Part shown: positions 1 to 55,396 of the stretch, one piece after another
Layout of the letters: each line of letters opens with the position of its first letter
Position numbering within the stretch: the first letter of the stretch is position 1
Virus record (IMG/VR): IMGVR_UViG_2721755728_000002
DNA length: 55,396 bases
Strand: one strand, 5' to 3'
Source: a virus
Taxonomy: Duplodnaviria > Heunggongvirae > Uroviricota > Caudoviricetes
The notes under the pieces: generated by a model
Told to the model about the DNA's origin: nothing
Database searches by the model: none
Seen by the model: the letters and a program-made list of their open reading frames with translations, nothing else
Program-made: the position numbers and the translations under genes

Positions 1-1119
1 TTAAATAACCAACTTAACCCATTCCTGACCTCGAGTATCGTTATAGCGATCGGTGGTTGCCTGGACTTTATGTCCTAGTAATGTTTTTGTATCGATACCC
101 TGTGCACGGTACAGCCGTTCTGATAGAGAGCGTTGTTCATGAAATGTTGGCGGAGTTTTTCCTGCTGGTGGAATTATCCCAGCCAGATCCCGTGCTTTGG
201 CAAAGTAGTCGCTCAGGTTGTCTTTACTCATCGGCTTCGGTTGTTTCTGGTGCCGACTATGGATTAGATATGGACTTAATATTCTGTCTCGGCACCCATC
301 AATAACTTCTTTTAACGTTATCCCAATGGCATCACAGCGTAGTGTAAGCGGTAACGCCAGACGCATTCCGGTTTTTCCCTGGGTGATATGCAAGTGTTCG
401 TTCCACACATCTGAAAAACGCATGTGGCAAATGTCATCACGGCGCTGACCAGTAACAATCGCAAGAAGCATTGCGTTACGGATAAAGTGTTTTTCAGGCG
501 TTGCATTGTAAATTTTTTGCCAGTCTTCCATGGTGAGCCTGGCTCTGGTTACTTTAGGGATCGGTTTACGGGTAGCCTCCGGAGGATTCCATCCAGGAGG
601 AACTTCCCCTGCATGCTGTGCTTCTTTATAAATATCAACCCATAATCCACGATTTACTCTCGCTGTGCTGACCATGTCTTTATCCAGCCACTCATCCAGT
701 ATTAATGCAAAGTCTCTTACTTCCAGTTCTTTCAATGGGTGGTTTCCCAGACGGGAAACCAGGTATGCAGCCATTCGAGTTTTTTCTTTGTGAGTTGTAG
801 CTGCAATATCTCCATTTTTCAGTCGCGTGTCCTGTATTTTCAGATATCGATCAACCCATGCCTTTAATCTGATACCCCGACGTTTTGTTGCTGACGGACT
901 TTCATCAATTTTGCGCATGAAATATTCAGCTTCTGCTGCAGCTATTCGCTGATTGGCTGTGGAAGCGATTTTTTCTGCCTTACCTTTGTCTGTTCCGAGT
1001 CCGTGAAATTTTCCAGTCACAGGATTTTTATACTGGTAGTAAACTCTGCCAGTTCTGCGATCAAACTTTTCGTAAAGACCGGCTACGTCAGTGCTGTTTT
1101 TTCGTGGCCTCGGTGACAT
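1..1119 (-). CDS. int: Tyrosine recombinase, lambda-family phage integrase
   Basis: 372 aa ORF; C-terminal catalytic region (LAIVTGQRRDDI..., PPTFHEQRSLSERLY..., LLGHK...TTDRY) colinear with lambda Int; complete, stop at 1-3; overlaps xis as in lambda. Confidence 0.9.
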   Translation of the reverse strand: MSPRPRKNSTDVAGLYEKFDRRTGRVYYQYKNPVTGKFHGLGTDKGKAEKIASTANQRIAAAEAEYFMRKIDESPSATKRRGIRLKAWVDRYLKIQDTRLKNGDIAATTHKEKTRMAAYLVSRLGNHPLKELEVRDFALILDEWLDKDMVSTARVNRGLWVDIYKEAQHAGEVPPGWNPPEATRKPIPKVTRARLTMEDWQKIYNATPEKHFIRNAMLLAIVTGQRRDDICHMRFSDVWNEHLHITQGKTGMRLALPLTLRCDAIGITLKEVIDGCRDRILSPYLIHSRHQKQPKPMSKDNLSDYFAKARDLAGIIPPAGKTPPTFHEQRSLSERLYRAQGIDTKTLLGHKVQATTDRYNDTRGQEWVKLVI

Positions 1120-1357
1120 GAGTTAAAATCTCCTTCAGTGCATCATCATCGCCAGTATGAATTTCCGGCGCAATTCCCGTTTCACCAGGCCCAACAAATA
1201 CTGCTCGGCGATCTATCAGCCAACGCCCACGAATTTTTTGTGGTCTTGGAACGATGTATCCTAGTTTTCCGTATTTCACCAGGGTAGTGTTTGTTATTGG
1301 GAGACTGAACCGTTTTGGTTTCCACTCGTCGAGCGTTATCAGGTACTGTTCGCTCAT
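1088..1357 (-). CDS. xis: Excisionase (lambda Xis-like)
   Basis: Small ORF directly upstream of and overlapping int; YLITLDEW motif resembles lambda Xis YLTLQEW; ATG at 1357 has GGAG 8 nt upstream (track start 1366 is GTG). Confidence 0.6.
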   Translation of the reverse strand: MSEQYLITLDEWKPKRFSLPITNTTLVKYGKLGYIVPRPQKIRGRWLIDRRAVFVGPGETGIAPEIHTGDDDALKEILTHVTEATKKQH

Positions 1358-1418
1358 GGCTATCACTCCGGAACGCGCCAGTTGCAGAATATCAACGACA
1401 ACTGGCGGCGGTTGAACA

Positions 1419-3890
1419 TTAAAAATCAGCCTGACTCGGGATCAGTTTTTGCCAGATAACTGAAACGTATTTTGCCTGGTAACGGGCGTCATCAAGTGCA
1501 TTATGGCGCTCACCTTCGAATGGAATAGCCGTTCTGGCATCGAAGTCTATGGCTTTCCCCAGCTCAACGATTGTGCGTACATCGCGATCGTTGTAGTAAC
1601 GCCACGGGCAGGGGATCCCCTGCCGTTCGTATGAACGGCGCAAAATCGTGTTGTCGAAGTTGGCTCCATTTCCCCAGACCTGAACAAAAAATTCACCGGA
1701 GTTTTCGTCGATAAATTCCCGCAATTGTAACAGTGCATCATCTAACGGGATTTCATCGGTCATAATGGCAGATTGCGCTTCGCGTGATTGCTTAAGCCAC
1801 CATTTAATGGTGTCCCGATCAATGACTCCGCCAGCAGTTTCCAGATCGATAGTCTTACTAAATTCCGGTCCCATATCTCCGGTTTGCGGATCGAAAAATA
1901 TTGCACCTATTGAGATGATCGGGGCATCAGGATTTTTTCCCATGGTTTCAAGGTCGATCATTAGATGGTCACACGTCCTGCTGGTGGATGTGATTTCTTG
2001 ATGACCGTTCACCTTAATTGGGTGATCTGCCGTCTCGCCAGTTTCATTATCGCTATCGTGATGCTGATTGCCGCCAGTGTTCTCCTTGTGTGGATGTTCA
2101 GCGCCTTCCATTTCCTCCGGATCATCTTCCTGAACTTCAACCTGATACTCTTCATCGAATGTTTCCTGGTATGTAGCGTCGCCCATCACCGCGCCACAAT
2201 CAGGGCAGTTGCCGCCGCCGGTCTGACCGCAGGCGGTGCAGACTTTTTCCACTTCCTGTTGCACTACTGGTTCAGGTAGTTTCGTTTCTGGCTCGTTTTG
2301 TTGCGTATTTGGGCTGTTTTGTTCCGCTTTCTGGTCGTTCTGTTCCGTTTCTTGCTGGTTCTGGTTCACAGAATCGCGGGTTTCAATCCCCTTCACCCAT
2401 TTCGGATCATTCGGGTCGCTAATCCCTGCAACAAATTCACCACGTGATGCGGCGAGCAACTGATTGGCGTCAGGCTGGCTGATATTGGCTGCCTGCATAA
2501 TTTTCTTTACTTCGTCAGCGGTAACTTTTACCGGTTCTGGTTGTTCAGAATTTTGTGCGGTATTTGCATTTTGCGGTAAGCCTGTGTATGTGCCATTTTT
2601 TCGGGCGAAATATTCTTCTTTCGTGATTTCAGTAGCCCCTGCAGCCAGTGCCTTATCCAGACCAGAAAGTTTGTTTGCGCGACCGTATTTTTCGCTATCC
2701 TTGTCGGTGAAGAGGAAGTAGAACGGCCCTTCACGCTCTACAGATGGTTCGACTTCCACTTTGCATTCGGTTTTTTCGTTGTCCGGAATTGCCGTTTCCA
2801 CTGCATCAGTTTCTGGTACTGGCGACGAGAGAGTATCAGTTGCGCTCTGATTTCTTCCTTCATCTTCAAACACGCCCTTTGTAGTCAGGTATTCAGTAAT
2901 GTATTTGTTCAGTGCCACAGGGTCTTTGTGAATGTCGATCGGACGTTCACGGACAAGGCCAAAAATAGTCTGGCGGTCGTAGCGAAGGGCATCAGGCTGT
3001 TTGCGCATTGATGCCGAGATACGCTTCCAGTCTTCGCGGTCGTTGTCGATAACTTCTTTTTTTGCCCAGCGATGGATGCTGCCGTCAATGTTTCCGGCAT
3101 CCACATCACCAGGCCAGAGAGCGTAGGCCAGTTCGTCATCCAGTGTTTTCCATGTCTGCTTGTATTCGCGATGAGTGGCAGCAATGACCGGGCTGATTTT
3201 TCCTGTTGAATTTTCAGTGTTCTGTTGATTGGCTCTGGCGCGGGCGAGATCAACAACAGACGTGTATTTTCCGGTTTCCTTGCGTTCACCTTCGCGACGT
3301 TTTTTCCAGATGCGCATCTCTGCCTGAATTTCGGGCCATTTGGCACCAGGCTTACATTTATGCTTAACCCACCCGATGGCATGCAGCTTAAGCTCCGGAT
3401 ACATGGCGTTAACTTCTGGCATTTTCATCAACGCTTCAACGATATGTCCGTCGAATGTTGCCATGTCTTCCTGCAACAATTCCTGCGCGCTAATCACCAT
3501 ATCAACGGTGATGTTTTCACATGTGTCGAACTTAACCATGACAGCGTTCTGTACTTCAGGGGCCAGCTTGTCAAAAGTGACGTTCATCGGATCTGATTCA
3601 GTCTCAACCGGGACAAAGGAAGCAGACTCCTCATCCCAGCGGTTTTCCTGCATATATTCAGCATCCCAGGAATCGAGGGCAGGGCGGGGTATACCGGGTT
3701 TATCCTCGCAAACAAGAAATTTATAAGCGCAGTCCTGAGCAGCCGGATAATGTTCCAGGAATTGCCAGTGAAATTTTGCGCGGGCGCGACGTTCATCACC
3801 GGCTTCAATGGCAGTGGCTACAGCGACTGCACCTTCTTCCTTTATTGCCTGTTCGTCCGGAATGGCGGCGCAAATAAAGACTTTACTCAT
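1419..3890 (-). CDS. Phage exonuclease with C-terminal DnaQ-like (DEDDh) 3'-5' exonuclease domain
   Basis: 823 aa ORF; C-terminus has Exo I (MIDLETMG), Exo II (VWGNGANFD) and Exo III (HNALDDARY) motifs; GAGG RBS before ATG at 3890. Confidence 0.7.
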   Translation of the reverse strand: MSKVFICAAIPDEQAIKEEGAVAVATAIEAGDERRARAKFHWQFLEHYPAAQDCAYKFLVCEDKPGIPRPALDSWDAEYMQENRWDEESASFVPVETESDPMNVTFDKLAPEVQNAVMVKFDTCENITVDMVISAQELLQEDMATFDGHIVEALMKMPEVNAMYPELKLHAIGWVKHKCKPGAKWPEIQAEMRIWKKRREGERKETGKYTSVVDLARARANQQNTENSTGKISPVIAATHREYKQTWKTLDDELAYALWPGDVDAGNIDGSIHRWAKKEVIDNDREDWKRISASMRKQPDALRYDRQTIFGLVRERPIDIHKDPVALNKYITEYLTTKGVFEDEGRNQSATDTLSSPVPETDAVETAIPDNEKTECKVEVEPSVEREGPFYFLFTDKDSEKYGRANKLSGLDKALAAGATEITKEEYFARKNGTYTGLPQNANTAQNSEQPEPVKVTADEVKKIMQAANISQPDANQLLAASRGEFVAGISDPNDPKWVKGIETRDSVNQNQQETEQNDQKAEQNSPNTQQNEPETKLPEPVVQQEVEKVCTACGQTGGGNCPDCGAVMGDATYQETFDEEYQVEVQEDDPEEMEGAEHPHKENTGGNQHHDSDNETGETADHPIKVNGHQEITSTSRTCDHLMIDLETMGKNPDAPIISIGAIFFDPQTGDMGPEFSKTIDLETAGGVIDRDTIKWWLKQSREAQSAIMTDEIPLDDALLQLREFIDENSGEFFVQVWGNGANFDNTILRRSYERQGIPCPWRYYNDRDVRTIVELGKAIDFDARTAIPFEGERHNALDDARYQAKYVSVIWQKLIPSQADF

Positions 3891-3982
3891 TTTGTTTTAC
3901 CTCATTACAGATTTAAGGGTGAACAAATCCCTGCCATTTCTGGCATATAAGAATGAAATCGGATGTTTATTACGGAACTGTT

Positions 3983-4174
3983 TTAAAGACCTGCCGGGAT
4001 TTCGTTATTATCCTGGTGAATAACTTTATCGACCGGGTAACAGTTACCGGGAATTTTCTGTTCGGTTGCTGCAGTCACACACTCCTGCATTGTCCTGTGA
4101 ACACTGACTGCAATATCAACTGGCTCTCCGGAAACAAGAAAAACTGTCAGAACAAGTGCAAATGCTGTATTCAT
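3983..4174 (-). CDS. Small secreted protein (signal peptide, 2 Cys), function unknown
   Basis: MNTAFALVLTVFLVSGEP signal-like N-terminus; start overlaps upstream stop as ATGA (translational coupling). Confidence 0.45.
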   Translation of the reverse strand: MNTAFALVLTVFLVSGEPVDIAVSVHRTMQECVTAATEQKIPGNCYPVDKVIHQDNNEIPAGL

Positions 4175-4359
4175 TGCCAGCATCCTTTTTGTATCGGACG
4201 TAAACGGGCCAGCATTGAAAGAATGCATATTTTATTTAATAACTCCCGTTCGTGTTTTCTCTTGTTAATGGCATCTTCAGTAAATACAGGGTTACTGATA
4301 GTGACACCAATTTCAAAACAACCTTCAGACGTATTAACGTTTGGTAATAACGTTTCCAT
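4171..4359 (-). CDS. Small early-left protein, possibly Kil-like host division inhibitor
   Basis: 62 aa from METLLPNVNTSEG...; position between exo and immunity region matches lambda kil; identity from recall only. Confidence 0.35.
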   Translation of the reverse strand: METLLPNVNTSEGCFEIGVTISNPVFTEDAINKRKHERELLNKICILSMLARLRPIQKGCWQ

Positions 4360-4927
4360 TATCGCGTCCTCAACAATGAATTTTGTGATGCAGTGCCTGG
4401 TGCCTCCAGGTGACGTTAACCAGTTAACAATTAACGCCGGATACAGAGAATCCACCCATAACACTGTTTTTGGTTTTAACTGTTCCGCGTGCGCTTAGCC
4501 GCATTCACCGCATCACAAAATTCACTTTAAAAAGGGCGGCAGAGCAGTCACGGAGTAAAACTGATACCGCCAAACGTCACCAGAAAATTGATAACAGAGG
4601 GCGTTGCAGCGGGGTTGTCACTTAAGCGTATGGTCAACCTGACAACCCGGTGTCCTCAACGGGGGAAGGAATAACCCCGCCATACTTACCGCCGCGCCAT
4701 TTCGCGGATTGCCACAACCGGAAGCGCACGGTCGACGAAAATTTAACGACAGGCTATCTATGAACCAGCTACCTCGCCGTGCGCTTTCGCGTTATGGTCT
4801 GACTTTTCAGGGAAATATCCTTTCAGTAAACTGTCAGTGCCGGATGCTCACCCGTGTCCGGCGCACGCACTCCACCTCATCCGTGGAGAACTCCTTAATT
4901 ACCAACCTTAGCTTCGTTGGTTAGCTA

Positions 4928-5146
4928 TTAACGCGGGTATGTAATCATTCTGGCAATGCTTAATGCCGCTGCTTTTTCCAGATTGGTGATATCCTGCTCC
5001 AGAGCGGACAGATTTTCAGCCTGCTTAGCCCTGGCTTCATTAGCCCATTTCAGATCCTGCGCTGCATTAATTTTCTGGCGCATCCACTCATAAAGTTCAT
5101 CATCGGTATAGTCTGGCGAGATGATGACGGGTTCTCGTTTCTGCAT
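4928..5146 (-). CDS. Hypothetical early-left protein
   Basis: 72 aa ORF in the early-left operon, coiled-coil-like composition. Confidence 0.45.
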   Translation of the reverse strand: MQKREPVIISPDYTDDELYEWMRQKINAAQDLKWANEARAKQAENLSALEQDITNLEKAAALSIARMITYPR

Positions 5147-5305
5147 ACTGATTCCTCGCGGTGCTGCTTCGCTTATCAGCCGTTAGATTTTGCCGAGCTG
5201 GAAAGCGCCTGTTTAAACTCACTGAAGCTGAGAGCTTCTTCGCCTTCGGCAAGGCCTTCGAAGTATTCTTCGTAAGCCTTTTCCATGATTGTGTCGAAAT
5301 CCATA

Positions 5306-5461
5306 TCACTCACCTGAGTTTCTTTCCAGCCAGCGACGGGCACCATTTTCGGTTTTAAACGTTTTGCTTTTGGTATACGTCATCGCGGTGAATGTGCCGT
5401 CCTGGTTGGGAAACACGCCGTACACCAGAGATTCATTGTTGCCAAGATCGATAGTATCCAT
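5306..5461 (-). CDS. DUF1391/YdaF-like small protein
   Basis: 51 aa from MDTIDLGNNESLVYGVFPNQDGTF...; GAGG 6 nt upstream of ATG at 5461. Confidence 0.5.
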   Translation of the reverse strand: MDTIDLGNNESLVYGVFPNQDGTFTAMTYTKSKTFKTENGARRWLERNSGE

Positions 5462-5669
5462 GCTGACCTCATTTCCCCTTAACGCCGGGGTAGCGGAACT
5501 AAAAAACTGCTGCGCTGTTATATAAAGTGTTCCCGCCGTCATGTTCATACGCCTCGGGCTGGCTACTTAACCCCTGACCACTGCCGGGTAACTCGAAGTA
5601 TTGCCTGGCGTTCTGTGGGGCGGGGTGGGTTGATGAATGAATAATACCACTACTATTTAATTATGTAAA

Positions 5670-5682
5670 TAGCAGTGCTATT
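5670..5682. promoter_or_regulatory. Operator-like palindrome ATAG-N5-CTAT (putative OL half-site pair)
   Basis: atagcagtgctat; same motif architecture recurs in the cI-cro intergenic region; overlaps a second inverted repeat ctattta...taaatag (5653-5672). Confidence 0.35.
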
Positions 5683-5692
5683 ATCGTGGCAA

Positions 5693-5718
5693 GAAAAAAA
5701 CCACCCGAAGGTGGTTGT
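5693..5718 (-). terminator. Rho-independent terminator after the toxin-antitoxin/cI transcript
   Basis: On the minus strand, hairpin accacc-ttcg-ggtggt followed by a T-run (plus strand aaaaaaaccacccgaaggtggtt). Confidence 0.45.
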
Positions 5719-5730
5719 TGACAGGAAGGA

Positions 5731-6021
5731 TTAACAGGTTTTGTTTGGATACTGTCTTCGTGAGTGAACTACATTTACGATCTCGATGTTAGATGCTGTT
5801 ACTCGGTAAAGTATTATGTAGTTAGGATGAGTCACTATCTCACGAAGACTTGGAACTCTTTCGCTCGGTGGGTACAGATAAGGGTGTTCAGTAAGTGACA
5901 AAACTGATGTTTCAATGCGTATTTTTAGTCTACGTGCAGCGGGAGGGTTTTCCTTAGCAATATAGGCTACGATCTGACGTAAATCATCACGTGCAGAAGG
6001 TAGCCATAAAATGGGCAGCAT
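5731..6021 (-). CDS. Type II toxin, ParE/RelE family
   Basis: 96 aa; ParE/RelE-like sequence (ILYRV...NIEIVNVVHSRRQYP); stop/start overlap with upstream small gene. Confidence 0.8.
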   Translation of the reverse strand: MLPILWLPSARDDLRQIVAYIAKENPPAARRLKIRIETSVLSLTEHPYLYPPSERVPSLREIVTHPNYIILYRVTASNIEIVNVVHSRRQYPNKTC

Positions 6022-6212
6022 TACTCACTCCTGTTCGTTGCAGCTAATTGAGCAATAAGGTTTTCCATTTCAGCCATTACTTCGTCATGTGGAATTGCAG
6101 GACGGGGATCTGAGAGGCTTGCTGCCACTTTGGTTCGCAACCATTCGTTATAGCTGTTTTCTTGTTCGACTGTTTCAAATTCAGAAATTATCGGGGAAAG
6201 GGCTGTACTCAT
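6021..6212 (-). CDS. Type II antitoxin (ParD-like) partner
   Basis: 63 aa acidic protein immediately upstream of the ParE-like gene with 1-nt overlap. Confidence 0.65.
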   Translation of the reverse strand: MSTALSPIISEFETVEQENSYNEWLRTKVAASLSDPRPAIPHDEVMAEMENLIAQLAATNRSE

Positions 6213-6229
6213 GTTTTTACCTCCTCAGA

Positions 6230-6730
6230 TTAGGCGCGACGACCCTTTTGCGCAGCTAGCCATCGCGCAACGATTTCTTCAATTGATTCTTTTTTCTCCT
6301 TCATTTCCTTAAGCATTTTCTCTTTATCTTCTTTGGGGAAAGCCCTGAACGTCTGGAGCAAATCCCGCTCCATGGGGTCTATATTAAACGGAAGTTCGTT
6401 TTCCGATTGTTCCATATCTGCAGATATAGTGACAACATTGTCCTCCCCAGATTCTTGGGGATACATCCTTACAATTTGTAACAACTCGGCCATATCTGGT
6501 CTGATTGACTCGGGAGGAACTTGCAGCAACCCTGCGAACTTGATAACAGCCTCAAGATTTAAAGGTGTCTGACCATTTAGATAATGGCTTACAGCTCCCT
6601 GTGTCGAAAATCCCAGAATTTCTGCCGCACGCTCTTGGGTTAACCCTAGTTGATTTTTTTTCGCCGTCCAGATTTCTTTCAGTCTCTGGGCGGCTTGCAG
6701 GTCGATCTCTGACAGGGGTTTTCTTTTCAT
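6230..6730 (-). CDS. CI-like prophage repressor (XRE-family HTH)
   Basis: 166 aa; HTH LTQERAAEILGFSTQGAVSHYLNG; divergent from Cro-like gene across an operator-containing intergenic region. Confidence 0.8.
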   Translation of the reverse strand: MKRKPLSEIDLQAAQRLKEIWTAKKNQLGLTQERAAEILGFSTQGAVSHYLNGQTPLNLEAVIKFAGLLQVPPESIRPDMAELLQIVRMYPQESGEDNVVTISADMEQSENELPFNIDPMERDLLQTFRAFPKEDKEKMLKEMKEKKESIEEIVARWLAAQKGRRA

Positions 6731-6837
6731 ACCTTCAATTCTAATAAGATTATTAATCTCTTTGAAATAGTGATGCTATTTACTTTTAAAAATAACAATG
6801 CTATTAATGATCGTAATGACATCACATGAGGTGAACA
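6731..6837. promoter_or_regulatory. Immunity switch region (OR/PR/PRM-like)
   Basis: Divergent intergenic region; ATAG-N5-CTAT palindrome at 6767-6779 and degenerate copy at 6792-6804; TTGAAA -35-like hexamer at 6762-6767. Confidence 0.5.
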
Positions 6838-7113
6838 ATGAATCTTGGAGAATATTTGCATCATTCCGGTATAACTCAGAAGCATTTTGCTGAAATTGTT
6901 GGGGTAACCCAAGGGATGGTAAGCCATGTCATTACCGGACGGGCGAAACTTACGGGGAAAAAAATTTTACGCTGGTGCGAAGCAACAGGCTGGATAGTAA
7001 CTCCGCACGAGATTGATGGCAGTACTTATCCCAACCCAACCGACGGCTTACCTGTCGAGTATCAGGCTAACACACAACCAGAGGCGGGGGTGATTCATGA
7101 AAATCAAGCATGA
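6838..7113 (+). CDS. Cro-like / YdaS-like HTH regulator
   Basis: 91 aa, HTH (ITQKHFAEIVGVTQGMVSHVITG); first gene of the rightward operon. Confidence 0.7.
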   Translation: MNLGEYLHHSGITQKHFAEIVGVTQGMVSHVITGRAKLTGKKILRWCEATGWIVTPHEIDGSTYPNPTDGLPVEYQANTQPEAGVIHENQA

Positions 7114-7522
7114 ACACATCCGCATGGCAATGAATGCCTGGGCGTATCCAGACGGTGAGAAAGTTCCAGCAGCTGAAATAGCCCGGACTTATTTCGAACT
7201 GGGGATGACGTTCCCGGAACTGTACGACGACAGCCATCCGGAAGCCCTGGCCCGTAATACCCAGAAAATTTTCCGCTGGGTAGAGAAAGACACCCCTGAT
7301 GCAGTTGAAAAAATTCAGGCGTTGTTACCAGCGATCGAAAAGGCAATGCCACCTTTGCTGGTGGCCAGAATGCGCAGCCACAGTTCAGCTTATTTTCGGG
7401 AGCTGGTGGAGACGCGGGAGCGACTGGTGAGAGACGCTGATGATTTTGTCGCAGTGGCAATCGCCGGTTTCAATCAGATGAACCGTGGTGGCCCGGCAGG
7501 AAATGCTGTGGCAGTACATTGA
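7097..7522 (+). CDS. YdaT-like regulatory protein (CII position)
   Basis: 141 aa following Cro-like gene with 17-nt overlap; GAGG RBS. Confidence 0.5.
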   Translation: MKIKHEHIRMAMNAWAYPDGEKVPAAEIARTYFELGMTFPELYDDSHPEALARNTQKIFRWVEKDTPDAVEKIQALLPAIEKAMPPLLVARMRSHSSAYFRELVETRERLVRDADDFVAVAIAGFNQMNRGGPAGNAVAVH

Positions 7523-7593
7523 CTGACAATAGCCATATCGAATCGCTTCCGGCAACTCGTGAGTAAAAAGATTCGGTATCAGAAGAGGTGAGT

Positions 7594-8610
7594 ATGGCTA
7601 ACGCCTGGCTCAGATTATGGCATGACATGCCAAATGACCCTAAGTGGCGAACAATTGCCAGGGTGTCAGGGCAGCCAATTGCAACAGTGATGGCAGTGTA
7701 TATCCACCTCCTGGTGAGCGCGTCACGAAATGTCACGCGAGGTCACATTGATGTCACGACAGAAGATTTGGCAAGTGCGCTCGACGTGACAGAAGAGGTA
7801 ATTGATTCAATTTTGCAGACGATGCAGGGGCGGGTACTTGATGGTGATTTAATCACTGGATGGGAAAAACGCCAGGTGCTTAAAGAGGACAACGGCAATA
7901 TTTCGCAAACCGCAAAATCTCCGGCAGAGCGCAAGAGGGCGCAGCGTGAGAGGGAAAGAAAGCGGGAACAAAATGGCGATTGTCACGGCGCGTCACGAAA
8001 TGTCACGCACATGTCACGACAAGTCACGACAGATAAAGATACAGATACAGAATTAAACCCCACACATAACGCGCGCATGCGCGAGAGTGCTCCAACCGGT
8101 GAGTCGCATGGTGCGCCGTTGCAGACAGCCGAACCTGAATACCTGGACGGCCTGAGCGAACCGATCGGGAAATTTTCGATGACTACTGTCTGGCAGCCGT
8201 CGTCGGATTTTCGACAACGGGCAGCAGTGTGGGGTATGGCTCTGCCTGAGCCGGAATTTACACCTGCAGAGCTTGCCGCATTCCGGGATTACTGGATGGC
8301 GGAGGGGAAGGTTTTCACGCAGGTTCAGTGGGAGCAGAAATTTGCCCGCCACGTGCAGCACGTCAGGGCACAGGTAAAACCAGTCAGCAAGGGGGTAAGC
8401 CATGCAGCATCAGGTGGCACGGCATCACGGGCAGTTCAGGAAATCCGGGCAGCACGCGAACAGTGGGAACGTGACAACGGATTTATCAGCAACGGAAACG
8501 GCCTGGAAGCTGTGGGAGCTTATGGGGGAGGTGTATTCGAACCGCTGGACACAGAAGAACGGGGCCGCACCTTCGAAGCTCTGGATTGCCCAGATTGGCG
8601 CGATGACTGA
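7594..8610 (+). CDS. Replication initiator (lambda O-like)
   Basis: Gene preceding the P-like gene; contains two clusters of phased GTCACG iterons; ATG at 7594 with GAGG 5 nt upstream. Confidence 0.65.
   Translation: MANAWLRLWHDMPNDPKWRTIARVSGQPIATVMAVYIHLLVSASRNVTRGHIDVTTEDLASALDVTEEVIDSILQTMQGRVLDGDLITGWEKRQVLKEDNGNISQTAKSPAERKRAQRERERKREQNGDCHGASRNVTHMSRQVTTDKDTDTELNPTHNARMRESAPTGESHGAPLQTAEPEYLDGLSEPIGKFSMTTVWQPSSDFRQRAAVWGMALPEPEFTPAELAAFRDYWMAEGKVFTQVQWEQKFARHVQHVRAQVKPVSKGVSHAASGGTASRAVQEIRAAREQWERDNGFISNGNGLEAVGAYGGGVFEPLDTEERGRTFEALDCPDWRDD
7722..7758. repeat. Iteron cluster 1 (GTCACG/GTCACA x4, ~10-11 bp phasing)
   Basis: Repeats at 7722, 7732, 7742, 7753 inside the O-like gene. 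Confidence 0.55.
7982..8029. repeat. Iteron cluster 2 (GTCACG x5, ~10-11 bp phasing)
   Basis: Repeats at 7982, 7992, 8002, 8013, 8024 inside the O-like gene. Confidence 0.55.
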
Positions 8611-9064
8611 ACAGCAAATCCGGCTGGTCTGCCGTCAGTGCATGGACCGCTGCCGGGCGGGTGAAACGTGGCCCCCGGACCTGGCTGAGTTTGTTGCACT
8701 GATTTCGGAGAGTGGGGCAAATCCATTTGGTCTTACGGTGGATGCAGTGATGGAAGAGTACCGGCGCTGGCGCAATGAATCCTGGCGATACGACGGGAGT
8801 GATAAATACCCGTGGCCACAGCCTGTGCTGTACCACATCTGCCTCGAAATGCGTACCAGAGGGATTGAGCGCCAGATGACGCAGGGTGAGTTAAAACGAC
8901 TTGCGGAACGGCAACTGACGAAATGGGCAAAGCATGTTGGTAACGGGATGAGTGTTCCGCCAGTGCGACGACAACTGGAAGGGGCGAAACACCCGCAAGG
9001 GCCAACGCCAATTGAACGGCTGAAACAGGAATACGAACGCCGGAAGGCAGCTGGTTTTATTTGA
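8402..9064 (+). CDS. Replication protein P-like (helicase loader)
   Basis: Colinear with lambda P (FVALISESGANPFGL..., YPWPQPVLYHICLEMR vs lambda YPWKSNAHYWLVTNLYQNMR); start uncertain (8402, 8522 or 8603, the last overlapping the O stop as ATGACTGA). Confidence 0.7.
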   Translation: MQHQVARHHGQFRKSGQHANSGNVTTDLSATETAWKLWELMGEVYSNRWTQKNGAAPSKLWIAQIGAMTEQQIRLVCRQCMDRCRAGETWPPDLAEFVALISESGANPFGLTVDAVMEEYRRWRNESWRYDGSDKYPWPQPVLYHICLEMRTRGIERQMTQGELKRLAERQLTKWAKHVGNGMSVPPVRRQLEGAKHPQGPTPIERLKQEYERRKAAGFI

Positions 9065-9097
9065 ATCTGAGAAACGATTTTGTCGGAGGAAATATTA

Positions 9098-9868
9098 ATG
9101 GAAACCGTATTTGACGCACTGAAAGCACTGAAAAGAGCCTCTTCACAGGTAGTGGCGGCCAGCCTTGGAATCAGTCGTGAAGAGGCTGTCAACGAGCTGT
9201 GGGAACTCAAAAGAAATGGCGTCGTTGATAAAACTGGTCACACCTGGTTTCTGGCTGGCGAAGGTGAATCCCGGGTAACCGAAGAGCGGCCAGTAAAATC
9301 TGAAGCACAGGATATGCTGACCGGGGAGGTCGAACAAAAAGTTACCGCAGACATGATGATTGAGTTTATCGGTCAGGATGGGGCTAAAACGTGTGAGGAA
9401 CTGGCGGGTAAGTTCGGTGTCAGTACTCGCAAGGTTGCTTCCACGCTGGCGGTGGTAACCGCAACGGGGCGGCTGGCACGCGTTAATCAGAACGGTAAAT
9501 TTCGTTACTGCATGCCGGGCGATAATTTACCAGCAGAGCCGAAAGCCGCGCTGGTAACGGAAAGTGATGGTAAGGCCTTTCCTCAGCCAGCAGGTGCTGC
9601 GTTACCAGTCCGGGAAGCCGCAACACAGGAAGAAATTAAAACAGAAACTGTGGCGGACATTGTGCAGCCGTTGCCATCGTTTACCGAAACGCAAGCAGAT
9701 GAGCTGATTTTTCCGTCCCTTCGCAGGGCAAACCTGGCGCTGCGCAGGGCGAAAAGTGATGTTCAGAAGTGGGAGCGAGTCTGCGCCGCGCTGCGGGAGC
9801 TGAACAAGCACCGGGATATTGTTCGACAGATTACTGATTCTTCCCGCCGTGTTGTATCGGAAAAGTGA
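9098..9868 (+). CDS. Hypothetical phage protein (DUF1627-like)
   Basis: ORF with GGAGGA RBS 7 nt before ATG 9098 (track start 9080 is TTG). Confidence 0.5.
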   Translation: METVFDALKALKRASSQVVAASLGISREEAVNELWELKRNGVVDKTGHTWFLAGEGESRVTEERPVKSEAQDMLTGEVEQKVTADMMIEFIGQDGAKTCEELAGKFGVSTRKVASTLAVVTATGRLARVNQNGKFRYCMPGDNLPAEPKAALVTESDGKAFPQPAGAALPVREAATQEEIKTETVADIVQPLPSFTETQADELIFPSLRRANLALRRAKSDVQKWERVCAALRELNKHRDIVRQITDSSRRVVSEK

Positions 9869-9883
9869 TTGCCGGAGGCGCTT

Positions 9884-10306
9884 ATGGCAAAAGTATTTAC
9901 ACAAGAAGAGCGGGAAAAAATTAAAGGGCAGGTTGTTGAACTAGTACGCCGGAGTGGGCGCGAGACGTTACGGCAACTGGAAGCCAAGACAGGTGCGACA
10001 AGATATCTGATGAGCGTTCTCGCCAGAGAGCTGGTTGCCAGTGGCGATGTATACAACTCTGGTTACGGGTTATTCCCGTCTGAACAGGCTCGTAAGGACT
10101 GGCAAAATGCCCGCAAAAAACTATCTAGGGCAAAGGTGAAGAAACCATCTGTGGTTGATCCGGATCTTATCTGGTCATTACCAGACGGAGAAATACGCCG
10201 CTACGACAGGCGTCTGAACATAATCTGTAGCGAGTGCCGGAAGAGCGAAGCTATGCAGCGTGTACTGGCTTTCTATCAGGGTAATTTTCAGAAGGTGCTG
10301 TTGTGA
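9884..10306 (+). CDS. Hypothetical phage protein
   Basis: ORF with GGAGG RBS before ATG 9884 (track start 9869 is TTG). Confidence 0.5.
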   Translation: MAKVFTQEEREKIKGQVVELVRRSGRETLRQLEAKTGATRYLMSVLARELVASGDVYNSGYGLFPSEQARKDWQNARKKLSRAKVKKPSVVDPDLIWSLPDGEIRRYDRRLNIICSECRKSEAMQRVLAFYQGNFQKVLL

Positions 10307-10316
10307 GCCAAATTAA

Positions 10317-11511
<1,195 letters not shown>

Positions 11512-11610
11512 TTAACAATCGGAACTTCGTGAAGAGAAAGAATAATCCAAATCTGAATAATTAAGTTCAGCACTGTAAATAAAATTTAATCCTTAACTGG
11601 AGGTATATTT

Positions 11611-11823
11611 ATGTTAAATACACAGAAAGCCATTAATGCGGAAAAATATAACGAGTGGGCAAGAAAATTCTCTGAGCAGATTTTTAAAATTACTGGCGAT
11701 GAGAATGTGGCAAAAAATGAATTAGAACCGTGGACACCTGAAGGAAACGCACCAAATTATTGCTGGTGGGAGGTTGATCCGGTTGATGCTGCAAATGAAG
11801 CCATGAGTTACCACAACGATTAA
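11611..11823 (+). CDS. Hypothetical small protein (AT-rich gene)
   Basis: 70 aa, GGAGG RBS; AT-rich. Confidence 0.5.
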   Translation: MLNTQKAINAEKYNEWARKFSEQIFKITGDENVAKNELEPWTPEGNAPNYCWWEVDPVDAANEAMSYHND

Positions 11824-11855
11824 TGTCGGGAGGCCGCCCGAAAGGGCGGTAAGAA

Positions 11856-12074
11856 ATGACTACATTATTCAGAAAAGAATATCCGCAAAAAAGTAGGGCG
11901 ACAGAATTTTTGTTTCTCATTCTGTTTATCGTATTGATGATACCGATATCCCCTCTAATTTTTGTCTGGGCAATCGGGAAAATAATTGAGCCAGTTACTG
12001 AATTGTATACCGACGTTGTATGGGCGTCGTTCAACACACTGCACAATAAAATTAATCCGTATAAGGAAAACTGA
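11856..12074 (+). CDS. Small membrane protein
   Basis: 72 aa with a long hydrophobic stretch (FLFLILFIVLMIPISPLIFVWAIG). Confidence 0.5.
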   Translation: MTTLFRKEYPQKSRATEFLFLILFIVLMIPISPLIFVWAIGKIIEPVTELYTDVVWASFNTLHNKINPYKEN

Positions 12075-12075
12075 T

Positions 12076-12339
12076 ATGGCAACTTTGACAAAAAAAGAAC
12101 GGGCATGGTTAAACGAATTACAGGAAGTTCTTGATCGCTGTCCATCACCGAAAAAAATTGGCTTTTACACCATTGGCGATAAAAGCATTTACCTGTATGA
12201 CCTACGCCGCATGGATGAAATCATGGAGGCTCTTGATAATCGTTCGTCGATGGATTGGTGTGTTGCTGTTCATGATATGAATGCAGGGTTTGATGAAAAG
12301 ATTTTGTTCCCCTCATCAGTTGAAAGCACTGCGGGTTAA
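12076..12339 (+). CDS. Hypothetical small protein
   Basis: 87 aa from MATLTKKERAWLNEL; ATG 2 nt after the upstream stop. Confidence 0.5.
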   Translation: MATLTKKERAWLNELQEVLDRCPSPKKIGFYTIGDKSIYLYDLRRMDEIMEALDNRSSMDWCVAVHDMNAGFDEKILFPSSVESTAG

Positions 12340-12349
12340 GGAGTAACAC

Positions 12350-13219
12350 ATGACCACTATTACCAAAGAACGTATTGAATTGTTCATTAAAAATCCGGTT
12401 GAAAACGGGCTTACCCGTGGTGAACAAATGGAACTGGCACGGATTGCGCTGGCATCGCTGGAAGCAGAGCCGGTGGCAAAGATTATAGCTCATTACCCAT
12501 TAGGGGTTGACGTAGGCAAACAAAAATTCGTACAGGCCATTAGAGAGCTTCCTGACTTTGGCGGATATCTATTTGCCGCCCCTCCAGCGCCGATAGTGCC
12601 GGAAGAAATGTATTGGCAGGATGCGCCAGTTGAAGGCAGCAGCAAAGCGGCTGCATACGCTACAGGCTGGAACGATTGCCGCGAAGCCATGCTTCAGTCC
12701 GGAAACTTTCGGGAAAATAAAGATTCGTCAACCAATAATTTTCGGAAAATCCCGGAAGCGTCAACCAGCTCTCCGGTAACTCCGGCTCTTCTGCCTGGTG
12801 GTTTCACCATTGAGGAGGCGAAGGAATTACATGAAGACCTGGTACGCAGCCACATAAGCAAGGCCTTAAGTGGCGAAAAGATGAAAAAGAAAGATCGCGA
12901 TGCTGATTTGCGCTGGATTCATGGCGTTATAGTTCAGGCAGCGTGGTTTGTAAAAGCATCACTGGAGCAGAATGCACTATCGGGCAACTATCCGGTAACT
13001 CCGGATAGTTGGATAAGCTGTAGTGAGCGAATGCCGGATACCAAAACAGCCGTTCTTGTTGCCGTGGAGTTTGACAGGAAAGGTGACTGGCGAATGAAAT
13101 GGGCGACTTACATCCCGGGTCATCCTGACGCTAATGATGGGTGGATAATTCCTGGTGCGTCGTGGAAACCGTCACACTGGATGCCGCTACCAGAACCGCC
13201 GCAGGAGGTGCGCCAATGA
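12350..13219 (+). CDS. Hypothetical phage protein with DUF551-like C-terminus
   Basis: 289 aa; GGAG RBS. Confidence 0.55.
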   Translation: MTTITKERIELFIKNPVENGLTRGEQMELARIALASLEAEPVAKIIAHYPLGVDVGKQKFVQAIRELPDFGGYLFAAPPAPIVPEEMYWQDAPVEGSSKAAAYATGWNDCREAMLQSGNFRENKDSSTNNFRKIPEASTSSPVTPALLPGGFTIEEAKELHEDLVRSHISKALSGEKMKKKDRDADLRWIHGVIVQAAWFVKASLEQNALSGNYPVTPDSWISCSERMPDTKTAVLVAVEFDRKGDWRMKWATYIPGHPDANDGWIIPGASWKPSHWMPLPEPPQEVRQ

Positions 13220-13299
13220 ACTGGCCTGAAGCATTTGCAATTACAGGCGTTGCTATGGCTATCGCTTTTTTAGTATATGTTATTTGTCGGTGGGGGTAA
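13216..13299 (+). CDS. Very small hydrophobic peptide
   Basis: 27 aa; ATGA overlap with upstream stop. Confidence 0.3.
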   Translation: MNWPEAFAITGVAMAIAFLVYVICRWG

Positions 13300-13334
13300 A
13301 AACGTTCGCCGGGATTAACACCAAAGGAGGGAAT

Positions 13335-13439
13335 ATGTCGGATGATATATCACTGGCAATGGAAGGTGCGCTGGCTGTTGTTGCTGTTGTGGGCGTTTAC
13401 TGCCTGGTTGTGTTTTTGATGGATCGACTAGGGAACTGA
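13335..13439 (+). CDS. Small membrane peptide
   Basis: 34 aa (ALAVVAVVGVYCLVVFLM); AGGAGGG RBS. Confidence 0.3.
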   Translation: MSDDISLAMEGALAVVAVVGVYCLVVFLMDRLGN

Positions 13440-13685
13440 ATTCATTACGATATGGGAATTCCCATATCGGGTAAAAACGGTTTGCGGGAAAAGGAGAGTT
13501 AAGTAGAATTGCTGCGGGTGCTTGAGGCTATCTGTCTCAGGCATGAACACCAAAAGGCAGATAGAGAAAAGCCCCAGTTAACATTACGCGTCCTGCAAGA
13601 CGCTTAACATTAATCTGAGGCCCAATCTATGTCTCACAAATGTAGGTTAGCCTCTTACGTGCCGAAAGGCAAGGAGAAGCAGGCT

Positions 13686-13841
13686 ATGAAGCAGCAAAAG
13701 GCGATGTTAATCGCCCTGATCGTCATCTGTTTAACCGTCATAGTGACGGCACTGGTAACGAGGAAAGACCTCTGCGAGGTACGAATCCGAACCGGCCAGA
13801 CGGAGGTCGCTGTCTTCACAGCTTACGAACCTGAGGAATAA
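13686..13841 (+). CDS. hok: Hok/Gef-family type I toxin
   Basis: 51 aa MKQQKAMLIALIVICLTVIVTALVTRKDLCEVRIRTGQTEVAVFTAYEPEE; typical Hok membrane peptide; in-frame upstream extension from 13629. Confidence 0.8.
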   Translation: MKQQKAMLIALIVICLTVIVTALVTRKDLCEVRIRTGQTEVAVFTAYEPEE

Positions 13842-13910
13842 GAGACCCGGCGGGGGAGAAATCCCTCGCCACCGCTGATGTGTCAGGCATCCTCAACGCA
13901 CCCGCACTTA

Positions 13911-13937
13911 ACCCGCTTCGGCGGGTTTTGTTTTTTC
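13911..13937 (+). terminator. Rho-independent terminator downstream of hok
   Basis: cccgc-ttcg-gcggg hairpin followed by ttttgtttttt. Confidence 0.5.
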
Positions 13938-14008
13938 TGGTCGTTCTGGTTTACAATCCATCCGTCAGCCTGAACAACTGGCACCTGCTGCGCCAGCAGA
14001 GAAAACAG

Positions 14009-14287
14009 ATGGCGCACGATACCAAATTTTACAATTCGGATAACTCTGCCGCCCCTGCCAGCAGGCACGGGCGGCGTTCCCGCACTTTCAAATCTGACTG
14101 GTTCCAGCATCCCCCATGCACTGAAGAACAGGCCGAGTGGCTAATTCAGTGCTACCGCAGACACGGATACGAGATTAAGAAAGCCCTCAGCCTCGATTAT
14201 CGTCACTGGATAATCTCCGTCAGGCTTCCTTACTCCGAACGACCACCGCGTCCGTCCCGCACATTCCAGCAACGCATCTGGAGGTAA
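14009..14287 (+). CDS. Hypothetical protein
   Basis: 92 aa from MAHDTKFYN; the longer GTG-started ORF from 13880 would span the terminator. Confidence 0.4.
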   Translation: MAHDTKFYNSDNSAAPASRHGRRSRTFKSDWFQHPPCTEEQAEWLIQCYRRHGYEIKKALSLDYRHWIISVRLPYSERPPRPSRTFQQRIWR

Positions 14288-14288
14288 C

Positions 14289-15344
14289 GTGCGGGTATTA
14301 CTTCGACCTGTTCTGGTACCGGAACTCGGGCTGGTGATCGTTAAGCCGGGCCGTGAATCCATGCCGGTATTCCACAATACCCGGGTACTGGTGGAGCCGG
14401 AACCGAAAAGCATGCGTAATCTGCCGTCCGGGGTCGTTCCTGCCGTTCGCCAGCCGCTGGCGGAGGATAAATCATTACTGCCATTTTTCAGCGACGAACG
14501 AGTGATTCGTGCTGCTGGTGGCGCTGGCGCATTGTCTGACTGGTTACTGCGCCATGTTAAATCCTGCCAGTGGCCACACGGTGATTATCACCACAGTGAA
14601 ACCGTCATTCACCGTTATGGTACCGGCGCAATGGTGTTGTGCTGGCACTGCGACAACCAGCTGCGCGACCAGACCTCCGAATCACTCGGGCAACTTGCTC
14701 ACCAAAACCTGTCTGCATGGATGATTGACGTCATACGCCATGCAATGAATGGCTCGCAGGAACGGGAATTATCGCTGGCTGAATTATCCTGGTGGGCGGT
14801 CCGCAATCAGGTGGCGGACGCGCTACCGGAAGCGGTATTACGTCGTTCGCTGGGGTTGCGTGCGGAAAAAATCCGCTCAATGTACCGTGAAAGCGACATC
14901 GTACCGGGAGAGCAGACCGCCACCAGCATACTGAAGCAGCGCACAAAAAATCTTGCGCCGCTGCCTCACGCCCACCAGCAAAACCCGCCACAGGAAAAGA
15001 CGGTGGTCAGCATTGCCGTTGATCCCGAGTCACCGGCTCAGTATCTCCAGCGCCAGAAATCACAACGGGAAGAGATGCCTGTATACACGCGCTGGGTAAA
15101 AACGCAGAAATGCATGACGTGTGGCAATCAGGCAGATGATCCGCATCACATCATTGGTCATGGACTGGGAGGGATGGGAACAAAGGCTGATGATTTGTTT
15201 GTTATTCCGCTGTGCCGTAAATGCCATAGCGAACTACACGCCGGGGTAAAAGATTTTGAAGAAAAACACGGCAGCCAGCTGTTGTTGCTGATTCGTTTTT
15301 TAATGCACGCGAGAAATTCGGGTGTTCTGAAGTGGAAAGCATAA
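14289..15344 (+). CDS. DUF968 (YdfU-like) protein with C-terminal HNH-like zinc-finger motif
   Basis: 351 aa; C-terminal CMTCGN...HHIIGH...CRKCH; GTG start with GGAGG RBS. Confidence 0.65.
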   Translation: MRVLLRPVLVPELGLVIVKPGRESMPVFHNTRVLVEPEPKSMRNLPSGVVPAVRQPLAEDKSLLPFFSDERVIRAAGGAGALSDWLLRHVKSCQWPHGDYHHSETVIHRYGTGAMVLCWHCDNQLRDQTSESLGQLAHQNLSAWMIDVIRHAMNGSQERELSLAELSWWAVRNQVADALPEAVLRRSLGLRAEKIRSMYRESDIVPGEQTATSILKQRTKNLAPLPHAHQQNPPQEKTVVSIAVDPESPAQYLQRQKSQREEMPVYTRWVKTQKCMTCGNQADDPHHIIGHGLGGMGTKADDLFVIPLCRKCHSELHAGVKDFEEKHGSQLLLLIRFLMHARNSGVLKWKA

Positions 15345-15710
15345 ATGACTGAACGCATAGAATTTGTTTTGCCTTACCCGCCAACGGTGAACACTTACTG
15401 GCGTCGTCGTGGCAGCACATATTTTGTATCAAAAGCCGGGGAGCGTTATCGCCGGGCAGTGGCGCTTATTGTTCGCCAGCAGCGGCTGAAATTAAGCCTG
15501 TCCGGAAGGTTGGCAATAAAAATTATTGCAGAACCACCGGATAAGCGCCGCCGTGACCTGGACAATATCCTGAAAGCACCACTGGATGCGTTGACGCATG
15601 CCGGACTTCTCATAGACGACGAGCAGTTTGATGAAATCAATATTGTGCGCGGTCAGCTCGTTCCTGGTGGGCGGCTGGGCGTGAAGATTTACAAAATTGA
15701 GAGTGAGTGA
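15345..15710 (+). CDS. rusA: Holliday junction resolvase RusA
   Basis: 121 aa, RusA family (LPYPPTVNTYW...DLDNILKAPLDAL). Confidence 0.85.
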   Translation: MTERIEFVLPYPPTVNTYWRRRGSTYFVSKAGERYRRAVALIVRQQRLKLSLSGRLAIKIIAEPPDKRRRDLDNILKAPLDALTHAGLLIDDEQFDEINIVRGQLVPGGRLGVKIYKIESE

Positions 15711-16261
15711 TCGTAAATATGATATACCCGGAAATTACAGGCAAAAGCGGCGAGCATTTACGTCTAAAAACGCTGGAAGCCGTCTGGATCCAGGGGAAAT
15801 TACGGATGTGGGGGCGTTGGTCGTATATAGGTGGTAGCAAAACAGGAAATATGTTCAATCAGTTGCTGGCATCCAAAAAACTGACAAAAACCGCAATCAA
15901 TGAAGCCCTGCGTAGAATCAGGGAGTCAGGGATTGATAAACCAGAGCTGGAAGCATTCTTGCGAGAGATGATCGCTGGCAGACAGAAGAGCTGGTTGTCT
16001 CACTGTACTGATGCAGAGGCGTTACGCATTGATGGGGTGATAAGTAAAGCGCTTGCACGTTATCCTGGATTGATTGATATCCTGCGGCAAAGATACGAAG
16101 GGCGGGGGATGAGTAAACGCAAAATGGCTGAATTGTTGAATGAGGTTCACCCTGAGTGGTGCTATGCAACATGCCGCAATCGTATAGATATGTGGCTGAG
16201 AATAGCTGAGTTTATTCTGTATCCACTGATGCGAGATGCATTTTCTTTTACTGACGCTTAG
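15707..16261 (+). CDS. Putative late-gene antiterminator (Q-like), family uncertain
   Basis: 184 aa after rusA, followed by a terminator-containing leader; assignment by position. Confidence 0.4.
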   Translation: MIVNMIYPEITGKSGEHLRLKTLEAVWIQGKLRMWGRWSYIGGSKTGNMFNQLLASKKLTKTAINEALRRIRESGIDKPELEAFLREMIAGRQKSWLSHCTDAEALRIDGVISKALARYPGLIDILRQRYEGRGMSKRKMAELLNEVHPEWCYATCRNRIDMWLRIAEFILYPLMRDAFSFTDA

Positions 16262-16426
16262 AATCTGGAGGGCGTTTGTTGTTGCACGAAGAGGATTTTT
16301 GGCTGGTAGTAAGGTTTGTGCAGTTTTAGAAAAAAAGCTTGTATTTTTAGCCATAAACTGTTTCAATCCAGCTACGCTTCGCAAAGCTGTACCGCGAGGC
16401 GAATAGCAGACATGGACACCTGAAAG

Positions 16427-16451
16427 AACCCGCTTTATGCGGGTTTTTTTA
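16427..16451 (+). terminator. Rho-independent terminator (tR'-like)
   Basis: aacccgc-tttat-gcggg followed by tttttttat, in the leader downstream of the Q-like gene. Confidence 0.55.
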
Positions 16452-16573
16452 TGCCTGAAAAACGGCACAGAACATTAAACGCGCTGGTAGTTGTGAATAC
16501 TGGTCTTTCAGCTTGCTGGCTTTTTCGACAAGAGGTATTGGTATGTCACGTTAACCAGAAAAGGGAAAAAGGC

Positions 16574-16771
16574 ATGCTAAAACAGCAGGATATGACCGAA
16601 ACCGCCAGAGTGGTGTTTAATGAATTAAGCGTCACCGAACCGGCGACCGTCGGGGAAATTGCGCAGAATACTTACCTTTCACGCGAACGCTGCCAGTTAA
16701 TACTGACTCAGCTTGTTATGGCGGGTCTGGCAGATTATCAGTTCGGTTGTTACAGACGCCTTCCGCAGTGA
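16574..16771 (+). CDS. Hypothetical small protein
   Basis: 65 aa from MLKQQDMTETARVVF; purine-rich RBS. Confidence 0.35.
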   Translation: MLKQQDMTETARVVFNELSVTEPATVGEIAQNTYLSRERCQLILTQLVMAGLADYQFGCYRRLPQ

Positions 16772-16921
16772 AGGCTTTTTAATTTGTGGTAATGGGCGGC
16801 TGGTGGGTGTTAGCGGCACCTGCCAGCCATCTGCTCATGCGTTGGGGTCACAAGCAAACCTCAGGCCCATCTGCTTTGCGCAAAAGCGGCATGAGCCTAT
16901 CAGAGAAGTGCTTATTGATCT

Positions 16922-17971
16922 ATGATTAATACTGTAAAAATATCCAGTTGTGAGTTAATCAACGCTGATTGCCTGGAATTTATCCAGACCTTACCGGAAA
17001 ACTCTGTCGATCTGATAGTCACAGACCCGCCATACTTTAAAGTGAAGCCCGAGGGCTGGGATAACCAGTGGGAGGGCGACGATGATTACCTGAAATGGCT
17101 GGACCAGTGTCTGGCGCAGTTCTGGCGGGTACTGAAGCCTGCCGGAAGTCTTTACCTGTTCTGTGGTCATCGCCTGGCATCTGACACCGAAATCATGATG
17201 CGTGAGCGCTTTAATGTGCTGAACCACATTATCTGGGCGAAGCCGTCCGGACGCTGGAACGGGTGCAATAAGGAAAGTCTGCGGGCGTATTTTCCGGCAA
17301 CAGAGCGCATTCTGTTTGCAGAACATTATCAGGGACCGTATCGCCCGAAAGATGATGGCTATGTGGAGCAGGGGCGCGAGCTAAAACAGCACGTCATGGC
17401 CCCGCTGATTTCTTACTTTCGTGATGCGCGTAAATCACTGGGAATAACGTCAAAACAGATAGCGGAAGCCACCGGAAAGAAAAACATGGCTTCGCACTGG
17501 TTTGGTATCAGTCAGTGGCAGTTACCGAACGAGGGTGATTACAACAAATTGCAGGCGTTGTTTGCGCGTGTTGCGGCAGAAAAACATCAGCGCGGGGAAC
17601 TGGAAAAGCCACACCACCAGCTGGTCAGCACATACAGTGAGCTGAACCGGCAGTATACGGAACTGCTGAGTGAATATAAAAATTTGCGGCGGTATTTCGG
17701 TGTGACGGCGCAGGTTCCGTACACCGATGTCTGGACGCATAAACCGGTGCAGTACTATCCAGGGAAACATCCGTGCGAAAAACCGGCAGAAATGCTGCAG
17801 CAGATAATCAACGCGAGCAGTCGTCCGGGAGACCTGGTTGCAGATTTTTTTATGGGTTCAGGTTCAACGGTAAAAGCGGCGATGGCACTGGGGCGTTGTG
17901 CGATTGGTGTTGAGCTGGAGACCGGACGCTTTGAACAGACAGTCAGGGAAGTTCAGGATTTAATCGTTTGA
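16922..17971 (+). CDS. DNA methyltransferase (N6-adenine/N4-cytosine family, beta class)
   Basis: 349 aa; motif IV DPPY (IVTDPPYF) near N-terminus and motif I FFMGSGST near C-terminus; no adjacent restriction endonuclease. Confidence 0.85.
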   Translation: MINTVKISSCELINADCLEFIQTLPENSVDLIVTDPPYFKVKPEGWDNQWEGDDDYLKWLDQCLAQFWRVLKPAGSLYLFCGHRLASDTEIMMRERFNVLNHIIWAKPSGRWNGCNKESLRAYFPATERILFAEHYQGPYRPKDDGYVEQGRELKQHVMAPLISYFRDARKSLGITSKQIAEATGKKNMASHWFGISQWQLPNEGDYNKLQALFARVAAEKHQRGELEKPHHQLVSTYSELNRQYTELLSEYKNLRRYFGVTAQVPYTDVWTHKPVQYYPGKHPCEKPAEMLQQIINASSRPGDLVADFFMGSGSTVKAAMALGRCAIGVELETGRFEQTVREVQDLIV

Positions 17972-18020
17972 AACGGATGAGATTGCAGAATTAATTACGC
18001 ACCATTATTATTCTGCTCCC

Positions 18021-18096
18021 GGCCCTTTAGCTCAGTGGTGAGAGCGAGCGACTCATAATCGCCAGGTCGCTGGTTCAAATCCAGCAAGGGCCACCA
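18021..18096 (+). tRNA. tRNA with CAU anticodon (Ile2/ileX-like, or Met)
   Basis: 76 nt cloverleaf; acceptor stem GGCCCTT/AAGGGCC plus ACCA; anticodon loop CTCATAA; GGTTCAAATCC T-arm. Confidence 0.8.
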
Positions 18097-18196
18097 TCAC
18101 AAACCGCCATTAGCTTATCAGGAAGAGCAGACGACACCATAACAGGGTTGTTGGTGCGGGGGCGGGTCCCCGATGGCGGTCCATTATCGGTATTCT

Positions 18197-18273
18197 GCGT
18201 TGTTAGCTCAGCCGGACAGAGCAATTGCCTTCTAAGCAATCGGTCAGTGGTTCGACTCCACTACAACGCGCCA
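18197..18273 (+). tRNA. tRNA-Arg (UCU anticodon)
   Basis: 77 nt; acceptor GCGTTGT/ACAACGC plus GCCA; anticodon stem-loop ATTGC-CTTCTAA-GCAAT; GGTTCGACTCC T-arm. Confidence 0.8.
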
Positions 18274-18442
18274 CACTTATTTTCCAGGCTCGCTTCGGCG
18301 GGCCTTTTTTGTATCTGCGCCACGCCCGGCGCATATCAACCACAGAGCCTTTCGGGGGTGAGCTTACGGAGTGGTCAGTGTGACTTTCTCTGTGGGCAGA
18401 TCGCTCCCGGGCGTTGGCTCACCCACCCAAAGGAACGTCACG

Positions 18443-18874
18443 ATGTTTGGAATCTTCAAAAAGAAAACCCGCAGAGCGGCAGCGGAAATTAAAAAGTTTG
18501 AGAAACGCGATCTGGCACAGGCGGTGATTAACGCTGCATACCTGGTGGCCTATGCAGATGGTGAATGCGAGGCATCCGAGAAAGCGAAGATCGAACAGGT
18601 CTTACGTAATCAGCCTGCGTTGTCTGCGTTTACCTCGGAAATTAATGCGATTAGCGCAACTATTATCGGTCAGCTGGATACCAATTTTAAAATTGGTCGT
18701 CGTGCCGCGTTACGCGAGATTGAGGATGTGAAACACGATACGCGTGAAGCGGAAGATGTGCTGGATGTGGCGGTGGCCATTGCGGAGGCAGACGGCGAAA
18801 TTGAGCCGGAAGAGCGCAAGGTGCTGGAAGAGATTGCCGGTGTTCTGGGTCTTCGTCTGGAGAATCACCTGTGA
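18443..18874 (+). CDS. TerB-like (tellurite-resistance TerB fold) protein
   Basis: 143 aa from MFGIFKKKTRR; paired acidic helices typical of TerB; AAAGGA RBS. Confidence 0.5.
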   Translation: MFGIFKKKTRRAAAEIKKFEKRDLAQAVINAAYLVAYADGECEASEKAKIEQVLRNQPALSAFTSEINAISATIIGQLDTNFKIGRRAALREIEDVKHDTREAEDVLDVAVAIAEADGEIEPEERKVLEEIAGVLGLRLENHL

Positions 18875-19080
18875 CGGTAAAACTGCGCCTGGCTGTGGCT
18901 GCACTCCTGCTGTTTCTGGTGGTGATGGTGGATTTCACCAGCAGAATCATGTCGGTGCTGGCGGATGGGGTGCTGGTCTGCGGCATTGTGGTATTGCTGT
19001 GGCCGGTGATAAAAAGAAACAGCCTGCATAATGCTTGGTTTTTTTGTTTGCTGTTTATTAAAAACACTTCTGCATGGTGA
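18871..19080 (+). CDS. Small membrane protein coupled to the TerB-like gene
   Basis: 69 aa, two hydrophobic helices; GTGA start/stop overlap. Confidence 0.45.
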   Translation: MTVKLRLAVAALLLFLVVMVDFTSRIMSVLADGVLVCGIVVLLWPVIKRNSLHNAWFFCLLFIKNTSAW

Positions 19081-19205
19081 ATCCCCCTGTGCGGAGGGGC
19101 GATCAGCAACCAGGTATATGGGATAATCGCGGATTTAGGTGCTGATACTGAATTCACCGGGAGGCACCCGGCACCATACAAGAAAAAGAATGTGCATGCA
19201 AACAT

Positions 19206-19230
19206 GCCCCTCTCCGGAGGGGCTTTTTTA
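19206..19230 (+). terminator. Rho-independent terminator
   Basis: gcccctc-tccg-gaggggc followed by ttttttat. Confidence 0.55.
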
Positions 19231-29930: not shown

Positions 29931-30152
29931 ATGGCAAAGATCCGATATCTGCAGGGCACGCATGATGCCCGGGCCGGGGATATCCGTGATGTGGCACAGC
30001 CGTGTGCGGAGGTGCTGGTTCGCCTGGGGAAGGCGGAGTACATCACAGCGCGACGTCCGGCAGGTCAGAAAAAGAAACGTGATGCGGAGCATGGCGAATG
30101 TGGAACCTTTTGCGGCGAACCCGAAAAAACCAGAAATCAGGACGTGACGTAA
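29931..30152 (+). CDS. Possible small ORF between capsid and portal genes
   Basis: 73 aa ORF; weak RBS. Confidence 0.2.
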   Translation: MAKIRYLQGTHDARAGDIRDVAQPCAEVLVRLGKAEYITARRPAGQKKKRDAEHGECGTFCGEPEKTRNQDVT

Positions 30153-31462
30153 GAGAAGTGGGCTGGCGGTCCCTGTTTCAGGCGGTGGCTGAGCCTTTTG
30201 CCGGTGCCTGGCAGCAGGGTGTGAAAGCCGATCCGGAAACCGTTTTGTCCTTTCACGCGGTGTTTTCATGCATTTCGCTGATATCCCAGGATATTGCCAA
30301 AATGCGGCTTCGCCTGATGCAGACTGATGTACAGGGAATACGCCGGGAAAAGCGGCAGGGAGATACTGCCCGTCTCTGTCGTCGTCCTAATGCGCAGCAG
30401 AATCGCATCCAGTTTTTTGAACTGTGGCTGAATTCCAAATTGCGTCACGGCAATACGGTGGTGCTGAAAATCCGCAACCCCCGGGGGCAGATCAAAGAAC
30501 TGCGTATTCTGGACTGGAACCGGGTTGAACCTCTGGTGGCGGATGACGGCGACGTGTTCTACCGCATCACGCCGGACCGGAACTGTGGGATCACAGAGTC
30601 GGTGACGGTGCCTGCCCGGGAGGTGATCCACGACCGTTTTAACTGTTTTTTTCATCCGCTTGTGGGGCTGCCGCCGGTGTATGCCGCAGGACTGGCCGCC
30701 ATGCAGGGGCATCATATTCAGGCAAATTCGACGTATTTTTTCAGAAATGGCGGGCGACCATCAGGCGTGATTGAGGTCCCCGGCAGTATTACGGAAGAAA
30801 ACGCGAAAAAACTGAAGGGGAACTGGGACAGCGGATATACGGGCGAAAATGCCGGGAAGACGGCCATACTGAGCAACGGGGCAAAATACAGCCCCACGAC
30901 GTTTTCACCGGTGGATGCGCAGACGGTGGAACAACTGAAAATGACGGCTGAAATTGTCTGTTCGGTGTTCCGTGTCCCGGCCTACAAGATTGGCGTTGGC
31001 CACCCGCCTTCCAGTGACAACGTGGAGGCGCTGGAGCAGCAGTATTATTCCCAGTGTCTGCAGACGCTGATTGAGTCCATTGAGCTGTTACTGGATGAGG
31101 CGCTGGAAACGGGGGAAAACGAGAGCACGGAGTTTGACGTCACCACGCTGCTGAGAATGGACAGCGAACGGCGCATGAAAACACTGGGTGAATCGGTGAA
31201 AAATACGCTTCTCACGCCCAATGAGGCCCGTAAACGTGAGAACCTGCCGCCCCTTGCCGGCGGTGATGCACTGTATCTTCAGCAGCAGAACTACAGTCTG
31301 GAGGCGCTGTCCCGTCGTGATGCCCGTGAGGACCCGTTCGCGTCGGCCGGGAAAACAGTTTCAGCACAACTGCCTGACGGCGCATCTGACGGTAATAAGG
31401 CAATCAGTGAAACAGAGCATGATGCAGTGAAAGCGATGTTCAGGGGGATACTGAGAAAATGA
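30098..31462 (+). CDS. Portal protein (HK97 family)
   Basis: Portal-like sequence (FFRNGGRPSGVIEV..., LKGNWDSGYTGENAGKTAIL..., FRVPAYKIGVG); alternative GTG start at 30158. Confidence 0.75.
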   Translation: MWNLLRRTRKNQKSGRDVREVGWRSLFQAVAEPFAGAWQQGVKADPETVLSFHAVFSCISLISQDIAKMRLRLMQTDVQGIRREKRQGDTARLCRRPNAQQNRIQFFELWLNSKLRHGNTVVLKIRNPRGQIKELRILDWNRVEPLVADDGDVFYRITPDRNCGITESVTVPAREVIHDRFNCFFHPLVGLPPVYAAGLAAMQGHHIQANSTYFFRNGGRPSGVIEVPGSITEENAKKLKGNWDSGYTGENAGKTAILSNGAKYSPTTFSPVDAQTVEQLKMTAEIVCSVFRVPAYKIGVGHPPSSDNVEALEQQYYSQCLQTLIESIELLLDEALETGENESTEFDVTTLLRMDSERRMKTLGESVKNTLLTPNEARKRENLPPLAGGDALYLQQQNYSLEALSRRDAREDPFASAGKTVSAQLPDGASDGNKAISETEHDAVKAMFRGILRK

Positions 31463-32358
31463 CGGAACGGGAACTGTCCATTATTCGTGCACTGGGCGAA
31501 GAATTCTCCACGGTGCTGGCGGATTTACAGCGCACATTTGAGGGGAAGATGGCCGCGCAGGCACAAGCGTTTGAAGAGAAACTGGCTTCCCTGTCGGCGG
31601 TATTACAGAAGCATGTGACGGTGGATGAGGTACATCCGGTTCTGCAGGCGATGGTGGATGACGCTGTGGGGACCATTCCGGTACCGCGTGATGGTCGTGA
31701 TTATGATCCGGATGTACTGCAGCAGGCGGTGAATGATGCGGTTGCGAATATTCCGGTACCGGCGGACGGCAAAAGTATCACCCCCGATGATGTGCGTCCG
31801 ATGCTTGAGCAGATGGTGAAAGAGGCCGTAAGCCATATCCCTGCTCCGCGTGATGGTCGTGATTACGATCCGGAAGTACTGAAGCAGGCGGTTCTGGAGG
31901 CGGTGAATGCCCTTCCGGCTCCGCAGGACGGGCGTGATGCCACGGCACTGGAAGTGCTCCCCGCTATTGACGATCAAAAATCCTTTCCCCGGGGCACGTA
32001 TGCCACACACCTGGGTGGACTCTGGCGGGCGTATGAAAAAACGCACGGGATGCGGGGATGGGAATGCCTGGTTGACGGGGTGGCGGATATCGACGTCAGC
32101 ATGACGGATGAGCGGTTGTTCTCTGTGGTGATCCGGCAGAGCAGTGGCCAGTGTACGGAAAAAACATTTTCCCTGCCGGTGATGCTCTACCGCGGTGTGT
32201 TCAGAGCCGGTGAAACCTACCACCCCGGCGATACGGTGACGTGGGGGGGCTCGCTGTGGCACTGCAACAGTATGACCGGTGATAAACCCGGAGAAGCTCA
32301 TTCATCAGGCTGGACCCTGGCTGCAAAACGTGGACGGGATGCAGGAGGCGGAAAATGA
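31459..32358 (+). CDS. Head-associated protein with internal ~30-aa tandem repeats
   Basis: Repeats such as IPVPRDGRDYDPDVLQQAVNDAV / IPAPRDGRDYDPEVLKQAVLEAV. Confidence 0.55.
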   Translation: MTERELSIIRALGEEFSTVLADLQRTFEGKMAAQAQAFEEKLASLSAVLQKHVTVDEVHPVLQAMVDDAVGTIPVPRDGRDYDPDVLQQAVNDAVANIPVPADGKSITPDDVRPMLEQMVKEAVSHIPAPRDGRDYDPEVLKQAVLEAVNALPAPQDGRDATALEVLPAIDDQKSFPRGTYATHLGGLWRAYEKTHGMRGWECLVDGVADIDVSMTDERLFSVVIRQSSGQCTEKTFSLPVMLYRGVFRAGETYHPGDTVTWGGSLWHCNSMTGDKPGEAHSSGWTLAAKRGRDAGGGK

Positions 32359-32681
32359 CGGCATTACTGACACTGGAAGAGATCAAGGCACATCTGCGTG
32401 TTGACCATGACGCGGATGATGACATGCTGATGGACAAGGTTCGTCAGGCTACCGCCGTGCTGCTGGCCTACATTCAGGGCAGCCGGGATAAAGTGATTCG
32501 TGAGGACGGTGAGCTGATCCCGGGCGAGGCATTAACCCGGATGAAGGGGGCTGCCATGCGACTGACCGGGATGCTGTACCGGAATCCGGATCTTGCTGAG
32601 CGGGAAGACCTCGTGCAGGGGGAACTGCCGTTTTCTGTGTCCGTGCTGATTTACGATTTGCGTTGTCCGACGGTGTTATGA
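32355..32681 (+). CDS. Head-tail connector protein (gp6-like)
   Basis: 108 aa; LTLEEIKAHLRVDHDADDDML N-terminus. Confidence 0.7.
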   Translation: MTALLTLEEIKAHLRVDHDADDDMLMDKVRQATAVLLAYIQGSRDKVIREDGELIPGEALTRMKGAAMRLTGMLYRNPDLAEREDLVQGELPFSVSVLIYDLRCPTVL

Positions 32682-32691
32682 GGAGGGAGGA

Positions 32692-33042
32692 ATGGCAATA
32701 TCTGCAGGTCGTCTGACACAGATGATAAGTGTTCTGAACCCGGTGTTAACCCGTAATGCTGCCGGAGAAATGACGGAAGAATGGGTGTCATGCGGGAAAA
32801 TTCATGCGGATATCCGTGGCAGGAGCAGCCGGGAGCGGATGCAGGCCGGTGCGGAAATGGCGCAGGCGGAAATCCGCATCTGGGTGCGCGGTCAGTCCGG
32901 CCGGGAAATCACGGCAGCGTCACGACTTCATGTGCTGAGTGGTCCATGGCGTGACCGGATCCTGAACGTTGTCGGGCTGCCCGTGCCGGATGCGACCGGC
33001 GGGCGTCTGGAAATTCTCTGTCGGCTGGGAGGGGAAAAATGA
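32692..33042 (+). CDS. Head-tail adaptor / head closure protein
   Basis: 116 aa; position and size in the head-tail joining block. Confidence 0.65.
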   Translation: MAISAGRLTQMISVLNPVLTRNAAGEMTEEWVSCGKIHADIRGRSSRERMQAGAEMAQAEIRIWVRGQSGREITAASRLHVLSGPWRDRILNVVGLPVPDATGGRLEILCRLGGEK

Positions 33043-33485
33043 TCGAAACCCTGCTGGATTTTTCGGGGCTGGAGGACATCAGCCGCGATTTGCAGCTTCT
33101 CAGTGGTGCAGAAAATAACCGGGTGCTGCGTGAGGCAACCCGTGCGGGTGCGAATGTGCTGAAAGAAGAAGTGGTGTCACGGGCACCGGTACGCAGGGGA
33201 AAACTGCGCCGCAATGTGGTGGTCCTTTCCCGGCGCTCCCGCGATGGCGGGATGGAATCCGGTGTGCATATCCGGGGTGTTAATCCGGACACCGGTAACA
33301 GCGATAACACCATGAAGGCGGATAACCCGCGCAACGCTTTCTACTGGCGGTTTGTGGAAATGGGGACCGTGAATATGCCACCGCACCCGTTTGTGCGTCC
33401 GGCGTTTGATGTGCGCAGTGAACAGGCAGCGCAAGTGGCGATTGCTCGGATGAACCGGGCCATTGATGAGGTACTGAGACGATGA
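33039..33485 (+). CDS. HK97 gp10-like tail component
   Basis: 148 aa; overlaps neighbours by 4 nt. Confidence 0.65.
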   Translation: MIETLLDFSGLEDISRDLQLLSGAENNRVLREATRAGANVLKEEVVSRAPVRRGKLRRNVVVLSRRSRDGGMESGVHIRGVNPDTGNSDNTMKADNPRNAFYWRFVEMGTVNMPPHPFVRPAFDVRSEQAAQVAIARMNRAIDEVLRR

Positions 33486-33826
33486 CGGAGGCGGATTTGT
33501 ATCCTCATCTGGCGCATCTTGCCGGCGGGCAGGTGTACCCGTATGTGGTCCCCCTGCTGGATGGCAGGCCGTCGGTGGCGCTTCCGTGGGTGGTTTTCAG
33601 CCTGATTTCATCGGTGTCTGCGGACGTGATGGGCGGGCAGGCGGAGTCCTCAGTGTCGGTGCAGATAGACGTTTATGCCGGGACTGTGACGCAGGCGCGT
33701 CAGATACGTCAGGACGCCCGTGAAGCCATAATGCTGCTGGCCCCGGGATCCGTCAGTGAAATGCAGGACTATATTCCGGAAAACCGCTGTTACCGTGCAA
33801 CCCTGGAGTTTCAGGTCACGGTGTGA
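33482..33826 (+). CDS. Tail completion protein (DUF3168-like)
   Basis: 114 aa; position before the major tail gene. Confidence 0.55.
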   Translation: MTEADLYPHLAHLAGGQVYPYVVPLLDGRPSVALPWVVFSLISSVSADVMGGQAESSVSVQIDVYAGTVTQARQIRQDAREAIMLLAPGSVSEMQDYIPENRCYRATLEFQVTV

Positions 33827-33892
33827 CTTTTTCTTTTTTTCTACAAAACCCATACCCCGCCGCGTGCGGGTTTTTTATTATCAGGAGGCAGA

Positions 33893-34609
33893 ATGTCTGC
33901 TTTGTATGAACGCTCACAGCTGACGCAGGTGATGATTTCATCTGCCCCGGCGACTGCTGAAACTATGGATAAGGCGGAATATCTGCGCCTGGACTGCACC
34001 ATCAAGGAAGTCCAGTTCACCGCCGGTCAGAAACAGGATATTGATGTGACCACGCTCTGCTCCACAGAGCAGGAGAACATCAACGGTCTGGGGGCGTCGT
34101 CCGAGATTTCCATGTCGGGTAATTTTTATCTGAATCAGGCCCAGAACGCCCTGCGTGATGCCTATGACAATGACACGGTGTATGCGTTTAAGGTGCAGTT
34201 TCCGTCCGGTAAGGGCTTTAAGTTCCTGGCGGAAGTGCGTCAGCACACCTGGTCATCCGGTACCAACGGCGTGGTGGCTGCAACGTTTTCACTTCGCCTG
34301 AAGGGTAAACCGGTGTCCTATGTGGTACCGCTGGCGTTTGTGAAAAATCTGGAGAAGACACTTACCGTGAATACCGGTGCGCTGCTGACAATGTCAGTCA
34401 GTGTCAACGGGGGAACGCCGCCTTATAAACACGCCTGGAAGAAGGATGGTCAGCCGGTAGAGGGACAGACTACTGACACTTTCAGTAAAGCCAATACGCA
34501 GTCAGGTGATAAGGGGGCTTATACCTGCGAGGTAACGGATTCTGCAGAACAGCCGCAGAGCATTACCTCTGATGCGTGTACAGTAACGGTTAATGGTGCG
34601 GGCGGATAA
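33893..34609 (+). CDS. Major tail protein with C-terminal Ig-like domain
   Basis: 238 aa; C-terminus resembles a bacterial Ig-like domain (AYTCEVTDSAEQPQSITSDACTVTV). Confidence 0.75.
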   Translation: MSALYERSQLTQVMISSAPATAETMDKAEYLRLDCTIKEVQFTAGQKQDIDVTTLCSTEQENINGLGASSEISMSGNFYLNQAQNALRDAYDNDTVYAFKVQFPSGKGFKFLAEVRQHTWSSGTNGVVAATFSLRLKGKPVSYVVPLAFVKNLEKTLTVNTGALLTMSVSVNGGTPPYKHAWKKDGQPVEGQTTDTFSKANTQSGDKGAYTCEVTDSAEQPQSITSDACTVTVNGAGG

Positions 34610-34614
34610 GGCTT

Positions 34615-34989
34615 ATGGCAAAAGATCTGAAAACACTGGCGCTGGCCAGACTGTCGGGGTTCCGTCATAAAACGGTGAAGGTGCCGGAATGGAGAAATGT
34701 CAGCGTGGTGCTGCGGGAGCCTTCGGCAGAGGCCTGGTATCTGTGGCAGGAAGTGCTCAATGGTGATGGAGAGGATGACGATACCCTGTCGGTGGTGGCG
34801 AAAACCCGCCGTAACCTGGAAGCGGATGTGACGCTGTTCTGCGATGTCCTGTGTGATACGGATCTGCAGCGGGTGTTCGCTCCGGACGACCGTGAGCAGG
34901 TGCTGGCCGTCTATGGTCCGGTACATGCCCGGTTGCTGCGTCAGGCACTGGAACTGATCGCTGATGCAGAGTCGGCCAGAAAAAAGTAG
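34615..34989 (+). CDS. Tail assembly chaperone (lambda G-like)
   Basis: 124 aa before the tape measure gene; ends at slippery A AAA AAG followed by TAG. Confidence 0.7.
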   Translation: MAKDLKTLALARLSGFRHKTVKVPEWRNVSVVLREPSAEAWYLWQEVLNGDGEDDDTLSVVAKTRRNLEADVTLFCDVLCDTDLQRVFAPDDREQVLAVYGPVHARLLRQALELIADAESARKK

Positions 34990-35294
34990 CCCGCCCGGAA
35001 ATTCGCTTTCTGATGCGACTTGCGCTCCGTCTGGGGCGCACCTTATCCGAACTGCGGCACAGCCTGAGTGTGAGCGAGGCGATGATGTGGATGGAGTTCG
35101 ACAGGGTATCCCCGCTGGGTGATGAGCGCGGGGATATCCGTAATGCACAGATCGTGAAAGCGGTTTTTGGGGCACAGGGGATGAATGTTGCACTGAAGGA
35201 CGCCATGCTCTGCTGGGGCGAGGATGAGGATAAGCCGGAGGTGGATCCGTTTGCGGCGCTGGAAGACGCGCTGAGCTTCGCAGCACAGTCATGA
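34615..35294 (+). CDS. Tail assembly chaperone fusion (GT-like) via programmed -1 frameshift
   Basis: Heptamer A AAA AAG at 34980-34986; the -1 frame continues open to 35294. Confidence 0.6.
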
Positions 35295-35341
35295 ATGATG
35301 AGAACCGCTGAGGCGGTTTTTTTACGCCCGGAGAAAGGTGA

Positions 35342-38300
35342 ATGGCGACGTTACGTGAACTGATTATCAAAATTTCGGCAAATTCGCAGTCATTCCAGTC
35401 GGAGATCCAGCGGGCTTCCCGCATGGGCAGTGAATATTACCGGACCCTGCAGAATGGCGGGCGTCAGGCTGCCGCAGTCGCCCGGGAGCAGCGACGCGCC
35501 CTGGCTGAGCTGAACAGCCAGTTGACGGAAATCCGCGCTTCAGCTGCCGGAACGGCGGGGGCATTTGCAGGTGCCTTTGCCACCGGACACCTGATTTCTC
35601 TGGCCGATGAATGGAGTTCCGTGAATGCCCGACTGAAACAGGCGTCGCAGTCATCCGATGAATTTTCGTCATCACAGAAAGTGCTGATGGATATCAGCCA
35701 GCGGACGGGCACGGCATTTTCAGATAATGCGGCCCTGTTTGCCCGCTCGGCAGCCTCAATGCGTGAATATGGTTACAGTGCTGATGATGTGCTGAAGGTG
35801 ACGGAGGCCATTTCCACGGGGCTGAAAATCTCCGGTGCCAGTACGGCAGAGGCGGGCTCGGTGATCACCCAGTTCAGCCAGGCGCTGGCACAGGGTGTGT
35901 TACGCGGTGAGGAATTTAATTCGGTCAATGAAAGCGGAGACCGGATCGTACGTGCACTGGCTGCGGGTATGGGCGTGGCCCGTAAAGACCTTAAGGCGAT
36001 GGCGGACGACGGCAAACTGACGGCGGATAAAGTCGTTCCTGCGTTAATCAGCCAGCTGGGGGTATTGCGTGATGAATATGCCGCCATGCCGGAAACGGTT
36101 TCCAGTAGTATCACGAAGGTGGAAAACGCCTTTATGGCCTGGGTGGGCGGTGCGAATGAGGCCAGCGGGGTGACGAAAACGCTCTCCGGCGTGCTGAACG
36201 GTGTTGCCGGACAGATTGATAATGTGGCAACAGCCGTGGGGGCACTGGTTGCCGTCGGGGGTGCCCGGTACTTTGGCAATATGGCCTCCGGAGCGATGTC
36301 TGCCACGGCAGGACTTGTGACGGCTGCACGTAATGAAGTTGCACTGGCGGAAGCACAGTTCAGGGGAACGCAGATTGCCACGGCGCGGGCAAGGGCAGCC
36401 GTGTACCGTGCACAGCAGGCTGTGGCGGCAGCCCGCGGGACGGAGATGCAGATTGCTGCAGAAGCCCGTCTGGCGGCCACACAGGAACGCCTGAACAGAA
36501 ATATTGCTGCCAGAACCGCAGCCCAGAATGAGCTGAACAGTACAACGGCGGTGGGCTCACGTCTGATGACTGGTGCGTTGGGACTGGTTGGTGGCGTACC
36601 CGGACTGGTGATGCTGGGGGCAGCAGCATGGTATACGCTGTACCAGAATCAGGAGCAGGCCAGGGAGTCAGCGCGCCAGTATGCACTGACGATAGATGAA
36701 ATCGCGCATAAAACGCCGTCAATGTCTCTGCCTGAAGCCTCAGATAATGAAGGACGAACACGGGCGGCGCTGGCAGAGCAGAACCGGCTGATTGATGAAC
36801 AGGCCAGCCGGGTGAAATCCCTGCAGGAAAAAATCGCTGGATATCAGTATGTTCTGGCTAACCCTGGCTGGACAACCGGTGACGGATTCATGATAAACCA
36901 TCTGACATCGGTGAAGACCGTGACGGAAGGGCTTTCTCAGGCAACAGAGCAGCTTGCCGTTGAGCAGTCCCGTCTGGCACAGATGCAGGAAAAAGTGCAG
37001 TCCATTCAGGATGTGCTTGCCGGGCTGGAAGACCGTCGTGTGGCGTTAATTCGTCAGCAGGCGGCAGAGCAGAATAAGGTGTACCAGTCCATGCTGGTTA
37101 TGAACGGTCAGCATACGGAATTCAACCGTCTGCTGGGGCTGGGGAATGAACTGCTTCAGCAGCGTCAGGGACTGGTGAATGTACCGTTACGGCTGCCGCA
37201 GGCCACCCTGGATGATAAACAGCAGAGCGCCCTGACAAAAACAGAACGTGAGCTGGCCCTGTCCCGACTGAAGGGGGAGGAAAAAGAGCGTGCCCGGCTG
37301 GGGTATGCGGCGGATGACCTTGGTTTTGTGGGGGATTCGTATCAGGAGGCGAGACAGCGTTATATCAGTAATGCTCTGGAAGCCTGGCGTAATAACGAGG
37401 CGAACAAACCTAAATCCCGGGGTAGAAAATCAGAGACGGAAAAAGCGGAAGACAGTTTTTCCCGGCTACTGAAGCAGCAGAAAGAGCAACTGGCACTGGC
37501 GGGTCAGAATACAGAGCTGGCGAAGCTGAAGTACCAGACTGCGCAGGGCGAACTGAAAACCCTGACGGAGATGCAGAAGCAGGAACTGCTGCGTAACGCG
37601 GCCCTGATTGACCAGCAAAAAATCCGGGAACAGTTGCGATCCCGGGAAGAGACCCTGAAGAATGATAATGTGGCTGCGCGTGCATCAAATGAAGCCGAAC
37701 TGCTGGGATACGGGCAGGGAGAACGAGCCAGGGAACGCATGCGGGAGTTGCAGCAGATCCGCGACAGCTTCCGCCAGAAGGATGCGGACCTTCAGTCTCA
37801 GTATCAGACCGGGGATATCAGTGAGGATTTTTACAGACAGGCACGGGCACAGAACGCGCAGTATCTGAGCGAACGCCTTAAGGACCAGGCAGCCTTTTAT
37901 GCCGAATCGGATGCGCAGCGTGCGGACTGGCAGAAAGGCTTGCAGGAGGGGCTCAGTAACTGGGTGGACAATGCATCCGATTACGCTTCACAGGCAGCAC
38001 AGCTTGCGACGGAGGGTATCTCAGGGATGGTGAATAACATCACGGAGATGCTGAACGGAAACAAAGTGGAATGGCGCAACTGGGCCTCATCCGTACTGCA
38101 GGAAATCTCAAAAGTTCTTATGAATGCCGCGATTGTCAACGGAATTAAGACGGCGGCAAACGGTATGTCCGGTGCGGGAGGATTTATTGGCAGCATTGGT
38201 GACTGGCTGGGCGGTGCGGTGGCCAATGCAAAAGGCGGCGTGTATACCTCGGCAAACCTGAGTGCGTACAGCAACAGCATTGTGGACACGCCCACGTACT

Positions 38301-38584
38301 TTGCGTTTGCAAAAGGGGCCGGGCTGATGGGGGAAGCCGGACCTGAAGCCATTATGCCCCTGACCCGGGCGGCGGATGGCTCGCTGGGCGTACGCGCGGT
38401 GGGCAGTATGAACGGCAGTGCCGGTCTGGTGTATTCCCCGGTCTACCACATCGCCATTCAGAATGACGGGGCTAACGGACAGATAGGGGCGGAGGCGGCA
38501 GGCAGTCTTGTGCAGCTGATTGACCAGCGGGTGCAGGCGGTGATGCTGTCCATGCGACGTGACGGAGGAATGCTGAGTGGCTGA
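35342..38584 (+). CDS. Tail tape measure protein
   Basis: 1080 aa, coiled-coil-rich; position between G/GT and M. Confidence 0.9.
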   Translation: MATLRELIIKISANSQSFQSEIQRASRMGSEYYRTLQNGGRQAAAVAREQRRALAELNSQLTEIRASAAGTAGAFAGAFATGHLISLADEWSSVNARLKQASQSSDEFSSSQKVLMDISQRTGTAFSDNAALFARSAASMREYGYSADDVLKVTEAISTGLKISGASTAEAGSVITQFSQALAQGVLRGEEFNSVNESGDRIVRALAAGMGVARKDLKAMADDGKLTADKVVPALISQLGVLRDEYAAMPETVSSSITKVENAFMAWVGGANEASGVTKTLSGVLNGVAGQIDNVATAVGALVAVGGARYFGNMASGAMSATAGLVTAARNEVALAEAQFRGTQIATARARAAVYRAQQAVAAARGTEMQIAAEARLAATQERLNRNIAARTAAQNELNSTTAVGSRLMTGALGLVGGVPGLVMLGAAAWYTLYQNQEQARESARQYALTIDEIAHKTPSMSLPEASDNEGRTRAALAEQNRLIDEQASRVKSLQEKIAGYQYVLANPGWTTGDGFMINHLTSVKTVTEGLSQATEQLAVEQSRLAQMQEKVQSIQDVLAGLEDRRVALIRQQAAEQNKVYQSMLVMNGQHTEFNRLLGLGNELLQQRQGLVNVPLRLPQATLDDKQQSALTKTERELALSRLKGEEKERARLGYAADDLGFVGDSYQEARQRYISNALEAWRNNEANKPKSRGRKSETEKAEDSFSRLLKQQKEQLALAGQNTELAKLKYQTAQGELKTLTEMQKQELLRNAALIDQQKIREQLRSREETLKNDNVAARASNEAELLGYGQGERARERMRELQQIRDSFRQKDADLQSQYQTGDISEDFYRQARAQNAQYLSERLKDQAAFYAESDAQRADWQKGLQEGLSNWVDNASDYASQAAQLATEGISGMVNNITEMLNGNKVEWRNWASSVLQEISKVLMNAAIVNGIKTAANGMSGAGGFIGSIGDWLGGAVANAKGGVYTSANLSAYSNSIVDTPTYFAFAKGAGLMGEAGPEAIMPLTRAADGSLGVRAVGSMNGSAGLVYSPVYHIAIQNDGANGQIGAEAAGSLVQLIDQRVQAVMLSMRRDGGMLSG

Positions 38585-38918
38585 GATAAAAACGCTGCAT
38601 CTGGTCCCGCGTGAAGGGATGCAGGTGAGTGAGAAACCGTCGGTGGTGAGGGTTCGGTTTGGTGACGGTTATGAACAGCGCCGACCGACGGGACTTAATG
38701 CCAGACTGAAGACGTTTCAGGCGGTGTTCCGGGTGACGGATGAACCAACCCGGCGCTGGCTGGATGAATTTTTATCCTGGCATGGTGGTTACCGTGCCTT
38801 TTTGTGGCGACCGCCGAAACATAACCGGACGGTGAGGGTGGTGTGCCGGGAGTGGAGCGTCACAGATAACGCCAGGTACAGTGATTTCAGTTGTACGATT
38901 GAGCAGGTGGTGAACTGA
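38577..38918 (+). CDS. M: Minor tail protein M
   Basis: 113 aa; position after the tape measure gene. Confidence 0.8.
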   Translation: MAEIKTLHLVPREGMQVSEKPSVVRVRFGDGYEQRRPTGLNARLKTFQAVFRVTDEPTRRWLDEFLSWHGGYRAFLWRPPKHNRTVRVVCREWSVTDNARYSDFSCTIEQVVN

Positions 38919-39616
38919 TGCAGGATATTCGCGAAGAAAGTCTGAACGAGTCGGTTAAGTCAGAGCAGTCACCGCGGGTGGTACTCTGGGAAATCGACCT
39001 GACGGTACAGGGTGGTGAGCGGTATTTTTTCTGTAATGAGCTGAATGAAAAAGGGGAGCCGGTCACCTGGCAGGGGCGTAAGTATGAGGCATACCCGATT
39101 GACGGCAGCGGCTTTGAGATGAACGGCCGGGGCAGCAGTGCCCGCCCGTCGCTGACGGTGTCCAATCTGTTTGGCCTTGTCACCGGGATGGCGGAGGACC
39201 TGCAGAGTCTGGTGGGGGCCACGGTGGTCCGCCGCCGGGTGTATGCCCGTTTTCTGGATGCGGTGAATTTCGTTGCGGGCAATCCGGAGGCGGACCCGGA
39301 GCAGGAGCTGAGTGACCGCTGGGTGGTGGAGCAGATGTCGCAGCTGACAGCCATGACGGCCTCGTTTGTGCTGGCTACACCGACCGAGACGGATGGGGCG
39401 CTGTTTCCCGGTCGCATCATGCTGGCGAACACCTGTATGTGGGATTACCGGGGAGATGAATGCGGGTATAACGGTCCTGCGGTGGCGGATGAGTTCGACA
39501 ACCCCACCACGGATATCCGTAAGGACAGATGCAGCAAGTGCATGCGCGGGTGTGAACTGCGCAGGAATGTCGGCAATTTTGGCGGTTTCCTTTCCATTAA
39601 TAAACTTTCGCAGTAA
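38918..39616 (+). CDS. L: Minor tail protein L
   Basis: 232 aa; conserved Cys cluster (CMWDYRGDECGY...CSKCMRGC). Confidence 0.85.
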   Translation: MQDIREESLNESVKSEQSPRVVLWEIDLTVQGGERYFFCNELNEKGEPVTWQGRKYEAYPIDGSGFEMNGRGSSARPSLTVSNLFGLVTGMAEDLQSLVGATVVRRRVYARFLDAVNFVAGNPEADPEQELSDRWVVEQMSQLTAMTASFVLATPTETDGALFPGRIMLANTCMWDYRGDECGYNGPAVADEFDNPTTDIRKDRCSKCMRGCELRRNVGNFGGFLSINKLSQ

Positions 39617-39626
39617 ATCCCGGTTT

Positions 39627-40370
39627 ATGACACAGACTGAATCAGCGATTCTGGCGCATGCCCGGCGGTGTGCGCCTGCGGAGTCGTGCGGCTTCGTGAT
39701 AAGCACGCCGGAGGGGGAGTGGTATATCCCTTGTGTGAATATTTCTGCAGAGCCGGAGGCGTATTTTCGTATCGCACCGGAAGACTGGCTGCGGGCAGAG
39801 ATGCAGGGGGAGATTGTGGCACTGGTCCACAGTCATCCCGGTGGGCTGCCCTGGCTGAGCGAGGCTGACCGGCGGCTGCAGATAAAAAGTGCACTGTCCT
39901 GGTGGCTGGTCTGCCGGGGGGAAATTCATAAATTCCGCTGTGTGCCACATCTGACAGGACGGCGCTTTGAGCACGGGGTGACGGACTGTTACACGCTGTT
40001 CCGGGATGCATACCATCTGGCGGGAATTGATATGCCGGATTTTGAGCGTGAGGATGACTGGTGGCGCAACGGTCAGAACCTTTACCTGGACAATATGGCG
40101 GTCACCGGCTTTTACCGGGTGCCCCTGTCCTCTGCACAGGCGGGCGATATCCTGCTGTGCTGCTTTGGCGCATCGGTGGCCAATCATGCCGCCATTTACT
40201 GCGGCAACGGTGAACTGCTTCACCATCTGCCTGAACAACTGAGTAAACGGGAGAGGTATTCCGAAAAATGGCAACGACGAACGCATTCTGTCTGGCGTCA
40301 CCGCCACTGGCACGCATCTGCCTTCACGGGGATTTGCAACGATTTGGCCGCCGCCTCAGCCTGTATGTGA
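39627..40370 (+). CDS. K: Tail assembly protein K (MPN/JAB + NlpC/P60)
   Basis: MTQTESAILAHARRCAPAESCGFV... near-identical to lambda K N-terminus; HSHPGG motif. Confidence 0.9.
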   Translation: MTQTESAILAHARRCAPAESCGFVISTPEGEWYIPCVNISAEPEAYFRIAPEDWLRAEMQGEIVALVHSHPGGLPWLSEADRRLQIKSALSWWLVCRGEIHKFRCVPHLTGRRFEHGVTDCYTLFRDAYHLAGIDMPDFEREDDWWRNGQNLYLDNMAVTGFYRVPLSSAQAGDILLCCFGASVANHAAIYCGNGELLHHLPEQLSKRERYSEKWQRRTHSVWRHRHWHASAFTGICNDLAAASACM

Positions 40371-40948
40371 ACACGGCAGCGGAAGCCATCCGTGCCCTGT
40401 CGATGCAGATGCCGGGATTCCGCCGTCAGATGAACGAAGGCTGGTACCAGATACGTATTGCCGGTGAAGACATGGCACCGGAGGCGGTGTATGCCCGCCT
40501 TCACGAACAACTGGGTGAGGGAACGGTCATCCATATTGTGCCGCGACTGGCCGGTGCAGGGAAAGGCGGACTGCAGATTGTGCTGGGGGCGGCAGCCATC
40601 GTGGGCTCTTTCTTCACCGCCGGCGCAACGATGGCGTTATGGGGTTCAGCCCTGGCAGCCGGCGGTTTTTCTGCCACCACGATGCTGTTTTCACTGGGGG
40701 CCAGCATGATACTGGGCGGTGTGGCCCAGATGCTGGCCCCGAAGGCAAAGACGCCGGAGTACAAAAGTACGGATAACGGTAAACAGAACACGTATTTTTC
40801 GTCACTGGACAACATGATTGCCCAGGGGAACCCGATGCCGGTGCCTTACGGTGAAATGCTGGTTGGCTCCCGGCGAATCTCCCAGGACATCAGCACCCGT
40901 GATGAAGGTGGTGGCGGGAAGGTGGTGGTTATCGGGCGGCAGGGGTAA
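40268..40948 (+). CDS. I: Tail assembly protein I
   Basis: Colinear with lambda I (ARICLYGDLQRFGRR..., GAAAIAGSFFTAGAT..., TDNGKQNTYFSSLDNM). Confidence 0.85.
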   Translation: MATTNAFCLASPPLARICLHGDLQRFGRRLSLYVNTAAEAIRALSMQMPGFRRQMNEGWYQIRIAGEDMAPEAVYARLHEQLGEGTVIHIVPRLAGAGKGGLQIVLGAAAIVGSFFTAGATMALWGSALAAGGFSATTMLFSLGASMILGGVAQMLAPKAKTPEYKSTDNGKQNTYFSSLDNMIAQGNPMPVPYGEMLVGSRRISQDISTRDEGGGGKVVVIGRQG

Positions 40949-43900
40949 AGCATAAAAAAATCCCGCAGTGTATGGAGGCTGCGGGAACAGAAAATGAAGA
41001 TTAACCACAGGGGGTTTTGTTTTTATTGGCCCGAAAAAACTGTAACGCCCGGGAATGATATCTGCCACGGGGCGTACAGAAAATGTGAAGAAATTCAGAA
41101 ATTTTATTCCGTCATGACACAGGCACCCTCCGGGGTGCCTGTCGTTTTTGGGGCATAAACAGATTCAGACATCAGACAGGAGAGGGGGACAGAGTGGGTA
41201 AAGGTGGCGGCAGGGCGCACACGCCGGTAGAGGCAAAGGACAATCTTAAGTCCACGCAGATGATGAGCGTGATTGACGCCATTGGTGAAGGGCCGATTGA
41301 AGGTCCGGTGAAGGGGCTGCAGAGTATTCTGGTGAACAAAACCCCGCTGACGGACACGGACGGTAATCCTGTGATACATGGTGTGACAGCGGTCTGGCGC
41401 GCCGGGGAGCAGGAGCAGACACCGCCGGAAGGTTTTGAGTCATCCGGCTCTGAAACCGCACTGGGCGTGGAAGTGACGAAGGCAAAGCCGGTGACGCGCA
41501 CCATTACGTCCGCGAACATTGACCGCCTGCGGGTCACCTTCGGGGTGCAGTCACTGGTGCAGACCACCTCACAGGGTGACCGTAACCCGGCATCCGTCCG
41601 CCTGCTGATTCAGCTGCAGCGTAACGGTAACTGGGTGACGGAAAAGGATGTCACCATTAACGGCAAGACCACCTCACAGTTCCTCGCTTCGGTGATTCTG
41701 GATAATCTGCCTCCCCGCCCCTTTAACATCCGGATGGTCAGGGAGACGGCGGACAGCACCACGGACCAGCTGCAGAATAAGACGCTCTGGTCGTCATACA
41801 CCGAAATCATCGATGTGAAACAGTGCTACCCGAACACGGCGATTGTGGGGCTGCAGGTGGATGCGGAGCAGTTTGGCGGTCAGCAGATGACGGTGAACTA
41901 CCATATCCGAGGTCGCATCATCCAGGTGCCGTCAAACTATGACCCGGAAAAACGCACGTACAGCGGCATCTGGGACGGCAGCCTGAAACCGGCATACAGC
42001 AACAACCCGGCCTGGTGCCTGTGGGACATGCTGACTCACCCGCGCTACGGCATGGGAAAACGTCTGGTGGCGGCGGATGTTGACAAGTGGGCGCTGTATG
42101 CCATTGCGCAGTACTGCGACCAGACGGTCCCGGATGGTTTCGGGGGCACAGAGCCGCGGATGACCTTTAATGCGTACCTGTCACAACAGCGTAAGGCATG
42201 GGATGTGCTCAGTGATTTCTGCTCGGCGATGCGCTGTATGCCGGTATGGAACGGCCAGACGCTGACGTTCGTTCAGGACCGCCCGTCGGATGTGGTGTGG
42301 CCGTACACCAACTGCGATGTGGTGGTGGATGATAACGGCGTGGGGTTTCGCTACAGCTTCAGCGCCCTGAAGGACCGCCACACGGCGGTGGAGGTGAATT
42401 ACACCGACCCGCAGAACGGCTGGCAGACCTCCACGGAACTGGTGGAAGACCCGGAAGCCATACTGCGCTACGGGCGCAACCTGCTGAAGATGGATGCGTT
42501 CGGTTGCACCAGTCGCGGTCAGGCCCACCGTGCCGGGCTGTGGGTGATAAAGACCGGACTGCTGGAAACGCAGACGGTGGATTTCACGCTCGGGTCACAG
42601 GGGCTGCGTCACACACCCGGTGACATTATTGAAATCTGTGATAACGACTATGCCGGGACCATGACCGGCGGACGTATCCTGTCCATCGATGCCGCCAGCC
42701 GCACCCTGACACTGGACCGTGAGGTGACCCTGCCGGAGACAGGTGCCGCCACGGTGAACCTGATTAACGGCAGCGGTAAGCCGGTGAGCGTGGCCATCAC
42801 TGCACACCCCGCGCCGGACCGGATACAGGTCAGCACCCTGCCTGATGGTGTGGAGACATACGGTGTATGGGGACTCTCCCTGCCGTCACTGCGTCGTCGC
42901 CTGTTCCGCTGTGTCTCCATCCGGGAAAACACGGACGGCACCTTTGCCATCACGGCGGTGCAGCACGTACCGGAAAAAGAAGCCATTGTGGATAACGGGG
43001 CCAGCTTTGAGCCACTGTCCGGTTCGCTGAACAGCGTCATCCCGCCGGCTGTGCAGCACCTGACGGTGGAGGTGAGCGCGGCTGACGGTCAGTATCTGGC
43101 ACAGGCGAAATGGGACACGCCGCGGGTGGTGAAGGGTGTGCGCTTCAGTCTGCGCCTGACCAGCGGAAGCGGAGAAGACAGCCGTCTGGTGACCACCGCC
43201 ATCACTGCGGATACAGAGCACCGTTTCAGTGGTCTGCCGCCCGGGGAATACACCCTGACAGTCAGGGCAATTAACAGTTATGGCCAGCAGGGCGAACCGG
43301 CCACCACCACGTTCAGGATTAATGCACCTGCGGTACCCGCCACGATTGAGCTGACACCGGGCTATTTTCAGATAACAGCGGTCCCGCGTCTTGCGGTGTA
43401 TGACCCGACGGTACAGTTTGAGTTCTGGTTTTCGGAGACAAAAATCGCAGACATATCTCAGGTGGAAACCTCTGCCCGTTATCTGGGGACCGGCAGTCAG
43501 TGGAGTGTATCCGGCCCGCACATTAAGCCCGGGAAGGATTTCTGGTTTTACGTGCGCAGCGTCAACCTGGTGGGGAAATCTGCGTTTGTGGAAGTCAGCG
43601 GGCAGCCCAGCAATGATGGTGAAGGGTATCTGGAATTTTTCCGGGAAAAAATAGGAAAACTGCATCTGGCTCAGGGGCTGTGGGAGCTGATAGACAACAG
43701 CCAGCTTGCGGATGAGATGGCGGAGATGAAGACCACCATCACCGAAACCCGCAATGAAATCACACAGACGGTCAGTAAAACGCTGGAGGACCAGAGCGCC
43801 ACCATACAGCAGATACAGCGCGTGCAGAAGGACACAAATGATGACCTTGCTGCACTTTACATGCTGAAGGTACAGAAAACAAAAAATGCCGGTGAAGACA

Positions 43901-46900
43901 TGGCACCGGAGGCGGTGTATGCCCGCCTTCACGAACAACTGGGTGAGGGAACGGTCATCCATATTGTGCCGCGACTGGCCGGTGCAGGGAAAGGCGGACT
44001 GCAGATTGTGCTGGGGGCGGCAGCCATCGTGGGCTCTTTCTTCACCGCCGGCGCAACGATGGCGTTATGGGGTTCAGCCCTGGCAGCCGGCGGTTTTTCT
44101 GCCACCACGATGCTGTTTTCACTGGGGGCCAGCATGATACTGGGCGGTGTGGCCCAGATGCTGGCCCCGAAGGCAAAGACGCCGGAGTACAAAAGTACGG
44201 ATAACGGTAAACAGAACACGTATTTTTCGTCACTGGACAACATGATTGCCCAGGGGAACCCGATGCCGGTGCCTTACGGTGAAATGCTGGTTGGCTCCCG
44301 GCGAATCTCCCAGGACATCAGCACCCGTGATGAAGGTGGTGGCGGGAAGGTGGTGGTTATCGGGCGGCAGGGGTAAAGCATAAAAAAATCCCGCAGTGTA
44401 TGGAGGCTGCGGGAACAGAAAATGAAGATTAACCACAGGGGGTTTTGTTTTTATTGGCCCGAAAAAACTGTAACGCCCGGGAATGATATCTGCCACGGGG
44501 CGTACAGAAAATGTGAAGAAATTCAGAAATTTTATTCCGTCATGACACAGGCACCCTCCGGGGTGCCTGTCGTTTTTGGGGCATAAACAGATTCAGACAT
44601 CAGACAGGAGAGGGGGACAGAGTGGGTAAAGGTGGCGGCAGGGCGCACACGCCGGTAGAGGCAAAGGACAATCTTAAGTCCACGCAGATGATGAGCGTGA
44701 TTGACGCCATTGGTGAAGGGCCGATTGAAGGTCCGGTGAAGGGGCTGCAGAGTATTCTGGTGAACAAAACCCCGCTGACGGACACGGACGGTAATCCTGT
44801 GATACATGGTGTGACAGCGGTCTGGCGCGCCGGGGAGCAGGAGCAGACACCGCCGGAAGGTTTTGAGTCATCCGGCTCTGAAACCGCACTGGGCGTGGAA
44901 GTGACGAAGGCAAAGCCGGTGACGCGCACCATTACGTCCGCGAACATTGACCGCCTGCGGGTCACCTTCGGGGTGCAGTCACTGGTGCAGACCACCTCAC
45001 AGGGTGACCGTAACCCGGCATCCGTCCGCCTGCTGATTCAGCTGCAGCGTAACGGTAACTGGGTGACGGAAAAGGATGTCACCATTAACGGCAAGACCAC
45101 CTCACAGTTCCTCGCTTCGGTGATTCTGGATAATCTGCCTCCCCGCCCCTTTAACATCCGGATGGTCAGGGAGACGGCGGACAGCACCACGGACCAGCTG
45201 CAGAATAAGACGCTCTGGTCGTCATACACCGAAATCATCGATGTGAAACAGTGCTACCCGAACACGGCGATTGTGGGGCTGCAGGTGGATGCGGAGCAGT
45301 TTGGCGGTCAGCAGATGACGGTGAACTACCATATCCGAGGTCGCATCATCCAGGTGCCGTCAAACTATGACCCGGAAAAACGCACGTACAGCGGCATCTG
45401 GGACGGCAGCCTGAAACCGGCATACAGCAACAACCCGGCCTGGTGCCTGTGGGACATGCTGACTCACCCGCGCTACGGCATGGGAAAACGTCTGGTGGCG
45501 GCGGATGTTGACAAGTGGGCGCTGTATGCCATTGCGCAGTACTGCGACCAGACGGTCCCGGATGGTTTCGGGGGCACAGAGCCGCGGATGACCTTTAATG
45601 CGTACCTGTCACAACAGCGTAAGGCATGGGATGTGCTCAGTGATTTCTGCTCGGCGATGCGCTGTATGCCGGTATGGAACGGCCAGACGCTGACGTTCGT
45701 TCAGGACCGCCCGTCGGATGTGGTGTGGCCGTACACCAACTGCGATGTGGTGGTGGATGATAACGGCGTGGGGTTTCGCTACAGCTTCAGCGCCCTGAAG
45801 GACCGCCACACGGCGGTGGAGGTGAATTACACCGACCCGCAGAACGGCTGGCAGACCTCCACGGAACTGGTGGAAGACCCGGAAGCCATACTGCGCTACG
45901 GGCGCAACCTGCTGAAGATGGATGCGTTCGGTTGCACCAGTCGCGGTCAGGCCCACCGTGCCGGGCTGTGGGTGATAAAGACCGGACTGCTGGAAACGCA
46001 GACGGTGGATTTCACGCTCGGGTCACAGGGGCTGCGTCACACACCCGGTGACATTATTGAAATCTGTGATAACGACTATGCCGGGACCATGACCGGCGGA
46101 CGTATCCTGTCCATCGATGCCGCCAGCCGCACCCTGACACTGGACCGTGAGGTGACCCTGCCGGAGACAGGTGCCGCCACGGTGAACCTGATTAACGGCA
46201 GCGGTAAGCCGGTGAGCGTGGCCATCACTGCACACCCCGCGCCGGACCGGATACAGGTCAGCACCCTGCCTGATGGTGTGGAGACATACGGTGTATGGGG
46301 ACTCTCCCTGCCGTCACTGCGTCGTCGCCTGTTCCGCTGTGTCTCCATCCGGGAAAACACGGACGGCACCTTTGCCATCACGGCGGTGCAGCACGTACCG
46401 GAAAAAGAAGCCATTGTGGATAACGGGGCCAGCTTTGAGCCACTGTCCGGTTCGCTGAACAGCGTCATCCCGCCGGCTGTGCAGCACCTGACGGTGGAGG
46501 TGAGCGCGGCTGACGGTCAGTATCTGGCACAGGCGAAATGGGACACGCCGCGGGTGGTGAAGGGTGTGCGCTTCAGTCTGCGCCTGACCAACGGAAGCGG
46601 AGAAGACAGCCGTCTGGTGACCACCGCCATCACTGCGGATACAGAGCATCGTTTCAGTGGTCTGCCGCTCGGGGAATACACCCTGACAGTCAGGGCAATT
46701 AACAGGTATGGCCAGCAGGGCGAACCGGCCACCACCACCTTCCGGATTAACGCGCCAGCAAAACCCGCCACCATTGAACTGACGCCGGGGTATTTTCAGA
46801 TAACGGCGGTCCCGCGTCTTGCGGTGTATGACCCGACGGTACAGTTTGAGTTCTGGTTTTCGGAGGCAAAAATCGCAGACACATCTCAGGTGGAAACCTC

Positions 46901-47318
46901 TGCCCGTTATCTGGGGACCGGCAGTCAGTGGAGTGTATCCGGCCCGCACATTAAGCCCGGGAAGGATTTCTGGTTTTACGTGCGCAGCGTCAACCTGGTG
47001 GGGAAATCTGCGTTTGTGGAAGTCAGCGGGCAGCCCAGCAATGATGGTGAAGGGTATCTGGAATTTTTCCGGGAAAAAATAGGAAAACTGCATCTGGCTC
47101 AGGGGCTATGGGAGCTGATAGACAACAGCCAGCTTGCGGATGAGATGGCGGAGATGAAGACCACCATCACCGAAACCCGCAATGAAATCACACAGACGGT
47201 CAGTAAAACGCTGGAAGACCAGAGCGCCACCATTCAGCAGATACAGCGCGTGCAGAAGGACACAAATGATGACCTGGCTGCGCTGTACATGCTGAAGGTT
47301 CAAAAAACGAAAGACGGC
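40463..47318 (+). repeat. Tandem direct repeat, 2 x ~3428 bp (I 3' part + intergenic + J 5' ~2.7 kb)
   Basis: Six-frame ORFs recur with 3428-bp offset (e.g. 40458/43886, 41194/44622); proximal ~2.7 kb appears identical, distal ~730 bp differs at scattered positions. Confidence 0.8.
41194..44376 (+). CDS. Chimeric ORF: J N-terminal ~890 aa fused in frame to I C-terminal ~170 aa
   Basis: Lambda J-like through ...LKVQKTK, then switches to I sequence AGEDMAPEAVYARL... and ends with the I C-terminus. Confidence 0.7.
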   Translation: MGKGGGRAHTPVEAKDNLKSTQMMSVIDAIGEGPIEGPVKGLQSILVNKTPLTDTDGNPVIHGVTAVWRAGEQEQTPPEGFESSGSETALGVEVTKAKPVTRTITSANIDRLRVTFGVQSLVQTTSQGDRNPASVRLLIQLQRNGNWVTEKDVTINGKTTSQFLASVILDNLPPRPFNIRMVRETADSTTDQLQNKTLWSSYTEIIDVKQCYPNTAIVGLQVDAEQFGGQQMTVNYHIRGRIIQVPSNYDPEKRTYSGIWDGSLKPAYSNNPAWCLWDMLTHPRYGMGKRLVAADVDKWALYAIAQYCDQTVPDGFGGTEPRMTFNAYLSQQRKAWDVLSDFCSAMRCMPVWNGQTLTFVQDRPSDVVWPYTNCDVVVDDNGVGFRYSFSALKDRHTAVEVNYTDPQNGWQTSTELVEDPEAILRYGRNLLKMDAFGCTSRGQAHRAGLWVIKTGLLETQTVDFTLGSQGLRHTPGDIIEICDNDYAGTMTGGRILSIDAASRTLTLDREVTLPETGAATVNLINGSGKPVSVAITAHPAPDRIQVSTLPDGVETYGVWGLSLPSLRRRLFRCVSIRENTDGTFAITAVQHVPEKEAIVDNGASFEPLSGSLNSVIPPAVQHLTVEVSAADGQYLAQAKWDTPRVVKGVRFSLRLTSGSGEDSRLVTTAITADTEHRFSGLPPGEYTLTVRAINSYGQQGEPATTTFRINAPAVPATIELTPGYFQITAVPRLAVYDPTVQFEFWFSETKIADISQVETSARYLGTGSQWSVSGPHIKPGKDFWFYVRSVNLVGKSAFVEVSGQPSNDGEGYLEFFREKIGKLHLAQGLWELIDNSQLADEMAEMKTTITETRNEITQTVSKTLEDQSATIQQIQRVQKDTNDDLAALYMLKVQKTKNAGEDMAPEAVYARLHEQLGEGTVIHIVPRLAGAGKGGLQIVLGAAAIVGSFFTAGATMALWGSALAAGGFSATTMLFSLGASMILGGVAQMLAPKAKTPEYKSTDNGKQNTYFSSLDNMIAQGNPMPVPYGEMLVGSRRISQDISTRDEGGGGKVVVIGRQG

Positions 47319-48098
47319 ATACCCTATGTTGCCGGGATTGGAGCGGGGATTGAGGATACTGATGGCCAGTCACTGAGCAACATACTGCTGCTGGCTGACC
47401 GTATCGCGATGATAAATCCGGAGAGCGGCAACAGCACGCCGTTATTTGTGGCGCAGGGGAATCAGCTGTTCATGAACGACGTGTTCCTGAAACGACTGTT
47501 TGCGGTGAGTATCACGTCATCCGGCAACCCCCCGACGTTTTCCCTGACGCCGGAAGGGAAGCTGACAGCCAGGAACGCGGATATCAGCGGAGCAATTACC
47601 GCGAATACCGGCACGCTCAATAATGTCACCATTAACGAGAACTGTGTCATCAGAGGGAAACTGTCTGCAAACCAGATTGAAGGCGACCTGGTGAAGACGG
47701 TGGGGAAAGCCTTTCCCCGGAATAACAGTTATGCCAGCGGGACGGTAACCGTCACAGTTTACGATGACCAGGGCTTCGACCGGCAGATTATCATTCCCCC
47801 GGTGCTGTTTCGCGGGACGAAACACCAGAATTTCAACAGCCCGAATCAGCAGTCGTACTGGTATTCCACCTGTAAGCTGCAGGTGCTGAAGAACGGGGTT
47901 GAGATTTTCCATGAACCGGCAACGGATGTCAGCCGGGTGTTCTCATCGGTGATAGATATGCCGGCAGGGCGGGGTCATGTCACCCTGACGTTTAATGTGT
48001 CGTCGGCCGGTGCGAACAACTGGACGCCGACAACGTACATCAGTGATTTACTGGTTGTGGTCATGAAAAAATCCACGGCAGGGATCAGTATCAGCTGA
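44622..48098 (+). CDS. J: Tail tip / host specificity protein J
   Basis: 1158 aa colinear with lambda J along its full length; GTG start with AGGAGAGGGGG RBS. Confidence 0.9.
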
Positions 48099-48117
48099 CG
48101 GTTTATTAACCCGGACG

Positions 48118-48142
48118 GGCACCTCAGGAGGTGCCTTTTTTA
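48118..48142 (+). terminator. Rho-independent terminator after J
   Basis: ggcacctc-agga-ggtgcc followed by ttttttatt. Confidence 0.45.
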
Positions 48143-48166
48143 TTGACTGAAAACAAAGAGGTAATC

Positions 48167-48790
48167 ATGCGGCATTTATACGCAACGATATTATTGTTTA
48201 CTACCCTGCTGGCAGGAATTGCCTTTCCTGCACAGGCTGAAAGCGGACACGGTGCATTTTCCGTGGGATATGCTCAGGTTCACCCGGGCGGCGTACCGGC
48301 ATTGTCCGGTACCGGTGCGCGTGCAGGTGATTTAAAAGGGATTAATGTGAAATACCGTTATGAGTTCACGGATCACCTGGGCGGCATTGTCGCGCTGAGT
48401 TATGCATCGGTGAAGAAAAGTGACACGATGAAGACGGGTGAAAATACCTTCCATTATGAAAGCCTGCGCGGTCGTTATGTCAGTCTGATGGCCGGCCCTG
48501 TCTGGCAGCTCAGTGAGCGGGTCAGTCTCTATGGCATGGCCGGGATGGCGTACACCCGCTGGTCTGACAGTGTTCAGGATTACCGGCGTGATGAAGTGAA
48601 ACCGGGGTATGTGAAGGAGACCACCACCGCCAGTGATGGTCATACTGCGCGTCATCTGTCGCCGGCCTGGAATGCCGGGATTCAGTTCAGTCCCGTAGAG
48701 ACGGTGGTTATTGACCTTGCTTATGAAGGTTCCGGCAGTGGCGACTGGCGCACTGACGGTTTCATCGTGGGTGTCGGCTATAAATTCTGA
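48167..48790 (+). CDS. lom: Outer membrane protein Lom (Ail/Lom family)
   Basis: Signal peptide MRHLYATILLFTTLLAGIAFPAQA and beta-barrel C-terminal GVGYKF; position after J as in lambda. Confidence 0.85.
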   Translation: MRHLYATILLFTTLLAGIAFPAQAESGHGAFSVGYAQVHPGGVPALSGTGARAGDLKGINVKYRYEFTDHLGGIVALSYASVKKSDTMKTGENTFHYESLRGRYVSLMAGPVWQLSERVSLYGMAGMAYTRWSDSVQDYRRDEVKPGYVKETTTASDGHTARHLSPAWNAGIQFSPVETVVIDLAYEGSGSGDWRTDGFIVGVGYKF

Positions 48791-48854
48791 TTAGCCAGGT
48801 AACACAGTGTTATGACAGCCCGCCGGTTCAGGCGGGCTTTTTTGTGGGGTGAAT

Positions 48855-50177
48855 ATGGCAGTAAAGATTTCAGGTGTACTGAAAGACGGCACAGGAAAAC
48901 CGGTACAGAACTGCACAATCCAGCTGAAAGCAAAACGTAACAGCACCACGGTGGTGGTGAACACGCTGGCCTCAGAAAATCCGGATGAAGCCGGGCGTTA
49001 CAGCATGGACGTTGAGTACGGTCAGTACAGCGTTATTCTGTTGGTGGAAGGGGTCCCGCCGTCACATGCCGGGACCATCACCGTGTATGAAGATTCTCAG
49101 CCGGGTACGCTGAATGATTTTCTCGGTGCCATGACGGAGGAGGATGCCCGGCCGGAGGCACTGCGCCGTTTTGAACAGATGGTGGAAGAGGTGGCGCGTC
49201 ACGCTGAGGAGGCGAAGAAGAATGCCGGAGAGGCGGAGACGTCCGCGAGGAATGCCGGCATATCAGCCAGTCAGGCAGAAGAGAGCGCTGCAAATGCTGA
49301 CACTTCAGCAGGGGAGGCATCGGAGTCAGCCCGGCAGGCGGCAGAAAGTGCAGCCTCAGCAAAGCAGTCAGAGGATGCGTCCTCGTCCTCGGCTTCTGCG
49401 GCCGCTCAAAAAGCCAGTGAGTCATCACAAAGTGCAGCAGAAGCTGAATTGTCAAGAAAGACGGCAGAAAGTGCAGCCGGTAATGCAGCCAGGGATGCAA
49501 CGACCGCAACAGAAAAAGCCCGGGAGTCAGCAGAAAGCGCACAGTCAGCGGAACAAAGCAGGATAGCGGCGGAAGAAGCCGTAAACCGAATCCCCACAGT
49601 GGTGGGGCCACCCGGGCCAAAGGGAGAACCGGGGCCCGCGGGTCCTCAGGGGCCGAAGGGAGATAAAGGAGAGCGTGGCGACACCGGTCCTGTCGGGGCA
49701 ACCGGTGAACGGGGACCGGCAGGTGATGCTGGTCCGGCAGGCCCGCAGGGGCCGAAAGGCGACAGGGGAGAGCGGGGAGAGACCGGTCTGACGGGAAATG
49801 CAGGTCCACAGGGTCCAAAGGGAGATACCGGTGCGGCAGGCCCGGCAGGCCCGGCAGGCCCACAGGGACCGAAAGGAGAAACAGGTGCGGCTGGCCCGGT
49901 GGGGGCAACCGGACCTCAGGGACCGAAGGGCGACCCGGGGGAGACACAAATCCGTTTTCGTCTGGGGCCGGCGAGCATTATTGAGACAAACAGCAATGGC
50001 TGGTTCCCGGGTACAGATGGTGCGCTCATCACCGGACTGACCTTTCTTGACCCCAAAGATGCCACACAGGTTCAGGGGCTGTTTCAGCATTTGCAGGTCA
50101 GGTTTGGTGACGGGCCGTGGCAGGATGTTAAGGGGCTGGATGAAGTGGGCAGTGATACAGGCAGAACAGGAGAATGA
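48855..50177 (+). CDS. stf: Side tail fibre-like protein with collagen-like Gly-X-Y repeats
   Basis: N-terminus [26 protein letters not shown]... matches lambda Stf N-terminus; ~110 aa of GXY repeats. Confidence 0.8.
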
Positions 50178-50178
50178 C

Positions 50179-50448
50179 ATGAACATACTAAAAAAACTTA
50201 TGCAGCGTCTGTGCGGTTGCGGAAAGCATGATGGCCGTGAACACGGGCAGTCGCTTACAGTACAACTGCGACTGGGACCGGCAGACATTCTGGAGTCCGA
50301 TGAGAGTGGCATTATCCCGGAGCAGGACAGGGTAATCACGCAGGTGGTGATACTGGATGCGGATAAAAAGCAGATACAGTGTGTGGTAAGACCGCTGCAA
50401 ATTCTGCGTGCTGACGGGACGTGGGAAAATATTGGCGGGATGAAGTAA
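50179..50448 (+). CDS. Small protein homologous to the C-terminal tip of the Stf-like fibre
   Basis: 89 aa; LTVQLRLGPADILESDESG... aligns with the fibre C-terminus [18 protein letters not shown]... Confidence 0.45.
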   Translation: MNILKKLMQRLCGCGKHDGREHGQSLTVQLRLGPADILESDESGIIPEQDRVITQVVILDADKKQIQCVVRPLQILRADGTWENIGGMK

Positions 50449-50461
50449 CCCGACGGATTCA

Positions 50462-50490
50462 CAAAAACCGGAGTCCGGCTCCGGTTTTTG
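50462..50490 (+). terminator. Rho-independent terminator
   Basis: ccggag-tc-cggctccgg followed by tttttgttg; exact copy recurs at 51336-51364. Confidence 0.5.
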
Positions 50491-50561
50491 TTGTCATGTA
50501 TGGGGGCTGTTTGTTATGACTCCCTGTGTTTGGAATGAATATTTAAATAGGGAGTTTTGTC

Positions 50562-51137
50562 ATGCCGTTAACATCAGCTATTGCATCCAATTCATTTTCC
50601 ACCGGAATGCAGGTTCTTCGTGCTCAAATGGCCGCCAGTGGCGGTGGAGAAATTACAGTAGGCGGGCAGACGGTCCGTATCACATATAGTGAAACGGATG
50701 GTCGCTTTCTGGCGAGTGGGGGCAATAACAGTTTGCTTTCTGGATTATTACTTACAGGGCTTAATGGTGGTCCTGAAGCGCTCAGGGATATAATGTTAAG
50801 AATGGTTTCAGGTTCAGGTAACACACAATCACATGGTGATATTGAGGGGAAAATATCACAATGTAAGTTTTCTGTTAATACGGAGAGCCTTCAGTGTCCA
50901 TCCGAGGCGGTTCGATGCCCAATTATACTGGATAAACCAGAAGAAGGTGTGTTTGTTAAAAATTCAGAAGGTTCTTTGGTTTGTACCTTATTTGATTCGG
51001 TTTCTTTTTCTCATTTGGTTCGCGACGGTGGGAAGCACCCGCTAACACGAGAACCAATAACGTCATCAATGATTGTAAGTCAAGAACAATGTATTTATGA
51101 CCAAACCAAAGGAAACTTTGTCATAAAGGATAAGTGA
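50562..51137 (+). CDS. nleG: NleG-family type III effector (U-box E3 ligase-like)
   Basis: 191 aa; C-terminal conserved block CPIILDKPEEGVFVKNSEG...CTLFD...HPLTREPIT. Confidence 0.8.
   Translation: MPLTSAIASNSFSTGMQVLRAQMAASGGGEITVGGQTVRITYSETDGRFLASGGNNSLLSGLLLTGLNGGPEALRDIMLRMVSGSGNTQSHGDIEGKISQCKFSVNTESLQCPSEAVRCPIILDKPEEGVFVKNSEGSLVCTLFDSVSFSHLVRDGGKHPLTREPITSSMIVSQEQCIYDQTKGNFVIKDK

Positions 51138-55396: not shown

What the first reader, a model, noticed from the sequence alone, without database searches (positions are those of the whole stretch)
5650..6810. Shared operator motif ATAG-N5-CTAT on both sides of the immunity region
atagcagtgctat (5670-5682) and atagtgatgctat (6767-6779), with a degenerate ataacaatgctat (6792-6804), share the same dyad. 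One site lies left of the toxin-antitoxin/cI block and the others in the cI-cro intergenic region, as expected for OL and OR operators of a single repressor.
Basis: seen in the sequence. Interest (0 to 1): 0.4.

Follow-up and report, generated by a model that had tools for sequence, protein, structure and literature searches.

The report
Prophage repressor operators at PL and PR
The repeated ATAG-N5-CTAT words are the cores of 17-bp palindromic repressor-binding sites that sit on the two early promoters flanking the immunity region of an E. coli lambdoid prophage: an ordinary lambda-style switch with a DNA specificity that I found described in no paper.

Summary
No binding experiment was possible.

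- **Site definition.** The true unit is a 17-bp palindrome, AAATAGCAwTGCTATTT.
- **Independent test.** A weight matrix built only from 32 sites in eight related prophage loci finds exactly these four sites in the window (19-25 bits; next best 6.9).
- **Arrangement.** The sites lie as two pairs 25 bp apart, each pair covering the -35 and -10 of an outward early promoter. PL (5641-5669, - strand) drives a ydfA-dicF-dicB operon. PR (6779-6807, + strand) drives cro/ydaS-ydaT. A weak third site lies in PRM.
- **Specificity.** The motif follows the repressor's lambda-CI-like N-terminal domain and the Cro-like protein, which share a TQG-VSH recognition helix. Two PaaR-type loci of other immunity types, including the experimentally characterised CP-933P, lack it.

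This is a heteroimmune relative of the CP-933P PaaR2/YdaS/YdaT, lambda and Qin DicA switches: a new member of a known kind, of modest interest.

The parts
5642..5658 (.). OL1: 17-bp operator TAATACCACTACTATTT (core 5644-5656). It lies in the spacer of PL and overlaps its -10.
   Evidence: One-mismatch hit. 19.2 bits with the matrix built from relatives only. A homologous site is present in all 8 related loci.
5667..5683 (.). OL2: 17-bp operator AAATAGCAGTGCTATTA (core 5669-5681). It abuts and overlaps the PL -35.
   Evidence: Exact match. 23.6 bits. Conserved position in relatives.
5641..5669 (-). PL-like promoter, TTTACA (5669-5664), 17-nt spacer, TATTAT (5646-5641), with TG before the -10. 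It is directed leftward into ydfA-dicF-dicB.
   Evidence: Promoter scan, 10 of 12 matches; coordinates. The sequence just downstream of PL (CAACCCACCCCGCCCCACAGAA) is shared with the experimentally validated PL933P region of CP-933P (PMC8630535).
5699..5716 (-). Intrinsic-terminator-like hairpin plus T-run. It ends the repressor-paaA-parE transcript before PL.
   Evidence: A GC-rich hairpin with a T-run can be read at the same place in most related loci (sequences printed; read by eye).
5731..6021 (-). ParE-family toxin (96 aa)
   Evidence: Pfam PF05016, E 6.6e-18
6021..6212 (-). PaaA2-family antitoxin (63 aa)
   Evidence: Pfam PF21217, E 1e-21
6230..6730 (-). Immunity repressor (166 aa): lambda-CI-like N-terminal HTH domain joined to a PaaR2-type C-terminal domain, with no S24 peptidase.
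   Evidence: Pfam HTH_3 only. Lambda CI N-terminal-domain structures match residues 2-90, E 1e-10. The last 44 aa are 55% identical to CP-933P PaaR2.
6738..6766 (-). PRM-like promoter, TTCAAA (6766-6761), 17-nt spacer, TAGAAT (6743-6738). The -10 ends 7 nt before the repressor ATG, so the mRNA is probably leaderless.
   Evidence: coordinates. The -10-to-ATG spacing of 6-7 nt with no Shine-Dalgarno sequence is conserved in relatives. A leaderless paaR2 was shown for CP-933P.
6742..6758 (.). Candidate OR3: weak, degenerate site inside the PRM spacer and -10.
   Evidence: Only 2.7 bits in the window. The homologous GATTAGTAAAACTATTA-type word at the same position ranks fourth to seventh among matrix hits in the eight relatives, fifth in five of them (3.8-10.8 bits).
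6765..6781 (.). OR2: 17-bp operator AAATAGTGATGCTATTT (core 6767-6779). It overlaps the PR -35. Its centre is 43 bp upstream of the repressor ATG, next to the PRM -35.
   Evidence: Exact match; 22.9 bits; conserved in the OR alignment.
6790..6806 (.). OR1: 17-bp operator AAATAACAATGCTATTA (core 6792-6804). It lies in the PR spacer and overlaps the -10.
   Evidence: One-mismatch hit. Best score in the window, 25.2 bits. Conserved.
6779..6807 (+). PR-like promoter, TTTACT (6779-6784), 17-nt spacer, TATTAA (6802-6807), directed rightward into cro/ydaS-ydaT.
   Evidence: Read from the sequence; coordinates. It fails the scanner's rule of T at the last -10 position. It has the same layout as PL: 32 of 50 identical bases, the best match to this 50-mer anywhere in the window.
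6838..7113 (+). Cro/YdaS-like HTH protein (91 aa). Its recognition helix, TQGMVSH, is like the repressor's TQGAVSH.
   Evidence: Pfam HTH_3. 35% identical to the repressor's HTH, E 2e-7. HTH conserved in all loci that carry the motif and different in the heteroimmune L001.
7097..7522 (+). YdaT (CII analogue), with a YdaT-box GTGATTCATGAAAATCAA at 7090-7107 over its start codon.
   Evidence: Pfam PF06254. 83% identical to CP-933P YdaT. Box found. Known boxes: TTGATT-N6-AATCAA and ATGATT-N6-AATCAA (PMC9986795, PMC11879457).
4171..5548 (-). Genes downstream of PL: ydfA-like DUF1391 (5306-5548), small ORFs, DicF sRNA (4534-4585) and DicB (4171-4464). These are the presumed targets of repression at OL.
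   Evidence: Pfam; Rfam DicF, 76.7 bits.

Best explanation
The four sites are 17-bp palindromic operators (consensus AAATAGCAwTGCTATTT) of a lambdoid prophage immunity switch.

Inferred mechanism:
- Dimers of the 166-aa repressor bind through its lambda-CI-like N-terminal domain. They occupy OR1 and OR2 and so block PR (cro/ydaS, ydaT, replication genes). They occupy OL1 and OL2 and so block PL (ydfA, DicF, DicB and the genes beyond).
- In each pair one site covers the -35 and the other the spacer and -10, so bound repressor excludes RNA polymerase.
- OR2 lies beside the PRM -35, centred about 43 bp upstream of the repressor ATG. From there it could stimulate the leaderless repressor-paaA-parE transcript. 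A weak OR3 inside PRM could shut that transcript off at high repressor level, or be the site Cro prefers.
- The Cro-like protein has the same recognition-helix motif and probably competes for the same sites.
- The PaaR2-type C-terminal domain probably gives pairwise cooperativity (25-bp spacing) and possibly OL-OR looping over 1.1 kb.
- There is no S24 domain, so induction would need an antirepressor or dilution rather than RecA-stimulated cleavage.

Shown here: the sites, their enrichment, their conservation, their co-occurrence with one HTH type, and their overlap with promoter-like hexamers. Inferred: the binding itself, activation of PRM, cooperativity, looping and the induction route.
For: - **Enrichment.** Exact core 2 found against 0.35 expected. 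A matrix built from relatives alone picks only these four sites in 55 kb (19.2-25.2 bits against 6.9 for the next).
- **Leave-one-out scans.** In 8 of 9 sequences the four top hits are the OR pair and the OL pair.
- **Promoter overlap.** One search gives PL (10 of 12 matches) and PRM; coordinates are.
- **Phylogenetic footprint.** AATA and TATT are invariant in all 32 relatives' sites apart from a single base, including half-sites that lie outside any -35 or -10 hexamer, while the flanks and the centre vary.
- **Independence of cargo.** The OL pair sits beyond PaaA2/ParE, HipA_2+DUF3037, HigB/HigA or unknown genes.
- **Specificity controls.** The heteroimmune loci L001 and L013 score at most 3.6 bits. 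L001 has its own ACTGT-N9/10-ACAGT at both places and CP-933P has GTTTAGTG-type repeats.
- **Repressor domains.** The N-terminal domain matches lambda CI N-terminal-domain structures at E 1e-10. The C-terminal domain is 55% identical to PaaR2.
- **Shared helix.** Repressor and Cro share TQG-VSH.
- **Experimental precedent in the homologous locus.** PaaR2 and YdaS footprint OR and repress PR, PRM and PL933P, and PaaR2 octamerises (PMC8630535).
- **Positional orthology of PL.** The sequence just downstream of the window's PL matches that downstream of PL933P.
Against: - No binding or transcription data exist for this repressor or these sites.
- PR has a poor -10 (TATTAA) and fails the scanner's rule.
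- OR3 is very weak in the window (2.7 bits).
- Half of each promoter-proximal site coincides with a -35 or -10 hexamer, so part of the conservation is promoter constraint.
- The related loci were found through the repressor, so they are not independent of it. Several E. coli loci (L002-L005) are close relatives of the window.
- The data cannot say whether the repressor or the Cro-like protein is the main binder.
Confidence: 0.85

Rival explanations
1. The sites are recognised mainly or only by the Cro/YdaS-like protein, or by another factor, and the 166-aa repressor binds different sequences in the same regions.
For: The Cro-like HTH co-occurs with the motif as strictly as the repressor's HTH does. 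In CP-933P the exact recognition sequences of PaaR2 and YdaS could not be separated.
Against: Repressor and Cro share the TQG-VSH helix, as expected for shared operators. No other repeated dyad is common to OL and OR. In phage Lyz12581Vzw (CI N-terminal domain 52% identical, Cro-like protein with a similar SQGFVS helix) one strong site of the same type lies in the OR region.
Confidence: 0.07
2. PL and PR are simply two copies of one promoter module. The shared words reflect common descent and sigma-70 constraints, not a protein-binding dyad.
For: The PL and PR modules align at 32 of 50 bases, including the -35 and -10. The right halves of the sites coincide with promoter hexamers.
Against: The half-sites outside the hexamers (the left half of OL2 at about -50 to -43, the left half of OL1 and the distal half of OR1 in the spacers) are as invariant as those inside. 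Dyad symmetry is kept while the central bases change. The heteroimmune loci have similar promoter layouts but other repeats.
Confidence: 0.05
3. Chance occurrence of short AT-rich palindromes in AT-rich intergenic DNA.
For: One-mismatch matches are not enriched window-wide (12 found, 9.8 expected).
Against:: four high-scoring sites only, at two homologous positions, recurring in every related locus.
Confidence: 0.01

Closest known systems
CP-933P (E. coli O157:H7) immunity region: PaaR2 / YdaS / YdaT with the paaR2-paaA2-parE2 operon, OR1-3, OL1-3 and PL933P (Jurenas et al. 2021, PMC8630535)
   Same: - Same gene order: repressor, PaaA2 antitoxin, ParE toxin, then a leftward PL; divergent Cro-like and YdaT genes.
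- Same C-terminal domain of the repressor: 55% identical over the last 44 aa.
- YdaT 83% identical, with the YdaT-box conserved.
- Same sequence just downstream of PL.
- Probably a leaderless repressor mRNA, as shown there.
- No S24 domain.
   Different: - The DNA-binding domain is unrelated. PaaR2 is 123 aa and only its C-terminal domain aligns.
- The operators differ: GTTTAGTG-type repeats there, AAATAGCAwTGCTATTT here. The matrix scores at most 3.6 bits in CP-933P.
- Here there are two strong sites per side plus a weak third. The paper reports three operators per side and four inverted repeats.
Bacteriophage lambda CI / Cro with OR1-3 and OL1-3
   Same: - The repressor's N-terminal domain, including a basic KRKPL N-terminus resembling lambda's KKKPL arm, is homologous to lambda CI's N-terminal domain, E 1e-10.
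- 17-bp operators with an odd central base.
- Neighbouring sites 25 and 23 bp apart. From my own knowledge, lambda's are 24 and 23 bp.
- One site next to the PRM -35.
- Accessory genes and a terminator lie between the repressor gene and PL, like rexAB in lambda (own knowledge).
   Different: - The operator sequence differs (lambda: TATCACCGCCAGTGGTA, own knowledge).
- The C-terminal domain is PaaR2/DicA-like rather than an S24 peptidase, so RecA-mediated cleavage is not expected.
- CII is replaced by YdaT.
- OL has two clear sites, not three.
- OL and OR are 1.1 kb apart.
Qin prophage DicA / DicC and the dicBF operon (PMC10448788)
   Same: - A short, non-cleavable repressor.
- A PL-equivalent promoter that drives ydfA, DicF sRNA and DicB; all three are present downstream of the predicted PL here.
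- Operators are reported at both dicCp and dicBp.
- A C-terminal segment like those of the 'DicA'-named relatives: the protein annotated dicA in phage Rac-SA53 is 54.5% identical over 77 aa of the N-terminal domain.
   Different: - Here a toxin-antitoxin pair lies between the repressor gene and PL.
- I did not compare the K-12 DicA protein or its operators directly, so the specificity relationship is untested.

Membership tests
Lambdoid immunity switch (CI/Cro with OR and OL) | Divergently transcribed repressor and cro-like genes separated by a spacer of about 100 bp | tested here: met
   Repressor at 6230-6730 (-) and Cro-like gene at 6838-7113 (+), 107-bp spacer; both are HTH_3.
Lambdoid immunity switch (CI/Cro with OR and OL) | Repeated dyad operators overlapping PR and PRM | tested here: met
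   OR1 at 6790-6806 and OR2 at 6765-6781 over the PR hexamers; weak OR3 at 6742-6758 inside PRM. The promoters are consensus predictions only.
Lambdoid immunity switch (CI/Cro with OR and OL) | The same operator at a second, leftward early promoter beyond the repressor operon | tested here: met
   OL1 at 5642-5658 and OL2 at 5667-5683 over TTTACA-17-TATTAT. Conserved in 8 related loci.
Lambdoid immunity switch (CI/Cro with OR and OL) | Repressor with an S24 (LexA-like) self-cleaving C-terminal domain | tested here: not met
   Pfam finds only HTH_3/HTH_31. The C-terminal part aligns to PaaR2. Lambda-type SOS induction is therefore not expected.
Lambdoid immunity switch (CI/Cro with OR and OL) | Repressor and Cro physically bind the operators and form a bistable switch | not testable with these tools
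   Needs EMSA, footprinting and reporter assays. Shown only for the homologous CP-933P.
PaaR-PaaA-ParE three-gene locus (CP-933P type) | Operon order regulator, PaaA2-family antitoxin, ParE toxin | tested here: met
   Pfam PF21217 and PF05016, adjacent and co-oriented with the repressor gene.
PaaR-PaaA-ParE three-gene locus (CP-933P type) | Regulator carries the PaaR2 C-terminal (oligomerisation) segment | tested here: met
   24 of 44 residues identical, E 3e-16. Also 47% identical over 87 aa to the L001 paralogue. Oligomeric state not testable.
PaaR-PaaA-ParE three-gene locus (CP-933P type) | Same DNA-binding domain and operator sequence as PaaR2 | tested here: not met
   No N-terminal alignment. 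CP-933P scores at most 3.6 bits with the matrix. Its OR and PL carry GTTTAGTG-type repeats. The window is heteroimmune to CP-933P.
Lambda CI N-terminal domain family | Sequence homology to the solved lambda CI DNA-binding domain | tested here: met
   Residues 2-90 match 1lmb, 3bdn and 7jvt at E 1e-10 to 7e-11.
DicA/DicC-dicBF module (Qin) | The repressed leftward promoter drives ydfA, DicF and DicB | tested here: met
   DUF1391 at 5306-5548, DicF at 4534-4585, DicB at 4171-4464, all on the - strand downstream of PL. Co-transcription was not tested.
DicA/DicC-dicBF module (Qin) | Repressor orthologous to K-12 DicA, with the same operators | not tested
   Only a phage protein annotated dicA (Rac-SA53) was compared: 54.5% identical over 77 aa. 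Its OR has weaker sites of the same 4-N5-4 geometry.

The most novel reading that the evidence does not exclude
A repressor family is built by domain shuffling: one PaaR2/DicA-type oligomerisation tail combined with interchangeable DNA-binding heads. The heads seen here are lambda-CI-like (this window), the L001 type, the CP-933P type, and natural two-headed proteins carrying two HTH domains in tandem. Each head type has its own operator set at OR and OL. Between the repressor gene and OL lies a slot that holds different toxin or defence cargo (ParE, HipA-like, HigB), expressed from the lysogenic promoter. The two-headed repressors might read two immunity specificities at once.
Probability: 0.3. 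Interest if true: 0.45.

Novelty: new member of a known kind. Interest (0 to 1): 0.25.

Why it matters
It gives a precise, testable operator definition (a 17-bp palindrome, four or five sites, with coordinates) for an immunity type found in about 70 complete E. coli genomes and in E. albertii and Shigella relatives. It predicts that this prophage's repressor keeps the cell-division inhibitors DicF and DicB silent and co-expresses a ParE toxin system. It adds a further immunity specificity to the PaaR2/DicA-type switches, which is useful for predicting cross-immunity among cryptic prophages. It does not change the current picture of lambdoid regulation.

Tried and rejected
- **Species-representative genome scan** for relatives of the repressor found nothing. 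I obtained relatives instead from the protein database and contig look-ups.
- **First weight matrix was out of register.** I cut 18-mers instead of 17-mers, so it gave blurred results. I discarded it and redid the scan.
- **L001 is not CP-933P.** I first took L001, the best O157:H7 match, to be CP-933P. The paper's primer table showed that PaaR2 starts MQKKE. The true locus was then fetched as L013, and L001 was kept as a second heteroimmune control.
- **Literature search for the six operator 13-mers** found no paper. A search for 'paaR1' returned only type VI secretion papers.
- **A third strong site at OL:** none seen in the alignment.
- **L001-type operators (ACTGT..ACAGT) in the loci of the two-HTH repressors:** none.
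- **The 12-pair 'terminator-like' hairpin at 5648-5677** is explained by two neighbouring palindromic operators. I do not take it to be a terminator.
Full report
**1. Observation**

Reading the window and searching for the pattern confirm two exact ATAG-N5-CTAT words in 55,396 bases. ATAGTGATGCTAT lies at 6767-6779. Shuffles give 0.35 on average. Window-wide, one-mismatch matches are not enriched (12 found, 9.8 expected), but four of the twelve lie in the two short non-coding stretches that flank the immunity block. Each pair is 25 bp centre to centre.

**2. Genes**

Pfam gives the following:

| Coordinates | Strand | Product |
|---|---|---|
| 6230-6730 | - | HTH_3 repressor, 166 aa |
| 6021-6212 | - | PaaA2-family antitoxin |
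| 5731-6021 | - | ParE toxin |
| 6838-7113 | + | Cro-like HTH protein |
| 7097-7522 | + | YdaT-family protein |

A DnaT-domain protein and a lambda-P-like replication protein follow on the right. On the left, all on the - strand, lie a DUF1391/ydfA gene (5306-5548), DicF sRNA (4534-4585; Rfam, 76.7 bits), DicB (4171-4464) and DUF1482. The region is identical to a prophage of E. coli strain C3. It is present at 80% coverage or more in 71 of 5,426 complete E. coli genomes.

**3. Promoters**

- The consensus scan finds a strong leftward promoter, TTTACA-17-TATTAT with TG before the -10, at 5669-5641. I call it PL.
- It also finds a leftward TTCAAA-17-TAGAAT at 6766-6738, whose -10 ends 7 nt before the repressor ATG. 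I call it PRM; its mRNA is probably leaderless.
- By eye, a rightward TTTACT (6779-6784), 17-nt spacer, TATTAA (6802-6807) is the likely PR. It fails the scanner's rule for the last -10 base.
- A hairpin plus T-run at 5716-5699 (-) follows parE.
- The 50 bases starting at OR2 have their best match in the whole window, on either strand, at PL read leftward (32 of 50). PL and PR therefore share one layout: one operator ending in the -35 and a second in the spacer ending in the -10.

**4. Comparative test**

The repressor has relatives at 77-90% identity (E. coli, E. albertii, Shigella), at about 50% identity (147-154 aa), and as longer two-HTH proteins (alignment). I fetched eleven loci for eight of these proteins.

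- In every locus a pair of sites 24-25 bp apart lies in the repressor-cro spacer.
- A second pair, 24-27 bp apart, lies on a -35/-10 beyond the end of the repressor operon.
- This holds whatever lies between: PaaA2/ParE, HipA_2 plus DUF3037, HigB/HigA, or unknown genes.
- Across the 32 sites, AATA and TATT are invariant apart from a single base. The symmetrised consensus is the 17-bp palindrome AAATAGCAATGCTATTT, 21 bits.
- The invariant half-sites include those that lie outside any promoter hexamer: the distal half of OL2, and the spacer halves of OL1 and OR1.
- A matrix built from these relatives alone scores the four window sites at 25.2, 23.6, 22.9 and 19.2 bits. The next best position in 55 kb scores 6.9.
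- Leave-one-out scans give the same clean separation in 8 of 9 sequences. The exception is the most diverged locus, L011, whose sites have ATAC/ATAT half-sites.
- A further word, GATTAG-N-CTATTA, sits at a constant position inside PRM and scores 3.8-10.8 bits; it ranks fourth to seventh among the hits, fifth in five of the eight relatives. The window's version, 6742-6758, scores only 2.7 bits. I list it as a weak OR3 candidate.

**5. Specificity**

- The repressor's residues 2-90 are homologous to the solved lambda CI N-terminal domain, E 1e-10. The match includes a basic N-terminus, KRKPL, that aligns with lambda's KKKPL.
- Its last 44 residues are 55% identical to CP-933P PaaR2.
- No S24 peptidase domain is found.
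- The Cro-like protein is 35% identical to the repressor over the HTH and shares TQG-VSH at the recognition helix. This Cro HTH is conserved in all motif-bearing loci and differs in the heteroimmune L001.
- Two heteroimmune loci with the same C-terminal tail serve as negative controls. One is L001, a different O157:H7 prophage. The other is L013, the true CP-933P, identified through the paper's primers. Both score at most 3.6 bits.
- Each control carries its own repeats at both positions. L001 has ACTGT-N9/10-ACAGT in both its OL-like and OR regions. CP-933P has GTTTAGTG-type repeats.
- The motif therefore tracks the DNA-binding head, not the tail, the toxin cargo or YdaT.
- Stx phage Lyz12581Vzw, whose LexA-type CI has an N-terminal domain 52% identical to the window's, has CAATAGTCTAGCTATTT (18.9 bits) in its OR. 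Phage Rac-SA53 has weaker sites of the same 4-N5-4 geometry.

**6. Comparison with what is known**

In CP-933P, EMSA, DNase I footprinting and gfp fusions showed that PaaR2 and YdaS bind the paaR2-ydaS spacer. They repress PR, PRM and a PL located beyond parE2 that carries similar operators. The same work reports that paaR2 mRNA is leaderless and that PaaR2 octamerises (PMC8630535). The sequence just downstream of the window's PL (CAACCCACCCCGCCCCACAGAA) is the same as that downstream of PL933P, so the two promoters are positional orthologues. In Qin, DicA represses dicCp and dicBp through operators at both, and an antirepressor relieves it (PMC10448788). The window's PL drives the same ydfA-dicF-dicB set. 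From my own knowledge of lambda (17-bp operators, 24- and 23-bp spacing at OR, OR2 next to the PRM -35), the geometry here closely parallels lambda's: 17 bp, 25 and 23 bp, and OR2 centred 43 bp upstream of the repressor ATG.

**7. Mechanism**

Repressor dimers on OR1/OR2 and on OL1/OL2 exclude RNA polymerase from PR and PL. OR2 may stimulate PRM. OR3 may mediate negative autoregulation or be the site Cro prefers. The shared tail may give cooperativity and an OL-OR loop. These steps are inferred by homology and position. What is shown here is the existence, enrichment and conservation of the sites, their link to one HTH type, and their overlap with promoter-like hexamers.

**8. Rivals**

- A Cro-only binding site cannot be excluded, but it is less likely given the shared recognition helix.
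- Plain promoter duplication does not explain the invariant distal half-sites or the maintained dyad symmetry.
- Chance is excluded.

**9. Verdict**

The finding is correct and can be sharpened, but it describes an ordinary lambdoid operator arrangement with a specificity I found in no paper (no paper holds the site sequences). It is a new member of a known kind, of modest interest.

Noticed in passing
window 7090-7107: GTGATTCATGAAAATCAA lies over the ydaT start codon. It is one base away from the published YdaT-boxes: TTGATT-N6-AATCAA in CP-933P and ATGATT-N6-AATCAA in Rac. This is the expected place for a PRE-like, YdaT-activated leftward promoter.
   Followed up: partly
proteins P0013-P0022; loci L006-L010 (repressor gene from 3001; from 1512 in L007): Relatives of 240-255 aa carry two HTH domains in tandem before the shared C-terminal tail. 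The first is like the window's head and the second is like the head of the O157:H7 L001 repressor. Their loci contain only ATAG-type operators and no L001-type ACTGT..ACAGT sites, so the role of the second head is unexplained.
   Followed up: partly
L002-L012, between the repressor gene and the OL pair: The slot between the repressor gene and OL holds different cargo in different prophages: PaaA2/ParE, HipA_2 plus DUF3037, HigB/HigA, or small unknown genes. It resembles the rexAB position of lambda.
   Followed up: partly
window 4171-4585 (- strand): DicF sRNA (4534-4585) and DicB (4171-4464) lie downstream of the predicted PL, as in the Qin dicBF operon. Loss of the repressor would therefore be expected to block cell division.
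   Followed up: partly
window 5601-5626 region; L002-L005; L013 2996-3025: A C-rich stretch, CAACCCACCCCGCCCCACAGAA, directly downstream of PL is conserved between heteroimmune prophages, including CP-933P. It marks the left boundary of the immunity-specific module. Its function is unknown (leader, nut-like site or something else).
   Followed up: no
window 5306-5548 (- strand): The longest ORF for the DUF1391/ydfA gene is 80 aa, but the Pfam match covers only residues 31-78 and relatives are called at 50-51 aa. The real start is probably an internal ATG.
   Followed up: no
window 5648-5677 (- strand): The scanner reports a 12-pair 'terminator-like' hairpin here. It is the by-product of two adjacent palindromic operators (OL2 right half and OL1 left half), not an obvious terminator.
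   Followed up: yes
window 13516-13691, 18021-18270, 19043-19297: Rfam also finds a sok antitoxin RNA (hok/sok type), two tRNA genes, and the sRNAs STnc100 and AgvB elsewhere in the prophage.
   Followed up: no
L001 1660-1679 and 2695-2713 (E. coli O157:H7 strain 2-6-2, a prophage other than CP-933P): A third PaaR-type immunity locus has its own dyad, ACTGT-N9/10-ACAGT, once in the OL-like region and once in OR. This is the same OL/OR logic with another specificity.
   Followed up: partly

Follow-up and report, generated by a model that had tools for sequence, protein, structure and literature searches.

The window, by which we mean the whole 55,396-nucleotide stretch of DNA analysed here, in all likelihood carries a paaA-parE type II toxin–antitoxin (TA) cassette within the lysogenic operon of a lambdoid E. 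coli prophage, where by homology it would act as an addiction mechanism. On comparison of the sequences, the pair belongs to the published three-component paaR-paaA-parE family, an identification that is settled by the PDB, Pfam, RefSeq annotation and the literature. This membership is reflected in a ParE toxin close to ParE1 and ParE2 (PF05016; 65% identity to ParE2 and 88% to the O157:H7 paralogue-1 toxin), preceded directly by a PaaA-family antitoxin that lacks a DNA-binding domain. An upstream helix-turn-helix (HTH) regulator is of the PaaR type by its tail, but has an N-terminal domain that is lambda-cI-like rather than PaaR1- or PaaR2-like, and the three genes lie in a lambdoid immunity region, divergent from ydaS/ydaT and with PL/OL situated past the toxin gene. 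The pair, its position in the immunity region and its addictive behaviour have already been described in E. coli O157:H7 prophages, and the finding is therefore correct, but not new. The coordinates of the features in this region are collected in Table 1.

Table 1. Positions of the lysogenic operon, its control sites and the divergent genes in the window
Feature	Position	Strand	Description
PL-like promoter	5669..5641	-	TTTACA-17-TATTAT; promoter scan 10/12, TG-extended
OL-like operators	5643-5657 and 5668-5682		overlap the PL-like promoter; pattern search
Intrinsic terminator	5716..5699	-	AACCACC-TTCG-GGTGGTT followed by T-run; terminator scan
parE-type toxin gene	6021..5731	-	96 aa; Pfam ParE_toxin and PDB ParE2 matches
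paaA-type antitoxin gene	6212..6021	-	63 aa; Pfam PaaA2, NCBIfam and PDB matches
Repressor gene, cI/paaR position	6730..6230	-	166 aa; Pfam HTH_3 only
PRM-like promoter	6738..6766	-	TTCAAA-17-TAGAAT; promoter scan 9/12
OR-like operators	6766-6780 and 6791-6805		AATAGTGATGCTATT and AATAACAATGCTATT; repressor/cro intergenic region; pattern search
PR-like promoter	6779-6784 and 6802-6807	+	TTTACT-17-TATTAA; by eye, overlapped by the OR-like operators
Cro/YdaS-like HTH gene	6838..7113	+	divergent from the repressor; Pfam HTH_3; PHROG 35, E 4e-20
YdaT operator-like site	7090-7107		GTGATTCATGAAAATCAA; one mismatch to TTGATTN6AATCAA; homologous position
YdaT (cII analogue) gene	7097..7522	+	Pfam YdaT_toxin; PHROG 163 CII-like activator, E 1e-44

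The pair consists of two open reading frames that had been placed at 5731–6212 by a sequence-only reading of this DNA, and both are found at exactly these coordinates, intact and full length relative to their homologues. The toxin has a full-length match to Pfam ParE_toxin (E 6.6e-18, 65.5 bits with a cut-off of 23) and a match to ParE2 in PDB entry 5cw7_B over residues 1–92 (E 5e-36, 65% identity), as well as to entries 5cze and 5czf. The antitoxin matches Pfam PaaA2 (PF21217) across residues 16–48 (E 1e-21, 77.1 bits, cut-off 27), NCBIfam NF050103 (92.8 bits, cut-off 50) and PaaA2 in PDB entries 3zbe and 5cw7 (E 2e-22, approximately 70% identity), while no DNA-binding domain is detected, PaaA2 being its sole Pfam match at E ≤ 0.01. 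The matches of both proteins to their families are far beyond chance, and the agreement of Pfam, NCBIfam and PDB bears out the earlier description of a ParE-type toxin with a cognate small antitoxin. We note that the four C-terminal residues of the toxin, NKTC, are unlike those of every homologue compared. The antitoxin ATG is preceded by GAGGAGG, and the antitoxin stop codon and the toxin ATG have one base in common within a TAATG overlap (minus strand AGGAGTGAGTAATGCTG), with a Shine-Dalgarno AGGAG located inside the 3' end of the antitoxin gene. The translational coupling that had been proposed is thus seen at the sequence level, as are the gene identities and the gene order.

The fold family alone would also accommodate a RelE-like toxin, that is, a ribosome-dependent mRNA endonuclease instead of a ParE-type DNA/topoisomerase poison, since Pfam PF05016 spans both RelE and ParE, NCBIfam RelE_StbE (TIGR02385) scores 27.6 bits, just below its cut-off of 27.9, and the antitoxin is named 'RelB family' in RefSeq. 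We regard this as highly unlikely. The closest solved structures to the toxin are all ParE proteins. The toxin is 65% identical to ParE2, a protein of solved structure for which co-localisation with the nucleoid and induction of SOS have been reported (PMC8630535). Moreover, the antitoxin falls into the PaaA2 family, which is described as being defined by its association with ParE (PMC4803016). The RelE-type assignment was rejected, given that the curated threshold of TIGR02385 is not reached and that NF050103 carries 'RelB family' as no more than an annotation label.

The repressor gene ends 17 nt ahead of the antitoxin ATG. Residues 2–90 of the repressor match structures of the N-terminal domain of lambda cI (1lmb, 7jvt and others; E 1e-10), whereas the C-terminal ~45 residues (LLQtFrAFP...ARWLAAQKgRRA) align with PaaR2 and with the paralogue-1 regulator, and an NCBIfam match to DicA is found in this C-terminal stretch. 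Judged from these alignments, the repressor is a chimera of a lambda-cI-like N-terminal HTH domain and a PaaR/DicA-type tail. A Pfam search finds no S24 peptidase (autocleavage) domain in the repressor, and therefore RecA-mediated induction would not be expected. The -10 element of the PRM-like promoter ends 7–8 nt ahead of the repressor ATG, suggesting that the repressor mRNA is probably leaderless, like that of lambda cI; leaderless paaR2 and cI are documented (PMC8630535). At the other end of the operon, the intrinsic terminator lies 14 nt past the toxin stop codon (RNA fold -10.4 kcal/mol, z -2.75). No convincing terminator is found between 6730 and 5731, where the sole match (6405–6389) is weak and located inside the repressor gene; in total, the terminator scan returned 3 sites, compared with 2.1 expected from shuffles.

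The control sites on both sides of the operon share a 15-bp near-palindromic operator, AATAGNNNTGCTATT, with copies at 5643, 5668, 6766 and 6791, the centres being 25 bp apart within the OL-like pair as well as within the OR-like pair. The OL-like site at 5668–5682 is a perfect palindrome, AATAGCACTGCTATT. Within the 55-kb window, AATAGNNNTGCTATT with at most one mismatch occurs at those four sites only, and with at most two mismatches it gives 10 strand matches, 8 of which come from the four sites; 100 shuffles gave a mean of 3.0 matches and never as many as 10. The PR-like promoter was not returned by the promoter scan and is read by analogy with the PL-like promoter. A third, OR3-like operator over the PRM-like promoter (~6742–6756, TAATAAGATTATTA) was considered and rejected, as this candidate, though palindromic, departs from the operator consensus at 4 positions; its use as an operator would be speculation.

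Divergent from the repressor, the Cro/YdaS-like protein aligns through its C-terminal half with the YdaS-position proteins of related loci. The YdaT operator TTGATTN6AATCAA has been footprinted in CP-933P (PMC9986795). In the window, this pattern is not enriched (2 matches versus 2.8 expected), and the candidate site at 7090–7107 is therefore accepted solely on its alignment with the site footprinted in homologous loci. The label 'toxin YdaT' that Pfam and RefSeq attach to 7097–7522 is misleading, the homologue being reported as a non-toxic cII-like transcription activator (PMC8630535, PMC9986795).

The published systems provide the framework for how the window cassette may operate. The genes paaR, paaA and parE reportedly form one transcript, which starts at a sigma-70 promoter ahead of paaR, with PaaA lacking a DNA-binding domain and PaaR being required for full repression (Hallez 2010, via PMC4803016). 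Two paralogous systems are reported in O157:H7, the antitoxins of which, PaaA1 and PaaA2, show no cross-neutralisation (PMC4803016). One of them, the RAE2 locus, maps to the immunity region of CP-933P/Sp12, a cryptic prophage of the lambdoid type (Jurenas 2021, PMC8630535), where PaaR2 is described as the functional analogue of cI, YdaS of Cro and YdaT of cII (PMC8630535). A PL/OL block (PL933P/OL) follows beyond RAE2, an arrangement that the authors liken to lambda cI-rexA-rexB (PMC8630535). The paaR2-paaA2-parE2 system is reported to stabilise an unstable plasmid by post-segregational killing, that is, by addiction (PMC8630535, PMC4803016). The earlier sequence-only reading, which allowed for a prophage-stabilising role, agrees in essence with this published account, although it did not recognise the system as one already described.

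By analogy, we suggest that during lysogeny the PRM-like promoter would direct the synthesis of a single repressor-antitoxin-toxin message ending at 5716–5699, and that a YdaT-activated PRE-like promoter probably gives rise to the same message while lysogeny is being established, the toxin being translated from this message via coupling to the antitoxin. The antitoxin, which is small and mostly disordered, would wrap around the ParE toxin and thereby neutralise it. Since the antitoxin lacks a DNA-binding domain, control of transcription would fall to the prophage repressor and the Cro-like protein. The antitoxin is predicted to be proteolytically unstable, as published experiments report for PaaA2, the instability of which depends on ClpAP/ClpXP (PMC8630535, PMC4803016), such that loss of the cassette or the immunity region would free the toxin and lead to DNA/topoisomerase-related damage and induction of SOS. 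Because the toxin would be freed upon cassette loss, the cassette would serve as an addiction module and in this way confer stability on both the immunity region and the prophage.

For the window pair itself, we infer co-transcription, toxicity, neutralisation, antitoxin instability and addiction from the published homologue, bearing in mind that the window toxin and ParE2 are unlike at roughly one residue in three. In CP-933P, the immunity switch is reported to be bistable, with ParE2 being activated in neither transcriptional state (PMC8630535), and therefore the natural trigger and the biological role of the window cassette are put forward as a proposal. [quoted passage not shown]

The pair is flanked by the cI-like repressor gene on one side and by the terminator/OL block on the other, which confirms the earlier assignment to the rexAB-equivalent slot. 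Such a location in the lysogenic operon would be compatible with a pair that serves primarily in abortive infection or superinfection exclusion as an equivalent of RexAB, with the toxin being released by an infecting phage, and published work connects further RelE/ParE-superfamily and TA modules with phage defence. We nevertheless consider this primary role improbable, since neither toxin, antitoxin nor repressor has a PADLOC-DB v2 match at E ≤ 0.01, for which reason a phage-defence assignment of the pair was rejected. Indeed, Pfam and PHROGs assign the pair solely to the ParE and PaaA2 families or to PHROGs without a known function, with no homology to RexA or RexB. In addition, the cited papers describe the homologue only as addictive, with the toxin silent under the conditions tested there, and we found no phage-challenge data in this literature. 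Addiction remains our preferred reading of the cassette.

O157:H7 genomes match the window pair in two places, namely RAE2 and the locus L002 of strain ATCC 43894. We infer that L002 represents paralogue 1, because it is the O157:H7 copy other than ParE2; paaR1-paaA1-parE1 is reported on prophage CP-933M (Hallez et al. 2010). The window resembles paralogue 1 in its toxin (88% identical) and antitoxin (84%), its gene order and stop/start overlap, the leftward DUF1391/ydfB/dicB genes, YdaT (88% identical) and the last ~45 residues of the regulator. [quoted passage not shown] The O157:H7 paralogue-1 prophage adjoins yccA, whereas the prophage of strain C3 that is near-identical to that of the window adjoins potC, and the possibility that the window prophage is the same element at the same site was rejected on this basis. 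In strain O18, a related allele encodes a toxin 84% and an antitoxin 87% identical to those of the window, the antitoxin thus being 84–87% identical to its type-1 homologues. The type-1 pattern is present both in the C-terminal third of the antitoxin and in the N-terminal hairpin of the toxin, and therefore the pair looks cognate.

At the DNA level, the window is homologous to the type-1 loci over 5400–6360, a segment that includes the early genes to the left, the TA pair and the final ~43 repressor codons, and homology resumes at 7023 with the C-terminal half of Cro and YdaT. [quoted passage not shown] The TA cassette and the repressor tail share ~77% DNA identity with the type-1 O157:H7 locus (L002/L003), and the PL region (5641–5690) can otherwise be aligned with L002/L003, the operator positions having been replaced. 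The pattern indicates that recombination swapped the immunity functions around the TA cassette, while the cassette was kept. Six loci, including that of phage Evi, share the order regulator-antitoxin-toxin with divergent ydaS/ydaT-like genes and leftward DUF1391/ydfB/dicB genes, and combine at least four types of regulator N-terminus with one ~45-residue tail (…LLQxFxAFP…ARWxAAQKxRRA). From these alignments, the TA cassette together with the C-terminal tail of the repressor appears to form a conserved core, around which the parts that confer immunity specificity are exchanged. With a PaaR-type tail joined to a lambda-cI-like DNA-binding domain, and with operators of its own, the window therefore represents a heteroimmune variant of the known system. 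This swap of the immunity module is the sole local difference from the known system, and is a minor one, typical of lambdoid mosaicism.

The cassette is widespread in E. coli, with a homologue of the pair in 841 of the 5426 complete genomes. The immunity module of the window occurs in 71 genomes, and the combined 1281-bp block of repressor, TA pair and OL is present to 80% or more in 69 genomes. This block is 100% identical in E. coli C3 and is found at ≥99% identity in about 43 complete genomes, including O104:H4 2009EL-2071, and RefSeq already lists the identical genes, under the names 'RelE/ParE family toxin' (WP_014966210.1) and 'RelB family antitoxin' (WP_000100896.1). In the phage collection, near-identical DNA is limited to a ~70-bp conserved stretch left of PL, and a protein search of the same collection returned only phage Evi and one distant metagenomic fragment.

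Elsewhere in the window, several features of the prophage were observed. A perfect 3428-bp tandem direct duplication (40459–47314) comprises the end of a tail assembly gene and most of the tail-tip J gene, and leaves a truncated J-like ORF (41194–44376) ahead of the full one (44622–48098). It is missing from the otherwise 99.6–99.9% identical prophage of E. coli C3, and could be real or an assembly artefact. Leftward of PL, a Qin-like division-inhibition module (4171–4585, minus strand) contains dicB (4171–4359) and the DicF sRNA (4534–4585; Rfam RF00039, 76.7 bits), with ydfA/ydfB/ydfC-like genes at 4928–5461. A second, unrelated TA system, the type I hokD with its sok antisense RNA (Rfam RF01794, 120 bits), is located at 13516–13841 (plus strand). 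Two phage tRNA genes are present at 18021–18273 and 19043–19297, the first called tRNA-Met (CAT) by ARAGORN and tRNA-Ile in RefSeq, and thus probably a lysidine-modified Ile2, and the second being tRNA-Arg (TCT); the sRNAs STnc100 (plus strand) and AgvB (anti-GcvB, minus strand) follow downstream. The right end of the prophage (~50500–55396) carries type III secretion effector genes (NleG family, DUF1076 proteins and EspW), at positions taken from the C3 annotation (L004 47130–49989) and shifted by the duplication, and the prophage is therefore an effector-carrying lambdoid prophage.

The prophage is probably defective, like CP-933P. An IS5 element is placed in the early-right region (~10385–11365) by the 99.9% collinearity with the C3 annotation, and the portal gene (30098–32358) is split into ORFs of 454 aa and 299 aa, being frameshifted according to the annotation of strain C3. 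Such decay might suggest that the pair is itself an inactive remnant, a reading that we find scarcely credible in view of the intact ORFs, coupling signals, terminator and operators and the retention of the locus at ≥99% identity in about 43 complete genomes. The rates of substitution likewise speak against it: where synonymous sites are unsaturated, and only there, dN/dS for the pair is 0.03–0.11, with values of 0.07–0.11 for the antitoxin. For the toxin, comparison with related alleles gives pN of 0.07–0.09 versus pS of 0.74–0.78, and for the pair compared with type-1 alleles pN is 0.06–0.09 with pS of 0.5–0.8, near saturation. Since pN is low despite near-saturated pS, both genes of the cassette are under purifying selection.

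As a discovery, the pair carries little weight, given that the three-gene organisation, the place in the immunity region, the regulation by cI/Cro/cII analogues and the addiction are all published. It is of modest value as a natural variant that joins a type-1 PaaA-ParE cassette to a heterologous lambda-cI-like repressor domain and other operators, and could therefore be used for testing whether, as has been proposed in print, the TA cassette limits recombination in prophage immunity regions. A stronger version, which we think rather unlikely, holds that the toxin actively shapes heteroimmune recombination. Were this the case, only recombinants that keep the cognate antitoxin would survive and immunity swaps would therefore be forced around the cassette, such that the lambda-cI-like/PaaR chimera would be a natural product of a recombination filter. 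A further reading, likewise rather unlikely, gives the cassette a second role in RexAB-like abortive infection.

Among the known systems, the RAE2 locus of CP-933P (5CW7, 5CZE, 3ZBE) shares with the window the three-gene operon in the immunity region, the leaderless-looking regulator gene, the divergent ydaS/ydaT genes, PL/OL past the toxin gene and the YdaT operator at the ydaS/ydaT junction, with YdaT of the RAE2 locus in phage Evi being 95% identical to that of the window. In contrast, the RAE2 toxin and antitoxin are only 65% and 70% identical to those of the window, and the C-terminal third of the antitoxin and the N-terminal hairpin of the toxin belong to the other specificity type. PaaR2 (123 aa) is unlike the window repressor in its N-terminal domain, has reported 18-bp inverted repeats (consensus half-site GTTTAGTAA) that differ from the window operators, and is published as having no sequence similarity to cI, whereas the N-terminal domain of the window repressor does resemble cI. 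A sequenced phage genome, that of phage Evi (LR597642), likewise contains paaR2-paaA2-parE2, and there the regulator begins with MQKKE, the N-terminus determined for PaaR2 (PMC8630535), and is accompanied by a PaaA2-type antitoxin. The Evi toxin ORF (L005 3001–3279; LR597642.1 24917–25195) is identical to PDB ParE2 across all 92 residues and is unannotated, while the neighbouring regulator and antitoxin are annotated.

The lambda cI-rexA-rexB operon likewise has accessory genes directly past the repressor and a terminator next to OL/PL, and the N-terminal domain of its repressor is homologous to that of the window repressor. However, Rex acts by phage-triggered membrane depolarisation, whereas the published mechanism of the window homologue is antitoxin-controlled addiction, and the window repressor differs from cI in lacking the S24 autocleavage domain. 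With the canonical ParD-ParE systems (RK2, Caulobacter and Vibrio), the window pair shares a ParE-fold toxin, an antitoxin gene located upstream and, by homology, neutralisation by direct binding. ParD autoregulates its operon through an N-terminal ribbon-helix-helix DNA-binding domain. The window antitoxin is not a ParD, however, as Pfam and NCBIfam searches return PaaA2 only and no ribbon-helix-helix or ParD match, and regulation would instead be left to the separate prophage repressor.

What the first reader, a model, noticed from the sequence alone, without database searches (positions are those of the whole stretch)
7712..8035. Two clusters of helically phased GTCACG iterons inside the O-like gene
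GTCACG recurs 4 times (7722-7758) and 5 times (7982-8029) at ~10-11 bp spacing, ~260 bp apart, inside the replication initiator gene. This mirrors lambda, whose origin lies within O and is bound by O protein. Two separate arrays are unusual and could mean two initiator-binding regions or a duplicated origin.
Basis: partly seen in the sequence, partly recalled or inferred. Interest (0 to 1): 0.45.

Follow-up and report, generated by a model that had tools for sequence, protein, structure and literature searches.

The report
Two-part replication origin inside initiator gene
The two clusters of GTCACG repeats are real and are conserved as DNA rather than as protein code across dozens of distantly related bacteria, so they are almost certainly the binding sites of a prophage replication origin that sits inside its own initiator gene, a known kind of arrangement in a two-array form I found no description of.

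Summary
GTCACG (once GTCACA) occurs 4 times at 7722-7758 and 5 times at 7982-8028, spaced 10-11 bp. It is the most clustered hexamer in the window, and only one weak two-copy pair lies elsewhere.

The gene (7594-8610) is not a lambda O homologue. It has a winged-helix N-domain (DnaD-NTD/CAP-like fold), a disordered linker and a DnaT-like C-domain. A lambda-P-family gene follows it.

In 19 homologues from hosts of 34-63% GC, synonymous sites are saturated everywhere except in the hexamers. In 44 of 54 related loci, from Proteobacteria to Acidobacteria and Planctomycetes, both arrays are present. More distant loci use a different hexamer (GTAACG, CGAACGC, GTGACGC), and it is the same in both arrays.

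The least stable DNA of the gene, a (GATAMA)n tract at 8029-8057, directly follows array 2 in the window and in 39 of 44 loci. Nothing comparable follows array 1.

Best reading: a lambda/SPP1-style origin inside the initiator gene. Array 2 plus the AT-rich tract is the core, and array 1 is a conserved auxiliary initiator-binding array. It is not a duplicated origin. Binding and origin activity are inferred, not shown. I found no paper describing it.

The parts
7594..8610 (+). Replication initiator gene (338 aa). It encodes a winged-helix N-domain (aa 1-~97), a basic helix (aa 110-127), a disordered linker (aa ~131-188) and a DnaT-like ssDNA-binding C-domain (aa ~190-262).
7722..7758 (+). Array 1: four direct hexamers (GTCACG at 7722, 7732 and 7753; GTCACA at 7742), spaced 10, 10 and 11 bp. 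It encodes aa 43-55, the end of helix 1 and the helix 1-helix 2 loop of the winged-helix domain. Proposed role: auxiliary initiator-binding array.
   Evidence: The hexamers sit at the same gene offsets (128, 138, 148, 159) in about 20 species. Codons are frozen at S44, V47, T48, G50, H51, V54 and T55. O157 and E. albertii relatives have 6 copies through a 21-bp indel.
7785..7790 (-). Single inverted copy (CGTGAC on the + strand), 27 bp after array 1, in the codons D-V-T at the start of helix 3.
   Evidence: It is present at offset 192 in most GTCAC-type loci. Its role is uncertain, because the encoded D-V-T is also conserved as protein.
7982..8028 (+). Array 2: five direct GTCACG hexamers spaced 10, 10, 11 and 10 bp, encoding the disordered linker (aa 130-145). 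Proposed role: core initiator-binding array of the origin.
   Evidence: Between relatives of about 90% identity the hexamers are invariant while the spacers vary. Distant homologues have 3-5 copies at the same place. Codons are frozen at H131, S141 and V144.
8029..8057 (.). AT-rich, A-rich tract of low duplex stability that includes GATAAA-GATACA-GATACA (8032-8049). Proposed role: DNA unwinding element. It is also the recombination joint between the N- and C-terminal modules.
   Evidence: It holds the least stable 30-mer of 7000-9200 (dG -32.1 against a mean of -42.5, sd 3.0) and GC falls to 0.35. Across the family the tract is +2.7-2.9 SD, and the least stable 30-mer of the gene follows array 2 in 39 of 44 loci. 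Codon choice is fixed at GAT/AAA even in hosts of 60% GC or more. Mosaic boundaries fall at 8031-8051.
8072..8083 (.). A 12-bp G+C palindrome, CGCGCATGCGCG, just beyond the AT-rich tract. Function unknown. It travels with the C-terminal module.
   Evidence: Strain S1-KEN carries a different perfect palindrome (CGCGCACGTGCGCG), and O157 strain 1130 has a 6-bp deletion here.
8603..9064 (+). Lambda-P-family gene (putative DnaB helicase loader). Its start overlaps the initiator stop codon (ATGACTGA, 8603-8610).
   Evidence: Pfam Phage_lambda_P scores 56.7 bits against a cut-off of 26. PHROG 109 is 'P-like helicase loader'. RefSeq annotates it as 'replication protein P'.

Best explanation
The two GTCACG arrays are iterons: binding sites for the phage's own initiator protein, in a replication origin that lies inside the initiator gene. 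The likely sequence of events is as follows. The winged-helix N-domain binds one hexamer per helical turn, head to tail, forming a protein filament on one face of the DNA at each array. The complex on array 2 destabilises the (GATAMA)n AT-rich tract next to it (8029-8057). The DnaT-like C-domain, together with the downstream lambda-P-like protein, then brings in the host DnaB helicase. Array 1 lies about 225 bp upstream, inside the coding sequence for a permissive loop of the DNA-binding domain. It is a second, auxiliary binding array for the same protein, and it most likely cooperates with array 2 by looping or wrapping the DNA between them. It is not a second origin.

Shown here by computation: the repeats and their clustering; selection on the DNA itself; the presence of the same hexamer in both arrays within each lineage; the conserved low-stability tract after array 2 only; the folds of the domains; and the module boundaries. 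Inferred, not shown: that the initiator binds the hexamers, the stoichiometry of binding, the melting, the helicase recruitment, and the role of array 1.
For: (1) Clustering and phasing are far beyond chance, and GTCACG is the top-clustered hexamer in the window.

(2) Selection acts on the DNA. Twenty sequences from hosts of 34-63% GC were aligned by amino acid. Conserved residues outside the hexamers use many codons (mean entropy 1.73 bits over 39 columns). Residues encoded by the hexamers use one codon: TCA 19/20, GTC 20/20, ACG 20/20, GGT 20/20, CAC 19/19 (mean 0.17 bits; Mann-Whitney p = 2e-6). Third-position identity is 0.42 outside the hexamers and identity is 0.96 within them. The hexamer is read in all three frames (S-R, V-T, G-H), which a protein repeat would not produce.

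(3) In each lineage both arrays use the same motif. A motif-free search found two arrays of the same 5-mer in 44 of 54 loci. Phased pairs averaged 4.35 per gene segment against 0.83 (maximum 2) in control windows. The motif is GTCACG, GTAACG, CGAACGC or GTGACGC in different lineages, and always the same in both arrays. Between the close relatives Erwinia and Pantoea/Enterobacter, six homologous sites across both arrays differ C versus A in concert.

(4) An unwinding-element signature follows array 2, both in the window and across the family, and its synonymous codons are frozen.

(5) The initiator is the only gene shared by all 56 loci, so it is the simplest candidate for the reader of the sites.

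(6) The N-domain has a winged-helix fold. The C-domain is DnaT-like. The next gene belongs to the lambda P family.

(7) The modules are inherited as in lambdoid O genes. The N-domain plus both arrays travel together at 99% identity with other C-termini (phages Tritos, Evi). The C-domain plus P travel with a different N-domain (Rac YdaU), which lacks GTCACG.

(8) Precedents exist. Lambda ori, with iterons and an AT-rich tract, lies in the middle of O (PMC7466680). SPP1 oriL, with AB boxes and an unwinding element, lies within gene 38 (PMC6316719, PMC5737612).
Against: No experiment on this family exists, so binding, melting and origin activity are all inferred. The winged-helix fold is closest at low rmsd to the DnaD N-domain, which I recall serves oligomerisation rather than sequence-specific DNA binding, so the fold alone does not prove that this domain reads the hexamers. 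The putative recognition helix and wing are almost identical across lineages with different hexamers, so it is unclear what reads the variable first three bases. The shared motif of the two arrays could partly reflect gene conversion between them; a 19-nt identical stretch shared by both arrays (7720-7738 and 7990-8008) points that way. Ten of 54 loci lack a detectable array 1, so it is not essential everywhere. A 6-bp core spaced 10-11 bp is much smaller than classical 19-22-bp iterons.
Confidence: 0.75

Rival explanations
1. Array 2 plus the AT tract is the origin. Array 1 is a negative control element rather than a helper: initiator bound there blocks transcription of its own gene and of P (autoregulation), or pairs with or titrates initiator as the second iteron sets of plasmids P1 (incA) and F (incC) do.
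For: Array 1 has no unwinding tract. It lies early in the initiator's own coding region, so bound protein would sit in the path of RNA polymerase. Some lineages do without it (L036, L044, L059), as expected for a modulator. That plasmids carry a second iteron array with a control role is established knowledge recalled from memory, not checked here.
Against: A lytic or induced phage has little obvious need for copy-number limitation. Conservation of position, orientation and copy number across phyla is equally well explained by a positive architectural role. No data here separate the two.
Confidence: 0.2
2. There are two independent or duplicated origins, one at each array.
For: Both arrays carry the same hexamers in the same orientation. 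In the window, a moderately AT-rich 30-mer (7786-7815, dG -35.0) lies about 30 bp after array 1.
Against: Across the family there is no conserved low-stability tract after array 1 (at most 0.64 SD, against 2.7-2.9 SD after array 2). Array 1 lies in the codons of a folded domain, and only array 2 sits at the module joint with the (GATAMA)n tract. The layout is ancient, so it is not a recent duplication.
Confidence: 0.04
3. The hexamers are bound by some other factor, a host protein or another phage protein such as the repressor, Cro or YdaT, and serve a purpose other than replication initiation.
For: The DNA-binding domain is nearly invariant while the hexamer varies, which would fit a different reader.
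Against: No other gene is shared by all loci: cI-like 28 of 56, P-like 23, Cro-like 19, YdaT 13. Hosts span several phyla, and related enterobacterial hosts carry different hexamers, which argues against a host factor. No DnaA box with one mismatch or fewer lies in 7000-9200.
Confidence: 0.04
4. The repeats are a by-product of a repeated or conserved peptide motif (SRNVT appears twice in the protein), or they arise by chance.
For: The peptide 'ASRNVT' occurs at aa 43-48 and again at aa 133-138, and the residues are conserved in homologues.
Against: Synonymous codons are frozen only in the hexamers. The hexamer is read in three frames. Spacer codons vary freely (R49 uses 4 codons). Motif switches include both synonymous and non-synonymous changes in concert. 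Chance is excluded by the simulations.
Confidence: 0.01

Closest known systems
Bacteriophage lambda ori within gene O (and the Stx-phage variants with six iterons)
   Same: The origin lies in the middle of the initiator gene, at the junction between the N-terminal DNA-binding module and the C-terminal loader-interacting module. Repeated initiator-binding sites are followed on one side by an AT-rich tract (PMC7466680). The next gene belongs to the lambda P family. The N-domain and the iterons are inherited as one specificity module. Iteron copy number varies between relatives, adding residues to the protein (the same is reported for Stx phages in PMC7466680).
   Different: The initiator is not a lambda O homologue (no Phage_rep_O match). 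The sites are 6-bp direct repeats one helical turn apart, whereas lambda's iterons are much longer (about 19 bp with internal dyad symmetry, from memory). There are two arrays about 225 bp apart, and one of them is inside the coding sequence of the DNA-binding domain. The C-domain is DnaT-like.
Bacillus phage SPP1 replisome organizer G38P and oriL
   Same: oriL is embedded in gene 38 and consists of direct repeats (AB boxes) bound by G38P, with an adjacent AT-rich unwinding element (PMC6316719, PMC5737612). The window's N-domain aligns end to end with the 'phage replisome organizer N-terminal' models, though below threshold, and it folds like the DnaD N-domain. A helicase-loader gene follows.
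   Different: Sequence similarity is sub-threshold. The second G38P-binding region of SPP1 (oriR) is kilobases away in non-coding DNA, whereas here the second array is about 225 bp away in the same gene. No oriR-like distant array exists in the window.
Iteron plasmids with two repeat sets (P1 incC/incA, F incB/incC)
   Same: They have two arrays of the same initiator-binding repeat, only one of them next to the unwinding region. The other modulates initiation. (From memory, not checked here.)
   Different: In those plasmids the arrays flank the rep gene, the repeats are about 19 bp at roughly two-turn spacing, and the system controls the copy number of a stably maintained replicon.
Phage P1 lytic origin oriL within repL
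   Same: The origin is postulated to lie inside the initiator's coding sequence and was dissected by synonymous substitutions (PMC9948254). That is the experiment needed here.
   Different: The protein family is unrelated. The critical element found there was an AT-rich region, not phased hexamer arrays.

Membership tests
Iteron-type phage origin embedded in the initiator gene (lambda ori / SPP1 oriL kind) | Several copies of a short repeat clustered inside the initiator gene | tested here: met
   There are 4 + 5 copies at 10-11 bp spacing, conserved across the family.
Iteron-type phage origin embedded in the initiator gene (lambda ori / SPP1 oriL kind) | Repeats are maintained as DNA elements, independently of the protein code | tested here: met
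   Codon entropy is 0.17 bits in hexamer columns against 1.73 bits elsewhere (p = 2e-6). Motif switches occur in concert in both arrays.
Iteron-type phage origin embedded in the initiator gene (lambda ori / SPP1 oriL kind) | Adjacent AT-rich DNA unwinding element | tested here: met
   The least stable 30-mer is at 8028-8057. The same holds after array 2 in 39 of 44 loci. It does not hold for array 1.
Iteron-type phage origin embedded in the initiator gene (lambda ori / SPP1 oriL kind) | The initiator protein binds the repeats specifically | not testable with these tools
   Only indirect support is available: the initiator is the sole gene shared by all loci, and its N-domain has a winged-helix fold.
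Iteron-type phage origin embedded in the initiator gene (lambda ori / SPP1 oriL kind) | The segment supports initiator-dependent replication | not testable with these tools
   This needs a plasmid replication assay or origin mapping after induction.
Lambda O protein family (Pfam Phage_rep_O) | Sequence match to the O N-terminal domain model | tested here: not met
   The Pfam scans returned only DnaT at E <= 0.01. For the N-domain they returned only sub-threshold Phage_rep_org_N, HTH_Crp_2 and DFF-C at E <= 10.
Lambda O protein family (Pfam Phage_rep_O) | Iterons of about 19 bp with internal inverted symmetry (feature recalled from memory) | tested here: not met
   No bases are conserved beyond the hexamer, and the sites are direct repeats.
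Phage replisome organizer, N-terminal domain (PF09681 / TIGR01714; SPP1 G38P kind) | Score above the curated cut-off | tested here: inconclusive
DnaT-like ssDNA-binding domain (PF17948) | Sequence and fold match to the DnaT C-terminal domain | tested here: met
   The Pfam score is 62.2 bits against a cut-off of 25, covering aa 194-260. Foldseek matches 4ou6 and 6aeq at 51-58% identity, E about 1e-5.
Lambda P helicase-loader family (PF06992), for the downstream gene | Score above the curated cut-off | tested here: met
   The score is 56.7 bits against a cut-off of 26. PHROG 109 matches at E 1e-53.

The most novel reading that the evidence does not exclude
Array 1 may be both a binding site and the code for a specificity-relevant surface loop of the protein that binds it. 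Because the hexamer is read in three frames inside the DNA-binding domain, a change in the hexamer's variable base automatically changes residues of that domain. For example, GTCACG gives Gly-His (GGT CAC) where GTAACG gives Gly-Asn (GGT AAC). In the Pantoea/Erwinia group an iteron copy sits in the first turn of the putative recognition helix and gives Asn versus His. If those residues contact the variable base, then site and reader would be physically the same DNA and would change together. That would be a built-in route to new origin specificities and to incompatibility between related phages.
Probability: 0.1. Interest if true: 0.85.

Novelty: new variant of a known kind. Interest (0 to 1): 0.55.

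Why it matters
Origins inside initiator genes are textbook for lambda and SPP1. This initiator family has no studied member, even though either part of the gene matches prophages in about 2,500 of 5,426 complete E. coli genomes (full length in 657), including O157:H7, and relatives occur from Pseudomonas to Acidobacteria.

The comparative data give a precise, testable origin map for the whole family: 6-bp sites one helical turn apart, in two arrays, followed by a (GATAMA)n unwinding tract. They also give an unusually clean case of a protein-coding sequence constrained by overlapping DNA sites read in three frames.

In practice this helps with three things: predicting which prophages can still replicate after induction, understanding incompatibility and mosaic exchange between prophage replication modules, and interpreting 'conserved' residues in these proteins that are in fact conserved for the DNA.

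Tried and rejected
1. Protein repeat or chance: rejected by the codon test and the simulations.

2. DnaA boxes near the arrays: none with one mismatch or fewer in 7000-9200.

3. A promoter or terminator inside the origin: the consensus hits equal the number expected by chance, and the only promoter-like hit in array 2 is built from the repeats themselves. Not pursued.

4. A distant second binding region like SPP1 oriR: only one two-copy pair exists (27325/27335, minus strand), at about chance level.

5. Extended iteron consensus: nothing is conserved outside the hexamer.

6. Residues outside the iteron-coded loop that track the iteron type: none were clear-cut.

7. Literature: searches for GTCACG with iterons, for ydaU/ydaV with origin, for the Rac oriJ origin, and in the Stx-phage 'Eru' replication-type paper found no description of these repeats. 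The library is limited to open-access papers.

8. Sequence search of solved structures with the N-domain profile: no hit.

9. Foldseek with the full-length model found only the DnaT domain with significance. A separate N-domain model was needed to see the winged-helix matches.

10. Rac-type YdaU (DUF1376 N-domain) was checked for its own iterons: only a weak candidate was found (TGTTCAA three times plus one inverted copy). Not pursued.

11. One script timed out and one Pfam call failed on coordinates. Both were rerun.
Full report
**Observation**

The region was read directly and scanned for the motif.
- GTCACG on the + strand starts at 7722, 7732 and 7753, with GTCACA at 7742. This is array 1.
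- GTCACG also starts at 7982, 7992, 8002, 8013 and 8023. This is array 2.
- One inverted copy lies at 7785-7790.
- Spacings are 10-11 bp, and the arrays start 260 bp apart.

The whole-window count (28 on both strands) is what composition predicts (25.5), so the signal lies in the clustering. Nine copies lie within about 310 bp and five within 50 bp. Two hundred first-order Markov simulations gave at most four and three respectively. GTCACG is the most clustered of all hexamers in the window. The only other phased pair of the 5-mer GTCAC is two copies on the minus strand at 27325/27335.

**The gene and its neighbours**

The arrays lie in an ORF of 338 aa. RefSeq starts the identical gene in E. 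coli 2013C-4991 at the ATG corresponding to 7594, and it ends at 8610.

The order of genes is that of a lambdoid immunity and replication region integrated next to potC:
- a cI-like repressor at 6230-6730 on the minus strand
- a Cro-like gene at 6838-7113
- a YdaT-family gene at 7097-7522
- this gene at 7594-8610
- a lambda-P-family gene at 8603-9064, whose start overlaps the stop codon of this gene
- DUF1627 and DUF977 genes

The protein is not a lambda O homologue.
- Pfam finds only a DnaT ssDNA-binding domain at aa 194-260. Foldseek confirms it against DnaT crystal structures at 51-58% identity.
- The N-terminal 125 aa align end to end with the 'phage replisome organizer N-terminal' models, but below their cut-offs.
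- AlphaFold models give a confident N-domain (pLDDT about 85-97). Its elements are helices 2-14, 16-25 and 29-45, a loop at 46-55, helices 56-63 and 67-77, and a beta hairpin at 78-88. A disordered linker at 131-188 follows.

Array 1 therefore encodes the end of helix 1 and the loop before helix 2 of the winged helix (aa 43-55). Array 2 encodes part of the disordered linker (aa 130-145).

**Selection acts on the DNA, not the protein**

The N-terminal 155 aa have more than 600 relatives. A scan of one genome per species returned 58 loci. They come from Gamma-, Beta- and Alphaproteobacteria, Acidobacteria and a planctomycete.

In about 20 loci with 60% or higher amino-acid identity, GTCAC sits at the same gene offsets: 128, 138, 148 and 159, and then roughly 388, 398, 408 and sometimes 417. 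These loci include Entomomonas at 34% GC and Stenotrophomonas at 63% GC.

A codon test was run on columns defined by the amino-acid alignment, so it is not circular.
- Conserved residues outside the hexamers use many codons: mean entropy 1.73 bits over 39 columns.
- Hexamer-encoded residues use a single codon: S44 TCA 19/20, V47 GTC 20/20, T48 ACG 20/20, G50 GGT 20/20, H51 CAC 19/19, V54 GTC 20/20, T55 ACG 19/20, H131 CAC 17/17, S141 TCA 19/19 and V144 GTC 19/19. The 10 columns scored as iteron columns (S141 was not among them) average 0.17 bits, with Mann-Whitney p = 2e-6.
- The Arg codon between two hexamers (R49) uses four codons.
- Pairwise identity is 0.42 at third positions outside the hexamers and 0.96 inside them.

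Successive copies are 10 or 11 bp apart, so the hexamer is read in all three frames: G|TCA|CG gives Ser-Arg, GTC|ACG gives Val-Thr, and xGT|CAC|G gives Gly/Cys-His. The 'conserved' peptide ASRNVTRGHxDVT is thus largely imposed by the DNA.

Among E. coli relatives of about 90% identity the hexamers are invariant while the spacers between them change. Array 1 also gains two units through a 21-bp in-frame indel.

**The two arrays use the same motif in each lineage**

In more distant homologues GTCACG is absent. Another hexamer takes its place in both arrays at once:
- GTAACG in Pantoea, Enterobacter, Marinobacter, Sphingomonas and an acidobacterium
- CGAACGC in Janthinobacterium, Massilia, Acidovorax, Variovorax, Terracidiphilus and a Gemmataceae genome, among others
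- GTGACGC in one metagenome-assembled genome

A motif-free search took the best 9-12-bp-phased 5-mer in nt 100-520 of each gene. It found two arrays of the same 5-mer in 44 of 54 loci. Phased pairs averaged 4.35 per gene segment, against 0.83 (maximum 2) in control windows from the same loci.

The cleanest case is a trio of close relatives. At six homologous sites spread over both arrays, Erwinia has GTCACG where Pantoea and Enterobacter have GTAACG. Some of these changes are synonymous and some are not.

All the variants share NACG(C). No bases are conserved outside the hexamer.

The initiator is the only ORF family common to all 56 loci: cI-like 28, P-like 23, Cro-like 19 and YdaT 13. The C-terminal domain and the downstream partner also vary. 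They include the DnaT-like domain with lambda P, a Toprim/DnaB-type primase-helicase, and other combinations. The N-domain is therefore the simplest candidate for the reader of the sites.

**Unwinding element and module boundaries**

Directly after the last hexamer of array 2 comes GACAGATAAAGATACAGATACAGAATTAAA. This is the least stable 30-mer in 7000-9200, intergenic DNA included (dG -32.1 against a mean of -42.5, sd 3.0), and GC drops to 0.35 there.

Across the family, the 30-mer after array 2 is 2.7-2.9 SD less stable than the locus mean. The least stable 30-mer of the first 800 nt of the gene lies right after array 2 in 39 of 44 loci. Nothing comparable follows array 1, where the value is at most 0.64 SD.

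The tract is usually (GATAAA/GATACA)n. Its Asp and Lys codons are GAT and AAA almost without exception, even in hosts of 60% GC or more: GAT 60 to GAC 4 and AAA 60 to AAG 9, against roughly even use elsewhere.

The tract is also the joint of the mosaic.
- Phages Tritos and Evi, other phages and many E. coli prophages share nt 1-464 of the gene at 99% identity (to window 8051) and then diverge.
- Rac-type ydaU genes share nt 444-1023 (from window 8031) at about 88% identity. They have a different DUF1376 N-domain and no GTCACG.

This matches the specificity-module versus loader-module split I recall for lambdoid O genes.

A 12-bp GC palindrome at 8072-8083 follows the tract. One strain carries a different perfect palindrome there. 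Its role is unknown.

**Interpretation**

The anatomy is that of an iteron origin inside the initiator gene, as in lambda (PMC7466680) and SPP1 oriL (PMC6316719, PMC5737612). It consists of phased sites for the initiator's N-domain, an adjacent unwinding tract, and then the domain and the gene that recruit the helicase.

I infer four steps:
- Winged-helix domains bind one per helical turn, head to tail. I recall that PhoB/OmpR-type winged helices bind direct repeats at this spacing, which shows it is sterically possible.
- The complex on array 2 opens the (GATAMA)n tract.
- The DnaT-like domain and the P-like protein load DnaB.
- Array 1, about 225 bp upstream and without an unwinding tract, is an auxiliary array for the same protein.

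Whether array 1 helps (by looping or wrapping) or restrains (by blocking transcription of the initiator's own gene, or by pairing or titration as in P1 and F plasmids) cannot be decided here. I favour a helper role but give the control role 0.2.

A duplicated origin is unlikely. Array 1 is absent in 10 of 54 loci: L036 has seven copies in array 2 only, and L044 and L059 have one array of palindromic CTACGTAG units. In the Gemmataceae locus (L052) array 1 is shifted about 60 nt downstream. So the requirement is for a nearby second array, not for a fixed position.

**Caveats**

- Nothing has been tested at the bench for any member of this family.
- From memory, the DnaD N-domain, the best low-rmsd match, is known for oligomerisation rather than sequence-specific DNA binding.
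- The putative recognition helix and wing hardly differ between lineages with different hexamers. Either only the constant ACG(C) is read, or the variable bases are read by the iteron-encoded loop itself.
- Part of the shared motif could reflect sequence exchange between the arrays. A 19-nt identical stretch is present in both (7720-7738 and 7990-8008).

**Novelty**

Searches of the open-access library found no description of these repeats or of an origin in this family. No relative has a solved structure. The 25 phage records that encode the N-domain include no classical, well-studied phage.

The kind of element is known. Three aspects appear to be undescribed:
- the two-array architecture, with one array inside the coding sequence of the DNA-binding domain
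- the 6-bp, one-turn repeat
- the family-wide use of one hexamer type in both arrays, with that type differing between lineages

I rate it a new variant of a known kind, of moderate interest.

I put its probability at about 0.1.

Noticed in passing
window 40451-47299: A tandem duplication of about 3.43 kb (offset 3428 bp, 99.1% identity over 3421 bp) covers most of the tail-tip J gene. ORF 41194-44376 is J-like but lacks the C-terminal receptor-binding domain. ORF 44622-48098 is a full J with that domain. It could be a real duplication or an assembly artefact.
   Followed up: partly
window 10349-11365: A 338-aa ORF looks like an IS5-type transposase (recognised from memory, not scanned), inserted just after the DUF977 gene (9869-10306). 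The strain whose initiator gene is 100% identical has an IS3 family element a little further upstream, inside the DUF1627 gene.
   Followed up: no
window 5731-6212 (- strand): A RelE/ParE toxin and RelB antitoxin pair sits immediately beside the cI-like repressor gene (6230-6730). A paper cited describes a toxin-antitoxin system in a cryptic prophage of O157:H7.
   Followed up: no
window 27324-27339 (- strand): This is the only other phased occurrence of the motif: TGTCACGgccaGTCACG, two copies 10 bp apart, inside a coding region. By my rough estimate a pair this close arises by chance with probability of about 0.06. A distant secondary binding site of the SPP1 oriR kind cannot be excluded.
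   Followed up: partly
window 8072-8083: A perfect 12-bp GC palindrome, CGCGCATGCGCG, lies right after the AT-rich tract. Strain S1-KEN has CGCGCACGTGCGCG, also a perfect palindrome, and O157 strain 1130 has a 6-bp deletion. This hints that the symmetry, not the sequence, is kept.
   Followed up: partly
window 7720-7738 and 7990-8008: A 19-nt stretch, GCGTCACGAAATGTCACGC, is identical in both arrays, including two spacers. This suggests recent sequence exchange (gene conversion) between the arrays in the E. coli lineage.
   Followed up: no
window 8603-8610: The initiator stop codon and the start of the P-like gene overlap (ATGACTGA), which suggests translational coupling of the two replication genes.
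   Followed up: no
L024, L025 and L026, gene offsets ~159-180 and ~411-430: In the Pantoea/Erwinia/Enterobacter subgroup some sites are fused into 10-bp perfect palindromes (GTAACGTTAC or GTCACGTGAC). In Erwinia, units overlap at 5-bp spacing (GTCACGTCACGTCACG). This implies a different binding geometry in that subgroup.
   Followed up: partly
L064 (phage Rac-SA53 ydaU), gene nt ~148-460: The Rac-type initiator (DUF1376 N-domain, same C-domain and AT tract) has no GTCACG. It has TGTTCAA three times plus an inverted copy just upstream of the shared GATACA tract, which makes this a candidate for the sites of the Rac origin oriJ.
   Followed up: partly
L003 (phage Tritos), 2507-4040: Tritos-type prophages carry the same N-domain and both arrays, fused to a C-terminal half with no Pfam match. 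A DUF977 gene follows directly, with no recognisable helicase loader adjacent.
   Followed up: no

What the first reader, a model, noticed from the sequence alone, without database searches (positions are those of the whole stretch)
11512..12339. AT-rich three-gene cassette immediately right of the IS5 insertion
Three small ORFs (70 aa; a 72-aa membrane protein; 87 aa) sit in a markedly AT-rich block directly after IS5. Between the first two lies a GC-rich hairpin ggccgcccgaaagggcggt without a T-run. Small membrane-plus-soluble gene sets in nin-region slots are frequent sites of uncharacterised defence or exclusion functions. I recognise none of the three products.
Basis: seen in the sequence. 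Interest (0 to 1): 0.5.

Follow-up and report, generated by a model that had tools for sequence, protein, structure and literature searches.

The report
Three shuffled small phage early genes
The three small genes next to the IS5 element are real but uncharacterised accessory genes of E. coli lambda-like prophages that assort independently of one another, the IS5 next to them is a recent accident, and the hairpin between the first two most likely works as a folded spacer that lets a distant ribosome-binding site serve the membrane-protein gene.

Summary
Three co-oriented ORFs (70, 72 and 87 aa) lie in a 39% GC block against 52% for the window, directly after a complete IS5. A stable GNRA hairpin without a T-run lies between ORF1 and ORF2.

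The interpretation as a defence or exclusion cassette is not supported.
- All three ORFs are under purifying selection and belong to catalogued but unstudied families: phrog_4659; Pfam DUF4014 (933W L0067, epsilon15 gp46); phrog_1714.
- They assort independently. They occur in 563, 1002 and 978 of 5426 complete E. coli genomes, and the trio in 400.
- None matches a PADLOC model.
- They sit in the early operon with no predicted promoter of their own.
- ORF3's family is also found in Chi-like and rV5-like phages (virulent types by my own knowledge), P2-like and P1-like elements, and IncI2 plasmids.

IS5 occupies this site in only 3 genomes; 385 carry the uninterrupted junction.

The hairpin is the most informative feature. 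It is far more conserved than ORF1. In 118 of 119 loci it is directly preceded by (A/G)GGAGG, and in 96 of 97 a start codon follows 5-10 nt later, serving at least five apparently unrelated downstream genes. DUF4014 copies without it have an ordinary Shine-Dalgarno. This fits a split ribosome-binding site like T4 genes 38 and 25.

The protein functions remain unknown.

The parts
10317..11511 (+). IS5 (1195 bp), transposase ORF 10349-11365. TTAA target duplication at 10313-10316 and 11512-11515. Incidental neighbour, not part of the gene set.
   Evidence: Sequence read. Annotated as an IS5-family transposase in the identical record NZ_CP010119. This junction occurs in only 3 of 5426 genomes; the empty site occurs in 385.
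11516..11610 (+). AT-rich leader (29.5% GC) upstream of ORF1. It contains the palindrome CTGAAT-AATTAA-GTTCAG (11553-11570) and ORF1's Shine-Dalgarno GGAGG (11599-11603, 7 nt before the ATG). Its 3' half is shared with ORF1-less variants in other phages.
   Evidence: No promoter-like site was called in it.
11611..11823 (+). ORF1: 70 aa, acidic (net -7), predicted helical. phrog_4659, no Pfam family. Restricted to Escherichia/Shigella phages.
   Evidence: dN/dS is 0.13-0.34. The AF2 model has pLDDT 64. Only about 5 short remote relatives were found among 1.8 billion representatives.
11828..11833 (+). Shine-Dalgarno-like GGGAGG (AGGAGG in most other loci), 22 nt upstream of the ORF2 ATG. Its last G is the first base of the hairpin.
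   Evidence: Present directly 5' of the hairpin in 118 of 119 loci. No SD lies in the 5-nt spacer before ORF2.
11833..11850 (+). Hairpin GCCGCCC-GAAA-GGGCGGT (7 bp including a closing G-U pair, GNRA loop), with no U-run. Proposed folded spacer of a split ribosome-binding site for ORF2.
   Evidence: Folds at -15.5 kcal/mol. Divergence is 0.011, against 0.042 and 0.097 for ORF1 codon positions 1+2 and 3. It travels with ORF1 or with an ORF1-less filler and precedes at least 5 apparently unrelated gene families, with the start codon 5-10 nt downstream.
11856..12074 (+). ORF2: 72 aa, Pfam DUF4014 / phrog_1832. Basic N-terminus, one transmembrane helix (about residues 17-41), and a conserved C-terminal tail ending LHNKINPY. 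Predicted N-in/C-out.
   Evidence: Pfam score 91.8 bits against a cutoff of 23.2. Alignment A3 and hydropathy and charge. Homologues are 933W L0067, epsilon15 gp46, ES18 gp39 and HK225 gp56. dN/dS is 0.09-0.39.
12076..12339 (+). ORF3: 87 aa, phrog_1714, acidic alpha/beta protein. Its start lies 1 nt after the ORF2 stop, with its own SD AAGGA at 12063-12067. Conserved motifs are RCPSPKKIGFYTIGD and FPSxVxSTAG.
12350..13219 (+). Downstream neighbour ORF4: 289 aa, EaA/Ea22-like N-terminus plus a C-terminal DUF551 domain, with a canonical SD AAGGAG 7 nt before its ATG. It marks the 'ea'-type accessory array to which the three genes belong.
   Evidence: In the identical strain C3 record this stretch is annotated as fragments.

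Best explanation
The block is a stretch of the hyper-mosaic accessory ('ea'/nin-type) gene array of an E. coli lambdoid prophage, lying in the early rightward operon between the replication genes and the hok/rusA/Q-like region. It holds three separate, real, protein-coding modules: (1) a small acidic helical protein (phrog_4659); (2) a DUF4014 bitopic inner-membrane protein, predicted N-in/C-out, whose conserved 30-residue tail would face the periplasm; and (3) an 87-aa alpha/beta protein (phrog_1714) with no recognisable fold relative. The three are one common combination, not an obligate unit: each recombines independently at its gene borders. By position they would be transcribed with the early lytic genes rather than from a promoter of their own. 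IS5 landed in the DUF977-ORF1 spacer recently, in one bovine lineage, and has nothing to do with their origin. The GC-rich hairpin is a conserved, portable intercistronic element. An (A/G)GGAGG Shine-Dalgarno sits directly at its 5' foot and the next start codon 5-10 nt beyond its 3' foot, so folding would shorten a 22-nt SD-AUG distance to about 5-6 nt. This is a split ribosome-binding site, as in T4 genes 38 and 25. Shown: gene reality, family membership, independent assortment, IS5 rarity, and hairpin conservation and architecture. Inferred: the operon assignment, membrane topology, and the translational role of the hairpin. Unknown: the biochemical roles of the three proteins. My best guess is early lytic-cycle host-takeover or envelope functions, not lysogen defence.
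For: Gene reality: dN/dS is 0.03-0.39 in all but one comparison, and each ORF has full-length family matches. Independent assortment: megablast counts are 563, 1002 and 978 genomes for the single genes against 400 for the trio. Phage records hold them singly, with homology ending at 11851, 11857-12087 and 12072. Neighbours of DUF4014 vary: ORF3, an HNH endonuclease, L0066 or others. Context: the identical strain C3 prophage shows O/P-like replication genes, DUF1627, DUF977, IS5, the three ORFs, DUF551, hokD, DUF968, RusA and DUF1133. No promoter-like or terminator-like site was called on the + strand between 11365 and 12350 apart from one weak promoter-like match inside ORF1 at 11731-11760. 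IS5: 3 genomes carry it at this site and 385 have the empty site. Hairpin: -15.5 kcal/mol. It is 4-9 times less divergent than the ORF1 coding positions. An SD lies 5' of it in 118 of 119 loci, and a start codon follows 5-10 nt 3' of it in 96 of 97. It has two different upstream contexts and at least 5 apparently unrelated downstream genes. ORF1, ORF3 and ORF4 each have a canonical SD 7-8 nt before the ATG, whereas ORF2 has none. DUF4014 genes that lack the hairpin (933W, epsilon15, MG40, HK225, L006) do have a canonical SD 5-8 nt before the start. The T4 precedent is described in PMC3014915. ORF3's family occurs in Chi-like and rV5-like phages (virulent types by my own knowledge), P22-like, P2-like and P1-like elements, and IncI2 plasmids.
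Against: No experiment supports any function. The hairpin is almost invariant, so there is no compensatory covariation to prove that an RNA structure is what is selected. The variants seen are one U-G-preserving change, one G-U to G-C change, one GNRA-preserving loop change and a few disruptive ones. The element is confined to Escherichia/Shigella phages, so its invariance could partly reflect frequent recombination at a module junction. ORF1 is followed by DUF4014 in about two thirds of ORF1 loci, and the trio is present in 400 genomes, so some functional linkage is not excluded. The promoter scan covers only a simple sigma-70 consensus. One downstream gene family has its own GGAG after the hairpin, so the hairpin is not always needed to bridge.
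Confidence: 0.6

Rival explanations
1. The three genes form one functional unit, a membrane-plus-soluble prophage defence or superinfection-exclusion cassette expressed in the lysogen.
For: The trio is contiguous in 400 complete genomes and in 44 of the 80 best IMG/VR DUF4014 loci. ORF2 is a small membrane protein. The genes are tightly packed and co-oriented.
Against: No PADLOC match. Each gene commonly occurs without the others. No promoter of their own is predicted. ORF3's family is found in Chi-like and rV5-like phages, which I know as virulent types, and in plasmids. DUF4014 in epsilon15, P22-like phages and 933W lacks ORF1, and often ORF3 as well.
Confidence: 0.08
2. The hairpin is not a translational device. 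It is instead an mRNA 3'-end stabiliser or processing barrier for the upstream cistron, or simply a conserved recombination linker at a module boundary.
For: It is a very stable GNRA hairpin without a U-run, placed just after a stop codon. Homology blocks in other phages break right after it, at 11851. It is shared by different gene pairs, as expected of a linker used in homologous exchange.
Against: A linker or stabiliser role does not explain three things: why an SD is fixed at its 5' foot in 118 of 119 loci, why the start codon stays 5-10 nt from its 3' foot, and why hairpin-less DUF4014 genes carry a normal SD instead. The roles are not mutually exclusive.
Confidence: 0.25
3. ORF1 and DUF4014 are a two-gene functional pair: a soluble acidic partner plus a membrane protein, coupled through the shared junction.
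For: ORF1 is followed by a DUF4014 gene in about 80 of 122 IMG/VR copies, and in 3 of 4 sampled E. coli loci from both early-left and early-right contexts.
Against: DUF4014 occurs in about 1700 places against 777 for ORF1. It has no ORF1 in 933W, epsilon15, ES18, HK225 or MG40. ORF1 also precedes three other gene families. Much of the linkage comes from near-identical copies.
Confidence: 0.12
4. DUF4014 is an inhibitor of a host O-antigen acetyltransferase (serotype-conversion accessory), as some database names state.
For: Some records name homologues 'acetyltransferase inhibitor' or 'O-polysaccharide acetyltransferase inhibitor'. A homologue is present in the seroconverting phage epsilon15 (gp46). 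A small bitopic protein with a periplasmic tail would be a plausible inhibitor of an inner-membrane enzyme. Phage D3 Iap is a precedent for a small inhibitor of O-antigen synthesis (PMC12373910).
Against: I found no experimental source for the name. No paper in the library contains 'DUF4014', and none found for L0067, L0066 or L0068 concerns phage 933W. RefSeq gives the same proteins a different, equally untraceable label, 'released from the phage upon host infection'. The family is common in phages for which I know of no report of altered O-acetylation (933W, ES18, HK225, P22-like phages). In epsilon15 it lies in the ead/Ea22-DUF551 early block, among no annotated O-antigen genes.
Confidence: 0.08
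5. The hairpin is a boxB-like protein-binding RNA element (antitermination or another RNA-binding regulator).
For: It is a GC stem capped by a GNRA tetraloop (GAAA) in an early operon. Lambda boxB hairpins adopt GNRA-like folds (own knowledge).
Against: No boxA-like CGCTCTTA is seen in the 50 nt upstream (sequence). No Rfam family matches. It recurs in the middle of both early-left and early-right arrays, next to start codons, rather than near promoters.
Confidence: 0.04

Closest known systems
Phage 933W L0067, epsilon15 gp46, ES18 gp39 and HK225 gp56 (Pfam PF13198, DUF4014; phrog_1832)
   Same: ORF2 is a full-length member: 93% identical to L0067 and about 50% to epsilon15 gp46. It has the same 72-aa length, the same transmembrane segment and the same LHNKINPY tail. 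It also has the same neighbourhood of ead/Ea22-like and DUF551/EaA-like genes.
   Different: Here it lies in the early-right operon after ORF1 and the hairpin. In 933W it lies in the exo-xis (early-left) region between L0068 and L0066, with an ordinary SD and a GTG start. No member has a tested function.
Split translation-initiation regions of T4 genes 38 and 25 (review PMC3014915)
   Same: An SD lies too far from the AUG (22 nt here; 22 and 27 nt in T4). A stable hairpin lies wholly between them and reduces the spacing to a functional 5-11 nt.
   Different: The role here is untested. The element is portable: the same SD-hairpin unit serves at least five apparently unrelated downstream genes and two upstream contexts in lambdoid phages. 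The T4 cases are each fixed to one gene junction. The sequences are not similar.
Accessory early genes of lambdoid phages: the exo-xis/'ea' region and the nin region (lambda orf60a, orf61, orf63, orf73, ea22, ea8.5; P22 eaA-eaI)
   Same: These are small, non-essential, highly mosaic ORFs transcribed from the early promoters and bordered by conserved junctions. 933W ea22 is split by an inserted L0066-L0068 block that includes the DUF4014 gene (PMC8614690).
   Different: None of the three products is homologous to the studied exo-xis proteins: Pfam and PHROG give no such hits. In this prophage they sit on the replication/nin side rather than between exo and xis.
Small phage inhibitors of envelope enzymes or of DNA entry (Pseudomonas D3 Iap; superinfection-exclusion proteins such as T4 Imm and P22 SieA; the last two from my own knowledge)
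   Same: They show how DUF4014 might work: a small inner-membrane-anchored protein made by a phage that acts at the envelope (PMC12373910).
   Different: No sequence relationship was detected and no PADLOC hit was found. There is no evidence of expression in the lysogen.

Membership tests
Pfam PF13198 (DUF4014) | Full-length match to the family HMM above the gathering score | tested here: met
   ORF2 scores 91.8 bits against a cutoff of 23.2, E = 3.7e-26, over residues 1-72 of 72.
PHROG families 4659 (ORF1), 1832 (ORF2) and 1714 (ORF3) | Full-length HMM match | tested here: met
   E = 2.7e-51, 2.1e-45 and 9.5e-51, each covering the whole profile. Families 4659 and 1714 have unknown function. 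The label of 1832 could not be traced to an experiment.
Known anti-phage defence systems (PADLOC-DB v2) | A match of any of the three products to a defence-system protein model | tested here: not met
   0 families at E <= 0.1 for ORF1, ORF2 and ORF3.
Obligate multi-gene cassette (operonic system) | The components co-occur and are inherited together across lineages | tested here: not met
   The single genes occur in 563, 1002 and 978 genomes and the trio in 400. Named phages carry them singly. The neighbours of DUF4014 vary.
Intrinsic (Rho-independent) terminator | A GC-rich stem-loop followed by a U-run | tested here: not met
   The stem-loop is present, but it is followed by AAGAAAUG. The terminator scan did not call it.
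Split ribosome-binding site (T4 gene 38/25 type) | A Shine-Dalgarno sequence more than about 15 nt upstream of the start codon, with no SD at the canonical distance | tested here: met
   GGGAGG ends 22 nt before the ATG, and the spacer UAAGAA has no SD. ORF1, ORF3 and ORF4 have canonical SDs.
Split ribosome-binding site (T4 gene 38/25 type) | A stable hairpin lying entirely between the SD and the AUG, which brings them to a spacing of 5-11 nt | tested here: met
   -15.5 kcal/mol. The folded spacing is 5-10 nt in 96 of 97 loci, and the SD is adjacent in 118 of 119.
Split ribosome-binding site (T4 gene 38/25 type) | Destabilising the stem lowers translation and compensatory changes restore it | not testable with these tools
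   This needs reporter fusions or toeprinting. Natural variants give no informative double changes.
Lambda-type nut site (boxA + boxB) | A boxA consensus a few nt upstream of the hairpin | tested here: not met
   No CGCTCTTA-like sequence in 11780-11832 (sequence). No Rfam match.
Rfam RNA families | A covariance-model match in 11400-12500 | tested here: not met
   Only chance-level matches were found (E >= 2.8, far below the gathering scores).
IS5 | A 1195-bp element with terminal inverted repeats, a 338-aa-reading-frame transposase and a 4-bp YTAR target duplication | tested here: met
   10317-11511, ends GGAAGGTGCGAA...TTCGCACCTTCC, TTAA duplicated. Annotated as IS5 in the identical record. 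The YTAR target preference is from my own knowledge.
O-antigen acetyltransferase inhibitor (database name for some DUF4014 proteins) | Experimental evidence that a family member inhibits an acetyltransferase | tested here: inconclusive
   No supporting paper was found in the library. The epsilon15 genome paper is not held. The name appears only as annotation.

The most novel reading that the evidence does not exclude
The SD-hairpin unit is a portable expression adapter of the E. coli lambdoid accessory-gene arrays: a conserved junction that acts both as the crossover point for swapping small gene modules and as a ready-made split ribosome-binding site that guarantees translation of whatever gene lands behind it. 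Separately, ORF3 (phrog_1714) has a confident fold with no PDB neighbour and occurs in temperate phages, Chi-like and rV5-like phages, P1-like and P2-like elements, and IncI2 plasmids about 2.7 kb from the relaxase accessory gene. It could be a new early-acting host-takeover or anti-defence protein.
Probability: 0.25. Interest if true: 0.55.

Novelty: new member of a known kind. Interest (0 to 1): 0.28.

Why it matters
As a gene set the finding is ordinary. These are three catalogued hypothetical proteins of lambdoid prophages, one of them present in the Shiga-toxin phage 933W, and they sit next to an accidental IS5.

Two points have some value. First, the hairpin gives a concrete, cheaply testable case of a split ribosome-binding site outside the T-even phages. 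It is reused across several apparently unrelated genes, which bears on how mosaic phage modules stay expressible after recombination. Second, ORF3 is a widespread 87-aa family found in phages and plasmids. It has a confident predicted fold with no PDB neighbour and no annotation, which makes it a reasonable candidate for accessory-gene or anti-defence screens.

The analysis also shows that the labels 'released from the phage upon host infection' and 'acetyltransferase inhibitor' attached to DUF4014 proteins have no source that I could trace.

Tried and rejected
- Homology between ORF3 and 933W L0066, which both start MATL and follow DUF4014: hhalign probability 0.8%, rejected. The shared start is a junction sequence.
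- Homology between ORF1 and the 58-aa acidic neighbour seen in ArgO145: probability 0.2%, rejected.
- Pfam scan of the remote ORF1 relatives: nothing.
- HMM search of 1.8 billion representative proteins with the ORF1 profile: only about 5 short relatives plus spurious repeats in giant proteins.
- PDB sequence searches with the ORF1 and ORF3 profiles: nothing meaningful.
- The ORF1 model was too poor (pLDDT 64) to justify a fold search.
- NCBIfam: nothing.
- Rfam at both the gathering and E-value thresholds: nothing in the region.
- I considered whether the CACAAC motif at the ORF1 3' end plus the hairpin could be an AgvB-like anti-GcvB sRNA. It is not: the window's AgvB copy is elsewhere, at 19236-19297.
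- Literature searches for DUF4014, L0067 and 'acetyltransferase inhibitor': no relevant paper.
- The supplements of the accessory-gene screen paper PMC12373910 contain none of the three peptide sequences.
- The epsilon15 genome paper is not held.
- An outward IS5 promoter: none was called by the consensus scan in 11365-11611. Read-through from the IS5 transposase gene remains possible, because no terminator-like site lies between 11365 and ORF1.
- The antisense 152-aa ORF (11690-12148, minus strand) is treated as spurious, because selection acts on the plus-strand frames.
Full report
**What is there**

The window is a complete lambdoid prophage of E. coli. The 838 bp of the finding are 100% identical to a prophage next to potC in bovine strain C3. 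That record is annotated, in order:
- integrase and excisionase
- exonuclease
- dicB, ydfABC
- relBE
- repressor and cro-like HTH genes
- a YdaT-like gene
- O-like and P-like replication genes
- DUF1627
- DUF977
- IS5
- two 'hypothetical proteins' flanking a 'DUF4014 family protein'
- DUF551
- hokD
- DUF968
- RusA
- DUF1133
- a methyltransferase
- tRNAs
- lysis genes

IS5 occupies 10317-11511 (1195 bp), with a TTAA duplication on both sides.

- ORF1: 11611-11823, 70 aa
- ORF2: 11856-12074, 72 aa
- ORF3: 12076-12339, 87 aa

The block has 39.0% GC against 52.1% for the window, which puts it in the lowest 4.7% of windows of its size. The 95-nt leader before ORF1 has 29.5% GC.

The hairpin GCCGCCC-GAAA-GGGCGGT lies at 11833-11850. 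It folds at -15.5 kcal/mol, and none of 200 shuffles folded as well. It has no U-run.

**Are the ORFs genes?**

Yes. Against divergent full-length alleles from related loci, pairwise dN/dS falls in these ranges:
- ORF1: 0.13-0.34
- ORF2: 0.09-0.39
- ORF3: 0.03-0.26 in nine of ten comparisons; the tenth gives 0.64 and rests on only 7 substitutions

None of the alleles has a stop codon.

Each ORF matches a PHROG profile over its full length (E about 1e-45 to 1e-51). ORF2 is a full-length member of Pfam DUF4014, at 91.8 bits against a cutoff of 23.2.

ORF1 is acidic (net -7) and helical at low confidence (pLDDT 64). It is confined to Escherichia and Shigella. A profile search of 1.8 billion representative proteins found only a handful of short relatives.

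ORF2 has a basic N-terminus, one hydrophobic helix (about residues 17-41), and a conserved tail with E45, E49, Y51, W56, F59 and LHNKINPY. From the positive-inside rule I infer that the N-terminus is in the cytoplasm and the tail in the periplasm.

**Is it a cassette?**

No.

In the phage collection the three genes occur singly, and homology stops at the gene borders (about 11851, 11857-12087 and 12072):
- ORF1 plus the hairpin is in ArgO145.
- ORF2 is 933W L0067, in the exo-xis region, between L0068 and L0066.
- ORF3 is in vB_EcoS-689R5, between Ea22-like and EaA-like genes.

In 5426 complete E. coli genomes the counts are as follows:

| Feature | Genomes | Places |
|---|---|---|
| ORF1 | 563 | 777 |
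| ORF2 | 1002 | 1703 |
| ORF3 | 978 | 1195 |
| contiguous trio | 400 | not counted |

Downstream of DUF4014 one finds ORF3, an HNH endonuclease, L0066 or other genes. Upstream one finds ORF1, L0068, an HNH endonuclease, Ead/Ea22-like genes or others.

ORF1 is followed by DUF4014 in about two thirds of ORF1 copies. That is a preference, not a rule.

DUF4014 homologues of about 50% identity sit in epsilon15 (gp46), epsilon34, ES18, HK225 and the P22-like phage MG40. In the three of these whose surroundings I read (epsilon15, MG40 and HK225) the gene lies in the ead/Ea22 to DUF551/EaA neighbourhood.

ORF3's family is much broader:
- P22-like phages
- Chi-like Salmonella phages of about 59 kb
- 120-140-kb coliphages such as Av-05
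- Vibrio, Aeromonas and Yersinia phages
- P2-like prophages, directly after the replication gene A
- lambdoid early-left regions in Edwardsiella and Serratia
- P1-like IncY phage-plasmids
- IncI2 mcr-1 plasmids, about 2.7 kb from the nikA-like gene

I know the Chi-like and rV5-like phages as virulent types; the tools did not report their lifestyle.

No product matches a PADLOC defence model.

A gene found in virulent phages and in plasmids is unlikely to serve prophage defence.

**IS5**

The exact IS5/ORF1 junction occurs in 3 of 5426 genomes, all bovine isolates: C3, B1_2 and OkiPb01675. The uninterrupted DUF977-to-ORF1 junction occurs in 385. The insertion is therefore recent and incidental, and the AT-rich block predates it.

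IS5's transposase gene points toward ORF1, and no terminator-like site lies between 11365 and 11611. Read-through into the three genes in the lysogen is possible but untested.

**The hairpin**

This is the feature that repays attention. I scanned IMG/VR for the exact 18-mer and, separately, for the 3' end of ORF1 without constraining what follows. The results are as follows.

1. The hairpin is nearly invariant while ORF1 diverges. Divergence from the window is 0.011 for the hairpin, 0.042 for codon positions 1+2 and 0.097 for position 3, over 41 distinct alleles.

2. It has two different upstream contexts. One is the ORF1 stop. The other is an ORF1-less 23-nt filler with its own small stem.

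3. In 118 of 119 loci it is directly preceded by (A/G)GGAG, with the first stem G completing AGGAGG or GGGAGG.

4. It is followed by at least five apparently unrelated genes (judged from their names and N-terminal sequences, not compared formally), with a start codon 5-10 nt after the stem in 96 of 97 resolvable cases. The five are a 60-aa acidic DUF7167 protein, DUF4014, a 135-aa Ea-like protein, a 174-aa protein and a 196-aa protein.

Within the window, ORF1, ORF3 and ORF4 each have a canonical SD 7-8 nt before the ATG. ORF2 has none in its UAAGAA spacer; its nearest SD is GGGAGG, 22 nt upstream across the hairpin.

DUF4014 genes that lack the hairpin do carry a canonical SD 5-8 nt before the start. 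This holds for 933W, epsilon15, MG40, HK225 and one E. coli locus.

This is the architecture described for T4 genes 38 and 25, where a hairpin between SD and AUG reduces 22 or 27 nt to 5 or 11 nt and is needed for efficient initiation (PMC3014915).

I therefore propose a split ribosome-binding site. Because homology blocks break at its 3' foot, the same element probably also serves as the recombination junction.

Caveats:
- There is no compensatory covariation. The variants are single changes, some pair-preserving and some not.
- The element is confined to Escherichia/Shigella phages.
- No experiment exists.
- A role as an mRNA stabiliser is not excluded and could coexist with the translational role.

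**What the proteins do**

This is unknown. No paper in the library mentions DUF4014, and none of those found for L0067 concerns the phage.

The two database names for DUF4014 proteins contradict each other, and I could trace neither to data. They are 'released from the phage upon host infection' and 'acetyltransferase inhibitor'.

From position and distribution, my best guess is that all three are early lytic-cycle accessory proteins:
- DUF4014 would act at the inner membrane or periplasm.
- ORF3 would be a general helper of mobile elements (host takeover or anti-defence).
- ORF1 would be a small acidic binder.

These are inferences with low individual confidence, about 0.2 each.

**Verdict**

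The genes are ordinary, catalogued, uncharacterised members of the lambdoid accessory pool. The IS5 adjacency is irrelevant. The cassette/defence idea is not supported.

The conserved SD-hairpin-AUG junction is a modestly interesting, directly testable new example of a known translational device.

Noticed in passing
window 19043-19297: Rfam finds the sRNA STnc100 (19043-19235, + strand) abutting an AgvB anti-GcvB sRNA (19236-19297, - strand). Both are well above their gathering scores. They lie just downstream of two tRNA genes (18021-18093 and 18197-18270).
   Followed up: no
window 4534-4585 (-) and 13516-13841 (+): A DicF antisense RNA lies near the dicB-type early-left genes. A sok/hok type I toxin-antitoxin pair (sok model 13516-13691; hokD-like ORF ending at 13841) lies about 1.2 kb right of the finding.
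   Followed up: no
window 12350-13219: ORF4 reads as an intact 289-aa frame with an EaA/Ea22-like N-terminus and a DUF551 C-terminus. In the strain C3 record, whose 838 bp covering the finding are identical to the window, PGAP annotates this stretch as two partial pseudogenes plus a short DUF551 gene. It is either a chimeric gene or an annotation artefact.
   Followed up: partly
L004 2740-2858; L009 3219-3385; many IMG/VR loci (L009-L128): An ORF1-less version of the junction exists: a conserved non-coding stretch of about 100 nt. It has the same AT-rich leader and palindrome, and an SD that is sequestered in a small stem GAGGG-N9-CCCTC. One variant, GAGTG...CACTC in L067, is compensatory. This is followed by AGGAGG plus the same hairpin. 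It is commoner than the ORF1 form among the loci found with the exact hairpin sequence (86 against 33). It could be a structured leader or a small RNA; I built no model for it.
   Followed up: partly
L300 about 4965-4995 and 5280-5305 (IncI2 plasmid pLD67-1-MCR1): In the IncI2 plasmid the ORF3 homologue is flanked by a direct repeat of about 24 nt, CATGGGAAAGGAGAGTGATATGGC. The repeat spans the end of an Ea22-like frame, an SD and a start codon. Fragments similar to window ORF4 lie on both sides. This looks like the footprint of module insertion by recombination at boundary sequences.
   Followed up: partly
window about 52600-53950: This is the most AT-rich part of the window (GC 0.33 over 828-bp windows), much lower than the finding itself. 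I did not examine it.
   Followed up: no
window 11553-11570: An AT-rich palindrome CTGAAT-AATTAA-GTTCAG lies in the leader upstream of ORF1. It is conserved, with small changes, in both ORF1-containing and ORF1-less loci. It could be a protein-binding site. No promoter was called next to it.
   Followed up: partly
window 11690-12148 (- strand): A 152-aa antisense ORF spans parts of all three genes. It is probably a by-product of the AT-rich composition, because substitution patterns fit the plus-strand frames.
   Followed up: partly

What the first reader, a model, noticed from the sequence alone, without database searches (positions are those of the whole stretch)
13440..13690. 22-bp perfect palindrome and structured leader upstream of the hok-family toxin
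CGATATGGGAATTCCCATATCG (13448-13469) is a perfect palindrome centred on GAATTC. Further inverted repeats (ctatctg...cagatag at 13528-13564; gcgtcctgcaagacgc at 13592-13607) precede the hok start, and an in-frame upstream reading frame begins at 13629. This fits a type I toxin locus with a folded mRNA and antisense control; no antisense RNA was annotated.
Basis: partly seen in the sequence, partly recalled or inferred. Interest (0 to 1): 0.45.

Follow-up and report, generated by a model that had tools for sequence, protein, structure and literature searches.

The report
Known hok/sok toxin locus plus stray palindrome
The folded leader is an ordinary, intact hok/mok/sok toxin-antitoxin cassette of a lambdoid prophage, while the 22-bp palindrome lies outside it and is a stray copy of a covarying palindrome that normally sits inside phage KilA-N genes.

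Summary
The 22-bp perfect palindrome is at 13448-13469, the 5' hairpin arms and the in-frame upstream ORF (13629) are where stated, and the 16-nt palindrome is at 13588-13603, 4 nt from the stated position.

The leader is a canonical hok/mok/sok type I toxin-antitoxin cassette:
- full-length Rfam RF01794 match;
- Hok identical to E. coli HokD;
- about 93% DNA identity to the tested hokW-sokW of phage 933W/Sp5;
- 5'-3' (tac/fbi) closure, and structure supported by covariation in 58 loci;
- an unannotated 71-nt Sok on the minus strand (13637->13567).
This part is already known biology.

The palindrome is not part of the cassette. It lies at -68 to -47 of the hok promoter, just outside the conserved unit (which starts near -46). 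It is absent from 933W and from most hok loci, and it has no terminator tail.

The same 22-mer encodes "DMGIPIS" in phage KilA-N genes. One such gene lies divergently next to hok in related phages, and the window keeps short KilA-N-like flanks. I read it as a gene remnant at a mosaic junction.

Unexpectedly, this KilA-N subfamily keeps a covarying inverted repeat at that codon position (9 of 9 pairs compensated). Its function is unknown.

The parts
13218..13299 (+). Small hydrophobic ORF1 (27 aa, MNWPEAFAITGVAMAIAFLVYVICRWG). This is context only. In 933W its homologue directly precedes the hok promoter.
   Evidence: weak phrog_38566 match
13294..13304 (+). Left copy of the direct repeat GGGTAAAAACG. 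Together with the copy at 13469 it brackets the [ORF2 + palindrome] module, which is missing in 933W-type loci.
   Evidence: (D1)
13337..13439 (+). Small hydrophobic ORF2 (34 aa, annotated hypothetical protein WP_001278454.1). Its stop codon lies 8 nt before the palindrome.
13436..13473 (-). Short KilA-N-like remnant. Read on the strand opposite to hok it gives (P)DMGIPIS**IQ, compared with SRDMGIPISELIQ in intact KilA-N genes. It is 32/36 nt identical to the KilA-N gene of L061-type phages.
13448..13469 (.). 22-bp perfect palindrome CGATATGGGAATTCCCATATCG, at -68 to -47 relative to the hok start. It is identical to the conserved palindrome that encodes DMGIPIS in KilA-N genes. It is not part of the hok transcript.
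13469..13479 (+). Right copy of the direct repeat GGGTAAAAACG. Its A-tract (13472-13476) is where homology between hok loci from different contexts begins. Its position fits a proximal UP-element-like tract (inferred).
13481..13486 (+). hok promoter -35 (TTTGCG; TTGGCG/TTGGCA in other loci), 17 nt from the -10.
   Evidence: Inferred from conservation and spacing; not called by the consensus scan.
13504..13509 (+). hok promoter -10 (TAGAAT), conserved in nearly all loci.
   Evidence: R1 hok -10 mapped by mutation in PMC9841398
13516..13936 (+). Full-length hok (mok-hok) mRNA, from the start of the Rfam model to the T-run of the terminator.
13516..13527 (+). tac element (GGGUGCUUGAGG). It pairs with fbi in the full-length RNA and with ucb in the isolated 5' segment.
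   Evidence: I3; helix 1, 99.1% paired
13528..13564 (+).
   Evidence: helix 2
13567..13637 (-). Predicted Sok antisense RNA (71 nt). It has a single-stranded 5' tail complementary to the mok start region, a long hairpin, then GGGGCUUUU.
   Evidence: Mapped from the sokW misc_RNA annotated in 933W through alignment A1. Fold -31.1 kcal/mol, z = -4.8.
13571..13575 (+). ucb (GCCCC), paired with the mok Shine-Dalgarno in the full-length fold.
   Evidence: helix 5; definitions in PMC9841398
13588..13603 (+). 16-nt palindrome GCGTCCTGCAAGACGC at the tip of the hairpin shared by the hok leader and Sok. It is an insertion relative to the Rfam consensus.
13617..13620 (+). mok Shine-Dalgarno (GAGG), 8 nt before the mok ATG.
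   Evidence: pairing
13629..13841 (+). mok reading frame (70 aa) overlapping hok. Its first ~8 codons are the hypervariable Sok-target region.
13644..13649 (-). Predicted Sok promoter -10 (TAACCT on the minus strand), ending 7 nt before the mapped Sok 5' end.
   Evidence: Homology to the 933W sokW annotation. The sokW promoter was inactivated by -10 mutations in PMC8621323. Not called by the consensus scan.
13650..13654 (+). dcb (GCCUC), paired with the mok Shine-Dalgarno in the Rfam consensus (translatable) structure.
   Evidence: alignment; definitions in PMC9841398
13667..13672 (-). Predicted Sok promoter -35 (TTGCCT on the minus strand), with a 17-nt spacer.
   Evidence: conserved columns
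13686..13841 (+). hok toxin gene (51 aa). The product is identical to E. coli HokD, WP_000813254.1.
   Evidence: phrog_251, E = 7.7e-33
13891..13903 (+). fbi element (CCUCAACGCACCC), complementary to tac. It is conserved in 56 of 58 loci while the sequence 3' of it diverges.
   Evidence: (I3)
13910..13936 (+). Intrinsic terminator of the hok mRNA (AACCCGCTTCGGCGGGTT followed by a T-run).
   Evidence: helix 17

Best explanation
Window 13481-13936 is an intact hok/mok/sok type I toxin-antitoxin cassette of the hokD/hokW type, sitting in the nin-like region of a lambdoid prophage.

Proposed mechanism:
- A weak promoter (TTTGCG-17-TAGAAT) makes a ~421-nt mRNA starting near 13516.
- The 5' end of that mRNA (tac) is locked to its 3' end (fbi, 13891-13903), and the mok ribosome site is sequestered by ucb, so the full-length RNA is inert.
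- By analogy with R1 hok, slow 3' trimming releases tac, exposes the mok start and allows coupled mok-hok translation.
- A constitutive 71-nt antisense RNA, Sok (13637->13567, minus strand; promoter TTGCCT-17-TAACCT), pairs with the mok start region and blocks or destroys the activated mRNA.

Shown here: sequence, family membership, fold and covariation. Inferred from homologues: transcription, processing and killing.

The 22-bp palindrome is not a component of this system. It lies upstream of the promoter, exactly at the junction between the variable flank and the conserved cassette. It is a stray copy of the palindrome that encodes DMGIPIS inside phage KilA-N genes. It was most likely left behind when a KilA-N gene neighbouring hok was broken or replaced by recombination.
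For: hok/sok identity:
- Full-length RF01794 match, 120 bits, E = 7.5e-27.
- Hok identical to HokD; phrog_251 'MokW-like host killing', E = 7.7e-33.
- 93.4% identity to 933W, where mokW, hokW and sokW are annotated.
- hokW-sokW shown to be a functional type I TA system in PMC8621323.

Structure:
- Full transcript z = -7.1, with 5'-3' closure.
- On 58 loci, 95% of cells are paired versus 34-43% when partners are slid.
- 22 pairs have double-sided changes versus 10.6 in shuffles, 0 of 500 shuffles as high.
- Sok fold z = -4.8.

Palindrome outside the cassette:
- Homology between contexts starts at ~13470-13497.
- Absent in 933W and in at least 10 other upstream contexts.
- No T-run follows it.

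KilA-N origin:
- 108 of 139 non-hok copies of the 18-mer lie in ORFs of 100 aa or more, encoding DMGIPIS. These are PF04383, E down to 3.8e-27.
- An intact KilA-N gene lies divergently 547 nt upstream of hok in L061-type phages, with 32/36 nt identity to the window around the palindrome.
- KilA-N-like flanks on the strand opposite to hok occur in all three palindrome contexts, e.g. SPDMGIPISRLTQSVK, 12/16.
Against: - Neither the hok nor the Sok promoter passes the consensus scan (7/12 matches for Sok).
- No expression data exist for this allele.
- MFE folding of a 3'-truncated transcript did not reproduce the open tac/ucb form.
- For the palindrome, the KilA-N-like flanks in the window itself are very short (9/11 residues, including two stops).
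- The same palindrome also occurs in intergenic 'palindrome + terminator' modules that have no KilA-N-like flanks. An independent function, such as a binding site, is therefore not excluded.
- Its survival as a perfect palindrome in three different flank contexts could reflect selection rather than mere descent.
Confidence: 0.8

Rival explanations
1. The palindrome is a working operator. A dimeric DNA-binding protein, for instance a KilA-N protein from this or another prophage, binds it at -57.5 and modulates the hok promoter or blocks read-through into the cassette.
For: - Perfect symmetry is kept in three different flank contexts, and some variants lengthen it to 24-26 bp.
- The same palindrome is maintained by compensatory change inside KilA-N genes. 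Pairs are almost purely Watson-Crick, with no G.U strand bias, as expected for duplex DNA.
- One contig carries both a KilA-N gene with the palindrome and the hok-upstream copy (L015).
- KilA-N is a nucleic-acid-binding domain (PMC5571608 citing Iyer et al.).
Against: - There is no KilA-N gene in the 55-kb window.
- The site is single, not repeated.
- The experimentally functional hokW-sokW lacks it (PMC8621323).
- Imperfect copies exist (L004 has a 1-nt deletion, L005 a central mismatch) without loss of the locus.
- No binding data exist for any KilA-N protein on this sequence.
Confidence: 0.12
2. The palindrome is an RNA hairpin at the 3' end of the upstream small-ORF transcript. It would act as a terminator, an insulator, or a stabiliser against 3' exonucleases, shielding the hok cassette from read-through.
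For: - It starts 8 nt after the ORF2 stop codon.
- The hairpin is stable (-14.5 kcal/mol, z = -4.0).
- In other phages the same palindrome sits 12-13 nt after the stop codons of at least four unrelated genes, just before a true terminator.
Against: - No U-run follows it on either strand, and the terminator scan does not call it.
- In the class A/B loci a separate canonical terminator follows it, which suggests the palindrome itself does not terminate.
- Stem mismatches in the KilA-N copies show no G.U preference for the sense strand (5 G.U versus 9 A.C).
Confidence: 0.07
3. The palindrome is a chance or mutationally self-maintained quasi-palindrome (template-switch correction) with no function and no specific ancestry.
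For: - Palindromes can be perfected by template switching (established knowledge).
- The window has four perfect palindromes of 18 bp or more, against 0.19 expected, so palindromes are generally enriched here.
Against: - Only 1.35% of shuffles give a 22-bp palindrome.
- The identical 22-mer recurs in hundreds of genomes and in KilA-N genes with extended flank similarity.
Confidence: 0.03
4. The hok locus is a decayed, non-functional copy, like hokD in E. coli K-12.
For: - Chromosomal hok loci are often inactivated (own knowledge).
- K-12 hokD lacks everything upstream of window position ~13672.
Against: - All elements are intact here: promoter, tac, ucb, mok start, Sok promoter and hairpin, hok ORF, fbi and terminator.
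- No IS element or frameshift is present.
Confidence: 0.05

Closest known systems
hokW-mokW-sokW of Stx2 phages 933W / Sakai prophage Sp5 (type I toxin-antitoxin)
   Same: - ~93% DNA identity over window 13472-13913.
- Same order of promoter, tac, 5' hairpin, Sok hairpin with the 16-nt palindromic tip, mok, hok and fbi.
- Prophage location.
- Sok annotated at the equivalent position.
- Function shown experimentally (PMC8621323).
   Different: - The Sok-target / mok N-terminal block differs (MSHKC... here versus MLNTC... in 933W), so Sok specificity is probably distinct.
- The Hok C-terminus differs (TAYEPEE versus VDYESEK).
- 933W lacks ORF2 and the palindrome.
- 933W diverges just after fbi and lacks this terminator.
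hok/sok (parB) of plasmid R1, the paradigm of the family
   Same: Same regulatory logic and named elements (tac/fbi, ucb/dcb, mok, Sok), as defined in PMC9841398. The leader fits the shared Rfam model at 120 bits.
   Different: - Only ~44% Hok identity is reported for HokW versus R1 Hok (PMC8621323).
- A 16-nt insertion in the Sok hairpin relative to the Rfam consensus.
- Chromosomal prophage rather than plasmid.
hokD (relF) of E. coli K-12 Qin prophage
   Same: Identical Hok protein, WP_000813254.1, and 98.5% DNA identity over 13672-13935.
   Different: K-12 hokD is truncated upstream by relBE. It lacks the promoter, tac, ucb, the Sok region and the mok start. The window copy is complete.
KilA-N domain genes (PF04383) of enterobacterial and other phages, e.g. 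Escherichia phage vB_EcoS-673R7 'DNA-binding protein'
   Same: The 22-mer CGATATGGGAATTCCCATATCG is the coding sequence for (x)DMGIPIS in these genes, and short flanks match the window.
   Different: The window has no KilA-N ORF. Only ~36 nt of similarity remain, and they are interrupted by stop codons.
Intrinsic (Rho-independent) terminators and REP-type extragenic palindromes
   Same: A stable GC-containing hairpin placed just after a stop codon.
   Different: No U-tract, a single copy in the window, and no Rfam family even at E <= 1.

Membership tests
hok/sok type I toxin-antitoxin (Hok/Gef toxin, Rfam RF01794 leader) | Small (~50 aa) hydrophobic Hok/Gef-family toxin ORF | tested here: met
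   51-aa ORF at 13686-13841, identical to HokD WP_000813254.1. phrog_251, E = 7.7e-33.
hok/sok type I toxin-antitoxin (Hok/Gef toxin, Rfam RF01794 leader) | Overlapping upstream reading frame (mok) in frame with hok, needed for coupled translation | tested here: met
   70-aa ORF at 13629-13841 with GAGG 8 nt upstream. The equivalent is annotated as mokW in 933W.
hok/sok type I toxin-antitoxin (Hok/Gef toxin, Rfam RF01794 leader) | Leader RNA with the family's conserved sequence and secondary structure | tested here: met
   RF01794 positions 1-157 of 157 matched, 120.1 bits versus a gathering score of 59. Covariation on 58 loci.
hok/sok type I toxin-antitoxin (Hok/Gef toxin, Rfam RF01794 leader) | Long-range 5'-3' pairing (tac/fbi) that locks the full-length mRNA | tested here: met
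   13516-13527 pairs with 13891-13903 in the MFE and centroid structures and in the repeat scan (I3). 99.1% of cells paired across 58 loci. The 3' side was not fixed by the search pattern.
hok/sok type I toxin-antitoxin (Hok/Gef toxin, Rfam RF01794 leader) | Cis-encoded antisense Sok gene with its own promoter and terminator hairpin overlapping the mok start | tested here: met
   The position is homologous to the annotated sokW. Fold shows tail + hairpin + U-run, z = -4.8. Promoter hexamers TTGCCT-17-TAACCT are placed correctly, but they are below the consensus-scan threshold.
hok/sok type I toxin-antitoxin (Hok/Gef toxin, Rfam RF01794 leader) | Refolding of the 3'-processed mRNA (tac/ucb and SD/dcb) into a translatable, Sok-sensitive form | tested here: inconclusive
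   The isolated 5' 61 nt form the tac/ucb stem, and the Rfam consensus with SD/dcb fits. The MFE of the transcript lacking fbi keeps SD/ucb and folds the 5' end locally instead.
hok/sok type I toxin-antitoxin (Hok/Gef toxin, Rfam RF01794 leader) | Sok and hok transcripts made in vivo; RNase III cleavage; killing when Sok is lost | not testable with these tools
   Shown only for the homologues hokW-sokW (PMC8621323) and R1 hok/sok (PMC9841398).
Intrinsic terminator (candidate role for the palindrome) | GC-rich hairpin immediately followed by a U-run | tested here: not met
   The hairpin is present. It is followed by GGGUAAAAACGG on the + strand and UAAUGAAUUCAG on the - strand. The terminator scan does not report it.
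Conserved part of the hok/sok cassette (candidate role for the palindrome) | Presence and conservation across homologous hok loci | tested here: not met
   Absent in 933W and in more than 10 other upstream contexts. About 1 in 8 leader-scan hits carry it. Conserved homology starts ~3 nt downstream of it.
KilA-N domain gene (PF04383) | An ORF encoding the KilA-N domain | tested here: not met
   tblastn with two KilA-N proteins finds only the palindrome region in the window. The DMGIPIS frame is closed by stop codons on both strands.
KilA-N domain gene (PF04383) | Remnant status: nucleotide and peptide similarity extending beyond the palindrome, in a consistent orientation | tested here: met
   32/36 nt to the L061-type KilA-N gene. 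Relics lie on the strand opposite to hok in all three contexts, up to 12/16 residues. This is the same orientation as the intact neighbour gene. The similarity in the window itself is short.
Known RNA families (Rfam 15), tested for the palindrome region | Match to any covariance model | tested here: not met
   No match at E <= 1 in 13280-13520. No family covers the related palindrome + terminator modules.

The most novel reading that the evidence does not exclude
The 22-bp palindrome is one copy of an apparently undescribed nucleic-acid element: an inverted repeat held at a fixed codon position inside a large subfamily of phage KilA-N genes, from enterobacterial phages to cyanophages and giant-virus MAGs.

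Its arms covary between lineages even at the cost of changing the encoded peptide (DMGIPIS, DIGIPIS, VTGIPVT, SMQIRID...). Loose copies sit in intergenic positions, upstream of hok and before terminators.

The near-exclusive Watson-Crick pairing on both strands suggests a duplex DNA site, for example the binding site of the KilA-N protein itself (autoregulation, with extra target sites such as the one at hok). Alternatively it could be a recombination linker at module junctions.
Probability: 0.3. Interest if true: 0.65.

Novelty: new member of a known kind. Interest (0 to 1): 0.38.

Why it matters
For the locus itself, little changes. It adds an intact, unannotated Sok RNA and a full regulatory leader to a gene that RefSeq labels only as hokD. 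It also shows that prophage hok cassettes travel as a ~460-bp unit that begins at about -46.

Two by-products are more useful.
- The copies differ almost only in the Sok-target / mok N-terminal block. That pattern is what one would expect if several copies in one genome must avoid cross-talk.
- The palindrome led to a strong covariation signal for an inverted repeat embedded in KilA-N genes. If that is a real cis-element, it would give a testable handle on the function of KilA-N proteins, a very common and poorly understood class of phage DNA-binding proteins. It would also be a rare case of a binding site or structure constraining the protein sequence that overlaps it.

Tried and rejected
- **Palindrome as intrinsic terminator:** rejected. 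No U-run on either strand, and the scan does not call it.
- **Palindrome as repeated operator within the prophage:** no second copy or half-site enrichment in 55 kb.
- **Palindrome as part of the hok leader:** rejected. It is upstream of the promoter and absent from most loci.
- **Known RNA family:** none for the palindrome region or for the palindrome + terminator modules.
- **KilA-N gene in the window:** none.
- **Co-occurrence of KilA-N genes with the class A/B palindromes:** none on the <=15-kb pieces held. This is uninformative because the pieces are short.
- **Exact 18-mer scan of species-representative genomes:** mostly returned KilA-N genes and unrelated palindrome arrays in distant phyla, not hok loci. 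It was useful only as the lead to KilA-N.
- **Consensus promoter scan:** finds neither the hok nor the Sok promoter. Both are placed by homology only.
- **MFE fold of the 3'-truncated mRNA:** did not show the expected open conformation.
- **Literature:** searches for a KilA-N-embedded palindrome or for the HK022 Roi precedent found nothing usable in the held library. The Roi precedent (a phage protein binding a site inside its own gene) rests on my memory only.
- **Failed scripts:** One structure string had the wrong length and was corrected.
Full report
**1. Observation**

The sequence CGATATGGGAATTCCCATATCG is a perfect 22-bp palindrome at 13448-13469. It is unique in the window, and its half-site is not repeated above chance. 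A perfect palindrome of this length arises in 1.35% of 2000 shuffles of the window.

The arms ctatctg (13528-13534) and cagatag (13558-13564) are as stated. The 16-nt palindrome gcgtcctgcaagacgc is real but lies at 13588-13603, four bases left of the stated position. The upstream in-frame ORF begins at 13629.

**2. What the structured leader is**

An Rfam scan of the whole window gives a full-length match (model 1-157 of 157, 120 bits, E = 7.5e-27) of RF01794 'sok' to 13516-13691 on the + strand. The match is on the hok-sense strand, so the model in effect describes the hok leader. The real Sok is its partial reverse complement.

The window is 100% identical to a prophage of E. coli strain C3. 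RefSeq annotates only hokD there, and the product is identical to K-12 HokD. The neighbours are a DUF551 gene, two small hydrophobic ORFs, a DUF968/HNH-like gene and rusA, which indicates a nin-type region of a lambdoid prophage.

Window 13472-13913 is 93.4% identical to phage 933W, whose record annotates mokW, hokW and the antisense sokW. hokW-sokW of the near-identical Sakai prophage Sp5 has been shown to be a functional type I toxin-antitoxin pair. Its sokW promoter was inactivated by -10 mutations, and it has a role in phage release after induction (PMC8621323).

**3. Anatomy**

On the + strand:
- hok promoter: TTTGCG (13481-13486), 17 nt, TAGAAT (13504-13509). The hexamers are conserved across many loci.
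- Transcript: from ~13516 to the terminator at 13910-13936.
- tac: 13516-13527.
- 5' hairpin: 13528-13564.
- ucb (GCCCC): 13571-13575.
- mok Shine-Dalgarno (GAGG): 13617-13620.
- mok: 13629-13841.
- dcb (GCCUC): 13650-13654.
- hok: 13686-13841.
- fbi: 13891-13903.

On the minus strand:
- Sok maps from the 933W annotation, through alignment A1, to 13637->13567 (71 nt).
- Its promoter is TTGCCT (13672-13667), 17 nt, TAACCT (13649-13644).

The element names follow PMC9841398.

**4. Structural evidence**

- The 421-nt transcript folds at -167.2 kcal/mol, against -126.3 +/- 5.8 for shuffles (z = -7.1). Its first 12 nt pair with 13891-13903.
- Sok folds as a free 5' tail, a long hairpin and GGGGCUUUU (z = -4.8).
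- I collected hok loci with a 14-nt leader pattern from viral contigs and from annotated genomes, then aligned 58 sequences that differ by more than 3%.
- Projecting the window's MFE onto this alignment gives 95.0% of cells paired, against 34-43% when partners are slid by 1-3 columns.
- 22 pairs show changes on both sides, against 10.6 in shuffles; 0 of 500 shuffles reach the observed values.
- The tac/fbi helix is 99.1% paired, although only its 5' side was fixed by the search pattern.
- The 5' hairpin shows A-U to G-C exchange in 16 sequences.

The one step I could not reproduce is the refolding after 3' trimming. The transcript lacking fbi keeps SD/ucb in the MFE. However, the isolated 5' 61 nt do form the tac/ucb stem, and the Rfam consensus containing SD/dcb fits.

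The consensus promoter scan calls neither promoter, so both are placed by homology.

**5. Comparison within the family**

- K-12 hokD matches only from ~13672 onward and is preceded by relBE. It therefore lacks the promoter, tac, ucb, Sok and the mok start. The window copy is complete.
- Across loci the Hok peptide is almost invariant, while the first ~8 mok codons, which are the Sok 5'-tail target, are highly variable (MSHKC, MLDTC, MLYTR, MNGKS, MLNTC...).
- Strain C3 has six hok-like places and O157 strains have eight. This variability is what one would expect if co-resident copies must avoid cross-talk (inference).

**6. The palindrome is not part of the cassette**

- With +1 at 13516, the palindrome spans -68 to -47, so it is not transcribed with hok.
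- In 81 distinct upstream variants of 175 anchored loci, similarity between different contexts begins at AAAAACGGTTTGCGG (about -46), two to three bases after the palindrome (also the match boundaries).
- 933W and many others have no palindrome. There the stop codon of a homologue of small ORF1 is followed directly by GATAAAAACGG.
- In the window, GGGTAAAAACG occurs both after ORF1 (13294) and after the palindrome (13469). This repeat brackets the [ORF2 + palindrome] module as an insertion or deletion relative to 933W.
- Roughly one in eight leader-scan hits carry the palindrome.
- In complete E. coli genomes the ORF2 + palindrome piece occurs at 1456 places in 666 genomes, against 12,829 hok-like places.
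- It is not a terminator: no U-run follows it on either strand.
- Imperfect copies exist. L004 lacks one base and L005 has GGGGATTCCC.

**7. What the palindrome is**

An exact scan with the central 18-mer returned hok-linked copies in three different flank contexts. It also returned many copies with no hok nearby. Of these, 108 of 139 lie in ORFs of 100 aa or more, in the frame GAT ATG GGA ATT CCC ATA TCN = DMGIPIS. These ORFs are KilA-N domain proteins (PF04383, E = 3.8e-27 to 1.5e-21).

In L061-type phages an intact KilA-N gene is the divergent neighbour of a hok cassette, with its palindrome 547 nt upstream of hok +1. Around the palindrome the window is 32/36 identical to that gene, in the same orientation.

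Read on the strand opposite to hok, all three hok-linked contexts keep KilA-N-like residues beyond the motif:
- SPDMGIPISRLTQSVK (12/16 residues);
- S(S/P)DMGIPISE*IQ;
- SPDMGIPISGLI;
- DMGIPIS**IQ in the window.

The window has no KilA-N gene.

The simplest reading is a gene remnant. A KilA-N gene next to hok was broken or replaced, and the joints fell at its most conserved nucleotides.

**8. Side result: a covarying palindrome inside KilA-N genes**

In a sample of relatives found with degenerate peptide patterns, the motif codons are nearly fixed (GAT ATG GGR ATY CCC ATA TCG). The preceding codon ends in C whatever its amino acid, while flanking codons vary freely.

A second sample was found with patterns that do not include the motif and gave 33 distinct sequences.
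- 24 of the 33 have a perfect inverted repeat of 7-17 bp at this fixed codon position.
- Control windows in the same genes have a mean best stem of 4.5, and only 3 of 193 reach 7 bp.
- The arms differ between lineages, with matched changes that also alter the peptide: CGATATGGG/CCCATATCG, CGATATCGG/CCGATATCG, CGTTACGGG/CCCGTAACG, CGTTACGCA/TGCGTAACG, GGTCTATGC/GCATAGACC and CCGAAGTG/CACTTCGG.
- Annotated cyanophages PaV-LD and Mic1 show the same pattern.

The formal count gives:
- 9 of 9 pairs with changes on both sides;
- 89.9% of cells paired, against 21-35% when slid;
- covariation score 0.484, against 0.128 in shuffles (0 of 500 as high).

Non-canonical cells show no G.U preference for the sense strand (5 G.U versus 9 A.C). 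This fits a duplex DNA palindrome, or mutational self-correction, better than a sense-strand RNA hairpin.

The same palindrome also occurs 12-13 nt after the stop codons of at least four unrelated genes and ~8 nt before a canonical terminator in other enterobacterial phage contigs. Those copies have no KilA-N-like flanks, and no Rfam family covers them.

I found no description of this in the held literature. That is not proof that it is unknown.

**9. Mechanism and rivals**

Best supported is an intact hok/mok/sok cassette working as in R1 and Sp5, with the palindrome as a KilA-N remnant at a mosaic junction that has no required role in the cassette (confidence 0.8).

The rivals are:
- an operator for a dimeric protein such as a KilA-N protein (0.12);
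- an RNA 3' hairpin for the upstream ORFs (0.07);
- chance or self-maintained palindrome (0.03);
- separately, a dead hok locus (0.05).

The operator rival is the interesting one. It is not excluded, because the palindrome stays perfect in three flank contexts and is lengthened to 24-26 bp in some.

**10. Verdict**

Its interpretation is right for the leader and wrong for the palindrome.

The locus is a new member of a well-known family, with an unannotated Sok. The unexpected lead is the covarying inverted repeat inside KilA-N genes, of which the window holds only a stray copy.

Noticed in passing
L480-L559 (alignment A4); also L337-L416, L474, L477; stray copy at window 13448-13469: A subfamily of phage KilA-N (PF04383) genes carries an inverted repeat of 7-17 bp at a fixed codon position, about 22-30 aa before the QGTW motif. 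Its arms covary between lineages, and the changes also alter the encoded peptide. All 9 pairs show double-sided change, 89.9% of cells are paired versus 21-35% when slid, and 0 of 500 shuffles reach the score.
   Followed up: yes
L429, L445, L455, L459, L467, L447, L464, L417, L425, L427 and others (positions): The near-identical palindrome CGATATGGG(G/A)AT(T/C)CCCATATCG sits 12-13 nt after the stop codons of at least four unrelated genes and ~8 nt before a GC hairpin + T-run terminator. This forms a portable 'palindrome + terminator' module. It has no KilA-N-like flanks and no Rfam family.
   Followed up: partly
window 13622-13643 (alignment A1 columns 107-128): The Sok-target / mok N-terminal block is hypervariable between hok loci (MSHKC, MLDTC, MLYTR, MNGKS, MLNTC...), while Hok is nearly invariant. 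Genomes carry 6-8 copies, so this looks like diversification of Sok specificity.
   Followed up: partly
window 13588-13603: The 16-nt palindrome at the tip of the Sok/hok hairpin is an insertion relative to the Rfam consensus. One variant in other loci (GCGTCTTGCAGGACGC) is the exact reverse complement of the window's version, as if the hairpin tip had been inverted. It is absent in the PPompW-type loci.
   Followed up: partly
window 13294-13304 and 13469-13479: The direct repeat GGGTAAAAACG brackets the [34-aa ORF + palindrome] module. 933W-type loci have one copy and no module, which suggests insertion or deletion through this repeat.
   Followed up: partly
window 13218-13299 and 13337-13439: Two small single-helix hydrophobic ORFs (27 and 34 aa) precede hok. 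Homologues of one or the other precede hok in many phages. They have no family assignment beyond one weak PHROG hit.
   Followed up: no
window 13516-13691: The Rfam family named 'sok antitoxin' (RF01794) matches the hok-sense strand and spans the hok leader up to the hok start codon. The true Sok is the reverse complement of only part of it. This is an orientation trap for automatic annotation.
   Followed up: partly
window 12350-13219: There is a continuous 289-aa DUF551-type ORF here (phrog_60, E = 4.8e-60). RefSeq annotates the identical C3 sequence as two partial pseudogene pieces plus a 62-aa DUF551 protein.
   Followed up: no
window 4534-4585 (-), 18021-18093 (+), 18197-18270 (+), 19043-19235 (+), 19236-19297 (-): Other Rfam matches in the window: DicF, two tRNAs, STnc100 and the anti-GcvB sRNA AgvB. 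This set is typical of EHEC-type lambdoid prophages.
   Followed up: no
window 1607-1624, 18680-18697, 25466-25483: Three further perfect 18-bp palindromes: GGCAGGGGATCCCCTGCC, ACCAATTTTAAAATTGGT and CAGTTAACATGTTAACTG. Four palindromes of 18 bp or more are seen, against 0.19 expected from shuffles.
   Followed up: no
L160 ~2530-2760; L084 ~13850-13920: An uncultured Alcaligenaceae genome contig (L160) and an IMG/VR viral contig (L084) carry clusters of different palindromes. All are centred on GGAATTCC but have different arms, e.g. GTGAAACGGGAATTCCCGTTTCAC, TCGATATGGGAATTCCCATATCGA and CGTTGCAGGAATTCCCGCAACG. Their relation to the KilA-N palindromes is unknown.
   Followed up: no
L002 186-1166 (about window 10385-11365): An IS5 transposase gene is inserted in the prophage early region upstream of the DUF551 gene.
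   Followed up: no

Follow-up and report, generated by a model that had tools for sequence, protein, structure and literature searches.

DUF968, the family of E. coli YdfU, and DUF1364, the family of the prophage protein YbcO (PDB 3g27), together form group 7 of the His-Me finger nucleases, and both are encoded beside RusA and Q (Jablonska et al. 2017, PMC5714182). A nuclease-like function is predicted for DUF1364 in a 2016 treble-clef zinc-finger classification (PMC4999995). DUF968-type HNH modules are also found fused to recombination proteins (Curtis et al. 2014, PMC4118853). Two relatives of this fold have been characterized biochemically: PhiNM1 Gp16, of the HNHc_6 family, is experimentally a nickase and binds RecA (PMC12817073), and Ref of phage P1 is a RecA-dependent HNH nuclease (PMC4713147, PMC3973344). 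At the equivalent place in its nin region, phage lambda has the genes for Rap, a His-Me nuclease, and for the mediator Orf. Our literature search found no experiment on YdfU. The YdfU family is already catalogued and its HNH nature already published, and the gene pair that we describe here is an ordinary member of it, not a new one.

The pair lies in a 55,396-nucleotide stretch of viral DNA (IMG/VR record IMGVR_UViG_2721755728_000002), hereafter the window. The window is a lambdoid prophage with the gene order integrase/excisionase, repressors, DnaT-like and P replication genes, IS5, hok/sok, small ORF, ydfU, rusA, a Q-like gene, a DNA methylase, two tRNAs, lysis genes, a small HNH gene by the terminase, and head and tail genes. 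The 351-aa product of the large ORF matches Pfam DUF968 (PF06147) over aa 160-343 (215.4 bits, cut-off 27.8, E=7e-64) and HNHc_6 (PF16784) over aa 260-327 (30.3 bits, cut-off 26.6), the latter match being restricted to positions 113-184 of the 204-position profile, which is the HNH core. PHROG 96, labelled 'HNH endonuclease', covers the protein across its full length (E=8e-167), while NCBIfam and PADLOC gave no match for it. The large ORF is thus a delayed-early gene of the YdfU family (DUF968) in the nin region of a lambdoid prophage. The initial annotation had made both the DUF968 assignment and the nin-region placement, and both are borne out, the first by the Pfam score of 215 bits and by annotated E. 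coli homologues, the second by the order hok/sok, ydfU, rusA, Q in the window (Table 1).

Table 1. Features of the small ORF-ydfU locus and its immediate surroundings, in positions of the window
Feature	Coordinates	Strand	Details
Terminator-like hairpin and T-run	13910..13937	+	terminator scan; left boundary of the gene pair
Small upstream gene, 92 aa	14009..14287	+	ATG 14009-14011, TAA 14285-14287
Translational-coupling junction	14280..14291	+	GGAGG 14280-14284, TAA 14285-14287, C14288, GTG 14289-14291
ydfU-type gene, 351 aa, DUF968 family	14289..15344	+	GTG 14289-14291, TAA 15342-15344
Family-specific N-terminal domain, aa 1-225	14289..14963	+	confidently modelled
Probable second metal site: C93, H101, C118, C121, then D122-N123	14565..14657	+	conservation, 115 homologues
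Flexible linker, aa 226-262	14964..15074	+	pLDDT <50 at aa 228-241 (disordered)
Zinc-stabilised HNH / His-Me finger nuclease domain, aa 263-351	15075..15341	+	
rusA (Holliday-junction resolvase)	15345..15710	+	Pfam RusA; ATG immediately after ydfU stop
Q-type late antiterminator (DUF1133 / Phage_antitermQ)	15707..16261	+	Pfam

DNA 100% identical to that of the pair is present in prophages of several E. coli genomes, including O26:H11 strain 11368, where the small gene is annotated as 'hypothetical protein' and the large one as 'DUF968 domain-containing protein'. Of 5426 complete E. coli genomes, 4605 (~85%) contain related DNA, with full-length matches in about a third; it often occurs in several copies and reaches up to 10 places per genome. 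It is also found in Stx-converting phages, in which the large gene carries the name ydfU.

The layout of the two ORFs is as initially described, with the stop codon of the 92-aa ORF abutting the GTG of the 351-aa ORF: the coordinates are confirmed and a single base lies between the two codons. The Shine-Dalgarno GGAGG sits inside the final two codons of the small ORF, 4 nt 5' of the GTG. The junction ATCTGGAGGTAA[C/T]GTG is kept in 75/75 viral contigs that have both the small ORF and sufficient downstream sequence, a set of contigs that are close relatives of one another, and the 1-nt spacing recurs in K-12 and three other E. coli alleles. As far as sequence can tell, the small gene and ydfU are translationally coupled in the window. 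The GTG start at 14289 is supported because in the alignment distant YdfU homologues start at the corresponding place (M-R-x-L-L), in at least one case (L023) with an ATG codon. On the upstream side, ATG 14009 is the credible start for the small ORF because a longer version would span the terminator-like hairpin; a 135-aa version starting at GTG 13880, which would cross the hairpin at 13910-13927, is unlikely. From its position, we infer that the hairpin belongs to the upstream hok/sok cassette, which is identified by an Rfam sok match at 13516-13691 (120 bits) and a Pfam match to Hok.

The YdfU protein of the K-12 Qin prophage (b1560) has the same architecture, GTG start and layout (349 versus 351 aa), is preceded by the same unannotated 92-aa ORF ending 1 nt before the GTG, and has the same neighbours (hokD ... 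ydfU ... Q). The two proteins are 84-90% identical in their N-terminal part, whereas the HNH module of K-12 YdfU is a different allele, 58% identical and with CxxH-H in place of the window's CxxC-H, the joint falling at ~aa 247. The surroundings differ in two respects. K-12 has rem (83 aa) between hokD and the small ORF, whereas a search for rem in the window found none, and K-12 has no rusA beside ydfU, whereas in the window rusA follows directly downstream.

The Cys/His cluster that had been noticed at the C-terminal end of the 351-aa protein is present as described, reading C275-M-T-C278-G-N, H286-H287-I-I-G-H291, C309-R-K-C312-H313 and H317. In the predicted HNH domain C275, C278, C309 and C312 are the zinc ligands, and H286, H287, D302, H313 and H317 the catalytic and metal residues. 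To obtain an alignment we drew on a search of 1.84 billion representative proteins, which returned 1959 matches at E<=1e-3, and selected 35 full-length YdfU homologues spanning 25-96% identity. AlphaFold2 run on this 35-sequence alignment gave a model with a mean pLDDT of 88.1, in which the C-terminal beta-beta-alpha unit consists of strands 284-287 and 305-308 and helix 310-318, followed by further helices. The model has the beta-beta-alpha-metal fold of the HNH / His-Me finger superfamily, with the catalytic histidine on strand 1 and the metal-binding residues in place.

Conservation among 115 homologues follows the same residues. D302 is kept in all 115, H286, H287, H313 and H317 each in 111-112, and the full HHDHH set in 111. 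C275 is likewise invariant (115/115), and C278, C309 and a C or H at position 312 each occur in 105-109; in a minority of homologues the cysteines at 278, 309 and 312 are lost jointly, and HHDHH is still kept there. The four homologues that lack the catalytic histidines persist, and therefore a non-catalytic role is indicated in at least some members of the family. The proposal of an HNH-type zinc finger thus stands, resting on Pfam DUF968 and HNHc_6, on PHROG 96, on the profile match to Ref described below and on the conserved catalytic residues; structure prediction, which had been suggested as a check, yielded the beta-beta-alpha unit, and the outcome of no HNH fold did not occur.

The closest folds to the YdfU HNH domain are the RecA-dependent nuclease Ref of phage P1 and the prophage protein YbcO. 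Profile comparison with Ref aligned the CxxC...HH...PLCRxHH core at 80% probability (E 1.4e-5). This likeness extends over no more than some 60-80 residues of the HNH core and holds at the level of fold and profile only: the family model of Ref (PDB 3plw; RecA_dep_nuc, PF16786) is not matched by YdfU at E<=0.01. Ref has a disordered basic N-terminus where YdfU has a folded 225-aa domain, and its gene lies at another place in the P1 genome and is controlled by C1. YbcO (DLP12 / phage 82, DUF1364) is an HNH domain alone, of 96 aa, without the 260-residue N-terminal part of YdfU, and has 'AH' where YdfU has 'HH'. The Gram-positive Orf(NinB)-HNH fusions phiETA Orf20 and PhiNM1 Gp16 (PF16784) have the HNH core in common with YdfU and are, like it, early or nin-like recombination-associated genes; the N-terminal part of Gp16 and of the Gram-positive DUF968/HNHc_6 proteins is NinB/Orf-like, whereas that of YdfU is not. 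Lambda NinG (Rap), a His-Me finger nuclease that acts on branched recombination intermediates, is encoded at the same nin position upstream of Q. A relationship between YdfU and NinG was considered and rejected, since hhalign gave a probability of 6% and aligned only 18 residues around the CxxC motif. Against the PDB, Foldseek found no significant match for the YdfU model, its weak top matches being HNH proteins; a sequence search returned only weak matches to YbcO and McrA (E 0.5-1.1), and a search with the YdfU family profile returned none.

The N-terminal domain (aa 1-225) is predicted with block-mean pLDDT of about 85-97 up to residue 190 and lower beyond. No solved structure, Pfam family or PDB sequence profile matched these residues, and we found no similarity to NinB. 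The domain carries a second cluster of conserved Cys/His positions: C93 and C118 are kept in 115/115 homologues, position 121 is C or H in all 115, position 101 is H or C in 113/115, and D122 is kept in 106/115. In the model the cluster belongs to a beta-beta-alpha element (strands 105-110 and 113-118, helix 119-125). It looks like a structural zinc site. We also considered an internal duplication relating this finger to the C-terminal HNH domain; hhalign placed the two in register, with a probability of ~1% and E of 0.04-0.08, and the duplication is unproven.

The linker between the two domains is the site of a mosaic recombination joint, at about 15009-15036 (~aa 247). At the nucleotide level the K-12 allele is 83-90% identical up to 15009 and 58-67% beyond it; compared with the K-12 and O157 alleles, identity amounts to 84-99% as far as ~aa 247 and to 57-58% thereafter. 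Of the related matches in E. coli and phages, about half end at window position ~15036. Because identity drops and matches stop at this point, the HNH module is swapped as a unit at the linker. The same HNH module is also found behind other N-termini, namely a LexA DNA-binding domain and a truncated Dam or MT-A70. Fragments of the YdfU N-terminal part joined to tail-fibre/J domains (P0267, P0295, P0296, P0346), as well as internally duplicated versions of 411 and 449 aa (P0001, P0007), were read as assembly or deletion chimeras and not as real architectures.

The small ORF has a pairwise dN/dS of 0.12-0.26 across five diverged E. coli alleles; in its core (aa 27-92) the ratio is about 0.05-0.2, and it is higher in the first 26 codons. 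By this pattern of substitution, the small ORF is a real gene under purifying selection. Its E. coli product is basic (pI 10.1). A disordered, basic N-terminal extension (aa 1-26), which is specific to Escherichia and its lineage, precedes a core of beta-alpha-beta-beta form (aa 29-74); this core is conserved, and so is the motif of the tail, LPxSxxxPRxxRT[FY]QQxxWR. PHROG 1212, a family of unknown function, matches aa 27-92 over its entire length (positions 1-66 of 66; E=1.6e-35), and Pfam, NCBIfam and PADLOC gave no match. In distant homologues, among them those of Klebsiella, Enterobacter, Citrobacter and Pluralibacter, the protein is 66-67 aa long and starts at the position of residue 27; all have the tail motif. 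When homologues were searched for again with a profile of the small ORF, most matches fell into the E. coli clusters already found. No relation to lambda NinD, NinE, NinF or NinH was found.

Several phage records appear to give this position the label 'rem', which we correct here: the 92-aa ORF is not Rem. BLASTP yields no alignment with K-12 Rem (b1561) at E<=100, and in K-12 the two are separate neighbouring genes. The K-12 copy of the small ORF is 78% identical to that of the window, and we point out that this conserved gene is missing from the MG1655 reference annotation (NC_000913.3).

We examined the surroundings of ydfU in 80 species-representative Enterobacterales loci, collected by a search with a 10-sequence alignment. 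All 80 carry a Q-type gene shortly downstream of ydfU, and 59/80 have rusA on the same strand no more than 2 kb away. The downstream Q genes belong to several unrelated families (DUF1133/Phage_antitermQ, Phage_antiter_Q and Antiterm). Metagenomic homologues with 29-50% identity occupy the same position between replication and late-control genes. Terminase genes are not adjacent to ydfU in the window: they lie ~10 kb downstream, where a separate small HNH gene (PF01844; 25008-25373) abuts terS. The synteny of ydfU with rusA and Q shows co-regulation and not a shared pathway.

In all 75 of the checkable viral contigs, close relatives of one another, the small ORF is followed by ydfU, and the two genes abut in Escherichia, Shigella and Klebsiella. 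Across the species-level loci a small-ORF homologue is present in 15/80, and in 6 of these 15 rusA lies between it and ydfU; in other lineages an ANT/pRha antirepressor gene is found upstream of ydfU instead. The small gene is a lineage-restricted companion of ydfU, not an obligate subunit. The upstream partner ORF proposed in the initial annotation is therefore real and translationally coupled, but its occurrence in 15/80 species-level loci shows that it is not an obligate partner.

Our preferred reading, to which we assign a probability of roughly 0.55, is that YdfU, a three-part HNH protein, serves as a metal-dependent DNA endonuclease or nickase for phage recombination or replication intermediates beside RusA, with the 92-aa protein as an accessory. 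In such an enzyme H287 would be the general base, and H286, H313 and H317 would hold the catalytic metal. The N-terminal domain would supply recognition of a substrate or a partner; which substrate is a guess, because this domain, the expected determinant of specificity, has no recognisable relative. YdfU would cut recombination or replication intermediates of phage DNA and work with RusA, a role for which Rap and Orf in lambda's own nin region would be the model by analogy. The 92-aa protein would most likely be a co-synthesised factor that assists or modulates YdfU. The nuclease would presumably be off in lysogens and expressed only under antitermination. An anti-defence role for the pair, also raised initially, finds no support: the synteny of ydfU is with recombination and late-control genes. 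Neither protein matched PADLOC, whose models describe defence systems and not anti-defence proteins and therefore do not bear on this role.

The N-terminal domain invites an extension of the preferred reading that we regard as speculative and rather improbable. The domain may represent a second treble-clef/HNH-like finger in degenerate form (C93, H/C101, C118, C/H121, D122), which would make YdfU a two-metal-site enzyme; it might recognise a specific recombination intermediate or a host protein, for instance RecA or SSB, and the conserved PR..RT[FY]QQ..WR tail of the co-translated protein with its 66-aa core might be an adaptor that switches on or directs the nuclease. If true, this would be a new kind of partner-gated phage recombination nuclease, present in most E. 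coli genomes.

The main rival to the preferred reading is that YdfU is a RecA-dependent nuclease of the Ref/Gp16 type, because Ref, the nearest fold, and Gp16 both work with RecA. Such an enzyme would be recruited to RecA filaments and cut D-loops, and its target would be the host chromosome during induction, shutting down the host or boosting recombination, and not phage intermediates handled with RusA. We consider this unlikely. YdfU does not reach PF16786, and it has neither the basic disordered N-terminal region of Ref nor the NinB-like domain of Gp16; RecA dependence itself is a property that sequence cannot reveal. Whether YdfU is a Ref-like RecA-directed nuclease or a partner of RusA bears on the lambdoid mosaics that spread Shiga toxin, and its mode of action would also show whether its expression harms the host.

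The readings that remain are disfavoured because each fails at least one test. The tight adjacency of the two genes, their coupling and the conserved junction, together with the invariable succession of small ORF and ydfU in the 75 closely related viral contigs, would suit a toxin-antitoxin-like nuclease-immunity module in which the 92-aa protein binds the HNH nuclease and inhibits it until it is needed, and the pair does lie among toxin-antitoxin cassettes (hok/sok here, relBE or parDE in other alleles). However, 65/80 species-level ydfU loci have no partner gene, so that the two do not strictly co-occur, and in several genera rusA separates them. Immunity proteins of HNH toxins are acidic DNA mimics, whereas the small protein is basic. 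The small gene, moreover, comes first and has a weak Shine-Dalgarno, and neither protein matches PADLOC. On balance an immunity module is very unlikely.

We give still less credence to YdfU as a non-catalytic DNA-binding or regulatory factor that acts with Q on the late genes, its HNH domain being a treble-clef zinc finger only. The constant place of ydfU immediately upstream of Q (80/80 loci), the loss of the catalytic histidines in 4/115 homologues and the annotation of an Arsenophonus homologue as 'phage transcriptional regulator' (PMC5714182) are what such a factor would predict. The full catalytic set, with D302 in 115/115, is nevertheless conserved far beyond the needs of a structural finger, and YdfU stays constant while the Q genes beside it come from several unrelated families. 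Least probable of all is a selfish homing-type HNH endonuclease or a terminase-associated HNH protein for cos cleavage: free-standing phage HNH genes are often of these two kinds and mosaic exchange moves the HNH module as one piece, but homing genes are sporadic whereas ydfU keeps a fixed position between the replication genes and Q in 80/80 loci and encodes a large conserved N-terminal domain, and the packaging role is filled by the separate small HNH gene beside the terminase small subunit.

The interior of ydfU carries a mosaic recombination joint, which falls at the disordered linker between the N-domain and the C-terminal HNH module. Two alleles of this module, CxxC-H and CxxH-H, are in circulation; they are 57-58% identical to each other, while the N-domains ahead of them are nearly identical.

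E. coli K-12 MG1655 (compared locus L002) has its own version of the 92-aa ORF, 78% identical, directly 5' of ydfU. The MG1655 reference annotation (NC_000913.3) has no feature in the interval between ydfU and rem, a separate gene, and in other genomes the ORF is annotated by PGAP. The purifying selection acting on the 92-aa ORF suggests that it is a missed gene in MG1655. In compared loci L003 and L004 and the distant homologue locus L023, all outside Escherichia, the gene directly 5' of the small ORF encodes a protein of 130-135 aa that carries a LexA DNA-binding domain, and P0326, a 240-aa protein from the homologue search, is a fusion of a LexA DNA-binding domain with the DUF968 HNH module.

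Just 5' of the gene pair, the window holds a type I toxin-antitoxin cassette, hok/sok, which is complete and includes a terminator-like hairpin; other alleles have relBE or parDE at the same position. Further upstream, an IS5-family transposase is inserted among the early genes, 3' of the replication genes. One stretch of the window is an intact 289-aa ORF; in strain C3, otherwise identical to the window across the query region, it is annotated as fragments plus a short DUF551 protein.

Coordinates of the features described (window positions unless a locus is named)
Feature	Position	Strand	Remarks
IS5-family transposase	10349-11365	+	DDE_Tnp_1 + DUF772
289-aa ORF	12350-13219	+	DUF551 domain at its end
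hok/sok cassette	13516-13937		
sok	within 13516-13937		Rfam, 120 bits
Hok ORF	end at 13841		
Hairpin	13910-13927		
ydfU mosaic joint	15009-15036		
Two tRNA genes	18021-18093; 18197-18270	+	3' of DNA methylase
Small HNH endonuclease	25008-25373	+	121 aa; PF01844
Tandem duplication	about 40450-47330		offset 3428 nt
First tail-tip J ORF	41194-44376		1060 aa
Second tail-tip J ORF	44622-48098		1158 aa
LexA-domain protein gene	L003 3409-3801		
LexA-domain protein gene	L004 46-438		
LexA-domain protein gene	L023 2038-2445		
92-aa ORF copy, K-12	L002 8307..8585	-	NC_000913.3 about 1644306-1644584

A second HNH endonuclease gene is located just 5' of the genes for the small and large terminase subunits, and together these form an HK97 gp74-type packaging arrangement. 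The tRNA pair after the DNA methylase gene is annotated as Ile and Arg in identical prophages, a feature typical of Stx-type lambdoid phages. Finally, a tandem direct duplication of ~3.4 kb, with copies 92-100% identical (mostly 99-100%, in 200-nt windows), has resulted in two tail-tip J ORFs, the first without the C-terminal receptor-binding domains and the second complete; the duplication could be either real or an assembly artefact.

Follow-up and report, generated by a model that had tools for sequence, protein, structure and literature searches.

An orphan adenine methyltransferase of the M.EcoGII family in a lambdoid prophage and the conserved structured element adjoining its start codon

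The window, that is the whole stretch of viral DNA analysed here (55,396 nucleotides), carries at positions 16922–17971 a gene which, as judged from its sequence, encodes a member of the M.EcoGII family of adenine methyltransferases. Taken as a whole, the interpretation that an enzyme of this family, silent in the lysogen and produced late in a Q-dependent manner, would blanket-methylate phage DNA against restriction is, in our opinion, probable. The methyltransferase is an unremarkable member of an already known kind of genes. The gene itself adds little, being another allele of a published and commercially used family present in about one third of complete Escherichia coli genomes. The new part is a conserved structured element, together with a small winged-helix ORF, and these provide testable handles on the silencing of such genes.

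The methyltransferase and its relation to M.EcoGII

The feature under study is the following.

16922..17971, plus strand: orphan beta-class N6-adenine methyltransferase, assigned to the M.EcoGII family by profile match and alignments, 349 aa

The open frame is uninterrupted from the ATG start through 349 codons, and residues 29–340 of its product match the Pfam profile N6_N4_Mtase (PF01555; E 2.6e-44, 152.2 bits vs. a cut-off of 26.7). The catalytic motifs are DPPY (residues 35–38) and FMGSG, corresponding to FxGxG (residues 310–314), and their order, with DPPY in the N-terminal and FxGxG in the C-terminal part, is that of the beta-class. The original prediction of a DPPY-type methyltransferase is thus borne out by the intact frame, the profile match and the position of DPPY; inactive catalytic motifs, which had been regarded as evidence against it, were looked for, and both DPPY and FxGxG are intact. 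The protein is identical (100%) to WP_000611213.1 of E. coli O26:H11 11368.

M.EcoGII was described, along with M.EcoGI, from E. coli O104:H4 C227-11 (GenBank EGT69837.1; Murray et al. 2018, PMC5778455) and originates from a prophage which its authors call cryptic (PMC5778455). [quoted passage not shown] In vivo, about 85% of adenines are modified by it. The enzyme is unexpressed in the lysogen and slows down growth upon expression; the authors proposed an anti-restriction role and noted ‘a very large family’ of such genes in E. coli prophages, phage 1720a-02 included (PMC5778455).

The reference sequence of M.EcoGII was taken from a machine-read supplementary table of PMC11551740 containing reading errors, and for this reason its identity with the window protein is stated as a range, from 316 of 349 residues as machine-read to 320 of 349 (91.7%) after mending three reading slips. 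An exact look-up of the repaired M.EcoGII sequence gave no match. Both proteins consist of 349 aa without true indels, have the beta-class order of motifs, and are prophage-borne and orphan; they differ in 29 substitutions, 13 of them among the 78 residues of the recognition domain (160–237). The residues of the dimer interface (97–110 and 116–140), reported to be invariant in M.EcoGII and its ancestors (PMC11551740), contain a single difference, N98 instead of S98 in M.EcoGII, and N98 is also what each of the three compared ancestors has. As regards 18 of the 29 differences, the window protein shares its residue with one of the reconstructed ancestors Anc291, Anc289 or SUPREM. These were reported to methylate both DNA and RNA, for the most part without sequence specificity (PMC11551740), so that tested non-specific enzymes bracket the sequence space in which the window protein lies. 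The substitutions at 11 of the 29 positions occur in no tested enzyme. The original prediction, which had correctly described an orphan DPPY-type gene placed between a Q-like gene and tRNAs, missed this family; the identity to M.EcoGII is about 91%.

According to the published description, M.EcoGII consists of a Rossmann core (1–134 and 260–349), a long charged linker and a four-helix recognition domain (160–237) with a helix-turn-helix (PMC11551740). The solved structures closest to the window protein are the chains 9c3u and 8urk and M.RsrI (1nw8, 1eg2), with E from 2e-24 to 5e-20, and these matches cover the catalytic core, namely residues 8–114 around DPPY and 281–333 around FxGxG. No match for the central region 115–280 was found among solved structures, and neither the structure search nor PMC11551740 gave a PDB structure of an M.EcoGII-type recognition domain. 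An AlphaFold2 model, obtained from a shallow alignment of 21 sequences of close relatives, has a mean pLDDT of 63 and shows, at this low confidence, helices at 146–173, 177–184, 189–194 and 204–223 and a long helix at 231–255, which are compatible with the published four-helix recognition domain.

Of 5426 complete E. coli genomes, 169 carry the identical allele and 1938 carry relatives, as many as five copies being present in one genome; on these grounds the gene is under selection. Relatives are also present in 38 phage records, mainly of Stx2-converting phages, at 82–89% nucleotide identity.

Prophage setting, probable late transcription and the proposed role

The neighbourhood of the methyltransferase includes the following features.

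14289–15344: DUF968/HNH-like gene, upstream of the methyltransferase
15345–15710: RusA, upstream of the methyltransferase
15707..16261, plus strand: Q-like late-gene antiterminator (Pfam DUF1133 and Phage_antitermQ, PHROG 753)
16421..16451, plus strand: T1, strong intrinsic terminator hairpin with a U-run (folding, alignment)
16574..16771, plus strand: winged-helix-like ORF of 65 aa (PHROG 331)
16758..16785, plus strand: T2, second hairpin resembling a terminator, with a U-run, which overlaps the small ORF at its stop codon (terminator scan)
18021..18096, plus strand: tRNA with the anticodon CAU, ileZ-type tRNA-Ile2 of Stx phages (ARAGORN, RefSeq)
18197..18273, plus strand: tRNA-Arg (UCU), argO-type
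18286..18321, plus strand: T3, hairpin resembling a terminator, with a U-run, where the block in common with Stx phages ends

The predicted location of the gene between the Q-like gene and the tRNAs agrees with these coordinates. The annotation of a near-identical prophage, which is lambdoid and adjoins potC/potD in E. coli O26:H11 11368, lists neither a restriction endonuclease nor another methyltransferase, and none was found among the early-region ORFs of the window; the gene is an orphan with no restriction enzyme beside it, as had been suggested. The Q-like gene matches DUF1133 (E 4.7e-101), Phage_antitermQ (28.6 bits vs. a cut-off of 26) and PHROG 753, ‘anti-termination protein Q-like’ (E 8.3e-79), and its product would activate transcription into the methyltransferase. 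The tRNA at 18021–18096 was called tRNA-Met by ARAGORN; its homologue is tRNA-Ile/ileZ in RefSeq and in the phiP27 record. Beyond the tRNAs there are a TerB-family gene, a DUF3927 gene and a sialate-esterase-like gene.

A ‘DNA methylase’ gene with 82–89% nucleotide identity is found in phiP27 (L24), 1720a-02, Stx2a phage WGPS2 and Stx2c phages, and these phages have in common with the window the whole block 16439–18321, from the T1 terminator through the small ORF, the leader, the methyltransferase, tRNA-Ile2 and tRNA-Arg to T3. In the Stx-type phages the tRNAs are followed by stx, whereas TerB-family and DUF3927 genes occupy this place in the window, and the Q genes differ. The order of a Q-like gene, methyltransferase and holin was observed in prophages of Salmonella, Enterobacter and Klebsiella. 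The Xenorhabdus prophage, scanned on the upstream side, has a Q-like gene upstream of the methyltransferase, and the Yersinia prophage has a holin downstream and no Q match upstream. The Q genes of these loci, including that of the window, belong to five different families. Among 59 scanned loci outside Escherichia, none has a tRNA downstream and two have tRNAs upstream only; the view of the tRNAs as a general part of the module was rejected, because they are confined to the Escherichia version of the cassette.

T1 folds with −18.2 kcal/mol (z −5.9), a stability that none of 200 shuffles attained, and its hairpin is kept in all five aligned phages, while the sequence upstream of it varies with the type of Q. 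Position 16439, inside T1, is where the homology to phiP27, 1720a-02 and the Stx2a and Stx2c phages sets in. A Q-specific late promoter upstream of T1 would lead to just such a change of sequence with the Q type, and T1 is probably the tR' of the late promoter. It is known that PR' transcripts of Stx phages halt at tR' in lysogeny (PMC7547250). The promoter scan gave no plus-strand sigma-70 site between the Q-like gene and the methyltransferase, and inspection of 16262–16420 for PR' gave weak candidates only; as PR' was not located, the proposed Q-dependence of the methyltransferase rests on gene order. T2 taken alone folds weakly (−9.3 kcal/mol, z −1.1), and its stem is kept in the Stx2c phage with different sequences. 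T3 has an 8-bp stem with six GC pairs, followed by TTTTTGTATC, and the homology to the four phages stops at its end, at 18321. Rfam matches to AgrB and isrK at 16347–16452 were set aside as chance, since they centre on the terminator hairpin and do not reach the gathering scores.

The following course of events may be proposed. The central helical DNA-binding domain would make no sequence-specific contacts, and this would permit SAM-dependent methylation of adenines in essentially any context. In the lysogen, the methyltransferase would be silent, as suggested by its position downstream of the Q-like gene, with one strong intrinsic terminator (T1) or more in between. Following induction, RNA polymerase modified by Q would read through, the methyltransferase being the first protein-coding module of the late operon, and the enzyme would blanket-methylate replicating phage DNA ahead of packaging. 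Progeny DNA may then withstand many of the restriction systems (types I, II and III) met in the next host, and the price of such methylation would be sensitivity to m6A-dependent type IV enzymes. The structured element (about −135 to +30–60 relative to the start) and the missing Shine-Dalgarno sequence would probably restrain expression further, since such an enzyme is toxic. The earlier guess of an anti-restriction function is broadly in line with the role that was proposed for M.EcoGII.

The prophage may be defective, and in that case the methyltransferase may never act in this particular strain. It could then be inert cargo, an intact ORF in a decaying, non-inducible prophage without current function in the strain. 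Such decay is suggested by a DDE transposase ORF in the early region (10349–11365), by the esterase gene, which is split by an apparent frameshift (19445–20158 and 20131–21294), by a frameshift annotated in the portal gene of the 11368 prophage, and by the word cryptic used by the authors of M.EcoGII for their own prophage. However, the ORF together with its upstream element is 100% conserved across many genomes, both catalytic motifs are intact, and inertness within one host would leave the encoded product unchanged. We consider this explanation unlikely, though less so than the other alternatives.

Somewhat less probable still is a selected role of the non-specific enzyme other than evasion of restriction, with RNA (late mRNA or the adjacent tRNAs) or host DNA as the target and with host shut-down, regulation of lytic timing or marking of DNA for packaging as possible effects. 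The methylation of RNA and DNA:RNA hybrids by M.EcoGII, the two tRNA genes located directly downstream of the methyltransferase in Escherichia and the impaired growth of the over-methylated host are consistent with such a role; in addition, protection of phage DNA in the course of infection has been proposed for the M.EcoGII family, and no experimental demonstration of it was found in the literature. On the other hand, the activity on RNA is far lower (about 30% of adenines vs. about 90% for DNA), the methyltransferase module is kept outside Escherichia where the tRNAs are absent, and a late gene whose product appears near lysis would bring scant gain from host shut-off. Protection of phage DNA against restriction by an enzyme acting on any adenine remains the reading that we prefer.

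Target specificity

It had been expected that the enzyme would have a target motif definable by methylation-aware sequencing. Such a motif is not to be expected in view of the identity of about 91% to M.EcoGII, which acts in any context; 91.7% identity and the position between tested relatives suggest that the window enzyme is likewise non-specific for the context of adenine. Homologues in O111 STEC, 92–93% similar, are listed as ‘nonspecific’, and in O111 lysogens no methylated motif was detected besides GATC and CTGCAG (PMC6602927). For this reason, the methylome of a lysogen should bear no trace of the gene, as M.EcoGII is unexpressed in the lysogen and O111 lysogens have no additional motif. 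Forced expression would be expected to result in near-global, motif-less m6A. The lack of a motif attributable to the gene, which the original prediction treated as refuting it, is the expected outcome for an active enzyme of the M.EcoGII type and does not refute activity.

A sequence-specific orphan methyltransferase with a defined motif, similar to phage Dam or CcrM and serving for site protection or gene regulation, is very improbable: the PGAP label ‘site-specific DNA-methyltransferase’ given to many cluster members, the 13 recognition-domain substitutions relative to M.EcoGII and the sequence specificity of all the closest solved structures (such as M.RsrI, CcrM and M.MboIIA) speak for it, but the PGAP name is generic, the full-length identity of about 91% is to a non-specific enzyme, the differences in the recognition domain mostly match ancestors that are likewise non-specific, and enzymes with as little as about 71% identity to the window protein (SUPREM) are still non-specific. 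The scores of the protein were far below the cut-offs of the site-specific NCBIfam equivalogs NF050803 and NF008572, of the CcrM or YhdJ type (CcrM, 72.3 bits vs. 830; PRK11524, 110 vs. 292). It follows for STEC methylome surveys that no motif is to be expected from M.EcoGII-type genes, and that the automated label ‘site-specific DNA-methyltransferase’ is misleading for this family.

Promiscuous phage adenine methyltransferases of the alpha-class (Drozdz et al. 2012), to the extent that they are described in PMC5778455 where they are cited, resemble the window enzyme in relaxed adenine specificity and a presumed anti-restriction role. As far as the same description goes, they differ from it in having FxGxG first and DPPY last, and in a specificity that is relaxed but not absent.

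The upstream element and its possible function

The region between the small ORF and the methyltransferase contains the following elements.

16790..16921, no strand assigned: structured conserved non-coding element adjoining the ATG
16793–16797 with 16865–16869: helix P0
16798–16809 with 16817–16828: helix P1
16830–16839 with 16849–16858: helix P2
16871–16877 with 16883–16889: helix P3
16922..16981, no strand assigned: first 20 or so codons of the methyltransferase, constrained at the nucleotide level

The 150 nt that separate the small ORF from the methyltransferase start exceed the flanking coding sequence in conservation. The element is 72–85% identical at the nucleotide level in 50 of 80 genome loci of Enterobacterales, and these 50 loci, in which nhmmer detected it in full, represent more than 15 genera; the methyltransferase proteins encoded there are only 64–91% identical. 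A motif scan of viral contigs gave 45 further distinct, closely similar copies, which were excluded from the analysis of covariation. In 119 of the 120 motif-carrying viral contigs, an M.EcoGII-type gene begins 62–64 nt past the end of the pattern, and the 120th contig ends too soon to tell. This set includes a gene 98% identical to M.EcoGII, its closest relative among the viral contigs (L193), which has the upstream element of the window type. The leaders of Xenorhabdus and Photorhabdus are shorter and different from the element. The covariance model R1 gave no instance outside its 55 source sequences.

Covariation was studied in an unfitted MAFFT alignment of 55 distinct copies of the element. 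On the plus strand, this alignment folds into a three-way junction (P0, P1 and P2) followed by the P3 hairpin, with 92.5% of cells paired vs. 30–46% in slid controls and 13 pairs changed on both sides vs. 4–6 in these controls; none of 500 shuffles was equal to it. In P1, 8 of 12 pairs are compensatory, and one pair of P2 is seen as C-G, U-A, A-U and U-G. The minimum-energy fold of the window copy is different, positions −3 to −20 before the AUG being paired with the 3' strand of P2; this alternative plus-strand fold, with the helices GGUCA/UGAUC and AAGCA/UGCUU, is 90% compatible across the alignment, which is support from conservation only.

A three-hairpin fold of the minus strand has 93.5% of cells paired and 14 pairs changed on both sides. 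On this strand U.G pairs take the place of the C.A mismatches seen on the plus strand in P2 and the extended P3 hairpin, the pairing of P2 reaches 98%, and the folding energy is lower in 51 of 55 copies; on the other hand, P1 and the alternative fold contain wobble pairs workable only on the plus strand. A functional RNA of the element would lie on the plus or the minus strand, with P2 and P3 in favour of the minus strand and P1 and the alternative fold in favour of the plus strand.

Some other explanations of the spacer were considered. Coding was rejected, because indels of 1 nt shift the frame among close relatives and there is no common ORF, and P1 as a DNA palindrome or operator is disfavoured by the U.G found at one of its pairs in 22 sequences. 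The promoter scan found no promoter near the element on either strand, antisense included. Rfam 15 gave no match within 16772–16921 at E up to 5; the Salmonella copy of the element, searched against Rfam at E up to 10, had a single chance-level overlap on the minus strand, namely with the Pseudomonas sRNA P26 (16 bits vs. a cut-off of 36, E 0.98).

The ORF of 65 aa belongs to PHROG 331 of unknown function (E 1.4e-37) and has weak winged-helix matches to TrmB, MarR and DprA_WH, all below the cut-offs. A tblastn search located it at the corresponding place in 59 of 80 genome loci, those of Xenorhabdus and Photorhabdus included, and it is present in 110 of 120 viral contigs. Some loci keep the element and have other genes in place of this ORF.

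In phage Mu, a small ORF, com, lies upstream of mom, whose start site is masked by a structured region of the mRNA and whose transcription is under the control of GATC methylation. The window has a small upstream ORF and a structured element at the start site too. The methyltransferase start has no Shine-Dalgarno sequence, the AUG is preceded at a distance of one codon by an in-frame UGA, and the GATC at 16917–16920, located at −5 to −2 of the ATG, is conserved. The likeness concerns function and regulation only and does not extend to the proteins: Mom does not belong to the SAM methyltransferases, and the small ORF of the window is winged-helix-like, whereas Com is a zinc finger. A com-mom-like control of the methyltransferase is put forward as a hypothesis only. 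Mu com-mom and M.EcoGII were paired in a review as silent and toxic.

According to this hypothesis, a dedicated module, made up of the structured RNA of about 135 nt and usually the 65-aa protein, would keep the methylase off until late lytic growth, and we give it an even chance. Within such a module, the RNA may be either a sense-strand translational switch with two mutually exclusive folds or a three-hairpin antisense RNA, the latter comparable to the antitoxin of a type I toxin-antitoxin pair. In the literature searched, we found no mention of the element or of its control module and no account of how a toxic enzyme of the M.EcoGII type is kept silent. Should the element be a switch or an antisense partner, it could be used as a compact off-switch for M.EcoGII-based tools of chromatin and RNA labelling.

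Constraint at the nucleotide level continues into the methyltransferase gene, where the identity at synonymous codons is 0.92 in codons 1–10 and 0.62 in codons 11–20, compared with 0.475 gene-wide and 0.31 to 0.55 in the other 10-codon bins. The first codons contain a consensus hairpin, ACUGU-N8-9-ACAGU, with a conserved inverted repeat, and in the window this hairpin has four pairs only (16931–16934 with 16945–16948).

A conserved element and a small ORF before the methyltransferase gene

The M.EcoGII-family methyltransferase gene is preceded by a conserved non-coding element and a small ORF, as follows:

16574–16771, ORF of 65 aa, PHROG 331 (annotated "unknown function"), with weak winged-helix similarity
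16790–16921, continuing into 16922–16981, conserved non-coding element of about 135 nt, abutting the methyltransferase ATG on its upstream side

The element is shared by more than 15 Enterobacterales genera, contains numerous compensatory base-pair changes and occurs only 5′ of M.EcoGII-type genes. No Rfam family was matched by 16790–16921, and this stretch is a candidate sense leader or a candidate antisense RNA. In the compared loci L015 (3016–3081, E 1e-4) and L038 (3882–3987, E 5e-5), nhmmer gave a second, weak match at another position, covering a portion of the leader; these matches could be partial duplicates or chance hits.

The small ORF is usually located 100–150 nt 5′ of the methyltransferase gene, from E. 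coli through Xenorhabdus and Photorhabdus. A terminator-like hairpin (16758–16785) encloses the stop codon of the ORF, which suggests that translation and termination may be coupled. In the Xenorhabdus and Photorhabdus loci (L054–L084), this ORF and a hairpin similar to helix P1 of the element (e.g., GGCTGGTG...CACCAGCC) are retained, the leader (roughly −110 to −1 relative to the start of the methyltransferase gene) is shorter and different, and the covariance model of the leader gave no detection. Many methyltransferase genes of these loci appear to start with GTG.

A block in common with Stx phages

The region 16439–18321 is a mosaic block with sharp borders, common to phiP27, 1720a-02 and Stx2a/Stx2c phages and consisting, in this order, of a terminator, the small ORF, the leader, the methyltransferase gene, two tRNAs and a terminator. 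In these phages the block is followed by stx, whereas in the window two other genes occupy this position:

18443–18874, TerB-family gene
18871–19080, DUF3927 gene

The tRNA at 18021–18096 has the anticodon CAT and is Met according to ARAGORN; its homologue is tRNA-Ile (ileZ) in RefSeq and in the phiP27 record. The ileZ tRNA-Ile is a lysidine-modified AUA reader, and ATA accounts for 5 of the 17 Ile codons of the methyltransferase gene.

Prophage integrity and other RNA genes

The sialate-esterase-like gene (DUF1737, SASA and DUF6645; 19445–21294) is split in the window into two overlapping ORFs (19445–20158 and 20131–21294), but forms one 616-aa CDS in the near-identical prophage of E. coli O26:H11 11368; the split looks like a frameshift. 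A segment of the window (about 9203–13235) around a transposase ORF is unmatched in the same copy. The prophage of the window may be defective.

Transposase ORF and further RNA genes of the window

4534–4585, minus strand, DicF, Rfam match near dicB
10349–11365, DDE transposase ORF (DDE_Tnp_1 and DUF772) in the early/nin region
13516–13691, sok antitoxin RNA, Rfam match, with hokD close by in the RefSeq annotation
19043–19235, plus strand, STnc100 sRNA gene
19236–19297, minus strand, AgvB anti-GcvB sRNA gene

The convergent STnc100/AgvB pair (19043–19297) corresponds to the convergent sRNAs that have been described downstream of the moron site in EHEC prophages.
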